From IMG/VR virus record IMGVR_UViG_2711768004_000006: a stretch of 43,743 nt of DNA; one strand, 5' to 3'. Of the stretch, positions 1 through 43,743 are shown one piece after another (positions within the stretch are counted from its first letter, which is position 1; each line of letters opens with the position of its first letter). This DNA comes from a virus. Taxonomy: Duplodnaviria > Heunggongvirae > Uroviricota > Caudoviricetes. The notes below the pieces were generated by a model. It was not told the origin of the DNA. It worked only from the letters and a program-made list of their open reading frames with translations, and did not search any database. The position numbers and the translations under genes were made by a program.

Positions 1-107
1 CTCTCGTCTGGGGAATATCTCCCCGGCAGCCTTCAGGGAAAAATATCATCAGATGGCTGCTTAAAAAAAGAACAAATGGTAGTGTCCGCTATTGCCAGTA
101 CACCTCA
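1..107 (+). mobile_element. IS66-family element 5' fragment (region upstream of orfA plus first ~10 codons), truncated
   Basis: Bases 1-107 are the exact reverse complement of the window end (~43637-43743), including ATGGTAGTGTCCGCTATTGCCAGTACACC (MVVSAIASTP); identity stops near 108. Confidence 0.7.
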
Positions 108-274
108 CTATTCACAGTTAACTGAAACAGTATCGTTTTTTTACAGCCAATTTTGTTTGTCCTTTTATAATAAAAAAGTGCTGAAGTTCATTTCATGGAA
201 TGAACTTCATAAAAACTCCTACTTATTTCTTTTAACAAAGCCATTTGTCCATCGGCTTTAACTGAATGTCCATC

Positions 275-1981
275 ATGTTACCGATAAATAATAACTTTTC
301 ATTGTCCCAAAATTCTTTTTATAACACTATTTCCGGTACATATGCTGATTACTTTTCAGCATGGGATAAATGGGAAAAACAAGCGCTCCCCGGTGAAAAT
401 CGGAATGAAGCGGTCTCCCTACTTAAAGAATGTCTCATCAATCAGTTCAGTGAGCTTCAACTGAATCGTTTAAATCTGTCCTCGCTACCTGACAACTTAC
501 CACCTCAAATCACTGTTCTGGAAATTACTCAGAATGCCCTAATATCATTACCAGAATTGCCAGCATCGCTGGAATACCTTGACGCCTGTGACAATCACCT
601 GTCAACACTTCCTGAATTACCCGCATCTCTGAAACATCTTGATGTAGATAACAACCAACTAACCATGCTTCCTGAATTGCCTGCATTGCTGGAATATATT
701 AATGCAGATAACAATCAGCTAACCATGCTTCCTGAATTACCTACATCGCTGGAAGTGCTCTCAGTAAGAAATAACCAGCTGACATTTCTCCCTGAGTTAC
801 CTGAATCACTGGAAGCGCTCGATGTAAGTACTAATCTTCTGGAAAGCCTACCAGCCGTACCTGTAAGAAATCATCACTCAGAGGAAACCGAGATATTTTT
901 CCGGTGCCGCGAGAATCGCATCACATACATTCCGGAAAATATACTTAGCCTTGATCCGACCTGCACTATCATCCTCGAAGACAATCCTCTGTCCTCACGG
1001 ATCAGGGAGTCTCTGTCGCAACAAACCGCCCAACCGGACTACCACGGCCCACGGATTTACTTCTCCATGAGTGACGGACAACAGAATACACTCCATCGCC
1101 CCCTGGCTGATGCCGTGACAGCATGGTTCCCGGAAAACAAACAATCTGATGTATCACAGATATGGCATGCTTTTGAACATGAAGAGCACGCCAACACCTT
1201 TTCCGCGTTCCTTGACCGCCTTTCCGATACCGTCTCTGCACGCAATACCTCCGGATTCCGTGAACAGGTCGCTGCATGGCTGGAAAAACTCAGTGCCTCT
1301 GCGGAGCTTCGACAGCAGTCTTTCGCTGTTGCTGCTGATGCCACTGAGAGCTGTGAGGACCGTGTCGCGCTCACATGGAACAATCTCCGGAAAACCCTCC
1401 TGGTCCATCAGGCATCAGAAGGCCTTTTCGATAATGATACCGGCGCTCTGCTCTCCCTGGGCAGGGAAATGTTCCGCCTCGAAATTCTGGAGGACATTGC
1501 CCGGGATAAAGTCAGAACTCTCCATTTTGTGGATGAGATAGAAGTCTACCTGGCCTTCCAGACCATGCTCGCAGAGAAACTTCAGCTCTCCACTGCCGTG
1601 AAGGAAATGCGTTTCTATGGCGTGTCGGGAGTGACAGCAAATGACCTCCGCACTGCCGAAGCCATGGTCAGAAGCCGTGAAGAGAATGAATTTACGGACT
1701 GGTTCTCCCTCTGGGGACCATGGCATGCTGTACTGAAGCGTACGGAAGCTGACCGCTGGGCGCTGGCAGAAGAGCAGAAATATGAGATGCTGGAGAATGA
1801 GTACCCTCAGAGGGTGGCTGACCGGCTGAAAGCATCAGGTCTGAGCGGTGATGCGGATGCGGAGAGGGAAGCCGGTGCACAGGTGATGCGTGAGACTGAA
1901 CAGCAGATTTACCGTCAGCTGACTGACGAGGTACTGGCCCTGCGATTGTCTGAAAACGGCTCACAACTGCACCATTCATAA
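275..1981 (+). CDS. ipaH: IpaH-family type III effector, E3 ubiquitin ligase (N-terminal LRR + C-terminal NEL domain)
   Basis: N-terminus MLPINNNFSLSQNSFYNTISGTYADYFSAWDKWEKQALPGE, repeated LTxLPELP LRR units, conserved NEL C-terminus with catalytic Cys in ATESCEDR (codon 1352-1354). ORF track starts at 266 (MSIM...); ATG at 275 matches the usual IpaH start. Confidence 0.9.
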   Translation: MLPINNNFSLSQNSFYNTISGTYADYFSAWDKWEKQALPGENRNEAVSLLKECLINQFSELQLNRLNLSSLPDNLPPQITVLEITQNALISLPELPASLEYLDACDNHLSTLPELPASLKHLDVDNNQLTMLPELPALLEYINADNNQLTMLPELPTSLEVLSVRNNQLTFLPELPESLEALDVSTNLLESLPAVPVRNHHSEETEIFFRCRENRITYIPENILSLDPTCTIILEDNPLSSRIRESLSQQTAQPDYHGPRIYFSMSDGQQNTLHRPLADAVTAWFPENKQSDVSQIWHAFEHEEHANTFSAFLDRLSDTVSARNTSGFREQVAAWLEKLSASAELRQQSFAVAADATESCEDRVALTWNNLRKTLLVHQASEGLFDNDTGALLSLGREMFRLEILEDIARDKVRTLHFVDEIEVYLAFQTMLAEKLQLSTAVKEMRFYGVSGVTANDLRTAEAMVRSREENEFTDWFSLWGPWHAVLKRTEADRWALAEEQKYEMLENEYPQRVADRLKASGLSGDADAEREAGAQVMRETEQQIYRQLTDEVLALRLSENGSQLHHS

Positions 1982-2000
1982 TCACATCGCATAAACCACA

Positions 2001-2044
2001 GACCGGACTGACTCCGGAAAAACAGAGGCCCGCCCCCGGGCCTC
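2001..2044. terminator. Two GC-rich hairpins between convergent ipaH and tail-fiber assembly genes
   Basis: CCGGA-ctgac-TCCGG (2001-2016) and GAGGCCCG-cccc-CGGGCCTC (2025-2044); no strong T-run follows. Confidence 0.3.
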
Positions 2045-2160
2045 CCCGGATTCATCCGTTTCCCTGTTCAGCCTGACAGCACGCCCCCGCGGCCGGATGA
2101 CAGACTCCGCTTCGGTAAGCAAAGCGGTCTTCTGTGATTCCGCCAGTTGCGGCTTATTCA

Positions 2161-2784
2161 TTACTCAACGTCAAACGCCCGAATTGAAGCCAAATCATCC
2201 AGACCGCTCAGCTCCTCTTTCATTTCACGCTGACGGCGATAAATCTCATCGTTGCGATCGACCTGCGCCTGCACCATTGCTGCCGCCAGTTCTTCCAGTT
2301 CCGGCATCGACAGTTTCACCTGCTGATTATCGGCATCGCTCCACGCCATATGTGTTTGTGCTGTGACAGATTTTGCCAGCATGACTACCGGGGACAGGCG
2401 GCCCAGTGAGTTGGGGCCAGCATTCCAGATACGACCGTTCCATTCAAACGTGAACGGCTTCGCCTCCTGTTCTGTGCGCCATGCTTCAATTTCCTGACGT
2501 CTGGCCTCTCTGGCCGCTTCCAGCATTTCTGGTGTCACAGTGAATGGGGCTATCTCACCCCATTTGCCACTTTGCAGTTCCTGCCAGATTCGCTGACCCG
2601 TCGGTGCGACATCATCAGCGGTGGCTGTGTAGGGGACTGCCTGGTCCCTGTCGTCAAAAAAAACGTCACAGTCTACTGCGCCACTTTCGGTATAACGGGG
2701 ATTAATGATTTTTTTAATTTCCACGGTGCATTCCTCACGATGTGCGAATAAAAAGCCCGGGCATTGCGCCAGAGACATGAGCAT
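2161..2784 (-). CDS. Putative phage tail fiber assembly protein (remnant prophage)
   Basis: 207-aa ORF directly downstream of and overlapping the fiber-like ORF; C-terminal region resembles tail fiber assembly chaperones; assignment by context. Confidence 0.4.
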   Translation of the reverse strand: MLMSLAQCPGFLFAHREECTVEIKKIINPRYTESGAVDCDVFFDDRDQAVPYTATADDVAPTGQRIWQELQSGKWGEIAPFTVTPEMLEAAREARRQEIEAWRTEQEAKPFTFEWNGRIWNAGPNSLGRLSPVVMLAKSVTAQTHMAWSDADNQQVKLSMPELEELAAAMVQAQVDRNDEIYRRQREMKEELSGLDDLASIRAFDVE

Positions 2785-3763
2785 CCGGCACCCCGGACAG
2801 GGCGCTATATGACCCCGGTAATGAATGCTCTGAACATCCCGTAATGAAAAATTGTGGGGATGCTATATACGTTCCGGTGGGAGTACTGGGCACTGAAATC
2901 CCCACCGGTCCCAGTCGTGAGCCTCTGTATGACTGCCCCCTGACAAGTCTGATGACTTTATCACCGTCAGCTTCTCCCTGGTACGCAGCAATAATCAGCC
3001 CGCCAATGTCAGGGTCTCCCCATCTGTTGCAGACAGAGCTCGCCACGATTCTGTAAATAATATCTTCTGTGGTTATATTTATTTTCACCCAGCCAGTCAG
3101 TCTGGATATGGGCCAGTAGCAGTAGCGGGTGTGATAAATGGGGCCGTTAATGCCGTAAAAAGTAAGGGATTTGGCTCTGTACCTCGGTTCTGTTGTCTCA
3201 GGGCGTGCATCAGTCCACCGGATGCTGAGCACCCCTTCAAACCGTGTGTCGGGTATGATGATGTCGTAGGGGCCAGCAACGGAATATTCACCTGGCAGCG
3301 CATTCCTTACCCAGGCCAGGAAATCACTCTTAGTGTCAAAACGGATAACATCTTCAGGCAGAAAAGCACACCCAAAGCCGAATGCGCCGGGTATCGCCAG
3401 ACGGCCTTTTGTCCGGTCGTAAATGTCGCTCTGTGCTTCCATCGTGGCCGCACTTTTCAGCCCCAGATTATCCCGGGACTTCTGTTGTGCCTTTTCGCCT
3501 GCGGCCCCGGCGCTCTGCTGCGCCTGCGCCACCATTTCCTCAAAGCGTTTGACGACATCCGGTTTCAGGTCGCCCTCATCAGGAGCAATCAGAAAGTCAT
3601 TCAGCGTGCCGGGCTTTGAGTCGTCGTATACAGCAATGTCGCCAACGTTGTACTCGTTGTGCCAGCCCGGTTTCAGATACACACCATATTTTCCAGTCCG
3701 CGCATGGAAACAGTATTCACCATCGTTTCCTGTCATCACATCAGCAACAGTGTGCATCACCAC
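2735..3763 (-). pseudogene. Phage tail fiber / host-specificity protein fragment, 5'-truncated at the IS66 end
   Basis: 342-aa open frame whose upstream end runs straight into the IS66 terminus at 3780 with no native start; followed by an assembly-chaperone-like gene. Confidence 0.3.
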
Positions 3764-3779
3764 TTCCGGGGTGTTTACC

Positions 3780-4335
3780 GTAAGCGTGCAGCAAGAACCG
3801 TATTGACGGGAATGTGTTATTCAGTCGGCAGTGCTACGCGCCAGGGGAGCAGTTCGCCGACCCGGTTTATCGGCCAGTCGGCTATGACGTCAAGGACATA
3901 GCGGAGGTAGCTTTCTGGCTCCACTCCGTTCAGTTTGCACGTCCCGATCAGGCTGTACAGCAGCGCTCCCCGCTCTCCTCCATGATCCGAACCGAAGAAC
4001 AGGTAGTTTTTGCGGCCCAGACTGACCATCCGCAACGCATTTTCAGCGATGTTATTGTCCGCCTCAGCCCAGCCATCATCTGCATAGTACGTCAGCGCCG
4101 GCCACTGGTTCAGGGCATATGCGAACGCTTTCGCCAGTTCTGAGTGTCGCGACAGGGTTTTCATCTTTTCACGCAGCCAGCTTTCCAGGGATTTCAGCAG
4201 CGGTTTCGTTTTCAACTGACGTTCGGCAAGGCGCTGTTTCAGCAGGAAGATGTCGTCAGAAGAGATGTCGTTCATAAGCCCGTATTTTACCGGGCTTATT
4301 CTGTGACAACCAGGATAAAGAGATTTACAGCATGG
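3780..4335 (-). mobile_element. IS66-family element 3' fragment (tnpC C-terminal part plus terminal repeat)
   Basis: Plus strand at 3780 begins GTAAGCGTGCAGC (IS66-type terminus); ORF 3817-4275 encodes the TnpC C-terminus; in-frame stop at 4336-4338 marks the truncation. Confidence 0.7.
3817..4275 (-). pseudogene. tnpC: IS66-family transposase TnpC, C-terminal fragment
   Basis: ...ENALRMVSLGRKNYLFFGSDHGGERGALLYSLIGTCKLNGVEPESYLRYVLDVIADWPINRVGELLPW; only ~150 aa of a ~500-aa protein. Confidence 0.75.
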
Positions 4336-4375
4336 TCAGGGAGGTCAGCAGCCGCTTAGGCTGTCTATAGCGCGG

Positions 4376-4465
4376 CGATTTTTTTGATACCGATTTGCAT
4401 TTCATTTGATACCGCTGAAAAACGCCGATACGCAACTTATTTGATACTAAATCGGCGCTTTTCTT
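4376..4465. repeat. Prophage right-end (attR) transposase-binding repeats
   Basis: TTTGATACCGA at 4383, TTTGATACCGC at 4405 (22 bp later), TTTGATACTAA at 4439; inverted relative to the copies at the left end. Confidence 0.5.
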
Positions 4466-4493
4466 TTGAGTTTTAGAATGAGTTTTTAAGCGT

Positions 4494-5231
4494 TCATTCA
4501 CTCTCTTTCAAACCAGTTTTAACTGTTTGTGGTTTTGGGTAAGGCTGGACTTTGAATAGCTTTGTGTTAAGGCGTTTTCTGGCTCTCTTGTCCAGAAACC
4601 GGATGTAACGAAACTGACGGAATTTATGAACACTGGCTCTGTCGATATTAGCCCGCAGATGTTCACCTCGCTGTCCTCCTCGTTTGATTGCATTCTTGCA
4701 AATCTCGTGATACCACTCGCCATCAAGTTCATAGAATGTTGTTTCATGACTGCCTACATAATCAAAATTGCTTGCCTGGTACACGACACCAAGACAGCCA
4801 CAACGCTCATCTGCAAACGACTGAACCCACTGCACCTGCGGATAAAGTTGTCTGATTAGTTTGAGCGCGTAACTGATTGCCCTTGATTCGGAGTTTCTCG
4901 GCATACAGTCATGCAGCCATAACCGGTTAAGCTCCATATATTCGCGGTTCTGCGTGCCAGTTACGACGCGTGCACCATTGTTTGGATTAAGGGCATAACC
5001 CCATTGCATTACGCCAACCAGCTCCCGTTCTGAAAATATGCCCAGATGAAGGTAGGAATTATTTACGAAACGATGGCTGTAATGTTTATTGACGACGACC
5101 AGCCGGGCCAGCCAGCAACTTATTGTCTCAACCCGTAACTCACGGGAGCCATAACCGACGATATTGTCGTTATAGTGAATAAGTTCAGGCGTGCTGATGA
5201 TACGGGATGTAACTTGCTTTCTGTTCCCCAC
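4494..5231 (-). CDS. mom: Mom-like DNA modification protein (start uncertain, probably non-ATG)
   Basis: Long ORF immediately downstream of and overlapping com, at the prophage right end as in Mu; GTG at 5231-5229 preceded by AGGAA; assigned by synteny only. Confidence 0.5.
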
Positions 5232-5385
5232 GACAGGATTTCCTTGTGTATGTGGGGTGCTCTGTGGCGCTCTGAGATGTGATTTGATTGAGGGTTTTAC
5301 AGCGCGGACATTTAACTTCCAGATAACTGAAGCTGGCTCGTGCCAGTAGCTTGTTACAATGTCGGCACCGTATGTTTCGATACAT
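5185..5385 (-). CDS. com: Com zinc-finger translational activator of mom
   Basis: [35 protein letters not shown]...EHPT matches the Com CxxC...CxxC zinc-finger pattern; GGAGG 11 nt upstream; overlaps the mom frame. Confidence 0.8.
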
Positions 5386-5640
5386 GGCCGCATAACCTCC
5401 TGCTTTGTTGTTGATATCTTTATCACTCAATCGATCGACAAAAACGATCGATTTGATTTATTTAATTGATACAACAAATAACACGAAATGTCATTAGCGA
5501 AAATTTATGAGTTTGATCACTAATTTTAAACGGTGCTGTAACGCATAAGTGCTGAATGATTGTACATTTGAATACCGCAAAGCAAACAAATCAACTAATT
5601 TATAGAAGTCAATTGGTTAATTGCCAGCGTAAGAGGCTGC
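5386..5640 (-). promoter_or_regulatory. com-mom upstream regulatory region with clustered GATC (Dam) sites
   Basis: GATC at 5433-5436, 5446-5449 and 5515-5518 upstream of com; AT-rich. Confidence 0.4.
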
Positions 5641-5641
5641 T

Positions 5642-5935
5642 ATGGACAATCATGTAACGACGAGAAATCGAAAAATGATTGAAAATGCGGAAATCTATAA
5701 TGATTATTTTTCCGATTATTCAGATGCCTGCAAATACAGTTCGAGTGCGGGAGAGTTCATATGCTTCAACTTTTTTATTAAATCTTATGTTTTTCCTCCA
5801 CAGCAAGAAGATGGAGGTGTGCCACCTCCTGAAATCACTTTGCACCGTATAGCCTCCGTCTCAATGATGGAGCAACAGGCTAATGAGCTGTATAGCATTC
5901 TGGGAACGATTCTACAAAAGCGTGAATCGGACTAA
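5642..5935 (+). CDS. Hypothetical protein (AT-rich cargo gene divergent from com-mom)
   Basis: 97-aa ORF with AAGAGG RBS 8 nt upstream; hairpin CAAACCGG-12 nt-CCGGTTTG plus T-rich tail at 6066-6093. Confidence 0.4.
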   Translation: MDNHVTTRNRKMIENAEIYNDYFSDYSDACKYSSSAGEFICFNFFIKSYVFPPQQEDGGVPPPEITLHRIASVSMMEQQANELYSILGTILQKRESD

Positions 5936-6102
5936 TGATACCGGTTCATTTGCCTGCCCGGATGGGGAAGCAGGATTGACTGCTCCATAAGCAGCTATAT
6001 TTCTGAATACGAAATACTATCCAGCGATTACATATGGCTGGATAGCGGCAAAGATGTTTTCATTAGTGTCAAACCGGCAGAGGACACCACCGGTTTGTAT
6101 TG

Positions 6103-6357
6103 TTACATCATGGTACTGTCAGTTCCGGGCTGAGCCGGGTCTGGTTGCTCTGGCTGCGCGTCGGTTTTCGGCTCATTATCAGCATCACTGGCCGCAACTG
6201 CTGGCCCAATAAGTTTTGCCAGCACTTCATCAACGTAAGTGTCGATTTGTGCCTCAAAATCCTTGCGGACCTGCGCTTTCAGCAACTTATTTACTTCACC
6301 GGAATACAGTGCCTGTTTTACCAGGTCTTCAGTGACGGTGCCTTTAATTTCTGGCAT
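6103..6357 (-). CDS. Hypothetical acidic protein
   Basis: 84-aa ORF with strong RBS (AAGGAGGatatacATG); Pro/Glu/Asp-rich C-terminus. Confidence 0.5.
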   Translation of the reverse strand: MPEIKGTVTEDLVKQALYSGEVNKLLKAQVRKDFEAQIDTYVDEVLAKLIGPAVAASDADNEPKTDAQPEQPDPAQPGTDSTMM

Positions 6358-6392
6358 GTATATCCTCCTTATGCGGGAATAAAGCCCTGCAA

Positions 6393-6575
6393 TCAGGGCT
6401 GGGTCGGGTCTTTTGGGAGCGGAGTTACCTGCGCTGTTTTACTGAGTTTTTCAGCTGCTGCGTCCTCAATTTTGCGGCGAACATAATTTCTGATGGCCTT
6501 ATAACCACCACTCACCAGATATAACGCACATACTGCCGTGCAGAAATACAATAAAATAAGCTGTAAAAATGTCAT
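6393..6575 (-). CDS. Small single-pass membrane protein (60 aa)
   Basis: MTFLQLILLYFCTAVCALYLVSGGYKAIRNYVRRKIED...; hydrophobic N-terminal helix then basic stretch; GGGAGGG RBS; ATG at 6575 (track start at 6587 is TTG). Confidence 0.5.
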   Translation of the reverse strand: MTFLQLILLYFCTAVCALYLVSGGYKAIRNYVRRKIEDAAAEKLSKTAQVTPLPKDPTQP

Positions 6576-6634
6576 TATCCCTCCCAATTATTGACATGGT
6601 GTTGACACCGGTAATATCTGTTAGGTAAAAAGGT

Positions 6635-6714
6635 GCACTGCATTTTTTGCTTTGGATATAACGATCTTTTTGCCGCCGGTTTCTTGTTTTCCCTTACCGG
6701 CGGCATTTTTTTAT
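6635..6714 (+). ncRNA. Candidate small antisense RNA (promoter plus intrinsic terminator)
   Basis: TTGACA at 6591 and 6602 with TAATAT/TAAAAA -10-like hexamers; terminator GCCGCCGGT-15 nt-ACCGGCGGC followed by ATTTTTTTAT (6672-6714); no credible ORF. Confidence 0.3.
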
Positions 6715-6719
6715 CCTGC

Positions 6720-8774
6720 TTACGCGTTATTCACTTCCACCACGATACTGTCAATCAGTACCGGGTAAGTCGCATTTTTAGTGATATCGGTCACGCGCAA
6801 CTTGTCTGCCGTAAACGTGCCGACCGGAGACTGCGACAGCATGAATGGTGTCCCGTCCTTACCATCAATGACCGGCGTCACCTCAATACTGTTGTTACCG
6901 GCAAAACGGAAGCCCAGCGTATGCCATTCGTTATTAAATGCGCCGAATGACCCCAGCTTCGTGTTCTGCGCCGTGTTTCCTTTGTGATACATCACGTTAA
7001 GGTCTGTGGCATCGCTCTGTACGTAGAACGATGCCAGCAGGTTATGACCGGCATTTCCTTCCAGAGTAACCCCTTGCGGCAGGGCAGAAACCGGCCAGTA
7101 CAGCGCCAGTGCGTACTGATTAGCCGTAAGCGCGCCATCGAGTTTAAAACGACAACTGACAAGACCACCTTTACCCAGCAGGTCCGCACCATTACCAGCA
7201 TCATGCTCAAGGTACCAGGGGGCTCTTCCTGTTTCCTTGGTCAGTTTCATTGCCTTACCCCCGCTGGCTCCGGCATCATCCACGATTTGAGCCTTGCCAC
7301 CTCCGGCAGCCCAACCCTGTGGTGTCAACCGTCCTTCAGACTCAGATGCCCGGTAAGCAAATAGCGTACTCATCGTCGTGGTGTCTGCGGGTGGCGTGGA
7401 CGGTTTTGATGGTGTATCAGGTGACGGCTTCTCATCCGGTGGTGTCACGGTCTGCCCACGCATCAGTTCAGCCGTGCGCCCTGCATGGAGCATAATAGCT
7501 GAGGCCAGACGGTCTGAAATGACGCCCCTGCGTGCCCATGAGCTGAAATGGCTGTCACGCTGTGTCGAAACAAAACTGCCCTGGGTTCGGGATGCTGCAC
7601 CGTAATACCCGACAGCCACAATATCCGGGTCTTCCGCCGGAGCATTCGTTGGCGTGCTCTGTCCATTCTCATCCGTCAGGAACGGTACAAAGAAAATTTT
7701 CTGTGCTTCCTTGCCTTTGTAGCCACCGTATACTGCCTCATATTTATCGGTGCCAGCGTTTTTCCAGTAATACGTGGTATCACCGCAAATCCACGGCACC
7801 GTGGTGGCATTTCCACTCACGCACTGCGCAGCAAGCGGAGCCAGGTCAGTTCTGAACTGCTGAACCATGGCCGTGAATAAACTATTATGCTGCTGGCTTC
7901 CTGAGGCAAGGTCTGCCTCTCCCTGCATCCAGACCACAGCCAGAAGTTTGTTTTTCGGGTTTTTCGCCAGCGCGACTTTGGTGCGGCTTACCAGGTCCTG
8001 ATACAGAGGTTTACCGGCCCCCCAGCGTGAAGAATCAGCGGAAGCACCGCTGGCCTCACTGAATGAGCCGTCGGCTCCAGTGGTGAATGCTGACCCGCCA
8101 CGACAACAGGGCACCAGAAGTATCCCGGCATTCTGTGGGATATAGGGAAGCAGTTTTTTGGCAATATGCAACCCCTGACCGACAGTCCCGTACTGGCCTT
8201 TTGCCAGATCAGCTTTCGGGTGGTTTATCCCGCTCATATCCTGAACATCATGCAGGCAGTGGTCTGCCGGAATGATGTCGTTGTATGTACACGACGTACC
8301 GTTGGGCGTTACCGTACTGCGGCGTGCCAGTTGCTTAATGCGTGGGTCCGGGCGGTCAAACGAATCCGGTAACGGCAGCCCCTCGCCGTAGGCCATGCCA
8401 TTTGACTGACCCGCGAGAATGACAACAAAGTAATATTCCGGCTCTGAACTGCTGCCATTCGTGCTACCGGAAGGCCCGGCGTTATCCGGTGCATTCCAGT
8501 CGGAGGGCGTGAGCGTTCCGGCCACGTCAGATGTGATTGGAATGATGCCAGTCACGCCTGAACTGGTGATTTCTGCACTGGGATTACCGGATACCGGCAT
8601 TACCCATAATGGCTCTTTCGTGCTGAAGCGGATCACGCAGTCTGCGAAGGTGATCCCCCCTTTATTACCCGAAGGGCGGAAAGGGCTTTCAATAAATGCC
8701 ACCGTGCCACCGGCAACCTTGACTGAAAACTCTCCGGGCATGGCGGAGAGCATTTTCCACTTGGAGTCTGACAT
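6720..8774 (-). CDS. SGNH/SASA-family carbohydrate O-acetylesterase-like protein with C-terminal lectin-like domain (prophage cargo)
   Basis: GQSNG motif (ILAGQSNGMAYG, Ser codon about 8403-8405) and WMQGEAD motif typical of sialate O-acetylesterase-type SGNH hydrolases; Pro/Thr/Ser linker; beta-rich C-terminus. Confidence 0.6.
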   Translation of the reverse strand: MSDSKWKMLSAMPGEFSVKVAGGTVAFIESPFRPSGNKGGITFADCVIRFSTKEPLWVMPVSGNPSAEITSSGVTGIIPITSDVAGTLTPSDWNAPDNAGPSGSTNGSSSEPEYYFVVILAGQSNGMAYGEGLPLPDSFDRPDPRIKQLARRSTVTPNGTSCTYNDIIPADHCLHDVQDMSGINHPKADLAKGQYGTVGQGLHIAKKLLPYIPQNAGILLVPCCRGGSAFTTGADGSFSEASGASADSSRWGAGKPLYQDLVSRTKVALAKNPKNKLLAVVWMQGEADLASGSQQHNSLFTAMVQQFRTDLAPLAAQCVSGNATTVPWICGDTTYYWKNAGTDKYEAVYGGYKGKEAQKIFFVPFLTDENGQSTPTNAPAEDPDIVAVGYYGAASRTQGSFVSTQRDSHFSSWARRGVISDRLASAIMLHAGRTAELMRGQTVTPPDEKPSPDTPSKPSTPPADTTTMSTLFAYRASESEGRLTPQGWAAGGGKAQIVDDAGASGGKAMKLTKETGRAPWYLEHDAGNGADLLGKGGLVSCRFKLDGALTANQYALALYWPVSALPQGVTLEGNAGHNLLASFYVQSDATDLNVMYHKGNTAQNTKLGSFGAFNNEWHTLGFRFAGNNSIEVTPVIDGKDGTPFMLSQSPVGTFTADKLRVTDITKNATYPVLIDSIVVEVNNA

Positions 8775-8859
8775 CGTCTTTTCTGCCTGTTTCTGAATTA
8801 AACAGAGTCAGAATAGCGACCGCTGAAAAATATGTGTTTTGCGGAAATTCAAAAAAGCG

Positions 8860-9426
8860 TCACGGTACTTTTGGTGACGGAGCTGGTGAGGCAGGAAAAT
8901 AACGATAAAGGGTGGAAAGGCCAATATCAAATATCAGTGCGATTTGTTTACGGGACTCGCCATTAGCCAGCAAACGGGCGATTTGCTCCCGCTCTTTCTC
9001 TGTCAGTTTCTGAGGTCTGCCGCCATGACGCCCCTGAGCACGGGCAGCAGCAAGACCCGCGCGTGTACGTTCAATAATGAGTTCCCGCTCCATTTCCGCC
9101 AGCGCGCCCATTATATGGAAAAAGAAACGTCCCATGGGAGTGGATGTATCAATATTGTCCGTAATGCTGCGGAAGTTAACGCCGCGTTGCCGGAGTTCTT
9201 CTGTTAAAAGGACAAGGTGCTGCATACTGCGTCCAAGGCGATCCAGTTTCCAGACCAGCAGGGTATCCCCTGGCCGGAGTCGCTTTAATGCGCGTTTAAG
9301 TCCGGGACGCTCCCTTGTCTTACCGCTTATTCTGTCTTCGAAAAACAGCTCACATCCTGCACATTCCAGCGCATTTCTTTGTAGCGCCGTATTCTGGTCA
9401 TTTGTTGACACCCTGATATACCCAAT
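8860..9426 (-). CDS. gin: Gin/Pin/Hin-family serine DNA invertase (5' end lost in assembly gap)
   Basis: IGYIRVSTNDQNTALQRNAL...GDTLLVWKLDRLGRSMQHL...MGRFFFHIMGALAEMERELIIERT; the open frame reaches the N-run at 9427, so the true start is inside the gap. Confidence 0.9.
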   Translation of the reverse strand: MGYIRVSTNDQNTALQRNALECAGCELFFEDRISGKTRERPGLKRALKRLRPGDTLLVWKLDRLGRSMQHLVLLTEELRQRGVNFRSITDNIDTSTPMGRFFFHIMGALAEMERELIIERTRAGLAAARAQGRHGGRPQKLTEKEREQIARLLANGESRKQIALIFDIGLSTLYRYFPASPAPSPKVP

Positions 9427-9686
9427 NNNNNNNNNNNNNNNNNNNNNNNNNNNNNNNNNNNNNNNNNNNNNNNNNNNNNNNNNNNNNNNNNNNNNNNNNN
9501 NNNNNNNNNNNNNNNNNNNNNNNNNNNNNNNNNNNNNNNNNNNNNNNNNNNNNNNNNNNNNNNNNNNNNNNNNNNNNNNNNNNNNNNNNNNNNNNNNNNN
9601 NNNNNNNNNNNNNNNNNNNNNNNNNNNNNNNNNNNNNNNNNNNNNNNNNNNNNNNNNNNNNNNNNNNNNNNNNNNNNNNNNNNNNN
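9427..9686. other. Assembly gap (N-run)
   Basis: 260 N. Confidence 0.95.
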
Positions 9687-9725
9687 CAGGATATCACTAT
9701 CTCATCAGGAACAGTAACCGCCATA

Positions 9726-9920
9726 AGACTGGGGTCGGTGACCGCACATATGCCCGGAACATGGGAAAGCTGGGATCTGAATCTGGGGGGCGGCAATGTT
9801 CTTACCGGAATTAAAGTACAGGATGTCGGTAAGAATACGGCAGATAACGTCGGCGGCGTGTATTACCGGCCGTTGCAGTATCTGTTAAATGGAGCATGGG
9901 TGACGGCTGCAAGTATATAA
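9726..9920 (+). CDS. Alternative tail-fiber C-terminal segment (Sv'-like), inverted relative to S
   Basis: Ends ...GGVYYRPLQYLLNGAWVTAASI, paralogous to the S C-terminus ...FIAFRPLQKLVGGTWITVSQL; opposite strand, convergent with U; in-frame stop at 9723. Confidence 0.4.
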   Translation, partial: RLGSVTAHMPGTWESWDLNLGGGNVLTGIKVQDVGKNTADNVGGVYYRPLQYLLNGAWVTAASI

Positions 9921-9951
9921 TGATATTCAGAAGGCCTTCCGGCCTTCTTTA

Positions 9952-10473
9952 TTACTGTGGCTGCTCAGGCCATTTAATGGCGTTAAATTCAGCTTCTGTT
10001 TTAATGGCGGGTAGTTCCATTTTCTTCACCTGACTGATGTATGCCATCCATTGGGTAAGTGCTGCTCTGTCTTCATCGCTGATGGTGCCCAGTTGTAGCT
10101 CCGTTCTCCAGTCATTAATTTTTTCATATGCCTGATTAAGATATGACTGGCGCATTGCTTCCAGTTTTCTTGCGTAGTTAACCGGAATACGGGAGATTAT
10201 GCCATTATCAAACTTCCAGTTTCCTGAAATATCCGTGCCTTCAGGGAGTTCATCGACCTCAACCACAGAAAACCCCGCAGGATACAGCGCCGAGGCGTCC
10301 TGTGATATTGAGCAGATAACGCCGCTGTCAGGTGTTATGCAAAGTTTATATTTTTTGGTGAATAATGGCAGGGATTCGTAGAAATCCTTACCATCTTCAC
10401 TCTGGAAATACTGAACATTATTACCATATGGCATATTTTCAGGATAATAACGGGTTATATTTTTTAGTTCCAT
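9952..10473 (-). CDS. Tail fiber assembly protein (Mu U-like)
   Basis: 173-aa ORF directly downstream of the fiber C-terminus, inside the invertible segment. Confidence 0.7.
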   Translation of the reverse strand: MELKNITRYYPENMPYGNNVQYFQSEDGKDFYESLPLFTKKYKLCITPDSGVICSISQDASALYPAGFSVVEVDELPEGTDISGNWKFDNGIISRIPVNYARKLEAMRQSYLNQAYEKINDWRTELQLGTISDEDRAALTQWMAYISQVKKMELPAIKTEAEFNAIKWPEQPQ

Positions 10474-10524
10474 AAAATCCTCCTGGAAATAAATCTGTTT
10501 TAAAATATATTATTTACTGACTAT

Positions 10525-11453
10525 TTATAACTGAGATACCGTAATCCATGTACCTCCGACTAATTTTTGCAGGGGTCTGAATGCTATAAAATCGTTTGAA
10601 GCATCAACTTTACTGTCAATCTGCAGGCCTGCCATAACATTACCGTACGCAGAGTAATATGCCCCACCGTACATTACCTGCCTGTTCTCTGCTCCCAGCC
10701 TGATATCCTGGATATATCGGGAATCCGCATCCTGCTGTGTTATACCAGAAGTGATGTTTATGTCCTGCGTCCCGTCAAAGGGAACACCATTAATTGTGTG
10801 GGCATTTGCCAGCCTGTTCGCGGCAACGGCGGTGCCGTCCGATGGCAGNNNNNNNNNNNNNNNNNNNNNNNNNNNNNNNNNNNNNNNNNNNNNNNNNNNN
10901 NNNNNNNNNNNNNNNNNNNNNNNNNNNNNNNNNNNNNNNNNNNNNNNNNNNNNNNNNNNNNNNNNNNNNNNNNNNNNNNNNNNNNNNNNNNNNNNNNNNN
11001 NNNNNNNNNNNNNNNNNNNNNNNNNNNNNNNNNNNNNNNNNNNNNNNNNNNNNNNNNNNNNNNNNNNNNNNNNNNNNNNNNNNNNNNGTCAGCGGGACCA
11101 AGACTGTTTTTTGTGGCAAGCGTCCCCAGACCAAGATAACCACGGGCCAGACGCTGGGCCTCCGCACCGGCATCAGCAATTTCTTTCAGGTTATTTTTCC
11201 GGGAAAAGGCATTCGCAGCGATAATGGCTTTAATGGACAGCGTAAGCTGGTTTAACTGCGCCTTATCCGGCTGAATACTGGCTTCAGCCAGAATATTCAG
11301 CAGTTCGGCCTGGAGAATATTCAGCCAGTCCTGACCAATCCAGCTGATACCTTTTTGTCCGTCACCTTCGGTAAACCAGGTGGTGGTATTACTCTGCGCC
11401 GGTGCCAGCGCAGGCATATTCGCCACGCCGGAATTATTATCAACATGAAACAT
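10525..11453 (-). CDS. Tail fiber protein (Mu S-like), interrupted by assembly gap
   Basis: N-terminus MFHVDNNSGVANMP...TTTWFTEGDGQKGISWIG; after the gap the frame ending at 10525 reads LANAHTINGVPFDGTQDINITSG...RPLQKLVGGTWITVSQL. The track ORF 10758-11453 joins the wrong frame across the N-run. Confidence 0.7.
10849..11087. other. Assembly gap (N-run)
   Basis: 239 N. Confidence 0.95.
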
Positions 11454-12013
11454 TAAATAGTCTCCTCTTCATGGCTGTTTGCATAAACGTAAATAAACGT
11501 CTGCCATGCAGGCTTATAACGGTTCAGAATACATTCCAGCGCACCGCCTTCATAAATACGCAGCGGCGTGAGAATATCATCCAGCACATTCATATTCCGG
11601 TAGCCGGTTTCACTGTTAATCGTGACAATACTGACCCACTGCGAATCCGGTGAGGGCTGAATGTCAATCTGATAACCAAACTCCGCCGCAAACCGGATAT
11701 AAAATTCACGGTTCAGCGAGGGCTTCATCCGGTATTTATTTCCGGCATAACGCTGTCGCTCCGTGAGGGTGGCTCCGGCCATATCACACTCGGGAAGCCC
11801 GAGATAACGCTCCCAGTCTTCCAGCAGCAGGCGCGACGTGTCAGGGAAACGCTCGGCAAGCAGCTGTTTACCCGTCCAGGATACACGCGCTGTCGAATGA
11901 CTGAGGCCCAGACATAATGATGCCAGTACGGATGACGGACGCTTGTCCCATGCCAGCCCGTCAGGCAGTAACTGCAACAGGGCGCGCTGATGCGGGGTCA
12001 GGGTTACAGCCAT
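11453..12013 (-). CDS. Phage tail protein (Mu gp48-like)
   Basis: 186-aa ORF between baseplate J-like gene and tail fiber; ATGA overlap with S. Confidence 0.65.
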   Translation of the reverse strand: MAVTLTPHQRALLQLLPDGLAWDKRPSSVLASLCLGLSHSTARVSWTGKQLLAERFPDTSRLLLEDWERYLGLPECDMAGATLTERQRYAGNKYRMKPSLNREFYIRFAAEFGYQIDIQPSPDSQWVSIVTINSETGYRNMNVLDDILTPLRIYEGGALECILNRYKPAWQTFIYVYANSHEEETI

Positions 12014-13086
12014 GTGATTTCTCCTACCGTCAGCAGCTCACTGTCTCCCGCCTGAACTGACGTCAGCGGACTGCGCACTTCAAAATCCTCCAGATTTTTC
12101 ACCCCTGCCACCGCCCGCCAGAAAGACGACGGCAGAACCAGACCGCCGGGCCGGGATTCGTTATACAACAGGTCGGTCAGCGCCTGTTTTACGGCCGCCT
12201 GATTCTCCGGTGTTTTCGGGATGATCCTGATGCTGAAGGGCACCGGCTTATTGGTCAGTTTAAACACGGTCACCGTCGGCCCCAGAGGCTGTCCGACAGG
12301 CTGGCCGGTCGCCGGATCATCATGACTGCGGATATAATCCGCCACCCGCTGAACATCACCGTCACCGGGGAAAATATCCGGGTTATTATCCTGAACAAAC
12401 GTTACCCCCACGCTGCCCGCCTGCGGCCATTCCGGGCGGCACCATGCCCGCGTCACGCCCGGCACTTCACGCGCCCAGCGTTCAAAATCATACTGCGTGC
12501 CGCCGGACGGTGGATTCTGCACCCGGAAAACCAGACGGGAAAGCAGCTCCGGCACGGTTTCCACATCCGCACCACCGGTGATCCCCGTTCCGGTCACCGT
12601 GGCCGTCTGGTTGATCCCCGCCTGCGGTGTGATAAATGTCAGTTTTGTCCCTGCCGGGGCATTCCCCGCACGACCGGCACTTTCGGCTTCCACACTGACA
12701 TTCAGCGTACCGGCCTTACCGGTCAGGGAGGTGGTGATACGGTAAACCACGCCATCACTTCGCTGGAGAAGCACACCTTCCTTGATCCCCGCATCCGTGG
12801 TCAGCATCAGCTGAACCGGCCCGTCCCCCCGAGAGGCAGGCTTACGCATGACGCCCCAGAATGCACAGTGTTTCAGCAGTTCGGCTTCATCGGCTTCGGT
12901 CGGGATGATCTGACGCGCAATCCAGGCCAGATGCTCATGCTCCTGAGCAGATAACCCTGCCTGAGCGTAAGCAATGGCATTCAGGGTGGTTTCATTCACA
13001 CCCGGCTGCGAGCCGGGCAGGCGCTGGCTGATATCCTGCTGTGTCTGCGTGATTAACTGTGCCAGCGGTAAAGGCTGATAAGGCAT
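12004..13086 (-). CDS. Baseplate J-like protein (Mu gp47-like)
   Basis: 360-aa ORF in conserved baseplate position. Confidence 0.8.
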   Translation of the reverse strand: MPYQPLPLAQLITQTQQDISQRLPGSQPGVNETTLNAIAYAQAGLSAQEHEHLAWIARQIIPTEADEAELLKHCAFWGVMRKPASRGDGPVQLMLTTDAGIKEGVLLQRSDGVVYRITTSLTGKAGTLNVSVEAESAGRAGNAPAGTKLTFITPQAGINQTATVTGTGITGGADVETVPELLSRLVFRVQNPPSGGTQYDFERWAREVPGVTRAWCRPEWPQAGSVGVTFVQDNNPDIFPGDGDVQRVADYIRSHDDPATGQPVGQPLGPTVTVFKLTNKPVPFSIRIIPKTPENQAAVKQALTDLLYNESRPGGLVLPSSFWRAVAGVKNLEDFEVRSPLTSVQAGDSELLTVGEITWL

Positions 13087-13526
13087 TACTCCCCCTTAAG
13101 ATCAGCATAAAAAATCATGGGCCTCACTGAACCATCAGGCAGGGTTATGCGCACCGAAAGCGCCAGCCGCGCGTGTCCCACACGTTCTGCATGACAGACC
13201 ACGGATGACGCCACGCCATCCTGACTGAGCCAGCCCAGCGCCTCATCCGCGTAAGCACGGGCACGGCTTATCACCGAGGCCAGCGTTTTTTCCCGGCTGA
13301 GAAGCCACAGACGGGAGCCAATGGGGCGCGGGCGAAAACTGTCTCCCCACCATCCCCGGCGGTCGCGCGTACCGTCAGGGATTTCATCCGATGCCAGCGC
13401 CCGGCGGTCAGTAAACAGCGAAATCAGAACGGCCGTCAGCAGACTGTCATCCGTCAGCAAGTCGGCACCGTTCAGTTGCAGCGAACCGCACCCCTGATCC
13501 CATACAATTGCAATATCAGCCATTCT
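13086..13526 (-). CDS. Baseplate protein (Mu gp46-like)
   Basis: Start at internal ATG (MADIAIVWDQ...) preceded by GGAG and overlapping the upstream stop; track start at 13667 is probably too long. Confidence 0.65.
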   Translation of the reverse strand, partial: RMADIAIVWDQGCGSLQLNGADLLTDDSLLTAVLISLFTDRRALASDEIPDGTRDRRGWWGDSFRPRPIGSRLWLLSREKTLASVISRARAYADEALGWLSQDGVASSVVCHAERVGHARLALSVRITLPDGSVRPMIFYADLKGE

Positions 13527-14130
13527 CCGGCGCTCCTGTCTTACTGCCTTTGCCGTTATCCTGATGCACATGGCCGGAATAGGTGATCCCGGCAATAACG
13601 GCATCAGACATCGTGAACAGCCCGTCTGATTTACCTGTACCATCAAGCACGAAATTACCCTTAACATGCAGGTTTTTATCCACCGTCACATTGCCCGTAA
13701 AGGTGGCCTCCGGCGTATCCACCCGCATCCCCTCATCGGCGTAAATCTCCAGCATTTTGCATGTCACAATAATGCGACCATCCTTTGTTAACCGTATCCG
13801 GTGCCCCTCATGGTGATACACCCCCGTATCTCCGGCTGTGAGTCCGGTCGGGCGGCTGCGCCGGTCTTCCACCACAAGCACCACAGTCTGATCCCGCTGT
13901 CCGCCCAGACAGGCAAAAAAGGTTTCCGCACCCGGCAGGGGAACGCTGATCTGCCCGTACTGCTGGGGACGCTCCACATCATCAAAGGTTTCGCCGTCCA
14001 TGCCGGTGAGCTGCACATTCTGCATTTTCAGTTCGTCATGTGTGCCGGTCAGAACGCCCCGGCCAAACAACAGGCGAATACCGCGCGTTACCGGGGCAAT
14101 CAGGCGGCTGAACACTTCATCATTCATCAA
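13516..14130 (-). CDS. Baseplate assembly/spike protein V (Mu gp45-like)
   Basis: 204-aa ORF, synteny. Confidence 0.7.
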   Translation of the reverse strand: MMNDEVFSRLIAPVTRGIRLLFGRGVLTGTHDELKMQNVQLTGMDGETFDDVERPQQYGQISVPLPGAETFFACLGGQRDQTVVLVVEDRRSRPTGLTAGDTGVYHHEGHRIRLTKDGRIIVTCKMLEIYADEGMRVDTPEATFTGNVTVDKNLHVKGNFVLDGTGKSDGLFTMSDAVIAGITYSGHVHQDNGKGSKTGAPENG

Positions 14131-15244
14131 AGCTGATCCCCTGTTTTTTCATCTGCTGGCGAATAAAGGCATCAACATCGTCACCGGAACCACCCCGGCC
14201 CTTACTGTCCGGCTCTGCCGGAACGATAAAGCCGTCACGCGGTGCCAGTACCAGCCGGGTGACTTCCCCGTTATGTTCATCAAGTAAAAACTCCACCTGA
14301 CAGACCAGCAGTTCAGTCTGTTCTATACCGAAACGCAGGGCTGAAACACCGGTCAGCAGATTGACATCCCATAACCGGCCATCATCCCGGAACCAGCCAC
14401 GCACGGTGGCAGAAAACCGTTCTGAACGGGCAATCGCACGGCGCATTTCACGCAGGGCACGCTGCCGTGCACCGGTGGTGTCTGTCTGTTGATCGGCGAG
14501 GATGATTTTCGACCGGTAGCGGCCGATCTGCTCATCACTGATGACGCCCACAGGTGCTGCCAGACGGGCGGCGGATTCGCTGTCTCCCCGTTTGCCACCA
14601 CCGCGCCCGTGTCCCCGGACACGGTATTCGCTGTATCGTCCTCGCCAGTCCGTGTTGTAATCGGCATCAAGCAGGTTATCTCCCAGCACCAGTCTGTCCG
14701 TCTGCTGGCTTCCTGCCTGGGTGAACACCAGATCGCCGTCAGCATTACTGGTCACCAGCACCCCGCGATGCCGGGCAGCACGGGTCAGCGCATCCGCCAC
14801 GGTTTCTGAGTTTTCCAGCGTAAAAGAGCTGAAGGGGCGTGCAGCCGTGTCGTCGTTAACCTGCCAGCGCACGGCTATCCCGAAGGGCGCACATAAATCT
14901 GCGGCAATCTGTGCCAGCGTCCGGTTGCGCCACTGGCTGCCGGGATGGATGGCGGCACAGTCCACCAGGTCGCCGGTTTTATCCCGACCGCTGATGCTGA
15001 TCTGATGACGGGTTGCACTGATCCGCTGACTGACCTGATCCAGCCAGCCACTGATGACCGTCTGCCCGTTAATTCTGAGCGTCAGGGACTGACCGGTTCG
15101 CAGGGCTGAGGGGATGCGCTCACCGGGCAGCATCAGCCCCAGTTCAAACGACCCGGCCAGATGCTCCAGCGAGCGACGGACGCTGACCGTCAGCCAGCCG
15201 GAAAAAATACTGCCACCGATATACAGTTCAATCCTGCTGCTCAC
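14120..15244 (-). CDS. Tail/baseplate hub protein P (Mu gp44-like)
   Basis: 374-aa ORF overlapping N; synteny. Confidence 0.7.
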   Translation of the reverse strand: MSSRIELYIGGSIFSGWLTVSVRRSLEHLAGSFELGLMLPGERIPSALRTGQSLTLRINGQTVISGWLDQVSQRISATRHQISISGRDKTGDLVDCAAIHPGSQWRNRTLAQIAADLCAPFGIAVRWQVNDDTAARPFSSFTLENSETVADALTRAARHRGVLVTSNADGDLVFTQAGSQQTDRLVLGDNLLDADYNTDWRGRYSEYRVRGHGRGGGKRGDSESAARLAAPVGVISDEQIGRYRSKIILADQQTDTTGARQRALREMRRAIARSERFSATVRGWFRDDGRLWDVNLLTGVSALRFGIEQTELLVCQVEFLLDEHNGEVTRLVLAPRDGFIVPAEPDSKGRGGSGDDVDAFIRQQMKKQGISFDE

Positions 15245-16586
15245 TGATCACCTCCACGCTGCGGCCACCCGGAACAAAAACCGGATCGGGGATATTGTTT
15301 CTGCGGACAAAATACTGCCAGCGACTGCTGTTGCCGGTGGCACGGTACAGCGTGACCAGTGCCGGTTCGGTGGTGCGAACCATGACCTGAAAAGCACCGG
15401 GAAGATGCACGCTCCGTGTGGTTAAATCTTCTGTCAGCGCAAGCCCTGCATCACGTAATGCAAGGGCAGTCCCGGTATAGCCCTGTGCGGACAGATCCAG
15501 CACCTGTTGTTCCATGGCATCGCTCAAATCCCGGTTGATACGCTGCACATCAGCAGAACTTTCCAGCCAGGCCAGTCCGCCCGAACGGTCAGTATCCTGA
15601 ACGTGCGTCGTATTCTGCCGGATGACCTGATCCAGCAGTTTTCCGAGCGTCTGTGCCTGCGACACCAGGGTTGCACTCTGCATCACGCTCCGCAGCAGAC
15701 GGATATTTTTCTGTGCCGCAGGCGTCAGGCCAATCAGGCGCTGTGGATCATCCTGTTCGCTGAGGGTGTAACGCAGGGAGGAAAGTGTGCGGTACAGCTG
15801 CGGCATGGCCTGCTCTGCCATGCTGTCACGGTTTGTGGTCAGGCTGCCGGACGGCGTTCCGGCTTTTCCGGTCAGAGACAGGGAAGGATCGCCGGGCAGC
15901 CCGGTCAGCACGGCAAACATTCCGGCCAGCGATTCAGCCATGCGACGGGGCGCATTAATCAGGGCGGCGGCATTGCCTTTCAGGGCAGTAAAACTGGCCG
16001 TAAAGGCACTGATATCCTGCACAATCCCCATCCCCGAAACGGCATTCTCCAGTGCATCAATCTTATCGCTGATGGTGTCGGTCATGGCCTGTACATCATG
16101 CAGACCGTCTGAAATCACCGTCCAGCCGTCTGAAAGCGTGTTAAACAGCTGATTCATTGCTGAGCCGCTTTTCTGCTCCAGCGCAGCTGCCGTATCTTCT
16201 GCCACCGCAGGGGCGGTATCGTCACTGGCGGGGATCACGTTGATCGTGAACTCAACCGTTCCCTGCTCGCTGGCGTTATAACGGCTTTCAAAGCTGTTTA
16301 TCAGCACGTTTAACGTGCCGTAATCCGGGTGCATCAGTTCACCGGCACCGGGTGCACGCAGCGCATCACGCAGGCGGCTTCGCTGTGTCTGAAGATCGTC
16401 TCCGGTCACCAGAACCGTGAATGTGAACTCCGGGAGTTTTGGCCCCAGATCATCCGCACCGCCGCTTTCACGCAGTGGGTATTCACGGCGCACAATGTTA
16501 CGTCCGCCCCGTTCCCGCTGCTCCTGATAAACCAGGAACGGTACGCCACGAAAGGAGCCACGCCCCGGCGTGTCAGTAGAGGCCAT
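15228..16586 (-). CDS. DNA circularization protein N (Mu gp43-like)
   Basis: 452-aa ORF directly after tape measure; N-terminus MASTDTPGRGSFRGVPFLVYQEQ... Confidence 0.75.
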   Translation of the reverse strand: MASTDTPGRGSFRGVPFLVYQEQRERGGRNIVRREYPLRESGGADDLGPKLPEFTFTVLVTGDDLQTQRSRLRDALRAPGAGELMHPDYGTLNVLINSFESRYNASEQGTVEFTINVIPASDDTAPAVAEDTAAALEQKSGSAMNQLFNTLSDGWTVISDGLHDVQAMTDTISDKIDALENAVSGMGIVQDISAFTASFTALKGNAAALINAPRRMAESLAGMFAVLTGLPGDPSLSLTGKAGTPSGSLTTNRDSMAEQAMPQLYRTLSSLRYTLSEQDDPQRLIGLTPAAQKNIRLLRSVMQSATLVSQAQTLGKLLDQVIRQNTTHVQDTDRSGGLAWLESSADVQRINRDLSDAMEQQVLDLSAQGYTGTALALRDAGLALTEDLTTRSVHLPGAFQVMVRTTEPALVTLYRATGNSSRWQYFVRRNNIPDPVFVPGGRSVEVISEQQD

Positions 16587-18630
16587 AGTTCCCTCCGTTC
16601 CAGACGTTCACATCCAGGCCATGCTGTGCGGTATCATCCACATCAATACTGCGCGCCCGCCAGCCTTCAGGGGCAACAAGCTCCACCCGTGCGGCGGTTT
16701 TCGCGGTGGCCTGTCCGCCGTTTTCGTCACTGCCGCCACGCAGTTTCTGCCAGGCCTGCGTCAGCCAGCCCCCCAGATAATCACCGAGATAGCTGCCCAC
16801 CGTGGAACCAATGGCAACCCCGACCGGACCGGCAGCCGCCCCCAGCGCGCCACCGGCGATACTTCCGGCAAGGGAACCCACGGCACCGGCTTTATCGGCT
16901 GCACTGGCGCTGCTGTCCAGCAGTACAGGAGCCGCCATGGCACCGGCCCACAGGGCACCACCACCCAGCCGACCGGCACCACGGAACAGCCCGGCAAAAC
17001 GCCCCAGCCCCATGCGGTTTCCGGCCGCCGTTAGCAGACCACCGGCACGGCTCATCATACGACCGAAGAAGCCCTGTTTACCGGCACTCTCCGCCAGTTG
17101 CTCACCGGCAGTCACGACGGTCGTGACACCCCGTCCACGTCCGGGGCCGCGTTTTTTACGGCCGCGCACGGTTTTGCCGTCACCGCTGACCACCACATCC
17201 CCGCCACCTGAGGCCAGGCCACCCGCAGGCCAATTGGTGACCAGCACGGGCTGAACGGCAGCCGGATTTACCCCGGTAAGGAAATTCAGGAACCGGCCAG
17301 CGCGTCCGGGCTGCGTTCCCGGTACAGTGGTCTGCGGTTTGCGGAAGGGCGACGTCAGCACGGAGGTCATCGCCATGCCATAGCGTAAGGGGGTTGCGCC
17401 GAGACGTAATGCCCCCGTCCCCGCAAACCTGAGCACCTTCAGCGCACGGGAGGCGAGATACATATACATCAGGTACTTTGCGGCGGTCTGCGCACCCTGA
17501 CCAATGCGATCCAGCGCATCGCCATAACCGGCGTCGCGCAGTGCCTGAAGCGTTTCCCTGACTTTCTGAATGACCCGGTAAAAGCCGGTCGCAGCGTCTC
17601 TGGCATACTCAAATCCCTGATTCAGGGCTGAGGCCGTCTGTGTGGCCAGCTTATCCTGTAAGCCGCTTTTCTGTGCCGCATCAGCATAATCCAGAAAGCC
17701 TTTCAGGCTCTTTTTCAGGCTGTCAAACGGTCCCTTTGCCATCACCTCGCGGGCAAATCCGTCCCAGACATCGCCCATCATGGACGTCATTCCCGTCCAG
17801 GAATTCATGGCGTTTTTCTGGGCACCTTTTGCCTGTTCGGCCATCACCTGAAATAACAGGCGAATGCTGTCCGGTCCCAGTTTTCCTTTCTCGCCTTTCT
17901 CACGGATGATCTTCTGGTTTACACCCAGCTTATCGGCCAGCAACTGGTAAACGTTAATCCCGTATCCGGTCAGAATATTGGCGTCCGCTGCCTGGATACT
18001 CTGGCGGGCAAACATCTGTTTGAGTTGCAGGGACGCACCCTGTGCATCTGACAGTGACCAGCCGTGATAGCCGCCCTGATCCTGAAGCATGGTAATAAAG
18101 CGACGGGCTTCCCTGTCACTCATACCGAACCCGCGACTGGAGGCGTATTCCTGCATAACCCCCGCCAGCCCCCAGGTGGTGTCTTTGGCGTTCTGTACCG
18201 CCCAGGCTTTCACTGCTTCCGTTTTTGCCGTATCGCCATGATTAATGGCGTTGAGACGCAGAATATAGTTCTCCATCTCTGCGGCCGGGCGGATAAAGGC
18301 TTTATTAAACCCGTAGACCGCAGCCCCTCCCGCCAGCATCCCGTAAAGGTTGCTTATCCGCCCGATGGTGCCGGTAATGCTGCCCTGAAGGCGGTCAAAA
18401 TCTGACGTCACCGTGCGGATACTGCCACGAACACCGGCAAGCGTTCGCTGCATACGGGAGCCGACAAGTTCTGTCTCCTGACCGGCACGACGTGCTGCAT
18501 TTCCAAGACCACCCAGCCCCGTCCTGCCGGAACGGGAGAATGCCCCCAGCTCCTGTGACCACTGGCGGGATTTGGCAGAAATATTGCCGAGTAAATCGAC
18601 AATCAGGGAGGCTTTCAGGTTTTTTGCCAT
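16573..18630 (-). CDS. Tail tape measure protein
   Basis: 685-aa ORF with Gly/Ala-rich C-terminal part, between chaperone and N. Confidence 0.85.
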   Translation of the reverse strand: MAKNLKASLIVDLLGNISAKSRQWSQELGAFSRSGRTGLGGLGNAARRAGQETELVGSRMQRTLAGVRGSIRTVTSDFDRLQGSITGTIGRISNLYGMLAGGAAVYGFNKAFIRPAAEMENYILRLNAINHGDTAKTEAVKAWAVQNAKDTTWGLAGVMQEYASSRGFGMSDREARRFITMLQDQGGYHGWSLSDAQGASLQLKQMFARQSIQAADANILTGYGINVYQLLADKLGVNQKIIREKGEKGKLGPDSIRLLFQVMAEQAKGAQKNAMNSWTGMTSMMGDVWDGFAREVMAKGPFDSLKKSLKGFLDYADAAQKSGLQDKLATQTASALNQGFEYARDAATGFYRVIQKVRETLQALRDAGYGDALDRIGQGAQTAAKYLMYMYLASRALKVLRFAGTGALRLGATPLRYGMAMTSVLTSPFRKPQTTVPGTQPGRAGRFLNFLTGVNPAAVQPVLVTNWPAGGLASGGGDVVVSGDGKTVRGRKKRGPGRGRGVTTVVTAGEQLAESAGKQGFFGRMMSRAGGLLTAAGNRMGLGRFAGLFRGAGRLGGGALWAGAMAAPVLLDSSASAADKAGAVGSLAGSIAGGALGAAAGPVGVAIGSTVGSYLGDYLGGWLTQAWQKLRGGSDENGGQATAKTAARVELVAPEGWRARSIDVDDTAQHGLDVNVWNGGNYGLY

Positions 18631-18633
18631 GGG

Positions 18634-18828
18634 TTACTGCTTCGTTCTGAGAATTTTTTCGGTCTGTCGGCAGTGCCGGTAAAGCTGCGATAAGGGGAGG
18701 TTAAGCGCCCACTCCGGGCCGCTTTTTGTCACCATCCCCAGCACAATTGCGGCTTCTTCAATCTGATCCCGGCACTGCATCTGGTCGCCCCCGTTCAGCG
18801 ACCAGCTTTCCGGCCATCGCGGAATCAA
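18634..18828 (-). CDS. Tail assembly chaperone frameshift extension (downstream overlapping frame)
   Basis: Overlaps the chaperone 3' end in the +1 frame and ends 4 nt before the tape measure start; overlap contains CGGGGGCG. Confidence 0.4.
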   Translation of the reverse strand: MIPRWPESWSLNGGDQMQCRDQIEEAAIVLGMVTKSGPEWALNLPLSQLYRHCRQTEKILRTKQ

Positions 18829-19234
18829 GCAGGCTTACTGCCGCCATCAGTCGGGAGAGATCGCGCTCGCTGAGCTGTCCTATCTGACGCGGAGACAATG
18901 GCCCCTCAATCTGGCCGACAGCGGCAATCTGACGGCGCAGCAGCGCAATGCCGCGCAGTGCCGGTGAGGCCACAAGAACCGGACCGTTTCGGGTTTCCAT
19001 AAGACGCTCGGCCTCGCTCTCCGCATCAATGCTGTCTTTTGCCGTCAGTTCGCGGAAGGTGACGCGGTATTCACGGGATTCCCCGAACGGCAGACCGTCG
19101 AGCAGATCCACATAGCCGTTCGCCAGTTGTTCAGCCAGCCCGGCGGTGCGGGGATCGCCGTCTTCAAGTGCATCCCGGATAGCCTCCATCACGGCCTCGT
19201 CAGAAACCGCCGTTTTTTTCTTACGTGTGCTCAT
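18758..19234 (-). CDS. Tail assembly chaperone (upstream frame)
   Basis: 158-aa ORF between tail tube and tape measure. Confidence 0.6.
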   Translation of the reverse strand: MSTRKKKTAVSDEAVMEAIRDALEDGDPRTAGLAEQLANGYVDLLDGLPFGESREYRVTFRELTAKDSIDAESEAERLMETRNGPVLVASPALRGIALLRRQIAAVGQIEGPLSPRQIGQLSERDLSRLMAAVSLLDSAMAGKLVAERGRPDAVPGSD

Positions 19235-19248
19235 TACATTTTTCCTGA

Positions 19249-19614
19249 TTACTGGACACGGGTACTGGTGGCGCTGGCGAACTTCGCGGAGATATCACCA
19301 CCACCGTCAAGCGAGGCCGGTTCACTGCTCCAGGCCTTCGTCATCATGTGGACTTCACCGGTATCGGCCACGAACTCAATCGTGACCGCAGTCCAGGTGT
19401 TGATTTCATCGGCAGCCGGTGAACCTTCTCCGCCCGCCGGGAATTTACAGTCCAGCGTCGCCTCACGGGGTTTCTCGCGATAGCCGTAAACTTTCGCGCC
19501 TTTCACCACTTCACGCTCAAAGCCGGACGGGGAGAACGTGGCCCCCTCAAGGGTGTCGTACTCCTGCCCGTTCACACGGATGGTGGCCGTGCCCTGATAC
19601 TGTTTTCCGCTCAT
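19249..19614 (-). CDS. Tail tube protein (Mu gp40-like)
   Basis: 121-aa ORF directly downstream of sheath. Confidence 0.8.
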   Translation of the reverse strand: MSGKQYQGTATIRVNGQEYDTLEGATFSPSGFEREVVKGAKVYGYREKPREATLDCKFPAGGEGSPAADEINTWTAVTIEFVADTGEVHMMTKAWSSEPASLDGGGDISAKFASATSTRVQ

Positions 19615-19622
19615 GCCTTACC

Positions 19623-21125
19623 TCACAAAATGAAACGGATCTGCGCGGCCATGAAGCGGAACTGGTTAACCAGATCCGGTGTACACATCACATCCAGACG
19701 GTTACGGTCTTTTGTGTTGCGCTCCACGAGCAGATTCTTTTTAAAGGTGTCCAGATTTTCGACCAGTCCCAGATCCACCCATTCTTCCCCCAGCGAAATT
19801 AACTGAAGTTTCATGATCTCCGGTGTCACGATATTCTGACCGGCACGAACGGGCGTCCCGTCATCAGCCAGTTTATGGCGCGGAAAACGCTGCGTGATAA
19901 AGGTGCGCAGGGAATAACGCAGATATGACAGGGTGTAGATGGTTTCCACATCCAGATAGCTGGGATCGATTTCGCCGTATGCATTCTGACGGTACATCGT
20001 CACCTGACGTTCAATCTGCACCACATCCGCGGCCGCGACGGTCACCGTGGACATGCCGGTATAAAGCAGGCTGTTTCGCTCTTCCCGCGTCAGACGATCC
20101 GGTGCTTCAGGTGCCATACGGGCAGGCAGCGCCAGTGTCTGTAATGGTCGGGCCGGATCCGTTGACAGGGAGGGCGCACAGACCGCACAAATGGAGGCAG
20201 CCCAGACATAATCCGGCTCTGGTGCTTTAGGAATAGAAGTGCAGGTAAACAGGAAGTCATTACGGGATTCACCAAAACTGGTTGCCGTACCGAAGGTGCC
20301 GGTATGCGCCATCCAGACCATACCGTCCGACATTTTTACCGGTCCCCAGCGTTTCAGCAGTTCATCCGCCAGAATTTTGAGATTTGCCGCATCCTTATAG
20401 GGCATGACGATGTAGTTGTACTGACGATTCCCCATCCCTGAGACGCTACGGGTGATATCGGGGTTTGTTGCCTTCTGTGTTGGCGCGACGAGCTCCAGCG
20501 TAAGACCGGCCGGTGTAGTTTCACCGTCATAATAGTTCACCCGTAAATCATGAGCTGAGCATTCACCGATAAAGCGGGCGTTAACCCCCATGCTGCCTTT
20601 AAGTCCTTCAGCATTATCACCACTGACTTCAGCTGCGATAGCAGTGAATGGCGCATCAGTGTCAGCGTTAATGACCTTAGCCAGCTCTTCCACAAGCTCT
20701 TTACCTTTTTTCCCCTTACTGACGGGCAGGAGGTAACGGCGACCGCCGATGTAAACACTTAACACCCCGTCTGCCAATGCTGTTCCAATGATATTCATCA
20801 CGCATGCCCTGGACTGACCTGTTCCAGCCCCCTGTGCAATGGCATATAACTCTGTGTCAGGGTTAATGGCGATAAATTCCTCTACCATCAGTGCAATCAT
20901 GGAACCTCGCCCCCAGAGTTCTCTTGCTTGTGAAGCTCGGGTAATACGTACTGGTACATCAAGCTGACCGCGCCCCTGAATGGTAGTGTCTTTCATTGCA
21001 GCCTGACCAAACAACAGTACCGCCTGACGCTGTGGTGGAGTGCCGGTCACGGCCATTGAATTATTGATTTCAATCTGTACCAGCGGAATGCGATTGTTAT
21101 CGCCGATATAATCAAAGTTAATCAT
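19623..21125 (-). CDS. Contractile tail sheath protein (Mu gp39-like)
   Basis: 500-aa ORF, size and position. Confidence 0.85.
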   Translation of the reverse strand: MINFDYIGDNNRIPLVQIEINNSMAVTGTPPQRQAVLLFGQAAMKDTTIQGRGQLDVPVRITRASQARELWGRGSMIALMVEEFIAINPDTELYAIAQGAGTGQSRACVMNIIGTALADGVLSVYIGGRRYLLPVSKGKKGKELVEELAKVINADTDAPFTAIAAEVSGDNAEGLKGSMGVNARFIGECSAHDLRVNYYDGETTPAGLTLELVAPTQKATNPDITRSVSGMGNRQYNYIVMPYKDAANLKILADELLKRWGPVKMSDGMVWMAHTGTFGTATSFGESRNDFLFTCTSIPKAPEPDYVWAASICAVCAPSLSTDPARPLQTLALPARMAPEAPDRLTREERNSLLYTGMSTVTVAAADVVQIERQVTMYRQNAYGEIDPSYLDVETIYTLSYLRYSLRTFITQRFPRHKLADDGTPVRAGQNIVTPEIMKLQLISLGEEWVDLGLVENLDTFKKNLLVERNTKDRNRLDVMCTPDLVNQFRFMAAQIRFIL

Positions 21126-21403
21126 CAGGACGTCCCCTTATCTGATGCTGCGGTTTTTTCAGCCACCGCCGCAGTTTTTTCTGCTACCGCTCCCGCTGGT
21201 TTTGCCGCCGCGCCGGTATTAGCAGTTGTGGCAGCCGGGGCAGGCTCCGCCGTTTTATCCACCACAATGACGTCGCCATCATTAAGACGGCGGCACCAGA
21301 ACGGAGTGAAGGGTTTCTCTTCCCCGTCCTGAGAGAGCGGAGTCATCGTGTCGGGATCGCGGATCAGGCATCCCGGCGCAGGTTTAATAAAAATGGTTGT
21401 CAT
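21125..21403 (-). CDS. Hypothetical phage protein (Mu gp38-like)
   Basis: 92-aa ORF with Ala/Thr/Lys-rich tail; ATGA coupling. Confidence 0.5.
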   Translation of the reverse strand: MTTIFIKPAPGCLIRDPDTMTPLSQDGEEKPFTPFWCRRLNDGDVIVVDKTAEPAPAATTANTGAAAKPAGAVAEKTAAVAEKTAASDKGTS

Positions 21404-21406
21404 CTG

Positions 21407-21970
21407 TTATTCCTCTGACAGTCCGGCGTTTTCACCGGCGGCAGTTGCACCAGGCAGACGGATGTGTGCCTTAAATTCCGGCGTGCCTTCCGGTTCGGTA
21501 AAGGTTTCGTAATGGCGCAGGAAATCATCCAGCGAGCTGATATCCGTCAGCGGGTCGATCATTTCCTCGCATGAGAAATACAGGGCGTACATCACGGCAC
21601 CGCTGCCTGCCTGCGTTTCGGTGTAACCGTTGACCGCCTTTTCAAAGTAAAGCGGTGAGGTTTTTTCTGCTCTGAAGCCGTCCAGCACGGTAATCAGGCG
21701 GGCCACAATCTGATAAAGCCCGGGACGGCTGACCTCACGGCCATTGAGCATGTCGCCGATGACGTAGAACACCCAGTGACTGACCAGACGCCCACGGGTA
21801 CGCCCTTCACCGGCACCCAGCCAGGCAACATAGATAGCCGGGGCGTTAATCAGCATGGTGCGCAGTACGCTGTCGCTCCAGTCGCCGGGATGTGTGTCAA
21901 CAGACACCAGTTCATTCCCGAAATACTCACGGATACGGGCGATGTACGCCTGCTCGGTTTCCGTAATCAT
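21407..21970 (-). CDS. Tail completion protein (Mu gp37-like)
   Basis: 187-aa ORF, synteny. Confidence 0.55.
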   Translation of the reverse strand: MITETEQAYIARIREYFGNELVSVDTHPGDWSDSVLRTMLINAPAIYVAWLGAGEGRTRGRLVSHWVFYVIGDMLNGREVSRPGLYQIVARLITVLDGFRAEKTSPLYFEKAVNGYTETQAGSGAVMYALYFSCEEMIDPLTDISSLDDFLRHYETFTEPEGTPEFKAHIRLPGATAAGENAGLSEE

Positions 21971-22386
21971 ATAAAGCCCTTCTGGTTGCGCCCGAACACC
22001 GCCGCATCAGACTGCACCTGCGGTAAATCCCCGGATTCAGGGGCCGCACCGTCTGTATCCACGCCGACCGGCACGTTACCGTTCATGACATCTTTCAGCC
22101 AGGCCAGCGCCTCACGGTAACGGTCACGCGCCTGATCGGATGCCCGCTGATCGCACAGGTAATAAAAGGCAATCGTGCAGCAATGCTGAACAAGGACCGC
22201 CGGAACCACCGCCAGCGGCAGCGTGTAACGGGAAGACAGATAGCTGTCGATAAGGGCAGACGCGTCCGTCAGTGCCCGGTTCAGCTTGCGCGTGTCCGGT
22301 TCATCCGAACGGGGCACGGCCAGTAATGGCCTGAGCAAATCCTCGCGGTAACGTGCCCGCATATCGGTTTCGGTGGCGTAATTCAT
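21967..22386 (-). CDS. Head-tail connector protein (Mu gp36-like)
   Basis: 139-aa ORF, synteny. Confidence 0.55.
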   Translation of the reverse strand: MNYATETDMRARYREDLLRPLLAVPRSDEPDTRKLNRALTDASALIDSYLSSRYTLPLAVVPAVLVQHCCTIAFYYLCDQRASDQARDRYREALAWLKDVMNGNVPVGVDTDGAAPESGDLPQVQSDAAVFGRNQKGFI

Positions 22387-22742
22387 GCGCGCGCCTTTTT
22401 CGCCTGTCTGGCGTTATTGCCGGTCTTTTTCCGGGGAGCATCCTGTACGGTTTCGGCTTCGGCTAAATCTGCACCGGTCTCTGCATGAACCACACCCGCC
22501 ACGGCTCCCGCATCATCACCAGGCGTCTGTAGTATTCGTACAGTGAGGCATGGCTCCGCTTCCAGTCGGGCAAGCTGCTCCGGGGTGACGTCAACCTGCT
22601 GGCGTCCCCGCATGAACAGGAACCCCGCACGACGAAAATGCGTACGACTGCAACGCACTTCTGCCAGTACCGTGACAGGACTGTCACCACTGACCTGAAG
22701 GCCTGAATCATCTGTTGCTGCCACAGTGTGATGTTCATTCAT
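22383..22742 (-). CDS. Hypothetical head-associated protein (Mu gp35-like)
   Basis: 119-aa ORF directly downstream of major head gene. Confidence 0.5.
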   Translation of the reverse strand: MNEHHTVAATDDSGLQVSGDSPVTVLAEVRCSRTHFRRAGFLFMRGRQQVDVTPEQLARLEAEPCLTVRILQTPGDDAGAVAGVVHAETGADLAEAETVQDAPRKKTGNNARQAKKARA

Positions 22743-22785
22743 ATTTGCCCTCCGCAGGGGCCGGGCCGTAAGCCCGGCTCACCGT

Positions 22786-23733
22786 TTACAGATAATCCGC
22801 GACAACCAGCTCCAGCTTGCCCTTCATCTCGTTAGAGACTGTGGCGTTACCGTCTGCGAACAGCTCGCGCTCCAGCAGCTGCACCGCCTGTTTTTCCAGC
22901 GAGGTGGGGACAACAATATGGGTGGGTTTGATGCCGAGTTTGCGGCCACCGTCAGCCTTAAAGTCACGCATGGCTGACCAGCCGTGCCACAGCGCATCCA
23001 GCGTCAGCGGTGACTGCATCATGTAGGCCATCTGCCAGAAGCCGTAGCCCACATTGCGACGGGCGGAAGCACCGAACACAAACTCGTTATCAGTAAACGC
23101 ACGGCCTTCATCGACTTTTGTCTGGGCAACCAGTTCGGCTTTGCGGCGATCCTGATAAATCAGCGGTTTTACCGCGCGGGAGCAGTCAAGCAGATACCAG
23201 GCCGGGCCGCTGTAATCCGCCTGTGCACCGACAGAGCCGGTTTTTGCCACAAACATATTGCTGACCATCTGTGCATCACCGGAGCCATCCACTTTGGGGT
23301 AAACAGGGTGTTCGGTATCAAAGAAGTTCTGGCCGTCATAGCAGGCCGCATTCAGACCATCACGCAGTGCAGCAAAGACCAGTTCATCCGGTTGTGCCGC
23401 AGCGGCACGACCCATTTCCTGGAATAACGGGGAGTAGATGCCGAGATTGTCGTCTTCAAAGTCATCGCGGCTAATGGCAACGGTGCCTTCAAAGGTTTTG
23501 TTCACGATGGCGTAGCCATAGGCTTTCATCTTCTCGATGACGCGGGAGCCGATCCACTCACGGAACTGCGGGAACTGCCCCAGCCAGCCGTAGGTGTTGG
23601 ATTTCGAGGTGGACGGCACGGTCATCGCAATTTTCTGGTACTGCGACGGAGCCATGGACATCCCGGCCTGAAAATCAGAACGGTAGCCCGTCATCAGGGC
23701 GGTGATCATCGCCGGTGTAATCGGGGTAGGCAT
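22786..23733 (-). CDS. Major head subunit (Mu T-like)
   Basis: 315-aa ORF following the protease/scaffold gene. Confidence 0.85.
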   Translation of the reverse strand: MPTPITPAMITALMTGYRSDFQAGMSMAPSQYQKIAMTVPSTSKSNTYGWLGQFPQFREWIGSRVIEKMKAYGYAIVNKTFEGTVAISRDDFEDDNLGIYSPLFQEMGRAAAAQPDELVFAALRDGLNAACYDGQNFFDTEHPVYPKVDGSGDAQMVSNMFVAKTGSVGAQADYSGPAWYLLDCSRAVKPLIYQDRRKAELVAQTKVDEGRAFTDNEFVFGASARRNVGYGFWQMAYMMQSPLTLDALWHGWSAMRDFKADGGRKLGIKPTHIVVPTSLEKQAVQLLERELFADGNATVSNEMKGKLELVVADYL

Positions 23734-24866
23734 TATTGCATTTCCTCTTTCATTTTCAGGAACTCGGCTTCGGTTTTACCCAACAGACGTGCGGCGGCGA
23801 TATCTTCAGCCGACAGCACAGCGGTGGCGGTCTTTTTATCCGGCACGGTTACGGTGTCGGTCTGAAGAGTGGTCAGAGCCGCAACCGGCTGGCGGGCGTC
23901 AAGCTGTGCAGAAAGTGCCGCGACGCCAATCTGTTGTCCGAGTCCTTCCATGTATCCGCGTTCGCTTTTGAAAATGCGTCCTTCGGACTCGGCCTTATCC
24001 AGCAACTGCTCCAGCGTGGTGCTGCCGTGTTGTGCCGACAGCGCGGCATATTCGGTACGCAGGGCGTTATACGTCTCAACGGGCACATATTTCGTCAGAT
24101 CAATAGTGCCGCCAGTTGGTGTGCCTTTTGCGGTTTCCAGTTCTGCCGACAGGCTGGCAACCTGCGTTTTCAGGGTGTCGTGCGCATCCGCACGGGTTTT
24201 GATCCCGGTAAGGGCAGACAGCGCCGCCGTGCCCAGTTCCGGTGTAAATTCGTCACCGTCAGCCACGGTCAGACCGAGCGCCGTCAGCAACTGGCGTAAT
24301 TGCTCATTCATGGGGGATTGCTCCTGAGAAGGGGAAACGACATAGAGATCATCAGCACTGAGTGCCGCGACAGGGTTCATACCCGTAATACCCGGATCAT
24401 TCGTCAGGGAAGCCATGCGCAACAGGTAGGGTTCCCCGGTGTCAGCGAAATAATGCATATATGCAGACAGATAGGCATATTCACGGTCATCAATATGTTT
24501 TTGTGCCTGTGGTGTCCATTCAGGTTTAATGAAAATCCCCTGACCCTCACGCCATTCGATGTTTTCCGGCTTAACCCATCCTGCAGCAATAGCCTTGAAT
24601 CCGTTTTTCTGCGCATTCACGGAGTGATGGTCATAATCAATCAGTAACGGCTGATGCAGGGCGGAAAGCCCGGCTTTCATCCGGTTACAGGCGGATTCGT
24701 TAATCAGCCAGCCTTCAGTCGGTTTTTCCGGGCGACCGTCACGGGCCTTTACCCGACCGGCTGGCAGTAACTGACACCATCCGTCGCCGGATGCAGTCAG
24801 CGAAGCTGAAAGCACGGCTAAACCGGAGGGGCGATTTGCGTCTTTTGGGTGATTTTCTGTCTTCAT
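23733..24866 (-). CDS. Head maturation protease with C-terminal scaffold (Mu I/Z-like)
   Basis: 377-aa ORF with Ala/Leu-rich coiled C-terminal half. Confidence 0.8.
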   Translation of the reverse strand: MKTENHPKDANRPSGLAVLSASLTASGDGWCQLLPAGRVKARDGRPEKPTEGWLINESACNRMKAGLSALHQPLLIDYDHHSVNAQKNGFKAIAAGWVKPENIEWREGQGIFIKPEWTPQAQKHIDDREYAYLSAYMHYFADTGEPYLLRMASLTNDPGITGMNPVAALSADDLYVVSPSQEQSPMNEQLRQLLTALGLTVADGDEFTPELGTAALSALTGIKTRADAHDTLKTQVASLSAELETAKGTPTGGTIDLTKYVPVETYNALRTEYAALSAQHGSTTLEQLLDKAESEGRIFKSERGYMEGLGQQIGVAALSAQLDARQPVAALTTLQTDTVTVPDKKTATAVLSAEDIAAARLLGKTEAEFLKMKEEMQ

Positions 24867-25043
24867 ACCGGCAGCATAAGCCGGGTATTTTTGGGGCTGG
24901 TTTTGCGGGACTTCAGAAAGTGCTGACAGGGGGGGAATGAGAAAGGCGCTTCACGCAGATTTTAAAGCCCGTTAAATACAGGTTAGAAAATCACGACACG
25001 CGCCTGAAGGGGGTAAGGTAATACGTTTGCATACCTTAAACCA
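24867..25043 (-). promoter_or_regulatory. G-I intergenic region: late promoter for head genes; candidate central strong gyrase site
   Basis: 177-bp non-coding stretch about 18.1 kb from the left end, the position of the gyrase site in Mu. Confidence 0.35.
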
Positions 25044-25517
25044 TTACGGCGTTTCTGTGGCCTTTTTAAAGCGTTTTCTGATTTCGTCCATGATCTCCTG
25101 TTCTGCCACCTGATCAAAGCCCATATACGGACGTGCGCCAATGGCCGCCGGTCCCGGTGGCATACCAGGCAGGCCACCCCACTGATGAATGGCTGCATAA
25201 GGTTCATTTGATCCAATCAGCGCCCAGGTATCGCCATAATCCGTGGTCAGGCGGCGGGCCAGATCGCCGTTCAGCGTCAGGATTTTGCCGGGCGTGTATC
25301 CCTTACGGGTACGCCACTCACGGTAAGGATCTGACCAGTCATGCCAGCGTTCACCATCCGGCTCTTTTTCCTGCTCAAACGCCATTTCTGACGATGACAG
25401 AAGACTCGCCGCCACACTGCGGGCCAGGTCTTTTCCGCCGCCCACAAACTGAAGCCGGGCAAACACTCGCTGGAGACGCGTAACGTCAACAACGACAGCT
25501 GCATCAATGGATGACAT
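25044..25517 (-). CDS. Virion morphogenesis protein (Mu G-like)
   Basis: 157-aa ORF between F and I. Confidence 0.8.
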   Translation of the reverse strand: MSSIDAAVVVDVTRLQRVFARLQFVGGGKDLARSVAASLLSSSEMAFEQEKEPDGERWHDWSDPYREWRTRKGYTPGKILTLNGDLARRLTTDYGDTWALIGSNEPYAAIHQWGGLPGMPPGPAAIGARPYMGFDQVAEQEIMDEIRKRFKKATETP

Positions 25518-25638
25518 ATTGCCTCCGCATAAAGGATGAATATAAAATAAACAGGCGGTCAGTGTACGCTTAACTGGTAAAGTCGGTGCCTGCCTCCGGG
25601 TGGATCATGTATGCGGGTTCGACCCCCGCCACTGACCG

Positions 25639-26970
25639 TTAATCAATTTGTCCTTCCAGCACCTCAAGCATTCCGCCCCGGATATCCGATTTCAGCTTAT
25701 CCATATTGATAACCCGGTAAGCATTCACAATCACATCCAGTTTGTCGGGCTGACGTTTCAGACTGTACGGTGCATTAACGGCAATCTGCACACTGCCATC
25801 CTGATTTTCCACGATATACATCAGATTGTTGTGCCGTTTGTCCCACAGTACCGCTTTTGGCCTTGCCAGCATTGCCGGTAAGCGCCCGAAGTCCTCCGGC
25901 GTCAGAGCGATGCCGTCATTCTGATGTTTCACACTGTCCGCATGGAGCACATTTTTACCGCTCATCGCCAGCAGGCGGGCCGGTGGCGTTCCCGTCCGGC
26001 TTTCCACTGCCTGCGCAATGCTTTCAGTCATAAAGCCCAGCGTGCGGATATCGTTACCACCTCGCCGGGTCTGCATGATGTTTTTTGCCCAGATGCGGAA
26101 CGCCAGCTGCCGCTCCGGGCTGTTGTTCATCTCCTGAACCACCATTTCCCGTAACGCCGGGCTTTTCACCTCGATCAGTTTGCGGATCAGCGCCTGGTCT
26201 GTGCCGAACGCTGCCGAGCCGGGGTTATATGACCAGCCCACATCCGGTGTCATGGTTCTGGCGCCATCTGAATATGTGGTCACCGGCATTTCTCTGACTT
26301 CTCCGGTCTGTTTATCCACGCCAGCCTCAACATTGCGGGTGGAGAGATGATCCTCACCGGATGAAACGGATAACCCCATTGCATCCAGACGGGCCTGAGA
26401 CAATGGCCGCACACGGCAGCGGCAGTTCCAGCCATTGGGCGGGTAGTGTGTTTTCCAGAACGGATCGTCATAGCGGAATACCAGACCGTTAAGGGCGGAA
26501 TGCGACGGGCGGGTACGGCTGTCCATGACCGCCACATACTGCCAGAACGGATGCGTGTCCGTGTTGTTCATCATCTGCGTGTAACGCCCGGCATTGTAAG
26601 CCACACGGGTGTTCACGTTGTAAATCAGCGCCAGACGACGGGGACTGCCCTGCTGCACTTCTTCCGCGTTACCGTCGCTGTCCACCACAATCTGCTTTCC
26701 CCACCATCCCAGCTTTTGCAGGCGTGGCGTCAGTGTGCGGATAAATTCTTTCTGTGAAATCCCCTCATCAATGGCCCGCTGCACTTCGGCCTGTAATGTG
26801 GTTACCACATCCAGCCGTGCCGTTTTTGCTGCCGTGAATGAGCGGGCATGAACATCCGCGTCTGTTTCGAACCAGTTCCAGCTGATATGCGCCCCTTTGG
26901 CGCGGAAGTATGCCACCGTCTCTTTTGAGGGAAGCGTGGCGGCATAACCTAAATCAATCCCCTGAGCCAT
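25639..26970 (-). CDS. Minor head protein (Mu F-like)
   Basis: 443-aa ORF directly after portal. Confidence 0.85.
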   Translation of the reverse strand: MAQGIDLGYAATLPSKETVAYFRAKGAHISWNWFETDADVHARSFTAAKTARLDVVTTLQAEVQRAIDEGISQKEFIRTLTPRLQKLGWWGKQIVVDSDGNAEEVQQGSPRRLALIYNVNTRVAYNAGRYTQMMNNTDTHPFWQYVAVMDSRTRPSHSALNGLVFRYDDPFWKTHYPPNGWNCRCRVRPLSQARLDAMGLSVSSGEDHLSTRNVEAGVDKQTGEVREMPVTTYSDGARTMTPDVGWSYNPGSAAFGTDQALIRKLIEVKSPALREMVVQEMNNSPERQLAFRIWAKNIMQTRRGGNDIRTLGFMTESIAQAVESRTGTPPARLLAMSGKNVLHADSVKHQNDGIALTPEDFGRLPAMLARPKAVLWDKRHNNLMYIVENQDGSVQIAVNAPYSLKRQPDKLDVIVNAYRVINMDKLKSDIRGGMLEVLEGQID

Positions 26971-28543
26971 CCAGCATCCCCTTCATTTCCGCAGCAAACA
27001 TGGCATCACTGAGCAGCGTCATCAGGCGGGAATCATCCATTTCACGGTAAAGGGCAGGCAGGTCTGCCAGTGCCTCCGCCAGCCCCCGCGTTCTGATGAC
27101 ATCAATGACCGGCTCCAGCACCGGATCGATGGCCTCCTGTAAGCGGCGGGCAGGCACCGCGTCCCCCATGTCGTCCAGTTCATCACGCGGCGTGTTTTTC
27201 GCTTCCGGCAGTCGGGCTGAAAGCGCCGTCTGTTCTGTCTTTTCCTGTTTTTCCGGTAGCGTTTCCCTGTCAGGCATGGCCGGTTCATTACTGCTCTGAC
27301 GGACACGGAATATGGCTTCACCGGGCGTGGGCTGTGGAATACCGGTCTGATCCCGTACCCAGGGATCAGGAATATCCATCCCCGCACTGAGTTGCATCAC
27401 CGCACTGGCTATTTTGGTGATATCCCCCGGTTCTTTGGTCTGGAAACAGATACGCGGCAGGCGACGGATATCAATGGCGTGGGCGGTGTTCAGGGCATAC
27501 AGCGGATACACCAGATCGCGGTTCAGGGTTGCAGCCAGCTGGCGTAAATCAGAATCCCTGATTTCCCGGCGCACCTCGTTATGCACCTCACCCAGCGAGC
27601 GCGCGCCTTTGTCTCCGGCTTCTGTGGTCAGCGTGCCGCCGAGTATTGCTTTGGAGATGGAACGCTCACCCCACGAAATCATGGTTTCAAACGGATCGGC
27701 CTGACCGTTCGCTGCCGCCTGAAACTCCAGCGACATCCCGGCCGGGATGATCCCGCCTGTACGTCGCCCGATATCCATCACCGCCCGCATCAGGGCACTT
27801 TTCTGCTCCGGTGTTGCCCCGGACGGGTATTTCCCGACCTTCATTGGCAGGCCGTACACCTCCAGAAATTCCGCCAGATCGCGCACGGAATAGTTTTTGA
27901 AAATGAACGGCCAGATAAGCGTTCTGACAAGCCCCGTCGCACCACCGTAGCCGGTGCGTGAACGCGACTGATGCACTATCCAGCCAAAGGGCTGAAACGC
28001 CACCCCGGCATGGCTGCCGTCACGCAGCCGCAGTTCGCTCAAATCATCCGGGTTAAGGCAGAAATGCCCGCTGTCACGCCAGCGGATGGCGCGGATGATG
28101 TGCATTTTACCGAGCATCCCGTGCTCAATTTCCATGCAGGAATAGCCCTTCAGGATGGCATCCGTGGCGTCAAACAGCATGGCATCAAACCAGTCTGCGG
28201 AATGCAGATATTCGTCGAGCATTTCCGCGTCCTTTTTCTCATTCGCGCTGGCGTTCGGTGGCGGCTCAATACTCCATGGCACCCCCTGAATGGCAAGACG
28301 TCGCTTGCCCAGCTCCGCAAAAAGGTGGGTGTCCTTTTCTTCAATATCAGCGGCCAGATCGGACTGGGCAATCAGATCGCCACGTTCAGCCCCGCGAAGG
28401 CACTGCGCCGCCCGGTTCGGGGTGATACCCGAAGCCGGATGTTCAATATAACGGCTGGCAATCTGCGGAATATCCAGCGCGGCACTCTGCATCTCCGGGT
28501 CAAAGGAGAAAGGTTTTCCGTCAGTATCAATGATGCGTCCCAC
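26954..28543 (-). CDS. Portal protein (Mu H-like)
   Basis: 529-aa ORF overlapping terminase stop. Confidence 0.85.
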   Translation of the reverse strand: MGRIIDTDGKPFSFDPEMQSAALDIPQIASRYIEHPASGITPNRAAQCLRGAERGDLIAQSDLAADIEEKDTHLFAELGKRRLAIQGVPWSIEPPPNASANEKKDAEMLDEYLHSADWFDAMLFDATDAILKGYSCMEIEHGMLGKMHIIRAIRWRDSGHFCLNPDDLSELRLRDGSHAGVAFQPFGWIVHQSRSRTGYGGATGLVRTLIWPFIFKNYSVRDLAEFLEVYGLPMKVGKYPSGATPEQKSALMRAVMDIGRRTGGIIPAGMSLEFQAAANGQADPFETMISWGERSISKAILGGTLTTEAGDKGARSLGEVHNEVRREIRDSDLRQLAATLNRDLVYPLYALNTAHAIDIRRLPRICFQTKEPGDITKIASAVMQLSAGMDIPDPWVRDQTGIPQPTPGEAIFRVRQSSNEPAMPDRETLPEKQEKTEQTALSARLPEAKNTPRDELDDMGDAVPARRLQEAIDPVLEPVIDVIRTRGLAEALADLPALYREMDDSRLMTLLSDAMFAAEMKGMLDGSGD

Positions 28544-30210
28544 TACCAGCCCCCCCGATCAAATTCATGATATGCCTCATCGTCATCACGATAACCGCCC
28601 TCCATTGCCCGCGACCGCTCCTGTAGCGCCTGACAGGCTGATTCATCCAGGATGAAGCCCTCCATGTATGACGCCCGGTTTGCCATACAGAGCGCCACGG
28701 CAAAATCACCATGGCGGCGGGCGTTCGCAGCCGTTGCGTTCTGGTCCTTCGTGCGCCCCTTGTCGATTTGCGGGATACCATTCACTACCTTCACATGGCG
28801 CAAATCATCAAGCGTGGTCTGATGGCGGGCGACGAGGATATTCTGATCTTCAAACTCGGCTTTCAGTTTTGGCATCCACTCGCCGTACCACTTCGGCGAC
28901 AACATCACGCAGTCGATGATGTCCGGGCCAAAGGCCAGCAGTGCGGCCTCTGCCAGATAGCCGCCGTTACCGGTGGCGTCGAACGCCGCACCGACCAGCG
29001 CCGGAACGCGGGTCAGGATGTACATCATCACCTGTTCCTGCTGGGCATACGGCAGGTTGCGCAGCTCCACGCGAAACACCTCGCGCTTTGCCAGGGATTC
29101 GGTGATTTCCAGCAGCACAAAGCAGGACAGGTCACCGGTGCGGGCAAAGTCTTCCCCGAAGCTGAAGCGGGAACGGGGATTTAATTTCTCTAAAAGCGGT
29201 TTTAAATGTTCTTCACACCAGGTTAAAACTTCCGATTCACGCAGCCATGCGGCACGGCTGATGAAGTTGTCCGGGGCTTCAAACGTCAGAATCGGGATGT
29301 CGCGGATCATCGCCATTTCAATAAGCGCGTGGGGGATATAGGCACCGCCGGATTTTTTCGGGATACAGCCGTATTCCTCGTCGGCATCCTCACGGGTCGG
29401 GGCGTTTTTGTAGAGATCATCACGCCATTTCTGCTCGCTTTCCGGTGACCATTCCTGATCGGTGACGTAACAGATACGACGGTACAGCCCGTCCGCAATG
29501 GCATCATCCAGGGTTATGCGGTGGACGCTGTAATCCTTGCGCCCCTCGCGGGCTTCCTGAATGTACTGATTAAACAGATTATCGACGCCGTTATGCGTGG
29601 AGATAATACGCACGCGCGCGCCCCACATAGTGAGCGCCATTGCCGCCTTGAGAAGCTCATCCAGTGACTCGTGGAACGCGGCTTCATCAATCACCACATC
29701 CCCCTGAAGGCCGCGCAGGTTTGACGGACGGGAAGACAATGCCTGAATTTTGAATCCACTGTTCGGAAAGCGGATCATGTAGGTCAAAATTTCTTCTTTT
29801 TTATCCCGATCCCAGAATGTCTGCTCATACACATCAGCATCTGCCAGCTGGTTAAAGGCACGGGAGAACAGCGCGCAGGCAGAAATATATTCCAGCGCCA
29901 TCTCCTGCTTTGATCCCACATAAAACACATTGCGGCCACCACGACGCTTCGGTTTTGCAGCAGTAATGACGTTACGCCCGGCTTCCGCCCAGGTAAGACC
30001 GGTGCGGCGGGATTTCTCCGCGATGCAGACCTGACTTTCATCTGCAAACCAGCGGGCCTGATAATCCAGAAACACCGGCATATCACCGGGCAAATCAAGG
30101 CTGTCCGGCACATCCACGCCCAGCAGGGCTTTTTCACCTGACAGATCAATTTTGCGGGGAGGCGTCATTTGCATCAGTGAAGGCGACGTTTCTCTGGCTT
30201 TGTTCATCAT
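28543..30210 (-). CDS. Terminase large subunit (Mu E-like)
   Basis: 555-aa ORF, position between small subunit and portal. Confidence 0.9.
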   Translation of the reverse strand: MMNKARETSPSLMQMTPPRKIDLSGEKALLGVDVPDSLDLPGDMPVFLDYQARWFADESQVCIAEKSRRTGLTWAEAGRNVITAAKPKRRGGRNVFYVGSKQEMALEYISACALFSRAFNQLADADVYEQTFWDRDKKEEILTYMIRFPNSGFKIQALSSRPSNLRGLQGDVVIDEAAFHESLDELLKAAMALTMWGARVRIISTHNGVDNLFNQYIQEAREGRKDYSVHRITLDDAIADGLYRRICYVTDQEWSPESEQKWRDDLYKNAPTREDADEEYGCIPKKSGGAYIPHALIEMAMIRDIPILTFEAPDNFISRAAWLRESEVLTWCEEHLKPLLEKLNPRSRFSFGEDFARTGDLSCFVLLEITESLAKREVFRVELRNLPYAQQEQVMMYILTRVPALVGAAFDATGNGGYLAEAALLAFGPDIIDCVMLSPKWYGEWMPKLKAEFEDQNILVARHQTTLDDLRHVKVVNGIPQIDKGRTKDQNATAANARRHGDFAVALCMANRASYMEGFILDESACQALQERSRAMEGGYRDDDEAYHEFDRGGW

Positions 30211-30455
30211 GCTTTACCTGTCAGAATGCTTTTGATTCGGGACTCAAGCTCTTCAGTCATCACGTCCACGCCGCTCAACTCATCAGTGGCAGCCTCTGCC
30301 AGCAGCGAATGCAGTTGTTCCAGGGATATTTCCCCGGCAATGCTGAGTTCAGTCAACTCACGACATACCTTTATGGTTTCAGGAGGTAACTGTGTTGCAA
30401 GACTGAATGCTTTCTGATGGGCACTGCTCATCAGTGAGCGGTTATCTGTTGCCAT
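30207..30455 (-). CDS. Small protein paralogous to the C-terminal tail of the terminase small subunit
   Basis: Ends ATDELSGVDVMTEELESRIKSILTGKA versus VTDELRGVDGMSEQIEFRIRQMLLGKA in the upstream gene. Confidence 0.5.
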   Translation of the reverse strand: MATDNRSLMSSAHQKAFSLATQLPPETIKVCRELTELSIAGEISLEQLHSLLAEAATDELSGVDVMTEELESRIKSILTGKA

Positions 30456-30465
30456 GATTCACCTC

Positions 30466-31047
30466 CTACGCCTTACCCAGCAGCATCTGCCTGATACGGA
30501 ATTCGATCTGCTCGCTCATGCCATCCACGCCGCGCAACTCATCGGTGACCGCATTCGCCATCTCTTCAGCAAATGCGGCCCGGATTTCTTTTTCACGCTT
30601 AATGCTGCGCTCGGCGGCACTTTCTGCACGCTGTGCCGACAGGAGGATGTCCTTAATAAGGCGCATATCCACATCGCTGTCGCTGTTCAGGGATTCGGTG
30701 GCGGCACGCAGACGGCGGTACATCAGGGCACGGGACATCTCCAGAATCAGTGCCGTGGTTTCACCGGTCGGCTTATCCCCCAGTTCGGCCATCATGGCTT
30801 TTGTCTGCTCGCGTAAATCACGCAGATTACGGGCAATCAGCTCATTACGGGAGGCTTCCCGGCTGATGGCCGCCGGTGAGAGCTGCTGCTCTTCCGGCAG
30901 ACCTGCTTCACGGATCAGACGGTTGATTTCCTCGCGGATCTGGACCTGCGTCAGACGTTTTTCACGCAGCATTTCCAGCAGCGGCTTACGGATGCTGTCG
31001 GGGAGCAAATCCACCTTGCGTACACGGCCACGCGCTGGCTTATCCAT
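30466..31047 (-). CDS. Terminase small subunit-like protein (Mu D/gp27-like)
   Basis: 193-aa ORF immediately upstream of large terminase. Confidence 0.6.
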   Translation of the reverse strand: MDKPARGRVRKVDLLPDSIRKPLLEMLREKRLTQVQIREEINRLIREAGLPEEQQLSPAAISREASRNELIARNLRDLREQTKAMMAELGDKPTGETTALILEMSRALMYRRLRAATESLNSDSDVDMRLIKDILLSAQRAESAAERSIKREKEIRAAFAEEMANAVTDELRGVDGMSEQIEFRIRQMLLGKA

Positions 31048-31049
31048 CG

Positions 31050-31340
31050 TTACCCCCTTGCGCGTGGTTTCTTCACACCCGGAACGGTGGCGCGGCCTTC
31101 CGCCACATCCTGACCCCGGCCGGTCAGTTCAGCGATGAAATAACCGTTAACAAGCGTGCGCTTACGCACCAGTCCCTGCTCGGCAAGCCAGGCAATGTGG
31201 GTATGAACGGTGTCGCGGGACACGCGGTGACCGTAATCATCCAGGCAGTCCTGAAGCACGGATTCGCCCAGTTCGCCGTTGTAATCCGCCAGCGACCGCA
31301 GAATGACAAGACGCTGATCTTCAGTAATGAAATCACTCAT
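31050..31340 (-). CDS. Putative DNA-binding protein (Mu gp26-like)
   Basis: 96-aa ORF with winged-helix-like segment. Confidence 0.5.
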   Translation of the reverse strand: MSDFITEDQRLVILRSLADYNGELGESVLQDCLDDYGHRVSRDTVHTHIAWLAEQGLVRKRTLVNGYFIAELTGRGQDVAEGRATVPGVKKPRARG

Positions 31341-31644
31341 TGTGTTTTTTCCTTACAGCCTGCTCCAGCAGCAGTTCGTTCTGATGGGAGACGGATTTCA
31401 GGGTGGCATTGGTGGCCTTAAGCTCACCGCGCAGGGTGGTGATTTCGATATTGAGTCTGTTCACCTCCTGCTGCGTGGGCAGGCCGGAAATCCGGCTCTC
31501 CACCCGCTCAACCCGGTCGGAGAGTTTTTCAAAGGCCTCGCGGGGGACAAAGGTTTTGCGCATCAGCGCCATGAAGATCCCCCCGGCTGTGGCCGTTGCC
31601 GACAGGATCGGCACGACATAATCTTTAACGATGCTGACCCACAT
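31333..31644 (-). CDS. Membrane-anchored coiled-coil protein (lysis-region, Mu gp25-like)
   Basis: N-terminal hydrophobic helix then coiled coil. Confidence 0.5.
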   Translation of the reverse strand: MWVSIVKDYVVPILSATATAGGIFMALMRKTFVPREAFEKLSDRVERVESRISGLPTQQEVNRLNIEITTLRGELKATNATLKSVSHQNELLLEQAVRKKHNE

Positions 31645-31852
31645 GACCGGCCTCCATGATGTTCTGGCAGTTCACACAACGGATGGCATCCGGCACGGCA
31701 ACCAGACGGGCAGCCGGAATGTCACCCCCGCAGTCCGCGCATACACGCCTGCCCGGTGTCTCCGCCACCCGGCGCTTACGTGTCAGCCGGTCACAAAGGG
31801 CGCGTTCTGTTGCACGCTCCATGACTGCCTGAGCACAATCTGAATCATCCAT
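31625..31852 (-). CDS. TraR/DksA-family C4 zinc-finger protein
   Basis: CADCGGDIPAARLVAVPDAIRCVNCQ; probable start at internal ATG (MDDSDCAQAV...). Confidence 0.7.
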   Translation of the reverse strand: MDDSDCAQAVMERATERALCDRLTRKRRVAETPGRRVCADCGGDIPAARLVAVPDAIRCVNCQNIMEAGHVGQHR

Positions 31853-31862
31853 ACCTTTTTCC

Positions 31863-32234
31863 TTACTTCGTCTTTCCTGCCGGAACAGCAGTCGTTCCGG
31901 CCATATCAGTAAATTCATGCTGTCGCTGTGTCTCCAGACGGCGGATGCTGGCCTTGTCCACGTTGCAGTTTTTAATCACCGCCAGCAGTTGCAGGTTGTA
32001 AGTGACCGATGCACCAAACGTGAACGGCTGCGGCGCGGGAGGGACCAGGCAGTCAGCCAGCCATTCAGCGGGGATCGGCACCGGCTTCACCGGCACGTAT
32101 TTCACAGACGGCCCGCCGCACCCGGTCAGCCACATCATCAGGCACAGGCACAGCGGCAGCAGGCACCGTTGCCAGTGACCGGCGGACAATGCTCTGCTGT
32201 TCCTCGCTGTGCTGCATGTTCTGCTGTTTTTCAT
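31863..32234 (-). CDS. Outer-membrane spanin lipoprotein (Rz1-like)
   Basis: Lipobox LTGC after hydrophobic stretch, Pro-rich mature part; overlaps i-spanin 3' end in another frame; start uncertain. Confidence 0.55.
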   Translation of the reverse strand: MKNSRTCSTARNSRALSAGHWQRCLLPLCLCLMMWLTGCGGPSVKYVPVKPVPIPAEWLADCLVPPAPQPFTFGASVTYNLQLLAVIKNCNVDKASIRRLETQRQHEFTDMAGTTAVPAGKTK

Positions 32235-32586
32235 TCGTGGCCGCCTTGCTGATTTGTGAAATGAGTTGCAGGGTGCGTTGCTGGTTTGCCAGCACCAGAC
32301 GGGCTTCGTCCCGTTCACGCACAAGCACATGATTATTGTCCTCAAGGCGCTGCGTCTTCTGGTGCATTCCCCATACCACGGCAGCCAGCACGCTCATCAC
32401 CCCCAGCGCCGCCATACAGCCTCCGGCAATCAGGGCCGGTAAGGGATTGTTCACCGCAGACACAGCACACCCCGCAGCAGCACAACGGCACACAGCAGCG
32501 CAATCATGAGCGGTCGCCAGAAGCGGTTCAGACTTTCGGCAAATCGTAACGACATAACCATTCATCCGCCGAACGGCGGGCCTCAA
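32065..32586 (-). CDS. Inner-membrane spanin (Rz-like)
   Basis: Hydrophobic segment then charged coiled coil; directly after endolysin; start uncertain. Confidence 0.55.
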   Translation of the reverse strand: MRPAVRRMNGYVVTICRKSEPLLATAHDCAAVCRCAAAGCAVSAVNNPLPALIAGGCMAALGVMSVLAAVVWGMHQKTQRLEDNNHVLVRERDEARLVLANQQRTLQLISQISKAATNEKQQNMQHSEEQQSIVRRSLATVPAAAVPVPDDVADRVRRAVCEIRAGEAGADPR

Positions 32587-33028
32587 GACCGGGGAGTTTT
32601 ACCCCCTTTGAATAAATCCAGCGGATATACTGCTTACAGGACGCGGGCATCTGCCCGGCATTGATAAGGCGCAGGAGCGTGGAGTTGCGAAAGTTCGTTT
32701 CACCGGCCCAGAAAATCCAGGAGGCCAGCGCCACCGTCTGACCACGGGTAAGCGGCACCTGAACATGACGATCGATAGCCGCAAAGGCCCATTTCATGTC
32801 CTTTTCCAGCAGCTCCAGACACTCTTCATCAGTTTTTGTCATCCCCGGTTTCACATCCGGGCCGGTATGGCCGTAACAGATGGTGGGGGTGCCGGTGGGA
32901 TCAATGTACGTGGTGTTTTCTTTCCCTTCCCAGTAGCCGGTGTAGTGCGTGGCAATGGTGAACGTCCCGGCTCCGGCCAGAACAAGGGCAATCAGCTTTT
33001 TACGCAGGGGTGCGGGGAGTTTTGGCAT
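32528..33028 (-). CDS. lys: SAR endolysin (T4-type lysozyme with N-terminal signal-anchor-release domain)
   Basis: N-terminal LIALVLAGAGTFTIATHY hydrophobic segment; E...D...T catalytic spacing in YWEGKENTTYIDPTGTPTICYGHT. Confidence 0.85.
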   Translation of the reverse strand: MPKLPAPLRKKLIALVLAGAGTFTIATHYTGYWEGKENTTYIDPTGTPTICYGHTGPDVKPGMTKTDEECLELLEKDMKWAFAAIDRHVQVPLTRGQTVALASWIFWAGETNFRNSTLLRLINAGQMPASCKQYIRWIYSKGVKLPGLEARRSADEWLCRYDLPKV

Positions 33029-33099
33029 TGTTACGCTGTCTCATGGTGTTCTCTGAGTCAGCGTAACCGTGAGGAAAAGGGGGCAGGATTTGCGGAATA

Positions 33100-33522
33100 T
33101 CAGAAAAGCCGTGGCTGCGTGCGTTCCTGATGCAGGCGACGCTGGTTGCGGATAACGGAGTAAATCTGCGTCTCTGACATCTGGTAGTGGCGGCGCAGGG
33201 TTTCAATTTTTTCGCCCTGGCTCCAGCGGGAAAAAATTTCATTATTGCGCAGTTCGGTGAAAAGGGATTCACCGACCGGGAGATAATAACCACGCCCGCC
33301 CATGTACCCGGCCTGTGCGGCTGCAACCTTACGGGCAAGCATTCCCGCCTGAGCAGGTTCAATCCCCTGACGGTGCAGTTCAGCACTGATCACATCAACC
33401 AGGTCCCGCAGCGTGCCGGGCCAGTTCTTTTTCAGCTCATCATCAGGAATATCATCCAGACGGTCAATCAGCGCGTGCAGCTGTTCGCTGTCACCAAACA
33501 TGCTCATCTGTGTTTCAGCCAT
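33100..33522 (-). CDS. Mor/C-family late transcription activator
   Basis: 140-aa protein directly upstream of lys with C-terminal HTH; only family member in the prophage. Confidence 0.75.
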   Translation of the reverse strand: MAETQMSMFGDSEQLHALIDRLDDIPDDELKKNWPGTLRDLVDVISAELHRQGIEPAQAGMLARKVAAAQAGYMGGRGYYLPVGESLFTELRNNEIFSRWSQGEKIETLRRHYQMSETQIYSVIRNQRRLHQERTQPRLF

Positions 33523-33592
33523 ACCCGCCTCCGGTCATCATTACACAGGGCAAGTTTAAAATAAAAATCCCGCGCTGTGGCGGGATTTGGGG

Positions 33593-34105
33593 TTAACGGG
33601 GGAATGATTTTTCATACAGCCTGCAAACACGCTCATAACTCATCACTGCACGTTCCGACATATCCAGGGCTGCCAGCATTTTGCGGCGGTGCCAGCGTTT
33701 GAGACGCTCCAGCACATCAGAGGCCAGCGCGGGTTGTTGCTCCAGCCACTGCCAGTTAGCCACACCTTCGCCGTCGTTCTGCGCGGCCGTCTGCGATTTC
33801 ACCCAGCGGTTAAGGGCCGTTTCCCCGCCATCAGAGATAAATCCCTGCCGGTGCATCACTTTCCAGATGGCGCGAATTTTGGCGGTCACCGTACCCGGTT
33901 TTAAGGCCCGGTTAACCGGCTTCTGACGCACTTTAAAACCGCGTTTTTTGAAAACATCCAGCACGCGGGATAACTCACCGGGTGACATATCACGGCAACT
34001 GGATTTGCCGGTGGCTGCCAGCAGCGCGGATGTATAGGTATCATGGTCAAGCTGTAGATCGCGTTTTGCGACATGTATTAAGGTAATCAGGGAAGCGCGA
34101 TTCAT
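33593..34105 (-). CDS. GemA-like regulatory protein
   Basis: 170-aa ORF upstream of the activator, synteny. Confidence 0.55.
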   Translation of the reverse strand: MNRASLITLIHVAKRDLQLDHDTYTSALLAATGKSSCRDMSPGELSRVLDVFKKRGFKVRQKPVNRALKPGTVTAKIRAIWKVMHRQGFISDGGETALNRWVKSQTAAQNDGEGVANWQWLEQQPALASDVLERLKRWHRRKMLAALDMSERAVMSYERVCRLYEKSFPR

Positions 34106-34116
34106 TATCGTGGCTC

Positions 34117-34147
34117 CATAAAAAATGGGCGGTGTTACCGCACCGCC
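34117..34147 (-). terminator. Intrinsic terminator-like hairpin upstream of gemA
   Basis: GGCGGTG-ttaccg-CACCGCC followed on the minus strand by ATTTTTTAT. Confidence 0.35.
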
Positions 34148-34175
34148 ATGTCAATTAACATAAAAGGAAAAATCT

Positions 34176-34415
34176 ATGTCAGATATAAAAAATGCACTTG
34201 ATGTTGCCGCATTCACAATGGCTGGAAATCTTATGGTAACCCTGTTCGATAAGGGGCTGATTTCCCGTGAGGAGGCAATACATATTATCAATCTCGCTCA
34301 AAAAAACTCTACCCCGGAAAATGCAGAAGATATCCAGGATGGCTCATATATTAATACCGACTGGCATTTCGACAATCTCCGGGCCTGTATGGGGATTACC
34401 GCTGAAAAAGATTAA
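34176..34415 (+). CDS. Hypothetical protein (opposite-strand AT-rich cargo gene)
   Basis: 79-aa ORF with AAGGAAA RBS; only plus-strand gene inside the early/middle operon. Confidence 0.4.
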   Translation: MSDIKNALDVAAFTMAGNLMVTLFDKGLISREEAIHIINLAQKNSTPENAEDIQDGSYINTDWHFDNLRACMGITAEKD

Positions 34416-34683
34416 AAATTTTTGCATAATGTTCAGATGTAAGAATTGCTGAACCATCAACACCGAGCCTACGGCGAACGTATTCCTCGCGGGCTATTTT
34501 ATTATCCAGAGATACAGCATCCTTAATCAGGTTAATCTCCCGCTCCATTATCAAAAGGGCTTCTCTGGCTGCAAGATTTTCTTTTATCGCATATTCGATA
34601 ATGTCCCGCATACGTTCAAGCATGCCGATTTTAGCCAGTTCTTCGTCGATAGATTTAGGCGCAAATTTGATTTCTTTTTCCAT
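34396..34683 (-). CDS. Hypothetical protein
   Basis: 95 aa from ATG at 34683, which follows the stop of the upstream microprotein. Confidence 0.4.
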   Translation of the reverse strand: MEKEIKFAPKSIDEELAKIGMLERMRDIIEYAIKENLAAREALLIMEREINLIKDAVSLDNKIAREEYVRRRLGVDGSAILTSEHYAKIFNLFQR

Positions 34684-34684
34684 A

Positions 34685-34828
34685 TTATTCATCCTCACAA
34701 TTTATACATGCAGTGTCGTCGCCCATATCGCAGTGGTTACATTTTATCTCACCACAATGTGGGCACTCTTTCAGATACTCCGGGTCCTCATTTCCACAGG
34801 TGGGACATTCAACAATTTGCTCATCCAT
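34685..34828 (-). CDS. Zinc-ribbon microprotein (47 aa, four CxxC pairs); not in ORF track
   Basis: MDEQIVECPTCGNEDPEYLKECPHCGEIKCNHCDMGDDTACINCEDE; start overlaps the upstream stop as ATGGATGA. Confidence 0.45.
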   Translation of the reverse strand: MDEQIVECPTCGNEDPEYLKECPHCGEIKCNHCDMGDDTACINCEDE

Positions 34829-35153
34829 TATGTATCCCCTGTAATTCCGGCAAGGCCGAAAGATGGCACCAGTGCGTCACCTGTCCGTCCTCATCTTCAA
34901 GGCAGGCTCCGGTTTCTTCATCAATAAAAAAGCCTTCATACCCCATATGGCCGATGCGCAGTTCCTGTTGGTCACCATACTGAACAATCAGCACGACAGC
35001 CTCCATATCAGGCGGAAATGCGTCATCCAGTGAATGCCAGGGATAACCGCGCAAATCCCCGAAATAAACGCCGGTCAGCGTTCCGCCACAGAGCGGCATT
35101 CCGGCGGCACACACAAGAGGTTCATCTGATTCAACAAATAAGGTCGTTATCAT
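34821..35153 (-). CDS. Hypothetical protein
   Basis: 110-aa ORF, ATGA coupling with neighbours. Confidence 0.45.
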   Translation of the reverse strand: MITTLFVESDEPLVCAAGMPLCGGTLTGVYFGDLRGYPWHSLDDAFPPDMEAVVLIVQYGDQQELRIGHMGYEGFFIDEETGACLEDEDGQVTHWCHLSALPELQGIHNG

Positions 35154-35701
35154 GGCGTTAACTCCCGTAATACAGCGTCCTCGGCAGTCCGGCGACGGTA
35201 ATAAACTGCGTGAGCAGAATGTTCAGATATTCCAAACTTTTCGCCAATTTCCCGGAATGACAGACGGCGTGGGTAATCGGAATCACGCAGCTCACGTATA
35301 AGACGTACATCATCATCAGATATGCGCGTGCCGGGGCGTAACTCTCCGCACTTTGTTAATCCAGCACCAATCATTCCTGCCCGACATCTGACAGAATCTT
35401 TATTACGTCCGAGATATTCTCCCATTTGCTGGCAGGTCATTGTTCTGGCATTTTTTCGAATAAACTTATCTTCATCAGGTGTAAATCTTGGGTGTTTATA
35501 TTTCAGTAACTCCGGGTATGAACTGCGCAATACACCAGTCCGGTTATATACAGCCCAGACAGTTCTTTTTATTCTGGCAGCAATATCCTTAACCGGGGTG
35601 GATGAATAAAGCGCAATCAGCAGCGCATCTTCTTCAGGTGTCCACGGACGGACATGAGCGGGGGCGCGACCTTTTAGTCCCATGGGTTGTAATTTCATCA
35701 T
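35150..35701 (-). CDS. Putative DNA-binding protein with repeated HTH-like segments
   Basis: RPWTPEEDALLIALY and PRFTPDEDKFIRKNA repeats plus a C-terminal HTH-like segment. Confidence 0.45.
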   Translation of the reverse strand: MMKLQPMGLKGRAPAHVRPWTPEEDALLIALYSSTPVKDIAARIKRTVWAVYNRTGVLRSSYPELLKYKHPRFTPDEDKFIRKNARTMTCQQMGEYLGRNKDSVRCRAGMIGAGLTKCGELRPGTRISDDDVRLIRELRDSDYPRRLSFREIGEKFGISEHSAHAVYYRRRTAEDAVLRELTP

Positions 35702-35704
35702 GCA

Positions 35705-36220
35705 TCACCCCCTGACTCGCTTTTCAGCAGCATAAAACTCATCAGACAGTATTTCGGTCATTTTCTGTTTTGCGGGTTTTACGCCGCACTGAAGGTAAAT
35801 CACATCGTCAACGCAGAACCACTTCACAGGGCCAAACAGGATTGCCGAGAAATCAATACCCAACCAGAACAACAGCGCATCGGTTCTGGCATACGTGACG
35901 GGCGAATATTCACGCCACAGACTGTTCAGTTCATCAGAGGCAACACGCAGGGTTTTAGGGATACGTGATGTGCGCGGTGTGCAGCTCCAGCCATTCGACG
36001 CAGTCGGTTTTCGCCATAAGTCGCGATGAAAAGGATATTTGTCCTCCGTAAAACGCAGTCCCTTAAAGTAAAATCCACTGATACCGGATACAAATACCGA
36101 CCGGCACGCAACATTCAGCACGGCCTCAAGGCGTTTTGCCTCATCCTTAACTTTCTGGCAGTCCTGCTGGTATTTTTGCCACGCAGCCAGCGCGGAAGGG
36201 TTTGATGTTTTAAAGAACAT
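35705..36220 (-). CDS. Hypothetical protein
   Basis: 171-aa ORF in operon. Confidence 0.45.
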   Translation of the reverse strand: MFFKTSNPSALAAWQKYQQDCQKVKDEAKRLEAVLNVACRSVFVSGISGFYFKGLRFTEDKYPFHRDLWRKPTASNGWSCTPRTSRIPKTLRVASDELNSLWREYSPVTYARTDALLFWLGIDFSAILFGPVKWFCVDDVIYLQCGVKPAKQKMTEILSDEFYAAEKRVRG

Positions 36221-36753
36221 TACGCCACCTCCGCAGATATCCCGGCAGGCGCTGCTGTCCGGTCAACAATCAGGTAGCGCAGAACATGTTCAGTGATATT
36301 CCAGCCGCTTAAACCGCAGATAATGACGCCCAGGCGTATGTCGATATACGCCATCACAAACTGGGGCACGCCTTCTTTCATGGCCTGCTCATCAACTTCA
36401 GCCACCACATAAACGGTTTCACAGGTCAGAACGCCCTGAGCAAATTCCCACGCCATCGACGGAATATCATGCCCCTCAATCCATGGCAGGGATTTTCTGA
36501 AGCCGCACCACTGAACATCATCAGCCGCAGATTCCTGGCTGCATTTGCGACGAACCGGCTGCACCGGGCGGGGACGCGGAATATCATAAAAACCGTTACA
36601 TTCCGTCAGCACGCCTGCATCAACCGCATCACGCAGAAAATAAACCATGGAGGATGGCGGCATATTCATTTTTTCAGCCAGTACACCGCAGGTCAGGCGG
36701 CCATAAATACACAGCCAGTTTTTAACCCCTTCAAGCACTTTTGCATCAATCAT
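36220..36753 (-). CDS. Hypothetical protein with N-terminal winged-helix-like region
   Basis: 177-aa ORF downstream of gam. Confidence 0.45.
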   Translation of the reverse strand: MIDAKVLEGVKNWLCIYGRLTCGVLAEKMNMPPSSMVYFLRDAVDAGVLTECNGFYDIPRPRPVQPVRRKCSQESAADDVQWCGFRKSLPWIEGHDIPSMAWEFAQGVLTCETVYVVAEVDEQAMKEGVPQFVMAYIDIRLGVIICGLSGWNITEHVLRYLIVDRTAAPAGISAEVA

Positions 36754-36898
36754 GATTTATTTCCCCACCACATTATTAATGACGATATAAACGTATTTCA
36801 TATTTCTTAACCCTTATTTTCTGTTTTCAGGCGCAAGCAGTCCCCTGACGCGAGCGCCATAATTAAAATGAAGTGATATTTAATTGATTAATGCGGTG

Positions 36899-37429
36899 TT
36901 ATTTATTCAGTCCGGCGTCCTGTTCAAAAGGCTCGACATAAAAACTTTCAGCGCCTTTATTCACCTTGATACCGGCAATGCCTTTCACAGCATCCGGCTC
37001 CGCCAGGACGGCTTCCTTGTTCACTTCCTCTTTCGTGCGGATGAAACGCTCAAGCCCCATACGGCGCAGCATTTCAATCACACCTTCCACATCACGGCTG
37101 ACGCTGCATGATGGCGTTCCCAGCCGCCATGACACCGTTCCGGTGGTCAGATTGGCTGTTTTGGTTTTGCCGCCGTTCGTCAGCTCATCACGGTTGGTTT
37201 TGCACCAGTCCTGAATCCCTTTAAAAAGCACTTTGATTTGCTTTTTAAGATTTTCAATCTGCGGCGTATAACGGGCGGTGATTTCTGCCACTTCGTCATT
37301 CATCGCCGTTTCCAGGCGCAGCGCCTCTCGCTGAATATCTCCCAGGGTGCGGATATCACGGCTGACTTCTTCCCGGGTCTGCGGTGCCGCCTCGGCTGCG
37401 GCCTTTAATTTTGTAACGCGTTTAGCCAT
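36899..37429 (-). CDS. gam: Host-nuclease inhibitor Gam (Ku-like DNA end-binding protein)
   Basis: MAKRVTKLKAAAEAAPQTREEVSRDIRTLGDIQRE...; size and position match Mu Gam. Confidence 0.85.
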   Translation of the reverse strand: MAKRVTKLKAAAEAAPQTREEVSRDIRTLGDIQREALRLETAMNDEVAEITARYTPQIENLKKQIKVLFKGIQDWCKTNRDELTNGGKTKTANLTTGTVSWRLGTPSCSVSRDVEGVIEMLRRMGLERFIRTKEEVNKEAVLAEPDAVKGIAGIKVNKGAESFYVEPFEQDAGLNK

Positions 37430-37440
37430 TTTGTTTTTCC

Positions 37441-37734
37441 TTATTGCAGTGTGCCTGATGCTTTATGCACGCGGTGGCGTTTAATGATGGCATCCGCTCC
37501 AAAAGACTGTGCAGATGCCTGAAATTCCGCTGAGAGAAACTGAATAATTGCAGGACTGTGATACTGGAGAATACTTGCATAAACGTCACAGAGTGACGTC
37601 GGCCTGTTATCCGTATCACGTTCTGTTTTCACATCCACTCCAATCTTTTCATGCACTTCAACACAGTCATTGCCTGCCAACTTTTCGTCATGCGAAACAT
37701 GATTAAATTCAAAAATAACGCGTACTTTGCTCAT
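37441..37734 (-). CDS. Hypothetical early protein (paralog A)
   Basis: Start at internal ATG MSKVRVIFEFNH...; shares N-terminus with upstream neighbour. Confidence 0.45.
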   Translation of the reverse strand: MSKVRVIFEFNHVSHDEKLAGNDCVEVHEKIGVDVKTERDTDNRPTSLCDVYASILQYHSPAIIQFLSAEFQASAQSFGADAIIKRHRVHKASGTLQ

Positions 37735-37738
37735 GGAA

Positions 37739-38011
37739 TTACCCCTGTTGATTAAATTCATTACCGTTAATAACCCCGGAAGCCATGCCTCTGTCTTTCA
37801 TGAATGCACTGGCTTTCATTGCCACAAACTCTGCGAAGTTTCTGCTTTCTGCCAGCATAACCACCCCAAAAATCATGGCGGGTCCATTATCTTTCTTCTT
37901 TATTCCGGTTGAACGTATATCCAGACTTACCCCTCTGTGCGTGCTGCCATCAGAGTTTTTGCAGATAACATCTTCCTTGTATTCGAAAATAATGCGTACG
38001 ACTTTACTCAT
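37739..38011 (-). CDS. Hypothetical early protein (paralog B)
   Basis: MSKVVRIIFEYKED... Confidence 0.45.
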   Translation of the reverse strand: MSKVVRIIFEYKEDVICKNSDGSTHRGVSLDIRSTGIKKKDNGPAMIFGVVMLAESRNFAEFVAMKASAFMKDRGMASGVINGNEFNQQG

Positions 38012-38289
38012 CCTCTGGTCCTCGTTCTGTTTGGATAACTGACCCGGCGTCTAACCTCACGGCAGAACCGAATCATGGCATTAAAGGCTTCTTCCTCCGT
38101 CACCGCTTCCGGTATCCCCGGAACCAGTAACTGCTCCTGTTCATCACGTCCATGACGCGCCATAACCTCAATCACATGCCGTACCGTGGCAGGCTTTCCG
38201 GCAACTATCGGCAATGCACCTTCCGGCAGGACGTAACCAAACTCAATAAGACCACTCGACCACGCCCATGCAATGAGATTTTTTTTCAC
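38008..38289 (-). CDS. Hypothetical early protein
   Basis: 93-aa ORF, ATGA coupling. Confidence 0.45.
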   Translation of the reverse strand: MKKNLIAWAWSSGLIEFGYVLPEGALPIVAGKPATVRHVIEVMARHGRDEQEQLLVPGIPEAVTEEEAFNAMIRFCREVRRRVSYPNRTRTRG

Positions 38290-38290
38290 C

Positions 38291-38557
38291 TCACACCTCC
38301 CAGTAAACCGTGCAGCCGCTGATGCGGGTGGCCTTCACACGGCGGCGCAGGCCGTTGGTCTGTATGGTGATTTCAATTTCACCGGTTCCCTGCACGTTGC
38401 CTACCGGCGGCGTGGTTTTCAGTGCAAAACGTTGCGGATAGCGCTTACTGCGTTCCAGTACCGCACCGGCAAGTTCGGTCAGACGGCGCGCGCTGTTCAG
38501 GGAGTCGAATAAATTCATTTTGTTACCGCAGGATTGCATATTCATATAACACCTCAT
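38291..38557 (-). CDS. Hypothetical early protein
   Basis: 88-aa ORF; start uncertain. Confidence 0.4.
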   Translation of the reverse strand: MRCYMNMQSCGNKMNLFDSLNSARRLTELAGAVLERSKRYPQRFALKTTPPVGNVQGTGEIEITIQTNGLRRRVKATRISGCTVYWEV

Positions 38558-38785
38558 TTAGCTGACTTGTTTCGCACCAACAGAACGGCATATTCCGCTG
38601 TAAACTTCTGTCGCACCTTCGCGATCAAGTCCGGCAGATATCACCATTCGTGTGCGGTCATTAAATTCAAAAAGTAAATCGCCACATTCTTTATTTTCGG
38701 CCAGTGAAATCACCTTCACGTTATCGAAATTAACCAGGTAAAAGCGTCCGTAAATATCAGGAATATTAAATACCGCCATAATCAC
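38558..38785 (-). CDS. Hypothetical early protein (Mu kil position)
   Basis: 75-aa ORF immediately downstream of B. Confidence 0.4.
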   Translation of the reverse strand: MIMAVFNIPDIYGRFYLVNFDNVKVISLAENKECGDLLFEFNDRTRMVISAGLDREGATEVYSGICRSVGAKQVS

Positions 38786-39723
38786 ACCTGTGAGAGTAAT
38801 TCAGGGTTGGTATAAACCTCTTTAAAGGCCGCATTAATATGTTTTTCTGTCAGCGCCGCGCCTTCACCGCTGGCGGTGAGCCACGCCTGGTTAAGCGTAT
38901 GTGTCAGAACGCGTAACGCTCCCGGCTTTTCAGCGATAGCCTGCATGACGGCCAGCTCGGCCTCACCACTGATCCCCCACGCCATGGCAATGGCCAGCAC
39001 ATCCGCCTTTTTGGCCTTGCGAAGTTGTTTTGTACGGGCAAGACGGCTGAACAGGCGCGATAAATCATCAAAGGCGCGGCGTCCACCTTTAAACAATCCG
39101 CGCGGGTTACCAATAAGCACCATCCCGATCCCCGTGGCGTCCTGAATTGCCCGGAGTTGCTCCAGACCGTCAATACCAAGATGATCCGCCTCATCCACAA
39201 TCACCAGTCCACGCGTTCCCATCAGGCGACGGCGGATGGCGCGGGATAATGCCCCTTTGTTCGCGCGGGTGTAATCAATCCCCAGCGCATCGGCCAGCTC
39301 CAGCAGACACTCCGTGACGCTGGAGTGCGCGGGTGACAGGGTGATCATCCAGGTGTTTGGTTGCTCCTGGCAGTAATTACGGGCAGTGGCCGTTTTACCC
39401 ACACCCGGTACGCCCACAATAACGTTAATACAGCCCATCAGGCGAACCGCCTGAAACAGTGCGCGCAGCTCCTGGACTGTCTGAGTTTCCACAAACTGCG
39501 GCGGTTCCGGCAGTGCGCTTTGTTTATTCCAGTTCTCATACCAGGAGCGCAGGGAAGCAGCCACAGCAGCGTTATCGCCTTTATATTTTCCCTTACGGAA
39601 AGCCGATAATGTGCCGTCGGAAATTCCCGCCTCTCTGGCGATGGCATACTGCGTCAGTACGCCGCCATCAATAAGTTCATCAATGGTCTTGATTACATCG
39701 TTAATATCGGTCATATTATTCAC
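38782..39723 (-). CDS. B: Transposition ATPase B (AAA+ target DNA activator)
   Basis: N-terminal HTH, Walker A GVPGVGKT, Walker B LVIVDEADHL; directly after transposase. Confidence 0.9.
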   Translation of the reverse strand: MNNMTDINDVIKTIDELIDGGVLTQYAIAREAGISDGTLSAFRKGKYKGDNAAVAASLRSWYENWNKQSALPEPPQFVETQTVQELRALFQAVRLMGCINVIVGVPGVGKTATARNYCQEQPNTWMITLSPAHSSVTECLLELADALGIDYTRANKGALSRAIRRRLMGTRGLVIVDEADHLGIDGLEQLRAIQDATGIGMVLIGNPRGLFKGGRRAFDDLSRLFSRLARTKQLRKAKKADVLAIAMAWGISGEAELAVMQAIAEKPGALRVLTHTLNQAWLTASGEGAALTEKHINAAFKEVYTNPELLSQV

Positions 39724-39796
39724 CTCGCTTGAGACAGCATTCTCCGAGACTGAAACCTCAAATAACCTGAGTCACCCCTCGGGTTATTTTTTTATT

Positions 39797-41884
39797 TCAG
39801 GCCAGCGGATCACTTTCTTTTAATTTCGCTTCGAGCAGTTGCAATCCCCGCTGGAAATTACGCTCGTATTCTTCATCAGGTTCATCGTCAGCGACCGGTT
39901 GCTGAACGGTCACCGTATTACCCACAGGGCGGTATATGTTTTCCAGCCAGGGCTCCTGCGGCTTGTGCTCCAGCACGTTGACAACCTCATCCTCGGCATC
40001 ACGGATTTTTTCCTCTGCGCGTTTACGCATGCCTTTAAGGCGCTGCTGCTGTTTGTAGTATTCCGCGCTGACAGGGAAGGCTTCGCGTTTATTGCCGTCC
40101 CATACCGCCTCGCAAATCACGCTGCCATCCGGGCGGCGCACGGTAATTCGTTCGGCATCATGAATGTCATAGCTGATAAGTACCTTACGGCCATGCTCGT
40201 CACGCAGCTCGGGCGCGTAGTAAATATTATTCAGCCAGCGTATTTCACAGCGTCTTACAGGGCGCTCCACCATCGGCCGGAACATATCCCGCAGTTCAAC
40301 ATCGGACAGCCATTCAATTTCCGTGTCCTCTTCCGCCAGGCGTTTTTTTCTGAACTCCGCCGGGCTGTAATGTTTACCGTTCGGCTTCATGGGTAATTCA
40401 TCGTGCGGCCGGTTGTTGTACCACTCAACACCGTCACGAATGGCATCAATCAGTTCAGACCAGGACGGTAAATCACGCATCGCTGACTGCTGCCGGGCGT
40501 TCAGCCGTTTGCCCTGTTGCAGGGCACTGAATGCCGAGCGTAAATCGCGGTTGGTTTTACGTAACGTCTCGCGATCTGCTCCTTTCCCGAAATAGGTGCG
40601 GTATTTACGGGCTATGCGCATCGGTAATGTGCGGTTAAGCCGTTCGATAATGCCCCGTCCCTGCGGATTACCGGCAATCCCTGTCGGGTGATTAATCCCC
40701 AGTCGTGGCAGTATCCCCACAATCTCCTTATCCAGGACGTCGGCGGTTTCCCCGGAGCCATTATCCGAGTAATACAGAAACGGTTTGCCATGATGGCGAA
40801 TACCGTGCTGTATGGCACCGGCTACGGCGAAAACATTTTCAGCCAGGTCAAGGCTCCAGCCCACCACAAAGCGCGTGCCACCGTCGATAACAAAGGTCAC
40901 TTCCGGTGCGAATGGCCGCCCGTGAACCGGGTGCGCGCATTTCAGCTTCATGCCGTGACCGTCACCAATCCAGACATAATTCACCGGCATTCTGGACCAG
41001 TCGCGGCGCGTGAATCCCTCAAGCTGACGGTATTCACTGCCAGTTACCCGGCCTTTTTGTTTCACCACTTCCGGCAGTTTCTTCATTGCGCGGCGAATGG
41101 TGTCATAAGAGGGCATGATATCGAGCATATAAGGCTCATCAGCGTGCCGGTGCTGCCATTCAGCAACAAAATCCTCGTAAGCCTCGGTCATTGGTCGGCC
41201 GTTTGACTGGCGATACTGCGCCAGAAATTCGGGCAGCCAGTTAATATCTTCGGCTTTTATTTCCTGGCGTTTACCCGGTGCCAGTAAAAGCAGGCGTTCA
41301 GCGGCGTTCTGTGCCTTGTTAAAGGCCGCAATCCAGCGTTTCAGCGTGATTTCACTCAACGCGCGGCTGTTTCCCTTTTTGGCGTTCGCCGTCTCAACCA
41401 TTGCCACAATGCGCTCGTCCAGTTGTGATCGTGCCAGGCTGTTAACGAGGAACCGGATAGCTTTAGCGCAGCTGAAACCGGGTTGTTGCGTGAATTTCAG
41501 CACCTCACTGACGATCGCAATGCGTGCGTCTGCCACCTGGCGCTGGTTTTCAGTCAGGGCATTGAGGCGTTCGACCATCAGTTGTGGTGATCCGCGATAT
41601 GCCTCCACCGCATCAACCACGGCAGACGAGCGTCTGGCCTTTGTCACCACCGGAGCCGGTGATTCATCGGCTTTTTGCGTCATCAGTTGCAGGGCATAAC
41701 GTTCGCGTAATGCCTGCTGTGTCACTTCAGGTAAACAGTCAATGCTGTATTCAAAACCTTTAGCGCCTTTCTTGCGGCGTCTGCTGGTTTCGCTGGTTGC
41801 ATACTTCCTGATTGAATAGCGAACGCCTTGCTCCGTTCCCGGCATCCCCGGTAATCCAACCAGTTCTTTAACTGAAGCAAACAT
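39797..41884 (-). CDS. A: DDE transposase A (Mu MuA-like)
   Basis: 695-aa protein with WIGDGHGMK and YYSDNGSGE catalytic-core motifs; follows ner. Confidence 0.9.
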   Translation of the reverse strand: MFASVKELVGLPGMPGTEQGVRYSIRKYATSETSRRRKKGAKGFEYSIDCLPEVTQQALRERYALQLMTQKADESPAPVVTKARRSSAVVDAVEAYRGSPQLMVERLNALTENQRQVADARIAIVSEVLKFTQQPGFSCAKAIRFLVNSLARSQLDERIVAMVETANAKKGNSRALSEITLKRWIAAFNKAQNAAERLLLLAPGKRQEIKAEDINWLPEFLAQYRQSNGRPMTEAYEDFVAEWQHRHADEPYMLDIMPSYDTIRRAMKKLPEVVKQKGRVTGSEYRQLEGFTRRDWSRMPVNYVWIGDGHGMKLKCAHPVHGRPFAPEVTFVIDGGTRFVVGWSLDLAENVFAVAGAIQHGIRHHGKPFLYYSDNGSGETADVLDKEIVGILPRLGINHPTGIAGNPQGRGIIERLNRTLPMRIARKYRTYFGKGADRETLRKTNRDLRSAFSALQQGKRLNARQQSAMRDLPSWSELIDAIRDGVEWYNNRPHDELPMKPNGKHYSPAEFRKKRLAEEDTEIEWLSDVELRDMFRPMVERPVRRCEIRWLNNIYYAPELRDEHGRKVLISYDIHDAERITVRRPDGSVICEAVWDGNKREAFPVSAEYYKQQQRLKGMRKRAEEKIRDAEDEVVNVLEHKPQEPWLENIYRPVGNTVTVQQPVADDEPDEEYERNFQRGLQLLEAKLKESDPLA

Positions 41885-41886
41885 AA

Positions 41887-42117
41887 TTACGCGACCTTAC
41901 GAATGTAGCGGCTGGGCCAAATCTCCTCGGGCGGCACCCCCAGGCATTCCGCGATAATCCCCTCATACTTGGGAACATGGCGGTATACCGCGTTGTACAG
42001 ATTGTTCTGACCCACGCCAGCTTTACGGGCCAGCGCCCTCATGCTTCCTTCTCTGGCTCTGACTTCCCCCAAAATTCTTTGAGGATGCCAATCAGGCTTA
42101 ACTTCATTTCTCGCCAT
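41887..42117 (-). CDS. ner: Ner-like DNA-binding regulator
   Basis: 76-aa HTH protein, first gene of the early operon, divergent from c. Confidence 0.85.
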   Translation of the reverse strand: MARNEVKPDWHPQRILGEVRAREGSMRALARKAGVGQNNLYNAVYRHVPKYEGIIAECLGVPPEEIWPSRYIRKVA

Positions 42118-42302
42118 GATTCATCTATCCTAAAAAGTTACGAAATTTGATAACTAAACTTAGTTATCAAGTTTGATATAAGTATTGATCCACTTCTGCT
42201 TCATGTAAAGCAAAAAAAACATCTTTCTTTTGTCTATTGTGGATCAATGGTTGCTGACAACACTAAAAGTTAATAATTTCAAATTGATAGGAAGAAAAGA
42301 AA
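42118..42302. promoter_or_regulatory. c-ner divergent promoter/operator region
   Basis: Perfect palindrome TGATAACTAA-ac-TTAGTTATCA (42148-42169); inverted repeats TTGATCCAC (42185-42193) and GTGGATCAA (42239-42247) flank an A-rich tract. Confidence 0.55.
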
Positions 42303-42848
42303 ATGAACAAGCAAACAACAACATCTCTTTCTTTTCCTGGTGGTAGAAAAGAAAGCATTGCTGAGCGTCTGAAAAGGCTGATTGGCTCCCGCAGCGTCAG
42401 AGCTGCAGCAAGAGATTGGGGGCTTTCATTTTCAACACTAAACAATTATCTGTCTCGTGGCACTGAGCCATCCTTAAGTGTCGCCCTTCAGATTGCGTCT
42501 ATCGAAGGAGTAAGTGTTGAGTGGCTATGTGGATTCAGTGATGCATCACAAGTGAATCGGTGTGAGATCAAGGAAAATCAAGATGAAAGCAAGAAGATAA
42601 TTATGACGATTATCAGCGCACTTGATGAAAAAGACTTAGAGCAGCTATCGAAAAATTTGGTTCTGAATGGAGCCAAGTACTTAGCTCGGTTGTTAGAGCC
42701 TGAAAATCAAGATCTAATCCGCTTAGAAGGAAGGAAAAGAATAGCTGCATTACAGCTTGAAGGTATGTCTGACGAACGCGTCAGAGAGATTTTGGAAGAA
42801 ACTGAGAGAAGTCGCAAATCTAACGCGGTAGAACCAAAAGCGGGTTAA
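42303..42848 (+). CDS. c: Prophage repressor c (Mu Rep-like)
   Basis: 181-aa protein with N-terminal HTH-like region, divergent from ner next to the left end. Confidence 0.7.
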   Translation: MNKQTTTSLSFPGGRKESIAERLKRLIGSRSVRAAARDWGLSFSTLNNYLSRGTEPSLSVALQIASIEGVSVEWLCGFSDASQVNRCEIKENQDESKKIIMTIISALDEKDLEQLSKNLVLNGAKYLARLLEPENQDLIRLEGRKRIAALQLEGMSDERVREILEETERSRKSNAVEPKAG

Positions 42849-42918
42849 TAGCATTAGCCCGCATTTTGCACTATATCGAGTATTTCGCATTGTTTGGAAC
42901 GCCTTAAAAGACTAAAAC

Positions 42919-43084
42919 CACAGTATCAAATGAGTTGCCGATTTTATAATAAATGACTAATTATTGCACAATCGGTATCAAATAGACCTTATCCGCACAT
43001 CTAGCCATCACCTGTTTTATTTCAGTATCTTACAGGTGATTTCACCTCCTTTCACTAAACCCCTTGTCGGTATCAAATGATTCA
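42919..43084. repeat. Prophage left-end (attL) transposase-binding repeats
   Basis: GTATCAAA / CGGTATCAAA motifs near 42925, 42975 and 43068 (reverse complement of the right-end TTTGATACCG repeats). Confidence 0.5.
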
Positions 43085-43405
43085 CCTGGTTATATGTCGC
43101 CAGTCGATACCTTCCAGCAGCATCGCCAGCTGCGCCTGTGTAAGGAACACTTTGCCATCACGGGCTGACGGCCAGGCGAAGCGCCCACGCTCCAGCCGTT
43201 TGGTCAGGAGGCACAGTCCGTCACTGGTGGACCACAGCAGTTTAACCTGACTGCCGCTGCGGCCCCGGAAAATGAAAACATGGCCGGACATGGGATCGTC
43301 TTTCAGCGCCGTCTGTACTTTCGCAGCCAGGCCGTTGAAGCCATTTCTCATATCGGTGATACCGGCAACCAGCCAAATTTTGATCCCGGAAGGTAACGGG
43401 ATCAT
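43082..43405 (-). CDS. tnpB: IS66-family TnpB (orfB)
   Basis: MIPLPSGIKIWLVAGITDMRNGFNGLAAKVQTALKDDPMSGHVFIFRGRSGSQVKLLWSTSDGLCLLTKRLERGRFAWP. Confidence 0.9.
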   Translation of the reverse strand: MIPLPSGIKIWLVAGITDMRNGFNGLAAKVQTALKDDPMSGHVFIFRGRSGSQVKLLWSTSDGLCLLTKRLERGRFAWPSARDGKVFLTQAQLAMLLEGIDWRHITR

Positions 43406-43632
43406 CGCTTCAGTTCCTGTATCAGCAGAGTCAGGAGCTTTTCGCTGACATTGCCATTGAAGCGGAGCGTCCCGTGCCGGAACGTTACCTCACAGCTGAT
43501 ACTGAGGGTTTTCGGGTCCTCTGCGAGCGATTCTGGCTGTTCGGCAGCTGCATCGAGAGTCACAGGAAGTAGCTGGGGGCTCTCTGAAGAAGGTAATAGC
43601 TGAGGTGTACTGGCAATAGCGGACACTACCAT
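43402..43632 (-). CDS. tnpA: IS66-family accessory protein TnpA (orfA)
   Basis: 76-aa ORF overlapping orfB by ATGA; same N-terminus as the truncated copy at 76. Confidence 0.8.
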   Translation of the reverse strand: MVVSAIASTPQLLPSSESPQLLPVTLDAAAEQPESLAEDPKTLSISCEVTFRHGTLRFNGNVSEKLLTLLIQELKR

Positions 43633-43743
43633 TTGTTCTTTTTTTAAGCAGCCATCTGATGATATTTTTCCCTGAAGGCTGCCGGGGAGATATTCCCCAG
43701 ACGAGAGTGACGACGCTGACGATTGTAGAAAATCTCAATGTAT

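Follow-up and report, generated by a model that had tools for sequence, protein, structure and literature searches.

The esterase-DUF1378-DUF826 locus

The window, that is, the whole stretch of 43,743 nucleotides that was analysed (IMG/VR record IMGVR_UViG_2711768004_000006), carries on its minus strand an esterase gene followed by two small genes, and on its plus strand, between the esterase and the first of the small genes, the elements of a predicted small RNA (sRNA) gene. The features of the locus are as follows.

6720..8774, minus strand: SASA/DUF6645 esterase gene, sialate O-acetylesterase-like, 684 amino acids (Pfam PF03629, E 1.5e-13; PF20350, E 7e-68)
6705..6714, plus strand: ATTTTTTTAT tail (T7 run), forming with the hairpin a predicted intrinsic terminator and Hfq-type 3' module
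6672..6704, plus strand: predicted terminator hairpin, 9-bp stem GCCGCCGGT/ACCGGCGGC with a 15-nt loop UUCUUGUUUUCCCUU, about 40 nt past the -10
about 6637..6712, plus strand: predicted non-coding sRNA of about 76 nt (5' end estimated), with a U-rich 5' part (CUGCAUUUUUUGCU...) and then the terminator hairpin
6626..6631, plus strand: -10-like hexamer TAAAAA, non-canonical, after an 18-nt spacer from the TTGACA at 6602-6607
6602..6607, plus strand: predicted -35 hexamer TTGACA, 26 nt from the DUF1378 start codon
6591..6596, plus strand: second TTGACA hexamer, 29 nt from TAAAAA, variable in close relatives
6393..6575, minus strand: DUF1378 gene, 60 amino acids (Pfam PF07125, E 9e-32; PHROG 494)
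6103..6357, minus strand: DUF826 gene, 84 amino acids (Pfam PF05696, E 6e-16; annotated contexts)

The identity of the esterase gene is also given by the RefSeq annotation of an identical locus. Its stop codon adjoins the tail of the predicted sRNA terminator, with a gap of 5 nt, and lies 144 nt upstream of the DUF1378 start codon. An earlier, sequence-only reading of this DNA had pointed to a 60-residue membrane protein gene with a strong ribosome-binding site, and such a gene is indeed present, with its ATG at 6575 and the Shine-Dalgarno sequence GGGAGGG at 6579-6585. Its product matches Pfam PF07125 with 109.4 bits (gathering threshold 25) over residues 1-58 of the 59 profile positions, and it has one N-terminal transmembrane helix (Kyte-Doolittle maximum 2.27, residues 3-21) and a charged C-terminal tail, with 8 K/R and 4 D/E among the last 35 residues. 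A core, LYFC..LYLxSGGY...AAEK, is kept across 14 DUF1378 variants. PHROG 494, which the protein also matches, bears the function label "unknown", and no function was assigned to DUF1378 in the literature found on the family. The DUF826 gene begins 35 nt past DUF1378, and the order esterase-DUF1378-DUF826, with DUF1378 in the middle, was the same wherever the gene content of a locus was inspected. A sigma-70 scan of the minus strand from about 7400 to the DUF1378 start codon, covering the esterase 3' region and the spacer, found no sigma-70-like promoter.

A predicted sRNA gene opposite the esterase 3' end

It was proposed in the sequence-only reading that two plus-strand TTGACA hexamers, each with a -10-like partner, drive a short transcript. 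Both hexamers are there, but only the one at 6602-6607 has a plausible -10. The combination TTGACA-N17-18-TAAAAA was observed once in the window, against an expectation of 0.01. The last position of TAAAAA is an A in place of the usual T, for which reason the sigma-70 scan missed the predicted sRNA promoter; lacking this highly conserved final T, the promoter may be weak or factor-dependent. The hexamer at 6591-6596 is probably not used in this sequence, as its counterpart in close relatives is TTGATA, TTGGCA, TTAATA or TCGACA. In sub-class 1b, a deletion of 11 nt turns this hexamer into the -35 at a spacing of 17 nt, so that within the group to which the window belongs an 11-nt indel swaps which TTGACA serves as the -35 while the spacing of 17-18 nt is retained.

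The strong plus-strand terminator that had been claimed was found as the hairpin at 6672-6704 followed by ATTTTTTTAT at 6705-6714, a pattern expected 0 times in the window and observed once; a terminator scan had overlooked it because its loop limit was 8 nt. On the minus-strand side the same hairpin is followed by AAAAAGATCG, and it should therefore terminate plus-strand transcription only. The 83-nt stretch has a fold of -25.6 kcal/mol (z = -4.09) that no sequence among 200 shuffles equalled. GC hairpins with a U tract, placed after a U-rich stretch, are the standard 3' module of Hfq-binding sRNAs, and the U-rich stretch 5' of the 9-bp stem together with the U7 tail gives the predicted RNA a 3' end of the PasA/PasC type.

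As had also been stated, the mechanical ORF list holds no reading frame contained between the predicted start of the sRNA and its terminator; the ORFs listed from 6633 and 6652 continue through the terminator, and a peptide-coding plus-strand transcript was thus ruled out. Contrary to the first description, the predicted RNA does not overlap the membrane protein gene. It lies 62-137 nt upstream of the DUF1378 start codon, clear of both the ORF and the ribosome-binding site, from which it is separated by about 60 nt.

Conservation across related loci

Conservation was followed in 113 IMG/VR DUF1378 loci, representing 30 distinct upstream sequences, and in a second set of 78 loci retrieved by the esterase C-terminus. 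The whole unit, consisting of promoter, body, hairpin and T-run, was found opposite the esterase 3' end in all 113 DUF1378 loci and all 78 esterase loci, as well as at E. coli loci L002-L004 and in the Stx2 prophage Sp5. Its layout is TTGACn, 17-18 nt, TAAAAA, a body of 73-103 nt, a hairpin with a folding energy of -13 to -21 kcal/mol and, beside the esterase stop codon, a T-run, which is T5-T8 in all related loci. Among the 30 distinct DUF1378-upstream regions, TTGAC[ATG] stands 17-18 nt from TAAAAA, one region having TTTACT as its -35; the -10 is TAAAAA in 29 and TTAAAA in the remaining one. In all classes, 15-26 nt separate the -35 box from the start codon of DUF1378.

The transcribed parts, on the other hand, fall into at least five groups that cannot be aligned with one another. 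Groups were defined by alignment under strict scoring against a shuffle null, and the identity between them (0.47-0.57) lies inside the range for pairs of shuffled sequences (mean 0.49, maximum 0.62). From group to group, the promoter and its spacing, the hairpin and the tail nevertheless persist, the stem sequences being GCCGCCGG, CCCGCCAG, CACCGGCAG, GCTCCCG and GCCAGCG. Within class 1, the group of the window, 23 distinct sequences share an invariant 5' stem arm and 12 of 15 invariant loop columns. Column identity in this class is 0.88 in the 5' part of the RNA, 1.0 in the 5' stem and 0.93 in the loop, higher than at the third positions of codons in both flanking genes (0.73 and 0.76), and the motifs conserved over the 23 variants are CUGCAUUUUUUGCU and the terminator loop CUUGUUUUCCC. 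Twenty-one genomes have the window's unit in intact, identical form; E. coli JE86-ST05 (NZ_AP022815, 810.2-810.4 kb) is one strain with this exact locus, and an O157 homolog is 84% identical.

A covariance model built from 14 relatives scored 91 bits at 6632-6714. In seven of the nine searched loci of other body classes its best match was the syntenic slot on the correct strand, with E-values from 7.5e-4 to 1.6. Searches of a phage collection by megablast and blastn returned almost nothing, the only sizeable matches being two Stx phages with an inserted Mu-like region, and genome-contig scans with DUF1378 (single protein; alignment) found no relative.

Published sRNAs in the equivalent slot

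Two sRNAs of enteropathogenic E. coli (EPEC) E2348/69, PasA and PasC, were confirmed by northern blot, depend on Hfq for stability, and take part in RIL-seq interactions, 41 for PasA and 31 for PasC; their directionality between esterase and holin is given as "> < >" (PMC8550237 Table S6). In enterohaemorrhagic E. coli (EHEC) Sakai, EcOnc51 and EcOnc52 are Hfq CRAC peaks (PMC4104026 Table S2), and an "esterase-PasA-holin-lysozyme" arrangement has been described (bioRxiv 10.64898/2026.05.13.724894). The PasA gene lies directly upstream of the holin gene. At the spacing equivalent to that of the window, the -10 counterpart of PasC is CAGAAA, and the mapped PasC 5' end is 6 nt downstream of it. 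An esterase with an sRNA unit but no DUF1378 is found in E2348/69 PP2 and PP5 and in Sakai Sp4 and Sp12, and a hidden DUF1378-like ORF was looked for at the PasA locus and none was found.

In sequence, the window's RNA showed no kinship to these sRNAs. In local alignment, 138 of 500 shuffles scored as well against PasC and 288 of 500 against PasA, and alignment of the window's promoter with those of PasA and PasC gave z of at most 1.2. An nhmmer promoter profile reached E 7.9 for the EcOnc52-type unit and did not match the PasA or PasC promoters, and the covariance model gave E 1.7 for the EcOnc52-type unit and no match to PasA or PasC. With no significant similarity by sequence or profile, the equivalence is therefore purely positional and architectural. 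For the esterase-DUF1378 spacer of Sp5 (NC_002695.2 1272086-1272219), no peak appears in the Hfq-CRAC table of Sakai; this is weak evidence given the filters of the table, and the spacer carries a different body class.

Taken together, the plus-strand element at about 6602-6714 is very likely an sRNA gene, as judged from its sequence, and the short plus-strand RNA of the sequence-only reading finds strong support in the comparative evidence and in the published sRNAs of the equivalent slot.

Possible roles of the predicted RNA

The best explanation, to which we give a probability of about 60%, is that the element is a non-coding prophage sRNA gene with its own promoter, convergent to the esterase gene, which occupies the PasA/PasC slot and acts by base-pairing, and that it is not a classical type I antitoxin. 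In a lysogen, the prophage would transcribe the RNA from the TTGACA, 18 nt, TAAAAA promoter, and transcription would end at the GC hairpin and U7 tract behind the U-rich stretch. The RNA would exert its effect through base-pairing, most likely in trans and together with Hfq, in the manner of PasA and PasC. Through its perfect complementarity to the esterase-DUF1378 intercistronic RNA, it may additionally damp DUF1378 and DUF826 from read-through transcripts.

It was also considered that the cis effect might be the main one. Here the RNA and its convergent promoter would mostly block or destroy esterase read-through into the membrane-protein genes downstream (DUF1378 and DUF826 in the window, then holin in lambdoid prophages), by duplex formation with RNase III cleavage, by transcriptional interference, or by both, a logic like that of a type I antitoxin but with no toxin-antitoxin addiction module. 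We regard this as unlikely. By its very construction the RNA has perfect complementarity to the intercistronic RNA, and the -35 box is in all classes so near the DUF1378 start codon that RNA polymerase at the promoter would occupy the DUF1378 initiation region. The position of the PasA gene next to holin points the same way, and so does the finding that nanS-p transcripts are detectable without induction and rise by 1-2.4 logs on induction (PMC10462455), which makes read-through into lysis genes a real risk. Bodies that vary freely between classes are expected if only self-complementarity counts, and this divergence fits a purely cis-antisense role equally well as it does diversifying trans targets. 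Pure self-complementarity does not, however, require the class-1 body and terminator loop to be constrained more than synonymous sites, and PasA and PasC have numerous trans partners in RIL-seq. In the Mu-like context of the window, moreover, there is no holin next in line, yet the unit has stayed intact and identical in 21 genomes.

A wider proposal, which we hold as tentative and would put well below the base-pairing sRNA reading, is that a universal hypervariable sRNA slot follows prophage sialate esterases. A fixed scaffold, made up of the promoter TTGACn, 17-18 nt, nAnAAA and, at the esterase stop, a U-tailed GC hairpin, would have had at least five unrelated bodies swapped into it, PasA/PasC being just one of them. 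In DUF1378 cassettes the slot would double as a cis-antisense guard that keeps downstream membrane-protein and lysis genes silent while the lysogen expresses the esterase, so that type-I-antitoxin-like logic would be embedded in an operon rather than housed in a stand-alone module.

The sequence-only reading had seen in this locus the type I toxin-antitoxin layout, with DUF1378 as the toxin and the plus-strand RNA as its antitoxin. We consider this improbable, and a type I pairing of the RNA with DUF1378 is not supported. The protein does have the general shape of a type I toxin, being shorter than 70 residues with one transmembrane helix and a polar or charged C-terminus (criteria of PMC2887945), but this shape is common to many membrane proteins that are not toxins, and DUF1378 matched no type I toxin family in NCBIfam, PADLOC or PDB, Pfam giving DUF1378 only. 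Type I loci are typically free-standing (PMC2887945). DUF1378, in contrast, sits tightly packed between esterase and DUF826 in one operon, which in lambdoid prophages belongs to the late/lysis region, and has no sigma-70-like promoter of its own in the scanned minus-strand esterase 3' region or spacer. An antisense unit does stand immediately upstream of every DUF1378 gene retrieved, but this co-occurrence is confounded by the esterase, which is always present too, and equivalent units occur beside esterase genes with no DUF1378-like ORF at all. The predicted RNA leaves the Shine-Dalgarno sequence and start codon uncovered, and its 5' part pairs with the DUF1378 initiation region at chance level (278 of 300 shuffles were as good). 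There are type I antitoxins whose pairing site lies far upstream in the 5' UTR, as in tisB/istR-1 and zorO/orzO. Over its whole length the predicted RNA is complementary to the read-through leader, at 62-137 nt before the DUF1378 ATG, and is thus, by position, antisense to any read-through into DUF1378, which makes a cis effect on this gene possible.

Least probable of all is that there is no sRNA and that the hairpin stabilises the 3' end of the esterase mRNA, marks a processing site there or acts as a barrier to stray antisense transcription, with the promoter-like hexamers unused, since against the non-canonical -10, the promoter scan that made no call and the folding of the hairpin in minus-strand RNA too (-21.3 kcal/mol) stand a T-run on the plus-strand side only, pointless for an esterase mRNA, a -35, spacing and TAAAAA kept across unalignable classes and across the indel that swaps the -35, and sRNAs experimentally detected in the same slot in EPEC and EHEC.

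Significance of the locus

sRNAs encoded by prophages change the wiring of core-genome regulation in pathogenic E. coli, and the recent survey of Pas sRNAs followed only variants detectable by BLAST. The slot beside nanS-p-type esterase genes was filled in every cassette examined, that of the Stx2 prophage Sp5 included, by predicted RNA genes of unrelated sequence that are invisible to Rfam and to homology searches, and one RNA class has reached Mu-like prophages together with the esterase-DUF1378-DUF826 cassette. Provided that these RNAs are expressed, the riboregulator repertoire of E. coli prophages is larger than current lists suggest, and the slot would be a convenient site for studying how one sRNA gene gives way to another within a retained promoter and terminator scaffold. 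A false lead is removed as well, since on present evidence DUF1378 does not belong on a list of type I toxins.

Comparison with known systems

At gathering thresholds, Rfam gave no match in the whole window. With E-values up to 10 allowed, the region 5900-6900 gave Esr41 (RF02676) only, at 22.2 bits against a gathering threshold of 102 (E 0.13), the match spanning the entire model (plus strand, 6632-6714). The two RNAs share a short body rich in U, a GCCGnC hairpin and a tail of UUUUUUUAU, and the likeness is limited to the terminator tail. The 84%-identical O157 homolog does not match Esr41, and genuine Esr41 (108.6 bits) lies in EHEC SpLE1, a different element, with no esterase nearby. Identity with Esr41 was therefore rejected.

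The anti-sRNAs AsxR and AgvB, as well as STnc100/PasD, form convergent sRNA pairs at the PR' moron site. Like the window's predicted RNA they belong to prophages, as Hfq-binding sRNAs in the same late-region cassette, convergent to the late operon, and they have conserved 3' and variable 5' parts (PMC4104026). They sit, however, on the 5' side of the esterase gene, whereas the window's RNA is on the 3' side, and Rfam matched AgvB, AsxR and STnc100 nowhere in the window. STnc100 was found upstream of the esterase in lambdoid relatives.

With the type I loci hok/sok, tisB/istR-1, zorO/orzO and shoB/ohsC the window shares a gene for a small single-helix membrane protein and, immediately upstream, a short RNA gene in antisense orientation, whose product would pair with the upstream untranslated part of transcripts entering the gene. 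Unlike those toxins, DUF1378 is internal to a three-gene operon and showed neither a sigma-70-like promoter of its own nor a match to a toxin family; the predicted RNA misses its ribosome-binding site, and the RNA slot occurs in related prophages that do not have the protein gene.

The closest counterparts are PasC and PasA with their homologues EcOnc52 and EcOnc51. They differ from the window in the downstream neighbour, which is a holin gene or an IS element in place of DUF1378-DUF826, and in the carrier, which is lambdoid in place of Mu-like. Their expression and Hfq binding have been demonstrated, whereas the window's RNA is predicted from sequence, and the transcribed sequences are unrelated. 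What they share is the slot, an intergenic one on the strand opposite to a prophage SASA sialate esterase gene, directly beyond its 3' end and upstream of the next late gene, with the terminator T-run of PasC and EcOnc52 adjoining the esterase stop codon as it does in the window. They also share a -35 of TTGACA, followed after about 18 nt by a poor -10 rich in A, a comparable size (75-85 nt for the Pas and EcOnc RNAs) and a long-looped GC terminator hairpin with U7. As its sequence is unrelated to those known from this slot, the predicted RNA would represent a new sequence class at a known kind of locus.

Genomic context

The region lies within the right end of an E. coli Mu-like prophage. Strain JE86-ST05 carries the identical locus (100% over the 751 bases compared), flanked there by rhsC/ybfB on one side and by genes for phage tail and baseplate on the other. 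The genes of the region are as follows.

8860-9411, minus strand, Gin-like invertase
6720-8774, minus strand, SASA/DUF6645 sialate esterase-like gene, 684 aa
6393-6575, minus strand, DUF1378 gene, 60 aa
6103-6357, minus strand, DUF826 gene, 84 aa
Beyond DUF826, minus strand, com and mom

Lambdoid prophages carry the esterase-DUF1378-DUF826 trio in their late region, with the Q/PR' moron site on one side and the holin gene on the other; in the window a lambdoid-type cassette has moved into a Mu-like element. Within 4494-9411, this cassette of a kind typical of late regions of lambdoid (including Stx) prophages stands between the Gin-like invertase and com/mom, and consists of the esterase, a convergent sRNA unit, DUF1378 and DUF826, with no holin following. 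An equal arrangement is present in Mu-like insertions in two Stx phage records and in strain CI5 (L004), where a cytosine methyltransferase replaces mom. An ORF for a Com-like zinc-ribbon protein (81 aa; 5185-5430, minus) overlaps a Mom-family ORF (310 aa) at the start of the latter; at the matching JE86-ST05 locus RefSeq gives a frameshifted com and a shorter mom of 235 aa. Searches of Pfam, NCBIfam, PHROGs and PADLOC gave no match for a 97-aa ORF on the strand opposite to the cassette (5642-5935, plus; hypothetical in RefSeq). Two promoter-like sites are placed at 5621-5650 and 5679-5707. Two masked runs of N (9427-9686, 10849-11087) fall in the invertase/tail-fibre region, which is probably an invertible segment.

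The predicted RNA gene

The sequence-only reading proposed that the 60-aa membrane-protein ORF (DUF1378) and a short plus-strand antisense RNA form a type I toxin-antitoxin-like pair, and every element that it listed was present when the sequence was checked. The ORF begins with an ATG at 6575 preceded by a strong RBS (GGGAGGG, 6579-6585), and two TTGACA hexamers lie on the plus strand at 6591 and 6602. The -10 element, TAAAAA at 6626-6631, was missed by a simple promoter scan because it is without the final T, and the intrinsic terminator, a plus-strand hairpin (GCCGCCGGT, 15 nt, ACCGGCGGC; 6672-6704) followed by ATTTTTTTAT, was missed by a simple terminator scan because its loop exceeds 8 nt. 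The chance expectation per window is 0.01 for the promoter pattern and 0 for the hairpin, and the predicted fold of the 83-nt stretch has -25.6 kcal/mol (z = -4.09). Read on the minus strand, the hairpin precedes AAAAAG, and it would therefore terminate plus-strand transcription only. Judging from the spacing and the mapped 5' end of PasC, a published Hfq-bound prophage sRNA, the predicted RNA would start at about 6637. The suggested overlap with the membrane-protein gene did not hold, as the RNA would map 62-137 nt ahead of the start codon and leave ORF and SD untouched. Another hairpin (AGCCCTG-CAAT-CAGGGCT, 6383-6400, minus, then TTTATTCC) shares bases with the stop codon of DUF1378 and resembles a weak terminator or attenuator placed between that gene and DUF826; a chance-level Rfam match to SpF51 arose from it.

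Conservation of the unit

IMG/VR loci with DUF1378 relatives (57-100% identity) were collected, 33 and then 80, as were 80 loci retrieved by way of the esterase C-terminus, three annotated loci of E. coli and Sp5, an Stx2 prophage of Sakai. The esterase gene precedes DUF1378 in every locus collected, and a unit of -35, -10, body, hairpin and T-run lies opposite the operon in 30/30 distinct spacers, as well as in 78/78 usable esterase loci. Throughout the 30 spacers the -35 is TTGAC[ATG] (once TTTACT), 17-18 nt separate it from a -10 that reads TAAAAA in 29 cases and TTAAAA in one, the body measures 73-103 nt, the hairpin has -13 to -21 kcal/mol, and a run of T5-T8 adjoins the esterase stop. 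The last position of the -10-like hexamer is never T in these 30 sequences, which is unusual for sigma-70 promoters, and such a strictly kept non-consensus element may reflect deliberately weak or factor-dependent transcription.

The RNA bodies form at least five groups with a mutual identity of 0.47-0.57, inside the range of shuffled pairs (mean 0.49, maximum 0.62). Terminator stems differ by group (GCCGCCGG, CCCGCCAG, CACCGGCAG, GCTCCCG, GCCAGCG) and the hairpin itself is retained. In Sakai Sp5 (L122 5587-5720) the unit, TTGACA, 17 nt, TAAAAA, then CACCGCCAGCG...CGCTGGCGG and T7, sits between an IS629-disrupted esterase and DUF1378. Tandem units, PasA-type and then EcOnc52-type, occur in E2348/69 PP2 (L005 2767-3213) and Sakai Sp12.

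Within class 1, the window's own body group, an 11-nt indel decides which TTGACA, the first or the second, serves as the -35 of a given member, and the 17-18 nt spacing to TAAAAA is kept in both cases. Over 23 distinct members, mean column identity reached 0.88 for the 5' part of the RNA, 1.0 for the 5' stem arm and 0.93 for the loop; third codon positions gave 0.73 in DUF1378 and 0.76 in the esterase. The shared unit, the spacing kept across the indel and conservation above that of third codon positions together speak for an element that is transcribed and under selection, and whose sequence would matter beyond a mere hairpin.

Terminator loops are usually free to vary. In the 15-nt loop UUCUUGUUUUCCCUU (6681-6695) 12 of 15 columns are invariant among the 23 distinct class-1 sequences, and the core CUUGUUUUCCC is retained even with 5-6 nt inserted alongside; the loop could be a seed or protein-binding site, or its purine-rich complement AAGGGAAAACAAG could matter in the operon mRNA. 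In some relatives of class 1b, the sub-class with the 11-nt deletion (L106-L121), a GCAT(A)TTTTTGCT motif is tandemly duplicated (CTGCATTTTTTGCTCAGCATATTTTTGCTAAGG; equivalent to window 6640-6655). This duplication, within the predicted RNA's 5' part, hints that the U-rich motif might be a functional unit.

Known sRNAs at the esterase slot and proposed mode of action

PasA and PasC were discovered in EPEC E2348/69 by Hfq RIL-seq, and northern blots confirmed both, with Hfq-dependent stability (Pearl Mizrahi et al., PMC8550237). Table S6 of that study places PasA/PasC between E2348C_0688/0689 and E2348C_1246/1247, on the strand opposite to the flanking genes, and gives EcOnc51/52 as their EHEC homologues. 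We found that the flanking gene is a SASA esterase each time and that the sRNAs point towards it; the PasC terminator tail adjoins the stop codon of the esterase, just as the predicted terminator does in the window. EcOnc52 and EcOnc51, detected as Hfq-CRAC peaks in the Sp4 and Sp12 prophages of Sakai (PMC4104026 Table S2), have an equal position and orientation, and an 'esterase-PasA-holin-lysozyme operon' arrangement has been described (Zhu, Shabalina, Storz, bioRxiv 10.64898/2026.05.13.724894). No DUF1378 gene, annotated or hidden, was present at these four loci. The Sakai CRAC table holds no peak at the Sp5 spacer, which belongs to another body class, and a class-1 homolog was not located in Sakai.

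A trans-acting Hfq-type role for the predicted RNA ranks above a cis effect on DUF1378, because body and loop are conserved within the class and PasA and PasC have trans interactomes. The RNA may nevertheless act in cis, by duplex cleavage or promoter occlusion, a weaker form of the toxin-antitoxin idea: any esterase-to-DUF1378 read-through transcript must contain the RNA's complement, and in every class no more than 15-26 nt separate the sRNA -35 from the start codon of DUF1378. As for the full type I proposal, the short plus-strand RNA gene was supported and the toxin-antitoxin pairing was not. DUF1378 resembles type I toxins in generic shape, one helix and a charged tail; a search of Pfam, NCBIfam, PHROGs, PADLOC and PDB found no toxin-family match, the scan gave no promoter-like site upstream on its own strand, and in every locus inspected it occupied the middle position of a compact operon. 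Complementarity of the RNA stops about 60 nt before the DUF1378 SD, and shuffled controls paired with the initiation region as well as the RNA's single-stranded 5' part did. DUF1378 always comes with the RNA, but the esterase is a confounder of this perfect co-occurrence, and the slot for the RNA is also found without DUF1378.

An identity with Esr41 was rejected, as the Rfam match was weak (22 bits, threshold 102) and absent in an 84%-identical O157 homolog, and genuine Esr41 belongs to SpLE1, where no esterase is close by. Local alignments of the window RNA to PasA, PasC and Esr41 matched the T-tail only, no better than shuffles; alignment of the promoter region to Pas loci was not significant, and an nhmmer profile of 30 promoters reached EcOnc52-type promoters only at E 7.9. 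A home-built covariance model from 14 class-1 sequences, whose E-values are rough, scored the window at 91 bits, the syntenic units of other DUF1378-linked classes only marginally (locus L103 E 7.5e-4, Sp5 0.014, others 0.02-1.6) and the EcOnc52-type unit at E 1.7. The model also matched a hairpin and T-run at the DUF826 3' end, on the operon strand, in CI5 (L004 5524-5585, minus) and L061 (2952-3013, plus; 17.8 bits, E 0.064), probably the terminator of the cassette. Since the window RNA is like the Pas family in position and architecture and unlike it in sequence, we file it as a putative new sequence class at a known kind of locus.

Follow-up and report, generated by a model that had tools for sequence, protein, structure and literature searches.

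The window, i.e. the whole 43,743-nucleotide stretch of the IMG/VR record IMGVR_UViG_2711768004_000006 that was analysed, carries a Mu-like prophage, as is evident from its transposases A and B, the gpT major head protein, the tail sheath and gp48. The right end of this element resembles that of phage Mu in that gin, a GATC-rich mom promoter region, com and mom are found in the same order and orientation. The gin-type DNA invertase (8860..9411, minus strand) was identified via Pfam Resolvase and HTH_7 as well as PHROG_125 (DNA invertase), and is annotated as a 'recombinase family protein' by RefSeq in an identical locus; its first ~7 codons lie inside an N-masked run. The gene for the translational activator of mom, com (5185..5385, minus strand; Pfam Zn_ribbon_Com and RefSeq annotation), is followed by the DNA modification gene mom (4494..5231, minus strand; Pfam Mom, 1.6e-77, and RefSeq), which is the last gene of the Mu-like prophage.

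The two right ends differ in the spacing between gin and com. This gap amounts to only 94 bp in Mu, and the DNA found between the two genes in the window is thus extra, in agreement with a sequence-only reading of the window that had placed additional DNA between gin and com-mom. The size given in that reading, about 2.7 kb, was too small. Alignment with the Mu gin–com spacer reveals that homology to the Mu mom promoter picks up again only at ~5468, and the insert from gin to the mom promoter consequently spans ~3.39 kb (window ~5469..8859). Its upstream border is the stop codon of gin, and its downstream border is the GATC cluster of the mom promoter (5429..5468, minus strand), which the spacer alignment shows to be common to Mu.

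Four ORFs are contained in the insert. The largest, denoted nanS-p in the following, encodes 684 residues on the minus strand at 6720..8774, exactly as the sequence-only reading had it. Immediately downstream, Pfam searches identified the genes of two small proteins, namely a DUF1378 protein with one hydrophobic segment (6393..6575, minus strand; PF07125, 1.2e-31) and a DUF826 protein (6103..6357, minus strand; PF05696, 6.4e-16), and these same two genes follow nanS-p in the Mu-like prophage copies. The fourth is an antisense ORF of 86 codons (5675..5935, plus strand), listed as a CDS by RefSeq in an identical locus, for which no Pfam, PHROG or NCBIfam match was observed; the end of the insert around this ORF is AT-rich, with 38-40% GC. 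On the other side, nanS-p adjoins the tail-fibre/host-range region. A scan for promoters and terminators gave counts not clearly above the shuffled expectation, with nothing convincing around nanS-p and no terminator in the 85-bp gap between gin and nanS-p. As no terminator was found in this gap, we infer that transcription of the module may be coupled to that of gin or the late genes, or follow directly upon it.

The 684-residue protein and the NanS-p family

The nanS-p product is composed of three domains joined by low-complexity linkers, as delineated from the ORF, Pfam and sequence matches to the PDB. All of its parts are encoded on the minus strand: an N-terminal domain with its linker (residues 1-105, 8460..8774), delimited via alignment, a DNA breakpoint, AF2 modelling and hhalign; an SGNH/SASA catalytic domain (residues 112-428, 7491..8441), assigned from the phmmer match to 3pt5 and from Ser124 and His409; a Pro/Thr/Ser-rich inter-domain linker (residues 429-468, 7371..7490), read from the sequence; and a C-terminal lectin-like jelly-roll domain (residues 469-684, 6723..7370; Pfam DUF6645), assigned from the phmmer match to 6yp6. 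In phmmer searches of the PDB, residues 110-428 matched the E. coli 9-O-acetyl-Neu5Ac esterase NanS/YjhS (3pt5, E 1.8e-117) and residues 469-683 matched the solved C-terminal domain of a phage NanS-p (6yp6, E 7e-98). In Pfam, SASA (PF03629) was found at residues 117-312 (1.5e-13) and DUF6645 (PF20350) at residues 533-650 (7e-68). Matches to solved structures at E 1e-98 to 1e-117 rule out a chance ORF. The full-length AF2 model, built from a 21-sequence alignment, was poor (pLDDT 41.7), and support for the fold of the enzyme therefore comes from sequence identity to solved structures. The protein sequence is identical throughout a cluster (P0008) with 599 member sequences.

These results bear out the sialate O-acetylesterase-type SGNH/SASA assignment made in the sequence-only reading, as well as its beta-rich C-terminus of carbohydrate-binding type. 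The two motifs on which the assignment was built, GQSN and WMQGEAD, are located at residues 122-125 and 282-288, respectively. The Pro/Thr/Ser stretch it described, TPPDEKPSPDTPSKPSTPPADTTT, is found at about residues 440-467, in a linker whose length differs between homologues. Likewise, the N-terminus, MSDSKWKMLSAMPGEFSVKVAGG, read directly from the sequence, is devoid of any hydrophobic signal-like stretch, in line with the secretion signal having been reported as missing. What that reading had overlooked is that the protein belongs to a known family, NanS-p, that its gene is part of a three-gene lambdoid module, and that its N-terminal ~105 residues are a separate unit replacing DUF1737.

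The putative nucleophile Ser124 (of GQSN) and His409 (of the block IV motif RDSH) are invariant in an alignment of 15 homologues. We take them to correspond to Ser19 and His301 of NanS, with which they align if the numbering of the 3pt5 chain is shifted by a constant 11. According to a review, mutagenesis has confirmed the catalytic roles of the Ser and His residues in NanS, in which the acidic residue is not identified (PMC10017367); asking whether the Ser of GQSN stands outside a catalytic triad, as the sequence-only reading did, is for that reason poorly posed. Block IV reads RSSH or RASH in published NanS-p alleles (PMC10462455), as compared to RDSH in the window. In the C-terminal domain, Y554, Y559, Y584 and F654 of the window protein align with Y510, Y515, Y540 and F611 of the phi24B protein vb_24B_21, which are the proposed sugar-site residues of the phi24B C-terminal domain (PMC10462455). 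A phi24B-like 'SSP' self-cleavage motif was also considered, but the corresponding SSSEP at residues 108-112 varies in close homologues (GGNREPE, GSTTEPE), and no claim is made for it.

In combination, these matches make it very probable that the 684-residue protein is NanS-p, a prophage-borne sialate 9-O-acetylesterase. The enzyme as such is ordinary, belonging to a family that has already been named and structurally characterised (3pt5, 6yp6). Homology to the chromosomal NanS of E. coli (YjhS, 3pt5) extends throughout the catalytic domain and includes the GQSN Ser and the block IV His, and the two proteins presumably share the reaction Neu5,9Ac2 → Neu5Ac + acetate. The E. coli chromosomal NanS is an exported enzyme. 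It is also a single-domain protein of about 326 residues encoded in the nanCMS operon, whereas the window protein is phage-borne, has extra N- and C-terminal domains and lacks an export signal. The similarity to NanS-p of lambdoid phages (933W L0105/z1466; phi24B vb_24B_21, i.e. gp84) is more extensive. Both have the same SASA and lectin-like C-terminal domains and the same inter-domain linkers, neither has a signal peptide, and DUF1378 and DUF826 genes are downstream of each. The identity is 62-66% to 933W-type NanS-p alleles, and reaches 89-91% over residues ~106-684 for some non-Stx lambdoid alleles.

The neighbouring genes point in the same direction. The order in phage 933W is nanS-p (L0105), a DUF1378-like ORF, a DUF826-like ORF and then the S holin gene, and the presence of DUF826 and DUF1378 between nanS-p and S has been noted in the literature (PMC10462455). 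Outside Mu-like prophages, the nearest DNA relative of the esterase body comes from E. coli FEA3, where it is part of a non-Stx lambdoid prophage. The order there is Q, tRNAs, nanS-p (647 residues), DUF1378, DUF826, holin, lysozyme, Rz and terminase, and the nanS-p body is 91.5% identical at the DNA level over a stretch that begins at codon 106 and runs 24 bp beyond the stop. The nanS-p–DUF1378–DUF826 arrangement is thus a module of both Stx and non-Stx lambdoid prophages, where it precedes the lysis genes, and the gene order in 933W together with the order and DNA identity in FEA3 identify the cargo of the window as a lambdoid late-region module in a Mu-like backbone. The two settings still differ, as the host element of the window is a transposable Mu-like myovirus rather than a lambdoid phage, and nanS-p is located between gin and the mom promoter instead of between Q/stx and the S-R-Rz lysis genes. 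Being outside the lambdoid Q/stx–lysis region, nanS-p of the window cannot be subject to Q-dependent late control.

Replacement of DUF1737 and its distribution

Published NanS-p consists of three domains, DUF1737, SASA and the C-terminal domain (PMC10462455). Conversely, no match to DUF1737 (PF08410) was observed in the window protein even at E ≤ 1, and an unrelated all-beta domain is found in its place. Homologues retrieved by database search fall into two groups. Members of the first are 678-691 residues long, contain SASA and DUF6645 only, and are 83-100% identical to the window protein over the full length. Those of the second, at about 647-650 residues, have DUF1737, SASA and DUF6645, and are up to 89-91% identical only over about residues 95-684. 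Alignment to DUF1737-type NanS-p shows homology only from about residue 106, in the linker just before PEYY, and the breakpoint in the DNA relative to a DUF1737-type allele is codon 106. DUF1737 is swapped at this codon for an unrelated all-beta domain of ~80 residues. Residues 1-~82 form a separate domain, which when modelled alone by AF2 displays six beta strands at a pLDDT of 75. No sequence relatives of this N-domain were found in Pfam, NCBIfam or the PDB, and fold searches gave a weak and generic resemblance to cupin-like barrels with no specific function indicated.

Wherever the flank sufficed, the N-domain was located in Mu-like prophages. A HMMER search of 1.84 billion representative proteins returned fragments of the protein itself together with a single distant relative from Salmonella and one spurious match, and nothing else. 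The Salmonella relative, with 30% identity in the N-domain, is a fragment running into a GQSN esterase, and its contig is a Mu-like prophage on which gp45-48, the tail fibre gene, the invertible segment, gin and two small ORFs precede the gene. A scan of IMG/VR recovered 34 loci with the N-domain, and the neighbours were Mu-like wherever the flank sufficed, with gp46/47/48, tail fibre assembly and gin upstream, and DUF1378, DUF826, com and mom downstream. More loci of the Salmonella type agree with a Mu-like setting. Among the loci examined in E. coli/Shigella and Salmonella, the N-domain was seen fused solely to NanS-like esterases. It was present in 32 of 5426 complete E. coli genomes, with as many as three copies in a single genome; the complete insert was recovered at ≥80% coverage from 27 complete E. 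coli genomes and at ≥99% from 22 complete genomes. The N-domain was found in none of the GTDB species-representative genomes scanned. A tblastn search of phage genomes using the N-domain of the window returned only two Stx-phage records with a Mu-like insert and one weak Vibrio phage match, and the same search with another N-domain variant (P0138) gave no match.

A relationship to free-standing phage proteins became visible via the fused variants. Those from Salmonella match PHROG_4772 directly in hmmscan (3e-13 to 2e-3), while the N-domain of the window alone falls below a match to this family by hmmscan, and the free-standing homologues were reached only with one variant (L041) as query. A profile of the fused N-domains compared with free-standing PHROG_4772 proteins gave an hhalign probability of 93.6% (E 2e-7). 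The two are thus homologous, all-beta and similar in size, PHROG_4772 proteins having about 78 residues; the difference is that the latter are free-standing, have no fused enzyme and are encoded beside tail needle knob or fibre-like genes. In the Ackermannviridae Dickeya phage LIMEstone1 (ORF168) and Klebsiella phage UPM 2146 (gp126), the PHROG_4772 gene is annotated as being controlled by a late promoter and is separated by 9 bp from the 'tail needle knob' structural gene downstream. The corresponding gene of Pseudomonas phage 15b is 9 bp upstream of that for a collagen-repeat protein matching tail-fibre families, and a Pantoea Kylevirus also has one PHROG_4772 member. As judged from these homologies, the N-domain is a phage late-module domain, which would fit the role of a virion adaptor.

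Comparison between the Mu-like copies shows that the identity of the C-terminal domain to the window varies from 40% to 100%, as compared to 92-100% for gp47, com and mom. The esterase body is thus subject to exchange between alleles, and what remains linked to the Mu backbone is the N-domain. This retention could be trivial, with recombination being possible only in the homologous gene body, and because it may reflect where homologous recombination can occur it is not counted as proof of selection. In our literature search, nanS-p was found in no paper together with Mu-like phages. For the Mu-like context and the clean exchange of DUF1737 for a PHROG_4772-like domain, no earlier description was found.

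Possible roles of the esterase and its N-terminal domain

Published assays have shown NanS-p to be active on Neu5,9Ac2 and on the glycans of mucin (PMC8065619, PMC10462455). The substrates of the family include sialic acids of mucin with one, two or three O-acetyl groups, and lysogens gain a growth benefit (PMC8065619; PMC8319020). By homology, the window enzyme is an SGNH esterase with Ser124 as nucleophile and His409 as base, tethered via a flexible linker to a lectin-like jelly-roll domain. Judging from published work on the family, both free Neu5,9Ac2 and the sialic acids of mucin would be stripped of their 9-O-acetyl (and 7/8-O-acetyl) groups, whereupon the Nan pathway could use them and sialidases could reach them. 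The gene arrived as the lambdoid late-region module nanS-p–DUF1378–DUF826. Since NanS-p lacks a signal peptide, the enzyme would leave the cell only via prophage lysis, to the benefit of surviving lysogens and neighbours.

An extension of this explanation, and compatible with it, is that the enzyme is displayed on the virion, with the PHROG_4772-like N-domain anchoring esterase and lectin to a Mu-type capsid or to the tail/baseplate; in that case the phage itself would be able to modify mucin sialates and to bind mucin. Such a virion-associated protein was among the options raised in the sequence-only reading, and the option has published support for the DUF1737 form: gp84 (NanS-p) of phi24B is reported in a 2026 preprint to be a capsid decoration protein, which is proteolytically processed and the DUF1737 hexamers of which sit on the central hexons (bioRxiv 10.64898/2026.04.10.717836). 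The domain swapped here is exactly this capsid anchor, the exchange point lying at codon 106, inside the linker, and its replacement is found in a Mu-like prophage at all those of the 34 + 5 examined loci that have enough flank. The position of the free-standing homologues, 9 bp upstream of a 'tail needle knob' gene in Ackermannviridae or of a tail-fibre-like gene in 15b, is also consistent with attachment to the particle. However, PHROG_4772 members are not reported as structural proteins, and the gene is missing from phage Mu and from those of its relatives that have been studied, and consequently is not needed for Mu-type virions. Moreover, another N-terminal variant (L043) occurs in a Salmonella Mu-like context, and the only fold matches of the N-domain are the generic cupin-like barrels. 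Weighing these points, we regard anchoring of the enzyme to the Mu-type virion by its N-domain as plausible and hold virion display as a tentative proposal, with the odds somewhat against it. The more general proposal, that NanS-p are modular virion-display proteins with an exchangeable N-terminal adaptor, DUF1737 for phi24B-type capsids and a PHROG_4772-like domain for Mu-type particles, is put forward equally tentatively.

It is unlikely that the esterase instead serves as a modifier of receptors or of the cell surface, deacetylating O-antigen or K1-type polysialic acid and thereby aiding adsorption or excluding other phages. Published work has left room for surface modification by NanS-p (PMC8065619), and the gene is located beside the tail-fibre/host-range region. 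Still, an enzyme without a signal peptide could not reach the surface of the lysogen producing it, both the catalytic and the lectin domain are close to those of alleles with demonstrated sialate and mucin specificity, and no sequence feature points to LPS substrates. Even less probable, to the point of being very hard to credit, is a functionless passenger left decaying after recombination between lambdoid and Mu-like prophages: the mosaic exchange with lambdoid alleles, the 40% to 100% range of C-terminal identity in Mu-like copies and two IMG/VR contigs in which the gene is joined to a 933W-type holin would fit it, but the reading frame is unbroken, no catalytic residue has been lost, and the sequence is identical in many isolates (the 599-member cluster; the insert at ≥99% in 22 complete genomes), and Salmonella Mu-like prophages have retained this architecture at an identity of 30-50%, a pattern that speaks for purifying selection over the long term.

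NanS-p lets pathogenic E. coli feed on the O-acetylated sialic acids of colonic mucus, and work on the enzyme has dealt almost exclusively with Stx and other lambdoid prophages. The module is also found in transposable Mu-like prophages of E. coli/Shigella, and Salmonella Mu-like prophages have divergent homologues at the same position. In genomes with this locus, the annotation 'DUF6645 domain-containing protein' conceals a probable sialate esterase. The exchange at codon 106 further raises the question of whether the N-terminus of NanS-p is a swappable virion adaptor, and whether PHROG_4772 has that function. If so, Mu-like virions released in the gut would be equipped with an esterase for mucin sialates and with a lectin, and PHROG_4772 would represent a new family of virion-binding adaptor domains.

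Alternative N-termini and the distribution of the N-domain

The all-beta domain of about 80 aa that occupies the N-terminus of NanS-p in place of DUF1737 (N-domain) is not the only alternative found in this slot. NanS-like esterases with still different N-termini are encoded on two Salmonella-type IMG/VR contigs (L043 6714..9074; L044 9953..12070), and there are therefore more than two alternatives. Within this pair, the gene with the variant MKYIYSGPPTGMSITENG.. lies in Mu-like surroundings, on the downstream side of gin, and the variant MSRRVMSYSGYPLTV.. is short.

In E. coli complete genomes, the N-domain gene is present in up to three copies per chromosome (TOE17, AST198 and JE86-ST05), and these multiple copies represent several Mu-like prophages within one genome. 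On a further Salmonella-type contig, L041, the N-domain ends at a stop after 78 codons (1264..1500), similar to the free-standing small phage proteins of PHROG_4772, and the tblastn match of the window protein runs past this stop, to 3351. Either the gene is split or a pseudogene, or the stop is an error of sequencing.

Two IMG/VR contigs combine a Mu-type nanS-p, with a 100% identical N-domain in both, with lambdoid downstream genes (L006 754..5136; L011 3545..7746), namely a lambdoid-type DUF1378 gene and genes for an S holin of the 933W type and for an endolysin, in place of DUF826-com-mom. These contigs are either genuine Mu/lambdoid recombinants, formed via the common gene body, or chimeras arising from assembly.

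The mom-proximal side of the insert and the invertible region

A related Mu-like phage inserted in the Stx2c phage record LC727881 (L002) has the same gene order as the window through com (gin-nanS-p-DUF1378-DUF826-com). Directly after com, mom is replaced by a 350-aa ORF (L002 9420..10472), which, judging from its motifs (..GTPCQAFS..), looks like a putative C5-cytosine DNA methyltransferase. In the window, an antisense ORF of 86 aa (5675..5935, +), annotated as hypothetical in RefSeq, lies between DUF826 and the mom promoter at the AT-rich end of the insert (38-40% GC); Pfam, PHROG and NCBIfam searches of this ORF gave no match. The invertible tail-fibre (G-segment-like) region contains two masked runs of N (window ~9412..9700 and ~10850..11100), which in the present reading truncate both the fibre ORFs and the start of gin.

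The left flank and the host

The left flank encodes an IpaH/SspH-type T3SS effector of 571 aa with LRR and NEL E3 ligase domains (266..1981, +), adjoined by lambdoid tail-fibre remnants (2161..3763, -) and a truncated IS66 transposase (3817..4275, -), the latter fragment directly bordering the mom end of the Mu-like prophage. In combination, these features suggest that the host was Shigella/EIEC, and that Mu inserted into an IS within an ipaH-bearing prophage remnant.

Follow-up and report, generated by a model that had tools for sequence, protein, structure and literature searches.

A compact, probably Gin-driven tail-fibre tip switch with two alternative tips and one assembly-chaperone gene in an Sp18-family Mu-like prophage

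Small serine invertases that act on 26-bp dyad sites with a 2-bp core, with an enhancer in cis, are known from P1 (Cin), e14 (Pin) and Salmonella (Hin). The P1 C segment and the e14 P segment switch the C-termini of tail fibres, whereas Hin switches a promoter and not a coding end. P1 has a tail-fibre assembly (tfa) gene for each alternative fibre, and so does e14. The invertible host-specificity region of the prophage Sp18 was described in 2009 (PMC2669165). The locus analysed here is of this known kind, a Gin-invertible tail-fibre tip switch as found in the Sp18 family of E. coli O157. It has the small serine invertase, the dyad sites and, presumably, the cis enhancer in common with P1, e14 and Hin, and the identity between one of its tips (S'v) and a P1 S tip is 52%. 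The unusual feature is that two alternative tips go with one assembly-chaperone gene. While the mechanism is textbook, the version of the Sp18 family is minimal, with a 1.3-kb segment, fibres of ~295 aa and a single chaperone gene.

The window, i.e., the whole stretch of 43,743 nt that was analysed (IMG/VR record IMGVR_UViG_2711768004_000006), carries a Mu-like prophage context with MuA, MuB, Mor, gp44-48 and Mom. Its gene order is of the Sp18 type: gp47, gp48, a short fibre gene ('mini-S'), a convergent single tfa, a tip fragment, the invertase, a DUF6645 protein and mom. This layout is kept in other members of the family (L005, L015, L016 and Sakai Sp18). The region is very probably a host-range switch of the G-segment type in compact form, carried by a transposable Mu-like prophage of the Sp18 family (Table 1). 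The preliminary description had recognised a Gin-type invertible tail-fibre segment, which agrees with the gene content, with the sites read in relatives and with an exact inversion between genomes (see below). The sequence CP066032.1, with a long-read-confirmed inversion (Milman et al.), was considered as a further case of the same layout and discarded, because its segment is of the canonical Mu type, with com and a pair of tfa genes.

Table 1. Features of the invertible segment and its surroundings, in window coordinates.
Feature	Position	Strand	Remarks
gin, serine DNA invertase	8860..9426	-	Pfam Resolvase 1.6e-51 and HTH_7 4.9e-15; 188 of 190 codons visible, first 2 under N-run
Presumed Fis-bound enhancer (sis-like)	9348..9411		gin nt 22-85, 5' coding part; assignment of Fis sites presumed from the literature (PMC3798978, citing Kahmann 1985)
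N-run 1	9427..9686		260 N; by homology hides 202 nt: 6 nt of gin, 65-nt intergenic, left 26-bp site, outer 105 nt of left repeat arm
S'v, alternative fibre C-terminus	9687..9920	+	77 visible codons and stop; frame open from gap edge; 9687-9709 still inverted repeat
GC-rich hairpin between convergent S'v and tfa stops	9929..9948		Terminator-like on + strand (terminator scan); fold -15.9 kcal/mol, z = -4.0
U/tfa, sole tail-fibre assembly gene of segment	9952..10473	-	Caudo_TAP E = 4.8e-19; co-oriented with Sv
AT-rich spacer, Sv stop to tfa start	10474..10524		51 nt; 2 nt in Mu; 79-121 nt in relatives
Sv, variable C-terminal part of S, current orientation	10525..10848	-	Tip matches Mu S residues 435-502 in 5yvq_A; 10745-10848 is visible inner part of right repeat arm, IRb version
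N-run 2	10849..11087		239 N; by homology hides 201 nt: 24 nt of repeat, right 26-bp site, 151 nt of Sc
Sc, constant N-terminal part of S	11088..11453	-	First 122 codons visible; S residues 1-198 align with Mu S 1-191, E ~ 1e-43

The window is 100% identical from 8001 to 9426 to NCCP 13983 (L002), whose gin encodes 190 aa (WP_000904914.1). The Gin protein is 73.9% identical to that of Mu and 81% identical to the O157 invertase, and it keeps the catalytic Ser9 within IGYIRVSTNDQ. The invertase-specific residues that contact Fis and the enhancer are, in Hin, Gln151, Arg154 and Leu155, together with the basic helix B (PMC3798978). The corresponding EQIARLL motif (Q-x-x-R-L) and the KRALKRLR patch of helix B (KRALKR) are conserved here as in Mu Gin. 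When gin is compared with its Mu counterpart in blocks of 60 nt, similarity is highest in the first block (82%, with 55-78% elsewhere). Hardly any differences from Mu occur at nt 18-42 and 68-85, and a 15-bp G...C match resembling a Fis core is present at nt 71-85 in all three invertase genes compared. In L002, ~107 bp separate the proximal of these two blocks from the centre of the left site; the distance between enhancer and site in Hin is ~100 bp (PMC3798978). We presume that inversion depends on Fis and this enhancer, and that the switch is active in this strain. Not every copy in the family can be active, since gin is frameshifted in the relatives L001 and L015 and the left half-site has a 1-nt deletion in L005 and L015.

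The crossover sites themselves had been expected under the N-runs, of which the window has exactly two. Homology to gap-free relatives places them there: gap 1 corresponds to positions 3628-3829 of L002, with the left site at 3699-3724, and gap 2 to positions 4992-5192, with the right site at 5016-5041. The 202 nt of the first gap are also present in L027. The left gix-type site reads TTCCTGAAAACC-TC-GGTTTACGGGAA and the right one, in reverse complement, TTATCGATAACG-TC-GGTTTACGGGAA, the latter within the codons FIDNVGLRE of S. Both are 26-bp dyads in inverted orientation with identical TC cores, as read in L002 and L010, whose flanks are 99-100% identical to the window. The right site agrees with Mu gix in 22 of 26 positions, the core among them, and occupies the same codons of S. 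Each site stands at the outer edge of an imperfect inverted repeat of ~150 bp in the near-identical gap-free relatives, and by homology an inverted repeat is present at the gaps as expected; the first N-run does swallow the 5' end of gin, although only its first 6 nt, i.e., two codons. By our own arithmetic, the chance that two such runs both cover given 26-bp sites in 43.7 kb is ~5e-5. The N-runs are longer than the corresponding sequence of every relative (260 and 239 versus 202 and 201 nt), so the positions of the sites inside them are only approximate. The lengths of the N-runs are only estimates, and we rejected the idea that the Ns mask real sequence one to one: in all relatives, even in L010 whose flanks are 100% identical, the corresponding sequence amounts to 403 nt, against 499 N in the window.

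The inversion is real and recent. The segment of E. coli FORC_069 (L004) is identical to an in-silico core-to-core inversion of that of NCCP 13983, with 0 mismatches in 1,640 nt, and the two genomes are nearly identical in length. The same comparison gives 2 mismatches for L010. The claim that switching is still active is thus upheld in the form of recent or ongoing inversion. Among the 5,426 complete genomes searched, the constant part of S is joined to S'v in 24 and to Sv in 6, and three strains have two copies in opposite states. In the proposed mechanism, Gin would bind the two inverted 26-bp gix-type sites, one inside S and the other 65 nt upstream of gin, and, with host Fis on the enhancer in the 5' end of gin, would cut at the identical TC cores and flip a segment of ~1.32 kb, gin being encoded just outside.

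The inversion would join Sc (~180 aa) to either of two C-terminal modules, each made of ~45 aa encoded by the repeat and a tip of ~70 aa that presumably binds the receptor, the two tips probably differing in specificity. The tips had been described as paralogous, and they are: the local alignment of Sv and S'v scores 70, against 23.8 +/- 4.5 for shuffled sequences (z = 10; 0 of 500 shuffles reach 70), with 15 of 42 positions identical in the alignable part. Homology also links both of them to the C-terminal ~70 aa of Mu S and S'. The second tip on the opposite strand is a real open frame, while the start assigned to it at 9726 was arbitrary. A word-indexed protein search with the S'v tip returned just 5 close family members and was replaced by a translated search of phage genomes, where the tips of P1 S, P2 H and SfMu gp52 share 44-52% identity with S'v. 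Fusion of the alternative tip to the constant part in frame, on which the initial interpretation depended, is seen in L003, L004 and L010 (the first two have it annotated as a 293-aa open reading frame), and the 24 complete genomes mentioned above carry the Sc-S'v junction. The fibres in complete genomes are 296 aa (Sc-Sv) and 293 aa (Sc-S'v) long; they are 'mini-S' proteins without ~240 of the central residues of Mu S. Both tips are under purifying selection, including the orphan S'v (dN/dS of 0.06-0.10 at dS of ~0.27-0.29), which is intact in all genomes seen.

The tfa gene of the segment encodes the same protein as WP_000421093.1 and matches Mu U in the structure 5yvq_B (E = 4.2e-16). As the preliminary description proposed, the alternative tip has no second assembly gene beside it: just 31 nt separate the stops of S'v and tfa, which leaves no room for one. 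This difference from Mu is confirmed, but it is not special to the window, being kept across the Sp18-type family including O157 Sakai (ECs_4989-4992). The spacers 5' of tfa are AT-rich yet not conserved. A scan for sigma-70 promoters gave hits at chance level (6 versus 4.3 +/- 2.2 expected), none of them upstream of tfa on its own strand; promoters of the Mor/C late type lie outside the scope of such a scan. Assigning Tfa to one of the tips by similarity was uninformative, as its N-domain is equidistant (34-39% identity) from Mu U and U', P2 G, P1 U and SfMu gp50 and gp51.

Could the orientation differences have arisen without Gin, by RecA-type homologous recombination between the ~150-bp inverted repeats? 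The polymorphisms of the repeat arms show that such passive inversion has some footing: in L003 each arm keeps all of its 18 polymorphic positions with the flanks, in L008 only 3-4 of them, hence exchange or conversion occurs at variable points inside the repeat. A second gix site in the inner identity block of 23 nt was considered as an explanation of L003, but it matches at best 7 of 12 positions per half-site by eye, and homologous exchange or gene conversion is preferred. The arms thus also exchange by routes that are not site-specific, and not every orientation difference need be made by Gin. However, the exchange in L004 and L010 is confined to the 19-nt block that holds the core, and not to the longer identity blocks of 32 or 23 nt. 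The canonical pairings of arm and tip (IRa-Sv and IRb-S'v) dominate, in at least 22 of about 30 genomes, and an intact Mu-like Gin adjoins the segment, with conserved sites and enhancer-like blocks. We consider it very unlikely that RecA-type recombination accounts for the differences, and retain inversion by Gin. It is also improbable, if slightly less so, that the S'v side is the decaying remnant of a former S'-U' cassette, with only Sv-U infectious and the flipped state an OFF state. This would fit the lack of a tfa co-oriented with S'v and of a tfa promoter above chance, as well as the homologous tips of P2, P1 and SfMu, which all have a tfa 0-2 nt downstream. It fits poorly with the low dN/dS and integrity of S'v, with the S'v-fused state being ~4 times commoner than the Sv state, and with a layout kept between family members whose Tfa proteins are just 61% identical. 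A further reading, which we advance tentatively and find rather doubtful, would be that the Sp18-type switch is a streamlined design in which one generalist Tfa serves both tips though co-transcribed with one only, or that S'v, unlike its homologues in P2, P1 and Mu, folds without a dedicated chaperone or borrows one from co-resident prophages. In this reading there may also be a second layer of variation: the repeat patch of ~105 nt exists in two versions and would be reassorted with the two tips by recombination of its own, for a total of four kinds of fibre.

The cause of the assembly gaps has to be weighed separately. They had been taken as the sign of a population with mixed orientations, which is unsupported as argued, because the repeat alone breaks drafts: 9 of the 32 IMG/VR contigs of the family end there, 0-124 nt past the end of Sc. 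The best explanation of the two N-runs is that they are scaffold gaps, since short-read assemblies fail at the inverted repeat and the switch. That the culture was mixed and that the assembler met two alternative junctions per site has a chance somewhat short of even. Lysogens of the Mu type form mixed cultures, according to the Mu literature summarised in PMC4406740, and Gin is intact in its visible part. Moreover, if a gix flip relates the window to L003, whose inner segment is 100% identical, the two arms would be just ~88% alike, their perfect runs reaching at most 32 nt, and the repeat by itself would not stop an assembler with k > 32. On the other hand, the hidden left arm could be of the IRb version like the visible right arm, as on the gin side of L002 (100% identical to the window), which would make a perfect repeat of >86 nt; the repeat accounts equally well for the frequent breaks in independent drafts if k was small or the assembler worked by overlaps. 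A mixed-culture bubble further predicts flanking contigs that reach the sites, and the contigs of the window end 71 and 151 nt outside them, in sequence that is unique in the relatives. These end positions are predicted neither by a two-orientation bubble nor by a simple collapse of the repeat.

N-runs that flank a small segment beside a recombinase gene can thus mark programmed inversion in a draft assembly, and sites hidden under Ns are recoverable from complete relatives. The prophage occurs commonly in STEC, EIEC and Shigella backgrounds, and near-identical isolates differ in its orientation, which matters for outbreak typing with structural variants. A shared or absent chaperone, or variation of the repeat patch, would each, if true, modify the accepted rule that every alternative fibre end has its own cognate Tfa. 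If S'v truly assembles without a co-expressed cognate Tfa, the segment would offer a minimal system to study Tfa specificity and to engineer switchable receptor-binding modules.

Among described elements, Sakai Sp18 (ECs_4989-ECs_4993) shares with the window the order of fibre, convergent single tfa, short tip fragment, DNA invertase, DUF6645 protein and mom, and the constant part of S plus repeat is ~92% identical at the DNA level. The two differ in the tips (S'v and the O157 tip are identical at 32 of 69 positions, and Sv is more distant), in tfa (61%) and in Gin (81%), and the copy in the window adjoins ipaH3 in a Shigella/EIEC-like background. The resemblance to the G segment of Mu extends to a homologous invertase (74%), whose gene adjoins the segment on the outside and has conserved enhancer-like blocks at the 5' end, to sites alike at 22 of 26 positions with the TC core in the same codons of S, to homologous Sc, Tfa (5yvq_B) and last ~70 aa of both tips, and to a transposable Mu-like host element. 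In contrast, the segment is ~1.32 kb long here and ~3 kb in Mu, the fibres have 293 and 296 aa instead of 504, for want of ~240 central residues, and the inverted repeat is imperfect, coding and ~150 bp long instead of 34 bp. A spacer of 51-121 nt precedes tfa, a DUF6645/SASA esterase gene stands between gin and mom, and there is one tfa here where Mu, SfMu and P1 have two.

The sequence hidden by the two N-runs was read from relatives, namely complete E. coli genomes carrying the same prophage and IMG/VR contigs. Identity between the window and E. coli NCCP 13983 (L002) is 100% over 8001-9426, 99% in the inner piece, and 96% on the baseplate side; one IMG/VR contig (L010) matches both flanks at 100%. 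Gap 1 corresponds to L002 3628-3829 (6 nt from the start of gin, 65 nt of intergenic DNA, a 26-bp site, and 105 nt of repeat), and gap 2 to L002 4992-5192 (24 nt of repeat, the partner site, and 151 nt of Sc, the constant N-terminal part of fibre S). The left site (L002 3699-3724) is TTCCTGAAAACC-TC-GGTTTACGGGAA and the right one (L002 5016-5041) is, as reverse complement, TTATCGATAACG-TC-GGTTTACGGGAA. An imperfect inverted repeat of ~150 bp has the two sites at its outer ends; its arms are 90% and 84% complementary in two parts, with a longest perfect run of 32 nt. By homology, crossover sites do lie under both N-runs, the only two in the window, as the preliminary description had proposed. 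The gap equivalents measure 202 and 201 nt in all relatives, including L027, an IMG/VR contig (90-98% identical) in the window's orientation, versus 260 and 239 N in the window. It follows that the N-runs mark scaffold gaps of estimated size and do not mask sequence base for base.

Features of the window, including the left flank of the prophage (strand in the third column)
Feature	Position	Strand	Remarks
Left flank gene	266-1981	+	
Left flank gene	2161-3763	-	
Left flank gene	3817-4275	-	
Left flank gene	4494-5426	-	
SASA (sialate O-acetylesterase-type) + DUF6645 protein	6720-8774	-	684 aa; directly downstream of gin
gin, serine recombinase (190-aa type)	8860-9426 (visible)	-	Pfam Resolvase + HTH_7
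N-run 1	9427-9686		260 N
S'v open frame, gap edge to stop	9687-9920	+	
Hairpin between S'v and tfa stops	9929-9948		z = -4.0
tfa, 173-aa ORF	9952-10473	-	Pfam Caudo_TAP (tail-fibre assembly)
Fibre gene S, 3' end	10525-10848	-	
N-run 2	10849-11087		239 N
Fibre gene S, 5' end (same gene)	11088-11453	-	

The segment, 1,317 bp from core to core, does invert at the level of the family, i.e., the Sp18-type Mu-like prophages of E. coli and Shigella. In NCCP 13905 (L003) and FORC_069 (L004), the flanking proteins are those of L002 by accession, the inner piece is on the opposite strand, and the fibre ORF continues in frame into the alternative tip S'v (293 aa) in place of Sv. When L002 is inverted in silico between the core dinucleotides, it matches L004 with 0 mismatches and L010 with 2 (1,640-nt frame), bearing out the earlier claim of a Gin-type invertible fibre segment. 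Arm differences reach the core on the outside and resume 5 nt past the site on the inside, so the exchange is limited to a 19-nt block with the core. The near-equal genome lengths of NCCP 13983 (5,189,943 bp), FORC_029 (5,189,944 bp), and FORC_069 (5,189,917 bp) suggest one clone caught in both states. Searched for the two junctions, 5,426 complete genomes gave 6 Sc-Sv and 24 Sc-S'v, counts that include near-clonal genomes and are thus non-independent. In IMG/VR, there are 2 versus 8 for the window's subtype and 1 versus 11 for the O157 subtype. The same genome searches found three strains (DLI.5a, TOE17, and AST46) with two prophage copies at different chromosomal places in opposite states, consistent with replicative transposition or double lysogeny. 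Some copies look disabled, judging from their sequence: gin is frameshifted in DLI.5a (L001 3061-3632) and STEC2017-197 (L015 4245-4735), and the left half-site is one A short (CTGAAACC in place of CTGAAAACC) in O157 PA20 (L005) and STEC2017-197.

The window's only two N-runs would both cover the sites by chance with a probability of about 5e-5 by our arithmetic, and the gaps are clearly caused by the switch or its repeat. The preliminary description went further and took them as evidence of a population in both orientations. This is plausible because Mu-type lysogens are usually mixed, but we regard it as possible rather than probable, and the gaps do not show it. Nine of the 32 family contigs in IMG/VR end 0-124 nt beyond the end of Sc, so independent drafts routinely fail at this spot. 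Moreover, the window's flank contigs break off short of the sites, by 71 and 151 nt, within stretches that occur only once in relatives, an outcome predicted neither by a two-orientation bubble nor by plain repeat collapse.

The arms also undergo exchange that is not site-specific: of the 18 polymorphic positions in each repeat arm, all remain with the flanks in L003 and only 3-4 in L008, another relative. There are two versions, IRa and IRb, of a ~105-nt repeat patch that runs from the gix site to an inner 23-nt identity block (window 10763-10848; L002 3725-3829 and 4911-5015); they alter fibre residues (K/R and TPRN/NAHT). The window pairs IRb with Sv, the rarer pairing, shared with L027. 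All four patch-tip combinations occur and the exchange boundaries vary (L003, L008, L027), a sign that, besides Gin inversion, the arms undergo gene conversion or homologous exchange. A RefSeq 65-aa "hypothetical protein" (L002 3646-3843, minus strand; L003 4568-4765, plus strand), antisense to the repeat-encoded fibre part and exiting the segment towards gin, is probably spurious, from the repeat's open frame.

The alternative tip indeed has no second assembly gene, as first described: only 31 nt, hairpin included, separate the S'v and tfa stops. O157 PA20, STEC2017-197, SCU-171, and Sakai Sp18 (ECs_4989-4992) have the same layout, which is therefore a conserved design and not a local deletion. 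The S'v-like tips of P2 (H), P1 (S), and SfMu (gp52), 44-52% identical to S'v, are each followed after 0-2 nt by a co-oriented tfa, whereas S'v has none, so its lack of one is derived. Strong purifying selection acts on S'v (dN/dS 0.06-0.10 at dS 0.27-0.29), and the S'v-fused state is the commoner one. Between L004 and L015/L016 (another family member), tfa is 88% identical in DNA while the co-oriented tip is swapped for an unrelated one (49% nt identity). Together, these three findings speak for a functional S'v and for a Tfa that is not restricted to the co-transcribed tip. They fit a generalist Tfa. The fibre-binding domain of the window's Tfa is equally far from every reference Tfa. We found no promoter to express tfa in the flipped state. 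The AT-rich, non-coding spacer before tfa (window 10474-10524) varies in sequence and length across the family (51-121 nt, equivalents in L005, L015, and L016 included); Mu, P2, and SfMu have 2 nt there. PMC9608196 (citing North et al. 2019) states that Mu Tfa remains on the fibre tip in the virion, which makes the assembly of S'v fibres a real question.

The remainder of the window encodes MuA, MuB, Mor, sheath, gp44-47, a DNA-circularisation protein, and a Mom-family protein, with a Phage_Mu_Gp48 (Pfam) gene upstream of fibre S: this is a complete transposable Mu-like prophage. On its left lie a T3SS effector of the ipaH3-type NEL E3-ligase class, the N-terminal remnant of a lambdoid tail fibre carrying DUF4376, and a fragment of an IS66 transposase; the prophage Mom-family gene comes next. 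The prophage therefore adjoins or interrupts another prophage remnant in a Shigella/EIEC-like background. A partial S'v protein in databases, 100% identical, comes from Shigella sonnei. The SASA/DUF6645 gene is kept throughout the family (ECs_4993 in Sakai), at a place where Mu has only com/mom; it may encode a tail enzyme that modifies receptors, or it may serve in lysogenic conversion.

Both Mu gix sites are TTATCCAAAACC-TC-GGTTTACAGGAA; the site inside S agrees with them in 22 of 26 positions, the TC core included, and occupies homologous fibre codons (FIDNVGLRETV here, FIQNLGLQETV in Mu). The window's Gin shares 73.9% identity with its Mu counterpart and retains Ser9, the Q-x-x-R-L motif, and the basic patch of helix B, given as specific to Fis/enhancer-dependent invertases (PMC3798978). 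The gin DNA is most like that of Mu in its first 60 nt (82%). Near-identical blocks span nt 18-42 and nt 68-85, and the proximal block lies ~107 bp from the left site. By analogy, these blocks would mark a putative enhancer, placed correspondingly in Mu and Hin by literature cited in PMC3798978. Fibre residues 1-198 match residues 1-191 of the solved Mu S (5yvq_A), and 229-294 match 435-502, so the fibre is a "mini-S" without about 240 central Mu S residues; Tfa matches Mu U (5yvq_B). The two tips, previously described as paralogous, share homology (z = 10), also with the Mu S and S' tips (z = 7.6-19). The searchable literature yielded no analysis of the sites, the single tfa, or the orientation polymorphism. 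The window thus adds a member to a known family, whose switch belongs to a textbook class, with the single tfa as the one under-studied variant feature.

Follow-up and report, generated by a model that had tools for sequence, protein, structure and literature searches.

A Mu-type early-region tail with a mosaic cassette, a conserved opposite-strand gene and a hairpin before gemA in a Mu-like Escherichia coli prophage

To our knowledge, the distal half of the early operon of the paradigm phage Mu (gp11–gp15) is without an assigned molecular function. The same region of a related prophage raises the question of what its genes are, how much of it varies and whether it is a good place to look for host-takeover or anti-defence genes, as a first-pass annotation had proposed. 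The DNA analysed here in full (the window; 43,743 nucleotides) is a Mu-like prophage whose early operon runs along the minus strand. In the region considered, its sequence is 100% identical to E. coli 600029, and the identical RefSeq record, NZ_CM128582.1, is an E. coli prophage with Mu-like gene order. On balance the locus as a whole is probably best explained as the tail of a Mu-type early region with a mosaic cassette, a real gene on the opposite strand (denoted orfX) and an attenuator hairpin on the early strand.

The distal early region and its Mu homologues

The block is flanked by gam (36899-37429, minus strand; Pfam Phage_Mu_Gam, E 5.5e-42), its left anchor, and by gemA (33593-34105, minus strand; Pfam GemA, E 1.8e-28), the right anchor of its variable segment; MuB-like and transposase genes lie upstream of the block on the same strand. 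The gam–gemA interval holds seven ORFs, one of which is on the plus strand. Of the six on the minus strand, four are homologous to phage Mu genes (gp11, gp12, gp13 and gp14) and keep the Mu order. The remaining two lie as inserts between gp12 and gp13 and are missing from Mu; one codes for a protein of 183 aa with a triple HTH, the other for an acidic protein of 110 aa. Sequence, together with the position between gam and gemA on the transposase-gene strand, identifies the block as that half of the Mu-type semi-essential early region which lies distal to the promoter, here in a Mu-like E. coli prophage. Its initial description as an accessory early region of a transposable phage is borne out by the Gam and GemA flanks and the gp11–gp14 homologues. 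The same description had seven tightly coupled genes with several ATGA overlaps; the seven ORFs are there, but a true ATGA overlap joins just one pair, the genes of the 183-aa and 110-aa proteins, and the other junctions are −1 nt (TAATG), +3, −8 and +1 nt.

The gp11 homologue (36220..36753, minus strand; 177 aa) is 68% identical to Mu gp11 over the full length (BLASTP E 9e-83) and has a winged-helix-like N-terminal region and a C-terminal Gp11_C domain [Pfam PF25754, residues 90–167; 139.2 bits, E 5.7e-41, passing the gathering cut-off of 27 bits]. It matches phrog_1949 (E 4e-105), and a PDB sequence search returned no relative. The start of the gp12 homologue (35705..36220, minus strand; 171 aa, 55% identity to Mu gp12, E 4e-70) overlaps the gp11 stop by 1 nt.

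In the 183-aa protein (35150..35701, minus strand) three Myb/SANT-like or HTH repeats are predicted. Its Pfam matches (Myb_DNA-binding, HTH_AsnC-type and HTH_10) are all sub-threshold; it matches phrog_323, ‘transcriptional regulator’, with E 5e-53, and ‘SANT/Myb-like DNA-binding’ is among the RefSeq names. The gene is found in all related E. coli Mu-like prophages as two alleles, ~98% and ~72% identical to the window copy, and tblastn against Mu gave no match. The accessory gene that overlaps it codes for the very acidic 110-aa protein (34821..35153, minus strand; net charge −17, pI 4.05), which matches phrog_6925 (E 2e-51) and has a weak DUF551-like similarity (Pfam E 0.062, under the cut-off); a PDB search returned no relative. 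The 110-aa gene is missing from O157-type prophages as well as from Mu. These sequence comparisons identify the 183-aa and 110-aa genes as lineage-specific inserts.

The gp13 homologue (34685..34828, minus strand; 47 aa) is a predicted double zinc ribbon with four CxxC pairs, two per putative zinc site, at residues 8, 22, 30 and 41. The ORF had been noticed as unannotated and as starting within the upstream stop, and both points hold: it is absent from the annotation of NZ_CM128582.1, and between its ATG, which has a GGGGA Shine–Dalgarno sequence 6 nt upstream, and the stop of the 110-aa gene there is an 8-nt overlap, ATGGATGA. Its supposed novelty does not survive comparison. The protein is Mu gp13 (E14), found in 15 phage records and annotated in Mu, D108, SfMu and Yersinia Muviruses, and with 88% identity to residues 20–60 of Mu gp13, a 41-aa core (E 2e-27), it is the best-conserved protein of the block. 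Zinc-ribbon Pfam matches (Zn_ribbon_LapB, DZR, Zn_Ribbon_1 and related families) are all below their cut-offs, the best at 16.8 versus 25.7 bits. Membership of the Lar family of restriction-alleviation proteins (TIGR03655) was considered and rejected; the match has 12 bits and E 0.2, against a cut-off of 39.6, and the first CxxC knuckle alone aligns. The gp14 homologue (34396..34683, minus strand; 49% identity to Mu gp14, E 2e-30) most likely starts at ATG 34683 (95 aa) rather than at GTG 34698 (100 aa), since a GAGGA Shine–Dalgarno sequence precedes the ATG and RefSeq calls the 288-nt version. The Mu gp14 alignment begins at residue 6 of the long form, of which phrog_6075 covers residues 6–100.

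All seven block proteins were searched against PADLOC-DB, with 0 families at E <= 1, and fold and sequence searches with orfX, gp12, gp13 and gp14 yielded no match giving function. The first view that the genes are of unknown function and that nothing can be assigned therefore needs dividing: no function is established for any gene, but four of them can be named as homologues of Mu gp11–gp14.

The swappable segment and its opposite-strand gene

The block had been called variable, which is true in part. By sequence comparison, a swappable recombinational mosaic is found only between the end of the 183-aa gene and gemA; none of the 30-odd related loci compared lacks the gp11 homologue, the gp12 homologue or the 183-aa gene. 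At least five cassette types occur among ~40 loci. The block is matched by 233 E. coli records and covered by 14, with breakpoints at ~34837 and ~35147. This gemA is found in 231 of 5426 E. coli genomes, and 14 of these 231 have the window's gp13–gp14–orfX cassette; in other prophages the slot of orfX is filled by another opposite-strand gene, DUF2513. The cassette of the window is, from its gene content, of the Mu type. The trio of gp13, gp14 and orfX is shared, with order and orientation unchanged, by Mu, D108, SfMu, Yersinia Muviruses and Klebsiella-type prophages, which argues that the cassette is ancestral to Muvirus and not a recent moron.

This bears on a different account, in which the AT-rich cassette would be a hot-spot of acquired morons serving host takeover, anti-defence or superinfection exclusion, with the plus-strand gene expressed in the prophage. 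Such a hot-spot would fit the swapping of the segment among related prophages, the low GC content of the whole cassette (34106-34836; 41.6% versus 52.8% for the window), its presence in so few of the genomes with this gemA and the use of the same spot by DUF2513. The 110-aa protein and orfX (charges −17 and −7) are acidic, as are many anti-restriction proteins and DNA mimics, and the opposite strand would make expression independent of the early promoter. However, gp13, gp14 and orfX are syntenic across the phages named above and not sporadic, neither an own promoter nor a downstream terminator was found for orfX, a search for structural similarity to known inhibitors found none, and there is no match in PADLOC, which covers defence systems and not anti-defence. 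With no PADLOC, Pfam, PDB or fold match in support of a defence or anti-defence role of the block, we consider a moron hot-spot unlikely.

The plus-strand gene had been singled out as the only one on its strand, convergent with the operon and of about 40% GC. Its GC content is 42.1% and its 3′ end overlaps that of the gp14 homologue by 20 nt, but low GC is a property of the entire cassette. Nor is it a sporadic moron, as its family is found at the same position and in the same orientation in distant Mu-like phages. Nor do all the genes of the block keep one position in every Mu-like phage and have known housekeeping roles, the outcome named at first as refuting the idea of new host-takeover or anti-defence functions, so that this idea is not refuted. 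For a hunt for anti-defence genes the outcome is sobering: what varies comes down to one small slot for cassettes, and the two genes that had looked novel, that of the zinc ribbon and the AT-rich one, have long belonged to Muvirus. Accessory functions are better sought in the two lineage-specific proteins, the HTH protein of 183 aa and the acidic one of 110 aa.

orfX (34176..34415, plus strand) encodes a 79-aa acidic protein (pI 4.5) with four predicted helices, divergent from gemA and convergent with gp14. The protein matches phrog_32893 end to end (residues 1–79, E 1.3e-45), and an exhaustive profile search gave 15 library matches, including remote members of 67–91 aa. Two motifs mark the family, FDxAAFxxAGN...KGxIS in the N-terminal and DWHLDNL in the C-terminal part, both of them present in the window protein. 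The gene has the same position and strand in loci L041-46, D108, SfMu, a Yersinia phage and Mu, and also in Klebsiella-type prophages. From orfX to the gemA ATG there are 70 nt in the window, as in Mu, and 68–74 nt in L041, L044 and L046; the convergent overlap with gp14 is seen in the gene tables of L041, L044, L046 and SfMu.

The plus-strand ORF might instead be a non-coding artefact, the 290-bp gap being purely regulatory (for example a gemA ‘semi-early’ promoter) or encoding Mu_54 on the early strand. The Mu reference record indeed has Mu_54 on that strand and a promoter over the intergenic region; BLASTP alone does not link the window ORF to its opposite-strand counterpart in Mu, close relatives differ at few sites (~2 synonymous and ~5 non-synonymous changes in the first 43 codons) and frameshifted alleles exist. 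Against this, remote homologues with 29–41% identity keep the ORF length and the two motifs and have in-frame indels, and the family HMM, run against 7214 six-frame segments, matched only syntenic opposite-strand ORFs, those of D108 (E 1.2e-14) and Mu (20.3 bits; E 1.8e-5 among 927 segments) included. The Mu_54 frame has no conservation (z <= 1.4), the window is without a comparable early-strand ORF, and on the early-strand side of orfX the in-phase frame has stop codons. Gene callers annotate the opposite-strand ORF in SfMu and the Yersinia phage, and the AF2 model is a confident helical fold (pLDDT 80). An artefact is very improbable, and the conservation of its coding sequence identifies orfX as a bona fide protein-coding gene on the opposite strand, ~70 nt from the gemA start. 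A correction of the annotation is indicated for D108, whose record leaves orfX unannotated, and for Mu, where the unconserved Mu_54 is called on the other strand.

In part of the prophages orfX is dispensable or in decay, since frameshifts at A/C homopolymers cost it the C-terminal motif in 3 of the 12 loci of the window type and in 4 of the 10 protein clusters. Within 140 nt upstream of orfX in six lineages, no sigma-70-like site scoring 8/12 or more was found, in a scan that weak or activator-dependent promoters would escape, and the terminator scan showed no terminator-like site downstream of 34415 on the plus strand. A type I toxin, small and hydrophobic with a clear transmembrane helix, was considered and discarded: the maximal 19-residue Kyte–Doolittle mean is 1.27 for the window protein (1.3–1.6 in the family) and the protein is acidic. 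An early-strand promoter-like site inside orfX, for the antisense RNA of a type I toxin–antitoxin system, was sought and none was found. We know of no member of phrog_32893 or phrog_38610 with a described function, and of no earlier description of the positional rule that orfX obeys (divergent from gemA, convergent with gp14, with a hairpin between orfX and gemA).

The hairpin before gemA

The terminator-like hairpin with a T-run that had been noted just before gemA is present. Hairpin and U-rich tract (34118..34147, minus strand; stem–loop 34147->34128, tract 34127->34118) lie directly 5′ of the gemA Shine–Dalgarno sequence. The hairpin GGCGGTG-CGGTAA-CACCGCC has 7 pairs (6 of them G–C), a 6-nt loop and a dG of −12.4 kcal/mol; its tail CATTTTTTAT (U6) is followed by gemA GGAG/ATG. 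A GC-rich stem, short loop and U-tract, the sequence features of an intrinsic terminator, are found here on the early strand only. The significance of the hairpin derives from its conservation across lineages and not from a simple scan, as the terminator scan alone gave 6 terminator-like sites versus 5.3 ± 2.0 in shuffles, which is not above chance. Across eight lineages pairing is kept in 56 of 56 cells, with compensatory double changes in two pairs and with G·U pairs that only the early strand allows; dG ranges from −12.4 to −15.5 kcal/mol, and the conservation score was reached by 1 of 500 shuffles. The covariation identifies a conserved RNA hairpin between orfX and gemA that is selected on the early-strand transcript. 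We take it to be an attenuator or terminator.

Hairpin and pyrimidine tract could also be translation-initiation or stability architecture for gemA and no terminator at all. The 5′ stem–loop would then insulate the gemA ribosome-binding site from the long, untranslated antisense-orfX RNA and/or protect a processed gemA mRNA, with the U/C-rich strand as an S1 or standby site. The distance from the hairpin to the GGAG Shine–Dalgarno sequence is a constant 7–10 nt in all eight lineages, whatever the quality of the U-tract, which favours such a role. The distribution points the same way, in that the hairpin occurs only where an untranslated gap precedes gemA: among orfX-less E. coli prophages it is kept where DUF2513 substitutes, survives as a remnant in L011 and is gone where gemA is translationally coupled to the upstream gene. 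O157-type Mu-like prophages are without orfX and without the hairpin. In Mu the tail is CCCUUUCC, a U-tract poor for a terminator and not called by TransTermHP in the Mu record. Mor, whose gene is downstream of gemA, is made from the Mu early transcript, and in Mu at least the hairpin can therefore be no efficient terminator. The tails of the window (U6), L046 (UUUCUUUU) and L011 (UGUUUUU), on the other hand, are those of classical intrinsic terminators, and an unambiguous second terminator directly after gemA in this lineage (33588->33565) shows terminator use at this operon end. A role in gemA translation or stability is a real if minor possibility.

The Mu record carries a ‘semi-early promoter’ annotation over the same intergenic region, an observation that may count against the explanation preferred here.

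In the preferred reading, with an attenuator, transcription of the early operon would run on into its tail, the six minus-strand genes, which would be translated through coupling or through re-initiation close by. Opposite orfX lie 290 nt that no early-strand ORF spans; over this length the early transcript would therefore be untranslated, and in this state it would reach the hairpin and U-tract just before the gemA ribosome-binding site. The hairpin would act as a partial intrinsic terminator (attenuator) that limits early-promoter read-through into gemA, and read-through further on, into mor with its late-gene activator, would be restricted by the terminator at 33588->33565; in combination the two may contribute to the timing of the switch from early to late. 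For orfX, a non-consensus promoter of its own would drive transcription in the direction opposite to the early operon; its expression would then not depend on the early promoter and might take place in the lysogen. As a small acidic helical protein its product more likely binds a protein partner than DNA.

A bolder proposal makes orfX, the hairpin and the gemA start one unrecognised regulatory module, in which lysogen-expressed orfX and the hairpin, gating read-through into gemA and mor, set the timing of the switch or commitment to it, or in which orfX antagonises GemA or a host target; Mu_54/gp15 would be mis-called, with the real gene on the opposite strand. We regard this as speculative and quite unlikely. 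For Mu specialists the locus is nevertheless a lead that is cheap to test, with every orfX-bearing Mu-type lineage keeping the orfX–hairpin–gemA arrangement. That arrangement, and the fate of the hairpin in orfX-less prophages, bear on the regulation of the early-to-late switch.

Relation to known systems

Phage morons are promoter–gene–terminator cassettes, often AT-rich, between conserved phage genes. orfX resembles them in having a lower GC content than its flanks, in running opposite to the surrounding operon, in its sporadic occurrence among E. coli prophages and in having DUF2513 as an alternative in its slot. It differs in lacking a recognisable promoter or downstream terminator of its own, which places it outside that definition, and in being conserved with its neighbours across Muvirus-like phages rather than scattered; the only terminator-like element lies at its 5′ side and is oriented against the other strand. 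The hairpin shares with Rho-independent intra-operon attenuators a 7-bp GC-rich stem, a 4–6 nt loop, a U-rich tail and compensatory changes. Unlike these, it abuts the Shine–Dalgarno sequence of the next gene, and its tail varies in quality from U6 (window) to CCCUUUCC (Mu). All 12 aligned members of the orfX family match phrog_32893 and 10 of the 12 match phrog_38610; in Shigella phage SfMu, the annotation has SfMu_16 on the opposite strand, in the same place as orfX.

The closest counterpart is the semi-essential early region of Mu (Mup11–Mup15; AF083977 / NC_000929). The window differs from it in the two extra genes (183 aa and 110 aa) between gp12 and gp13, in a gp13 without the 19 N-terminal residues of the Mu protein, in an orfX with only a remote relationship to that of Mu (a score of 20 bits against the family profile, and 12 identical positions among the first 43 residues), in the true U6 tail of its hairpin, in a terminator that splits gemA and mor, which overlap in Mu, and in having a single Mor/C-family gene. 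Both regions sit between gam and gemA and share the order gp11–gp12–...–gp13–gp14–[opposite-strand ORF]–hairpin–gemA, with the same hairpin stem and a 70-nt intergenic spacer in each.

The gam–gemA block and its variable end

In this Mu-like prophage, whose early genes run on the minus strand, the block at 34106-36753 lies between gam (36899-37429; Pfam E 5.5e-42) and gemA (33593-34105; Pfam E 1.8e-28), and the prophage of E. coli 600029 (NZ_CM128582.1) is 100% identical to it over the whole length. It contains the seven genes counted in the first-pass annotation, six ORFs on the minus strand and one on the plus strand. The minus-strand genes are indeed tightly coupled, with junctions of -1 nt (gp11/gp12), +3 nt (gp12/183-aa gene), -4 nt (183-aa/110-aa gene), -8 nt (110-aa gene/zinc ribbon) and +1 nt [zinc ribbon/gp14 homolog, with the start at ATG 34683, which is backed by the PHROG alignment, RefSeq and a GAGGA Shine-Dalgarno sequence]; of the several ATGA overlaps described earlier, a literal ATGA occurs only at the 183-aa/110-aa junction. 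The 145-nt spacer between gam and gp11 (36754-36898) is AT-rich (~42% GC) with a weak promoter-like match, and many related prophages carry an extra ~181-aa gene at this site. Near the window end, where the early operon starts, a markedly AT-rich stretch (~42000-43000, GC 0.35-0.44) presumably holds the repressor/operator region.

Aligning the proteins directly with those of phage Mu (AF083977) identifies the 177-aa protein (36220-36753) as a homolog of gp11 (68% identity; Pfam Gp11_C, 139 bits), the 171-aa protein (35705-36220) as gp12 (55% identity), the 47-aa protein with four CxxC pairs (34685-34828) as gp13, also named E14 (88% over a 41-residue core), and the 95/100-aa protein (34396-34683) as gp14 (49% identity). 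The zinc ribbon had been listed as unannotated; that holds solely for the RefSeq record NZ_CM128582.1, since Mu, D108, SfMu and several Yersinia Muviruses have annotated gp13 homologs. It is a Muvirus gene already known but uncharacterised, and no other protein of the block is as well conserved; a search for homologs of the 47-aa protein gave 10 close clusters only. A 231-aa PHROG (phrog_6418) and a 231-aa gene in a Mu-type phage (L045, 4510-5205) raised the suspicion of a gp12–gp13 fusion, which would have linked both proteins functionally, but the fusion was rejected because the N-terminal 175 aa of the L045 protein are unrelated to gp12. This protein, which corresponds to phrog_6418, ends in the gp13 zinc-ribbon module, and its 175-aa N-terminal domain stands in place of gp12. 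The zinc ribbon is thus simply a portable C-terminal module.

The 183-aa (35150-35701) and 110-aa (34821-35153) genes have no counterpart in Mu. The former encodes three Myb/SANT-like or HTH repeats (Pfam matches sub-threshold) and matches phrog_323, ‘transcriptional regulator’, with E 5e-53. The 110-aa protein has a weak likeness to DUF551, matches phrog_6925 and is strikingly acidic (net charge -17, pI 4.05), a composition that occurs in DNA-mimic and anti-restriction proteins.

The first-pass annotation called the block variable, and this applies to one end of it. Among 5426 complete E. coli genomes, gemA of the window type is found in 231; 232 align to some portion of the block, with at least 80% covered in only 14, and most alignments end at ~34837 or ~35147. 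The 731-bp cassette 34106-34836 (gp13, gp14 and the plus-strand gene, here orfX) is present in the same 14 genomes and in no others of the 5426. We also located the window proteins in ~40 related loci, drawn from IMG/VR, RefSeq and metagenomes; a search for gemA relatives gave 32 loci in viral_contigs, while none of 77 pattern matches in genome_contigs was confirmed. None of the ~40 loci lacks gp11, gp12 or the 183-aa gene. The 183-aa gene exists as two alleles (~98% and ~72% identity), and the segment between its end and gemA takes at least five forms: a window type (110-aa gene, gp13, gp14, opposite-strand orfX), a DUF2513 type (110-aa gene, two different early-strand genes, opposite-strand DUF2513 gene), an O157 type (three unrelated small genes without an intergenic gap), a mixed type and a minimal type with the 110-aa gene alone. 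The AT-richness attributed to the plus-strand gene is real but not specific to it, the whole window-type cassette having 41.6% GC.

In E. coli JE86-ST02 (L004, 1942-2352) a 136-aa DUF2513-domain gene, likewise on the opposite strand, fills this slot beside the gemA hairpin, and such a gene occupies the orfX slot in four further loci (L009, L013, L014 and L038); a sixth locus, L011, has kept the hairpin and lost the DUF2513-type gene. The slot next to gemA seems to accept opposite-strand genes repeatedly. In E. coli 2012EL-2448 (NZ_CP027586.1) an IS1A insertion breaks the gp13-gp14-orfX cassette.

orfX is a conserved opposite-strand gene

A word-indexed search with orfX (34176-34415, plus strand, 79 aa) returned only close relatives (at least 78% identity), and its coding status was at first doubted because a number of them carry frameshifts past codon 43-50, at A7 or C8 homopolymers. 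The doubt was resolved when 1.84 billion representatives were searched exhaustively with a profile, which detected remote members (67-91 aa, 29-41% identity). Two motifs are common to these members, FDxAAFxxAGNxLxxLxxKGxISxxEA at the N-terminal and DWHLDNLxAxL at the C-terminal end; both are present in the intact window protein, and the frameshifted alleles lack the second. All remote members for which genomic context was retrieved are encoded opposite to the early operon, between a gp14-like gene and gemA, with 68-74 nt separating their start from the gemA ATG; the rule was seen in L041-43 (a Klebsiella-type prophage), L044/45 (a true Mu-type phage) and L046. Run on the complete set of six-frame segments from the retrieved loci (7214 in all), the family HMM matched syntenic opposite-strand ORFs only; the matches include SfMu_16 and a gene of a Yersinia phage, whose annotations also place them on the opposite strand. 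Homology and position together show orfX to be a conserved protein family and not a stray ORF.

A short hypervariable patch in the middle of orfX (34293-34335; cf. L006-L008) contains the A7 and C8 homopolymers, and frameshifts here, in three independent assemblies and several protein clusters, remove the C-terminal DWHLDNL motif; they could be decay or slippage-prone variation. AlphaFold2 (12 sequences) predicts four helices for orfX (pLDDT 80, pTM 0.67). The family is acidic (pI 4.4-5.8) without a convincing transmembrane segment; orfX has no Pfam family and no sequence relative in the PDB, and its predicted fold has no match with E < 0.4 in the PDB or BFVD. A type I toxin-antitoxin system was considered and rejected, there being no clear transmembrane helix, an acidic protein and no antisense promoter found.

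Mu and D108 carry the gene as well. In D108 (GQ357916) an orfX-family ORF (E 1.2e-14; ~457-906, minus strand of L049, our D108 locus) falls at a position where the GenBank record has a 376-bp unannotated gap. In Mu an opposite-strand ORF of 88 codons (record 7896-8162 complement; 3897-4163 minus in L002, our Mu locus) scores 20.3 bits to the HMM (E 1.8e-5 among 927 segments). The start of this ORF is exactly 70 nt away from gemA, the same spacing as in the window, and the ORF aligns gap-free to the window protein over its first 43 residues. BLASTP between the two proteins is uninformative (E 0.38), so the link needed the family profile and Smith–Waterman comparison with shuffles: the full score is 45 against 23.6 +/- 4.4 in shuffles, and that of the N-terminal 45 residues was reached by 0 of 5000. 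The Mu reference instead annotates Mu_54 (55 aa) at this site on the early strand; its frame has no similarity to any window frame (z <= 1.4), and the in-phase early-strand frame of orfX contains stop codons in both Mu and the window. An old record of the Mu left end lists an ORF, ‘putative F-134’, at this site; it had thus been spotted decades ago and was never followed up. On this comparative evidence the reference annotations of both Mu and D108 should probably be corrected to include the opposite-strand ORF.

The hairpin before gemA

The hairpin and T-run noted earlier just before gemA are present: GGCGGTG-CGGTAA-CACCGCC (minus strand, 34147 to 34128) is followed by CATTTTTTAT and then by the gemA GGAG and ATG, all within the 70-nt orfX-gemA spacer. 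By a terminator scan alone the hairpin is not above chance (6 sites vs 5.3 +/- 2.0). The same 7-bp hairpin is, however, found in eight lineages, 7-10 nt before the gemA Shine-Dalgarno sequence, with a stability of -12.4 to -15.5 kcal/mol. Pairing is kept in 56 of 56 cells, two pairs have compensatory double changes (G-C to C-G and U-A to C-G), and the observed covariation was reached by 1 of 500 shuffles. Three lineages have G·U pairs, which would be A·C mismatches on the complementary strand, so selection acts on the early-strand RNA. This asymmetry shows the hairpin to be an early-strand RNA structure, neither a DNA palindrome nor an element of the orfX leader; a palindromic protein operator was rejected on the same G·U pairs and strand asymmetry. 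The hairpin is found wherever gemA follows an untranslated gap, in loci of the orfX and DUF2513 types and in L011, where it alone remains, and is absent from O157-type prophages, in which gemA overlaps the upstream gene.

The tail after the hairpin differs in quality between lineages: it is U6 in the window, UUUCUUUU in L046, UGUUUUU in L011, UGUUGUU in L004, UGUAUUAU in L044, AUUCUUC in L041 and CCCUUUCC in Mu. The main alternative to an attenuator is that the hairpin would serve gemA translation or mRNA stability, which is favoured by its constant distance to the Shine-Dalgarno sequence as well as by Mu's poor tail. Given the U6 tail, we rate an attenuator somewhat higher for the window hairpin.

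Transcription, defence and comparison with Mu

The homologies, the mosaic, the coding status and position of orfX and the strand-specific conservation of the hairpin are established by the comparisons above. Beyond these, the six minus-strand genes would form the tail of the early operon, whose transcript would pass, untranslated, through 290 nt antisense to orfX and then reach the hairpin and U-tract, a putative partial terminator before gemA. The sequence scan also finds a strong, unambiguous intrinsic terminator, AAATCCCGC-CACAGC-GCGGGATTT followed by TTATTTTAAA (33565-33588, minus strand, read 33588 to 33565), after the gemA stop (33593) and ahead of the mor start (33522). Two terminator-like hairpins thus bracket gemA and, because of the second, read-through to the late-gene activator mor may be attenuated twice in the window lineage. 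orfX would be transcribed against the operon from its own promoter. No sigma-70 consensus site of at least 8/12 is present within 140 nt upstream in six lineages, which suggests a promoter that is weak, activator-dependent or further upstream inside gemA. A ‘semi-early promoter’ has reportedly been described for Mu.

The block had also been proposed as a place to look for anti-defence functions. Its proteins have no significant match in PADLOC or NCBIfam, and PDB sequence searches gave nothing significant for gp11, gp12, the 183-aa and 110-aa proteins, gp14 or the orfX profile; our literature search on gp11–gp14, gemA and the gem operon, and early-operon termination found no functional data. 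Since PADLOC is empty, the block is not a defence island, and anti-defence genes are neither supported nor excluded. Candidates, if any, would be the lineage-specific acidic 110-aa and HTH 183-aa proteins, in preference to the zinc ribbon or orfX.

What is new is modest: orfX and the hairpin are a conserved module beside gemA across Mu-like phages. The block belongs to the same kind as the semi-essential early region of Mu, from which it differs in two inserted genes and in terminator usage; mor is overlapped by and coupled with gemA in Mu, whereas in the window lineage it is not.
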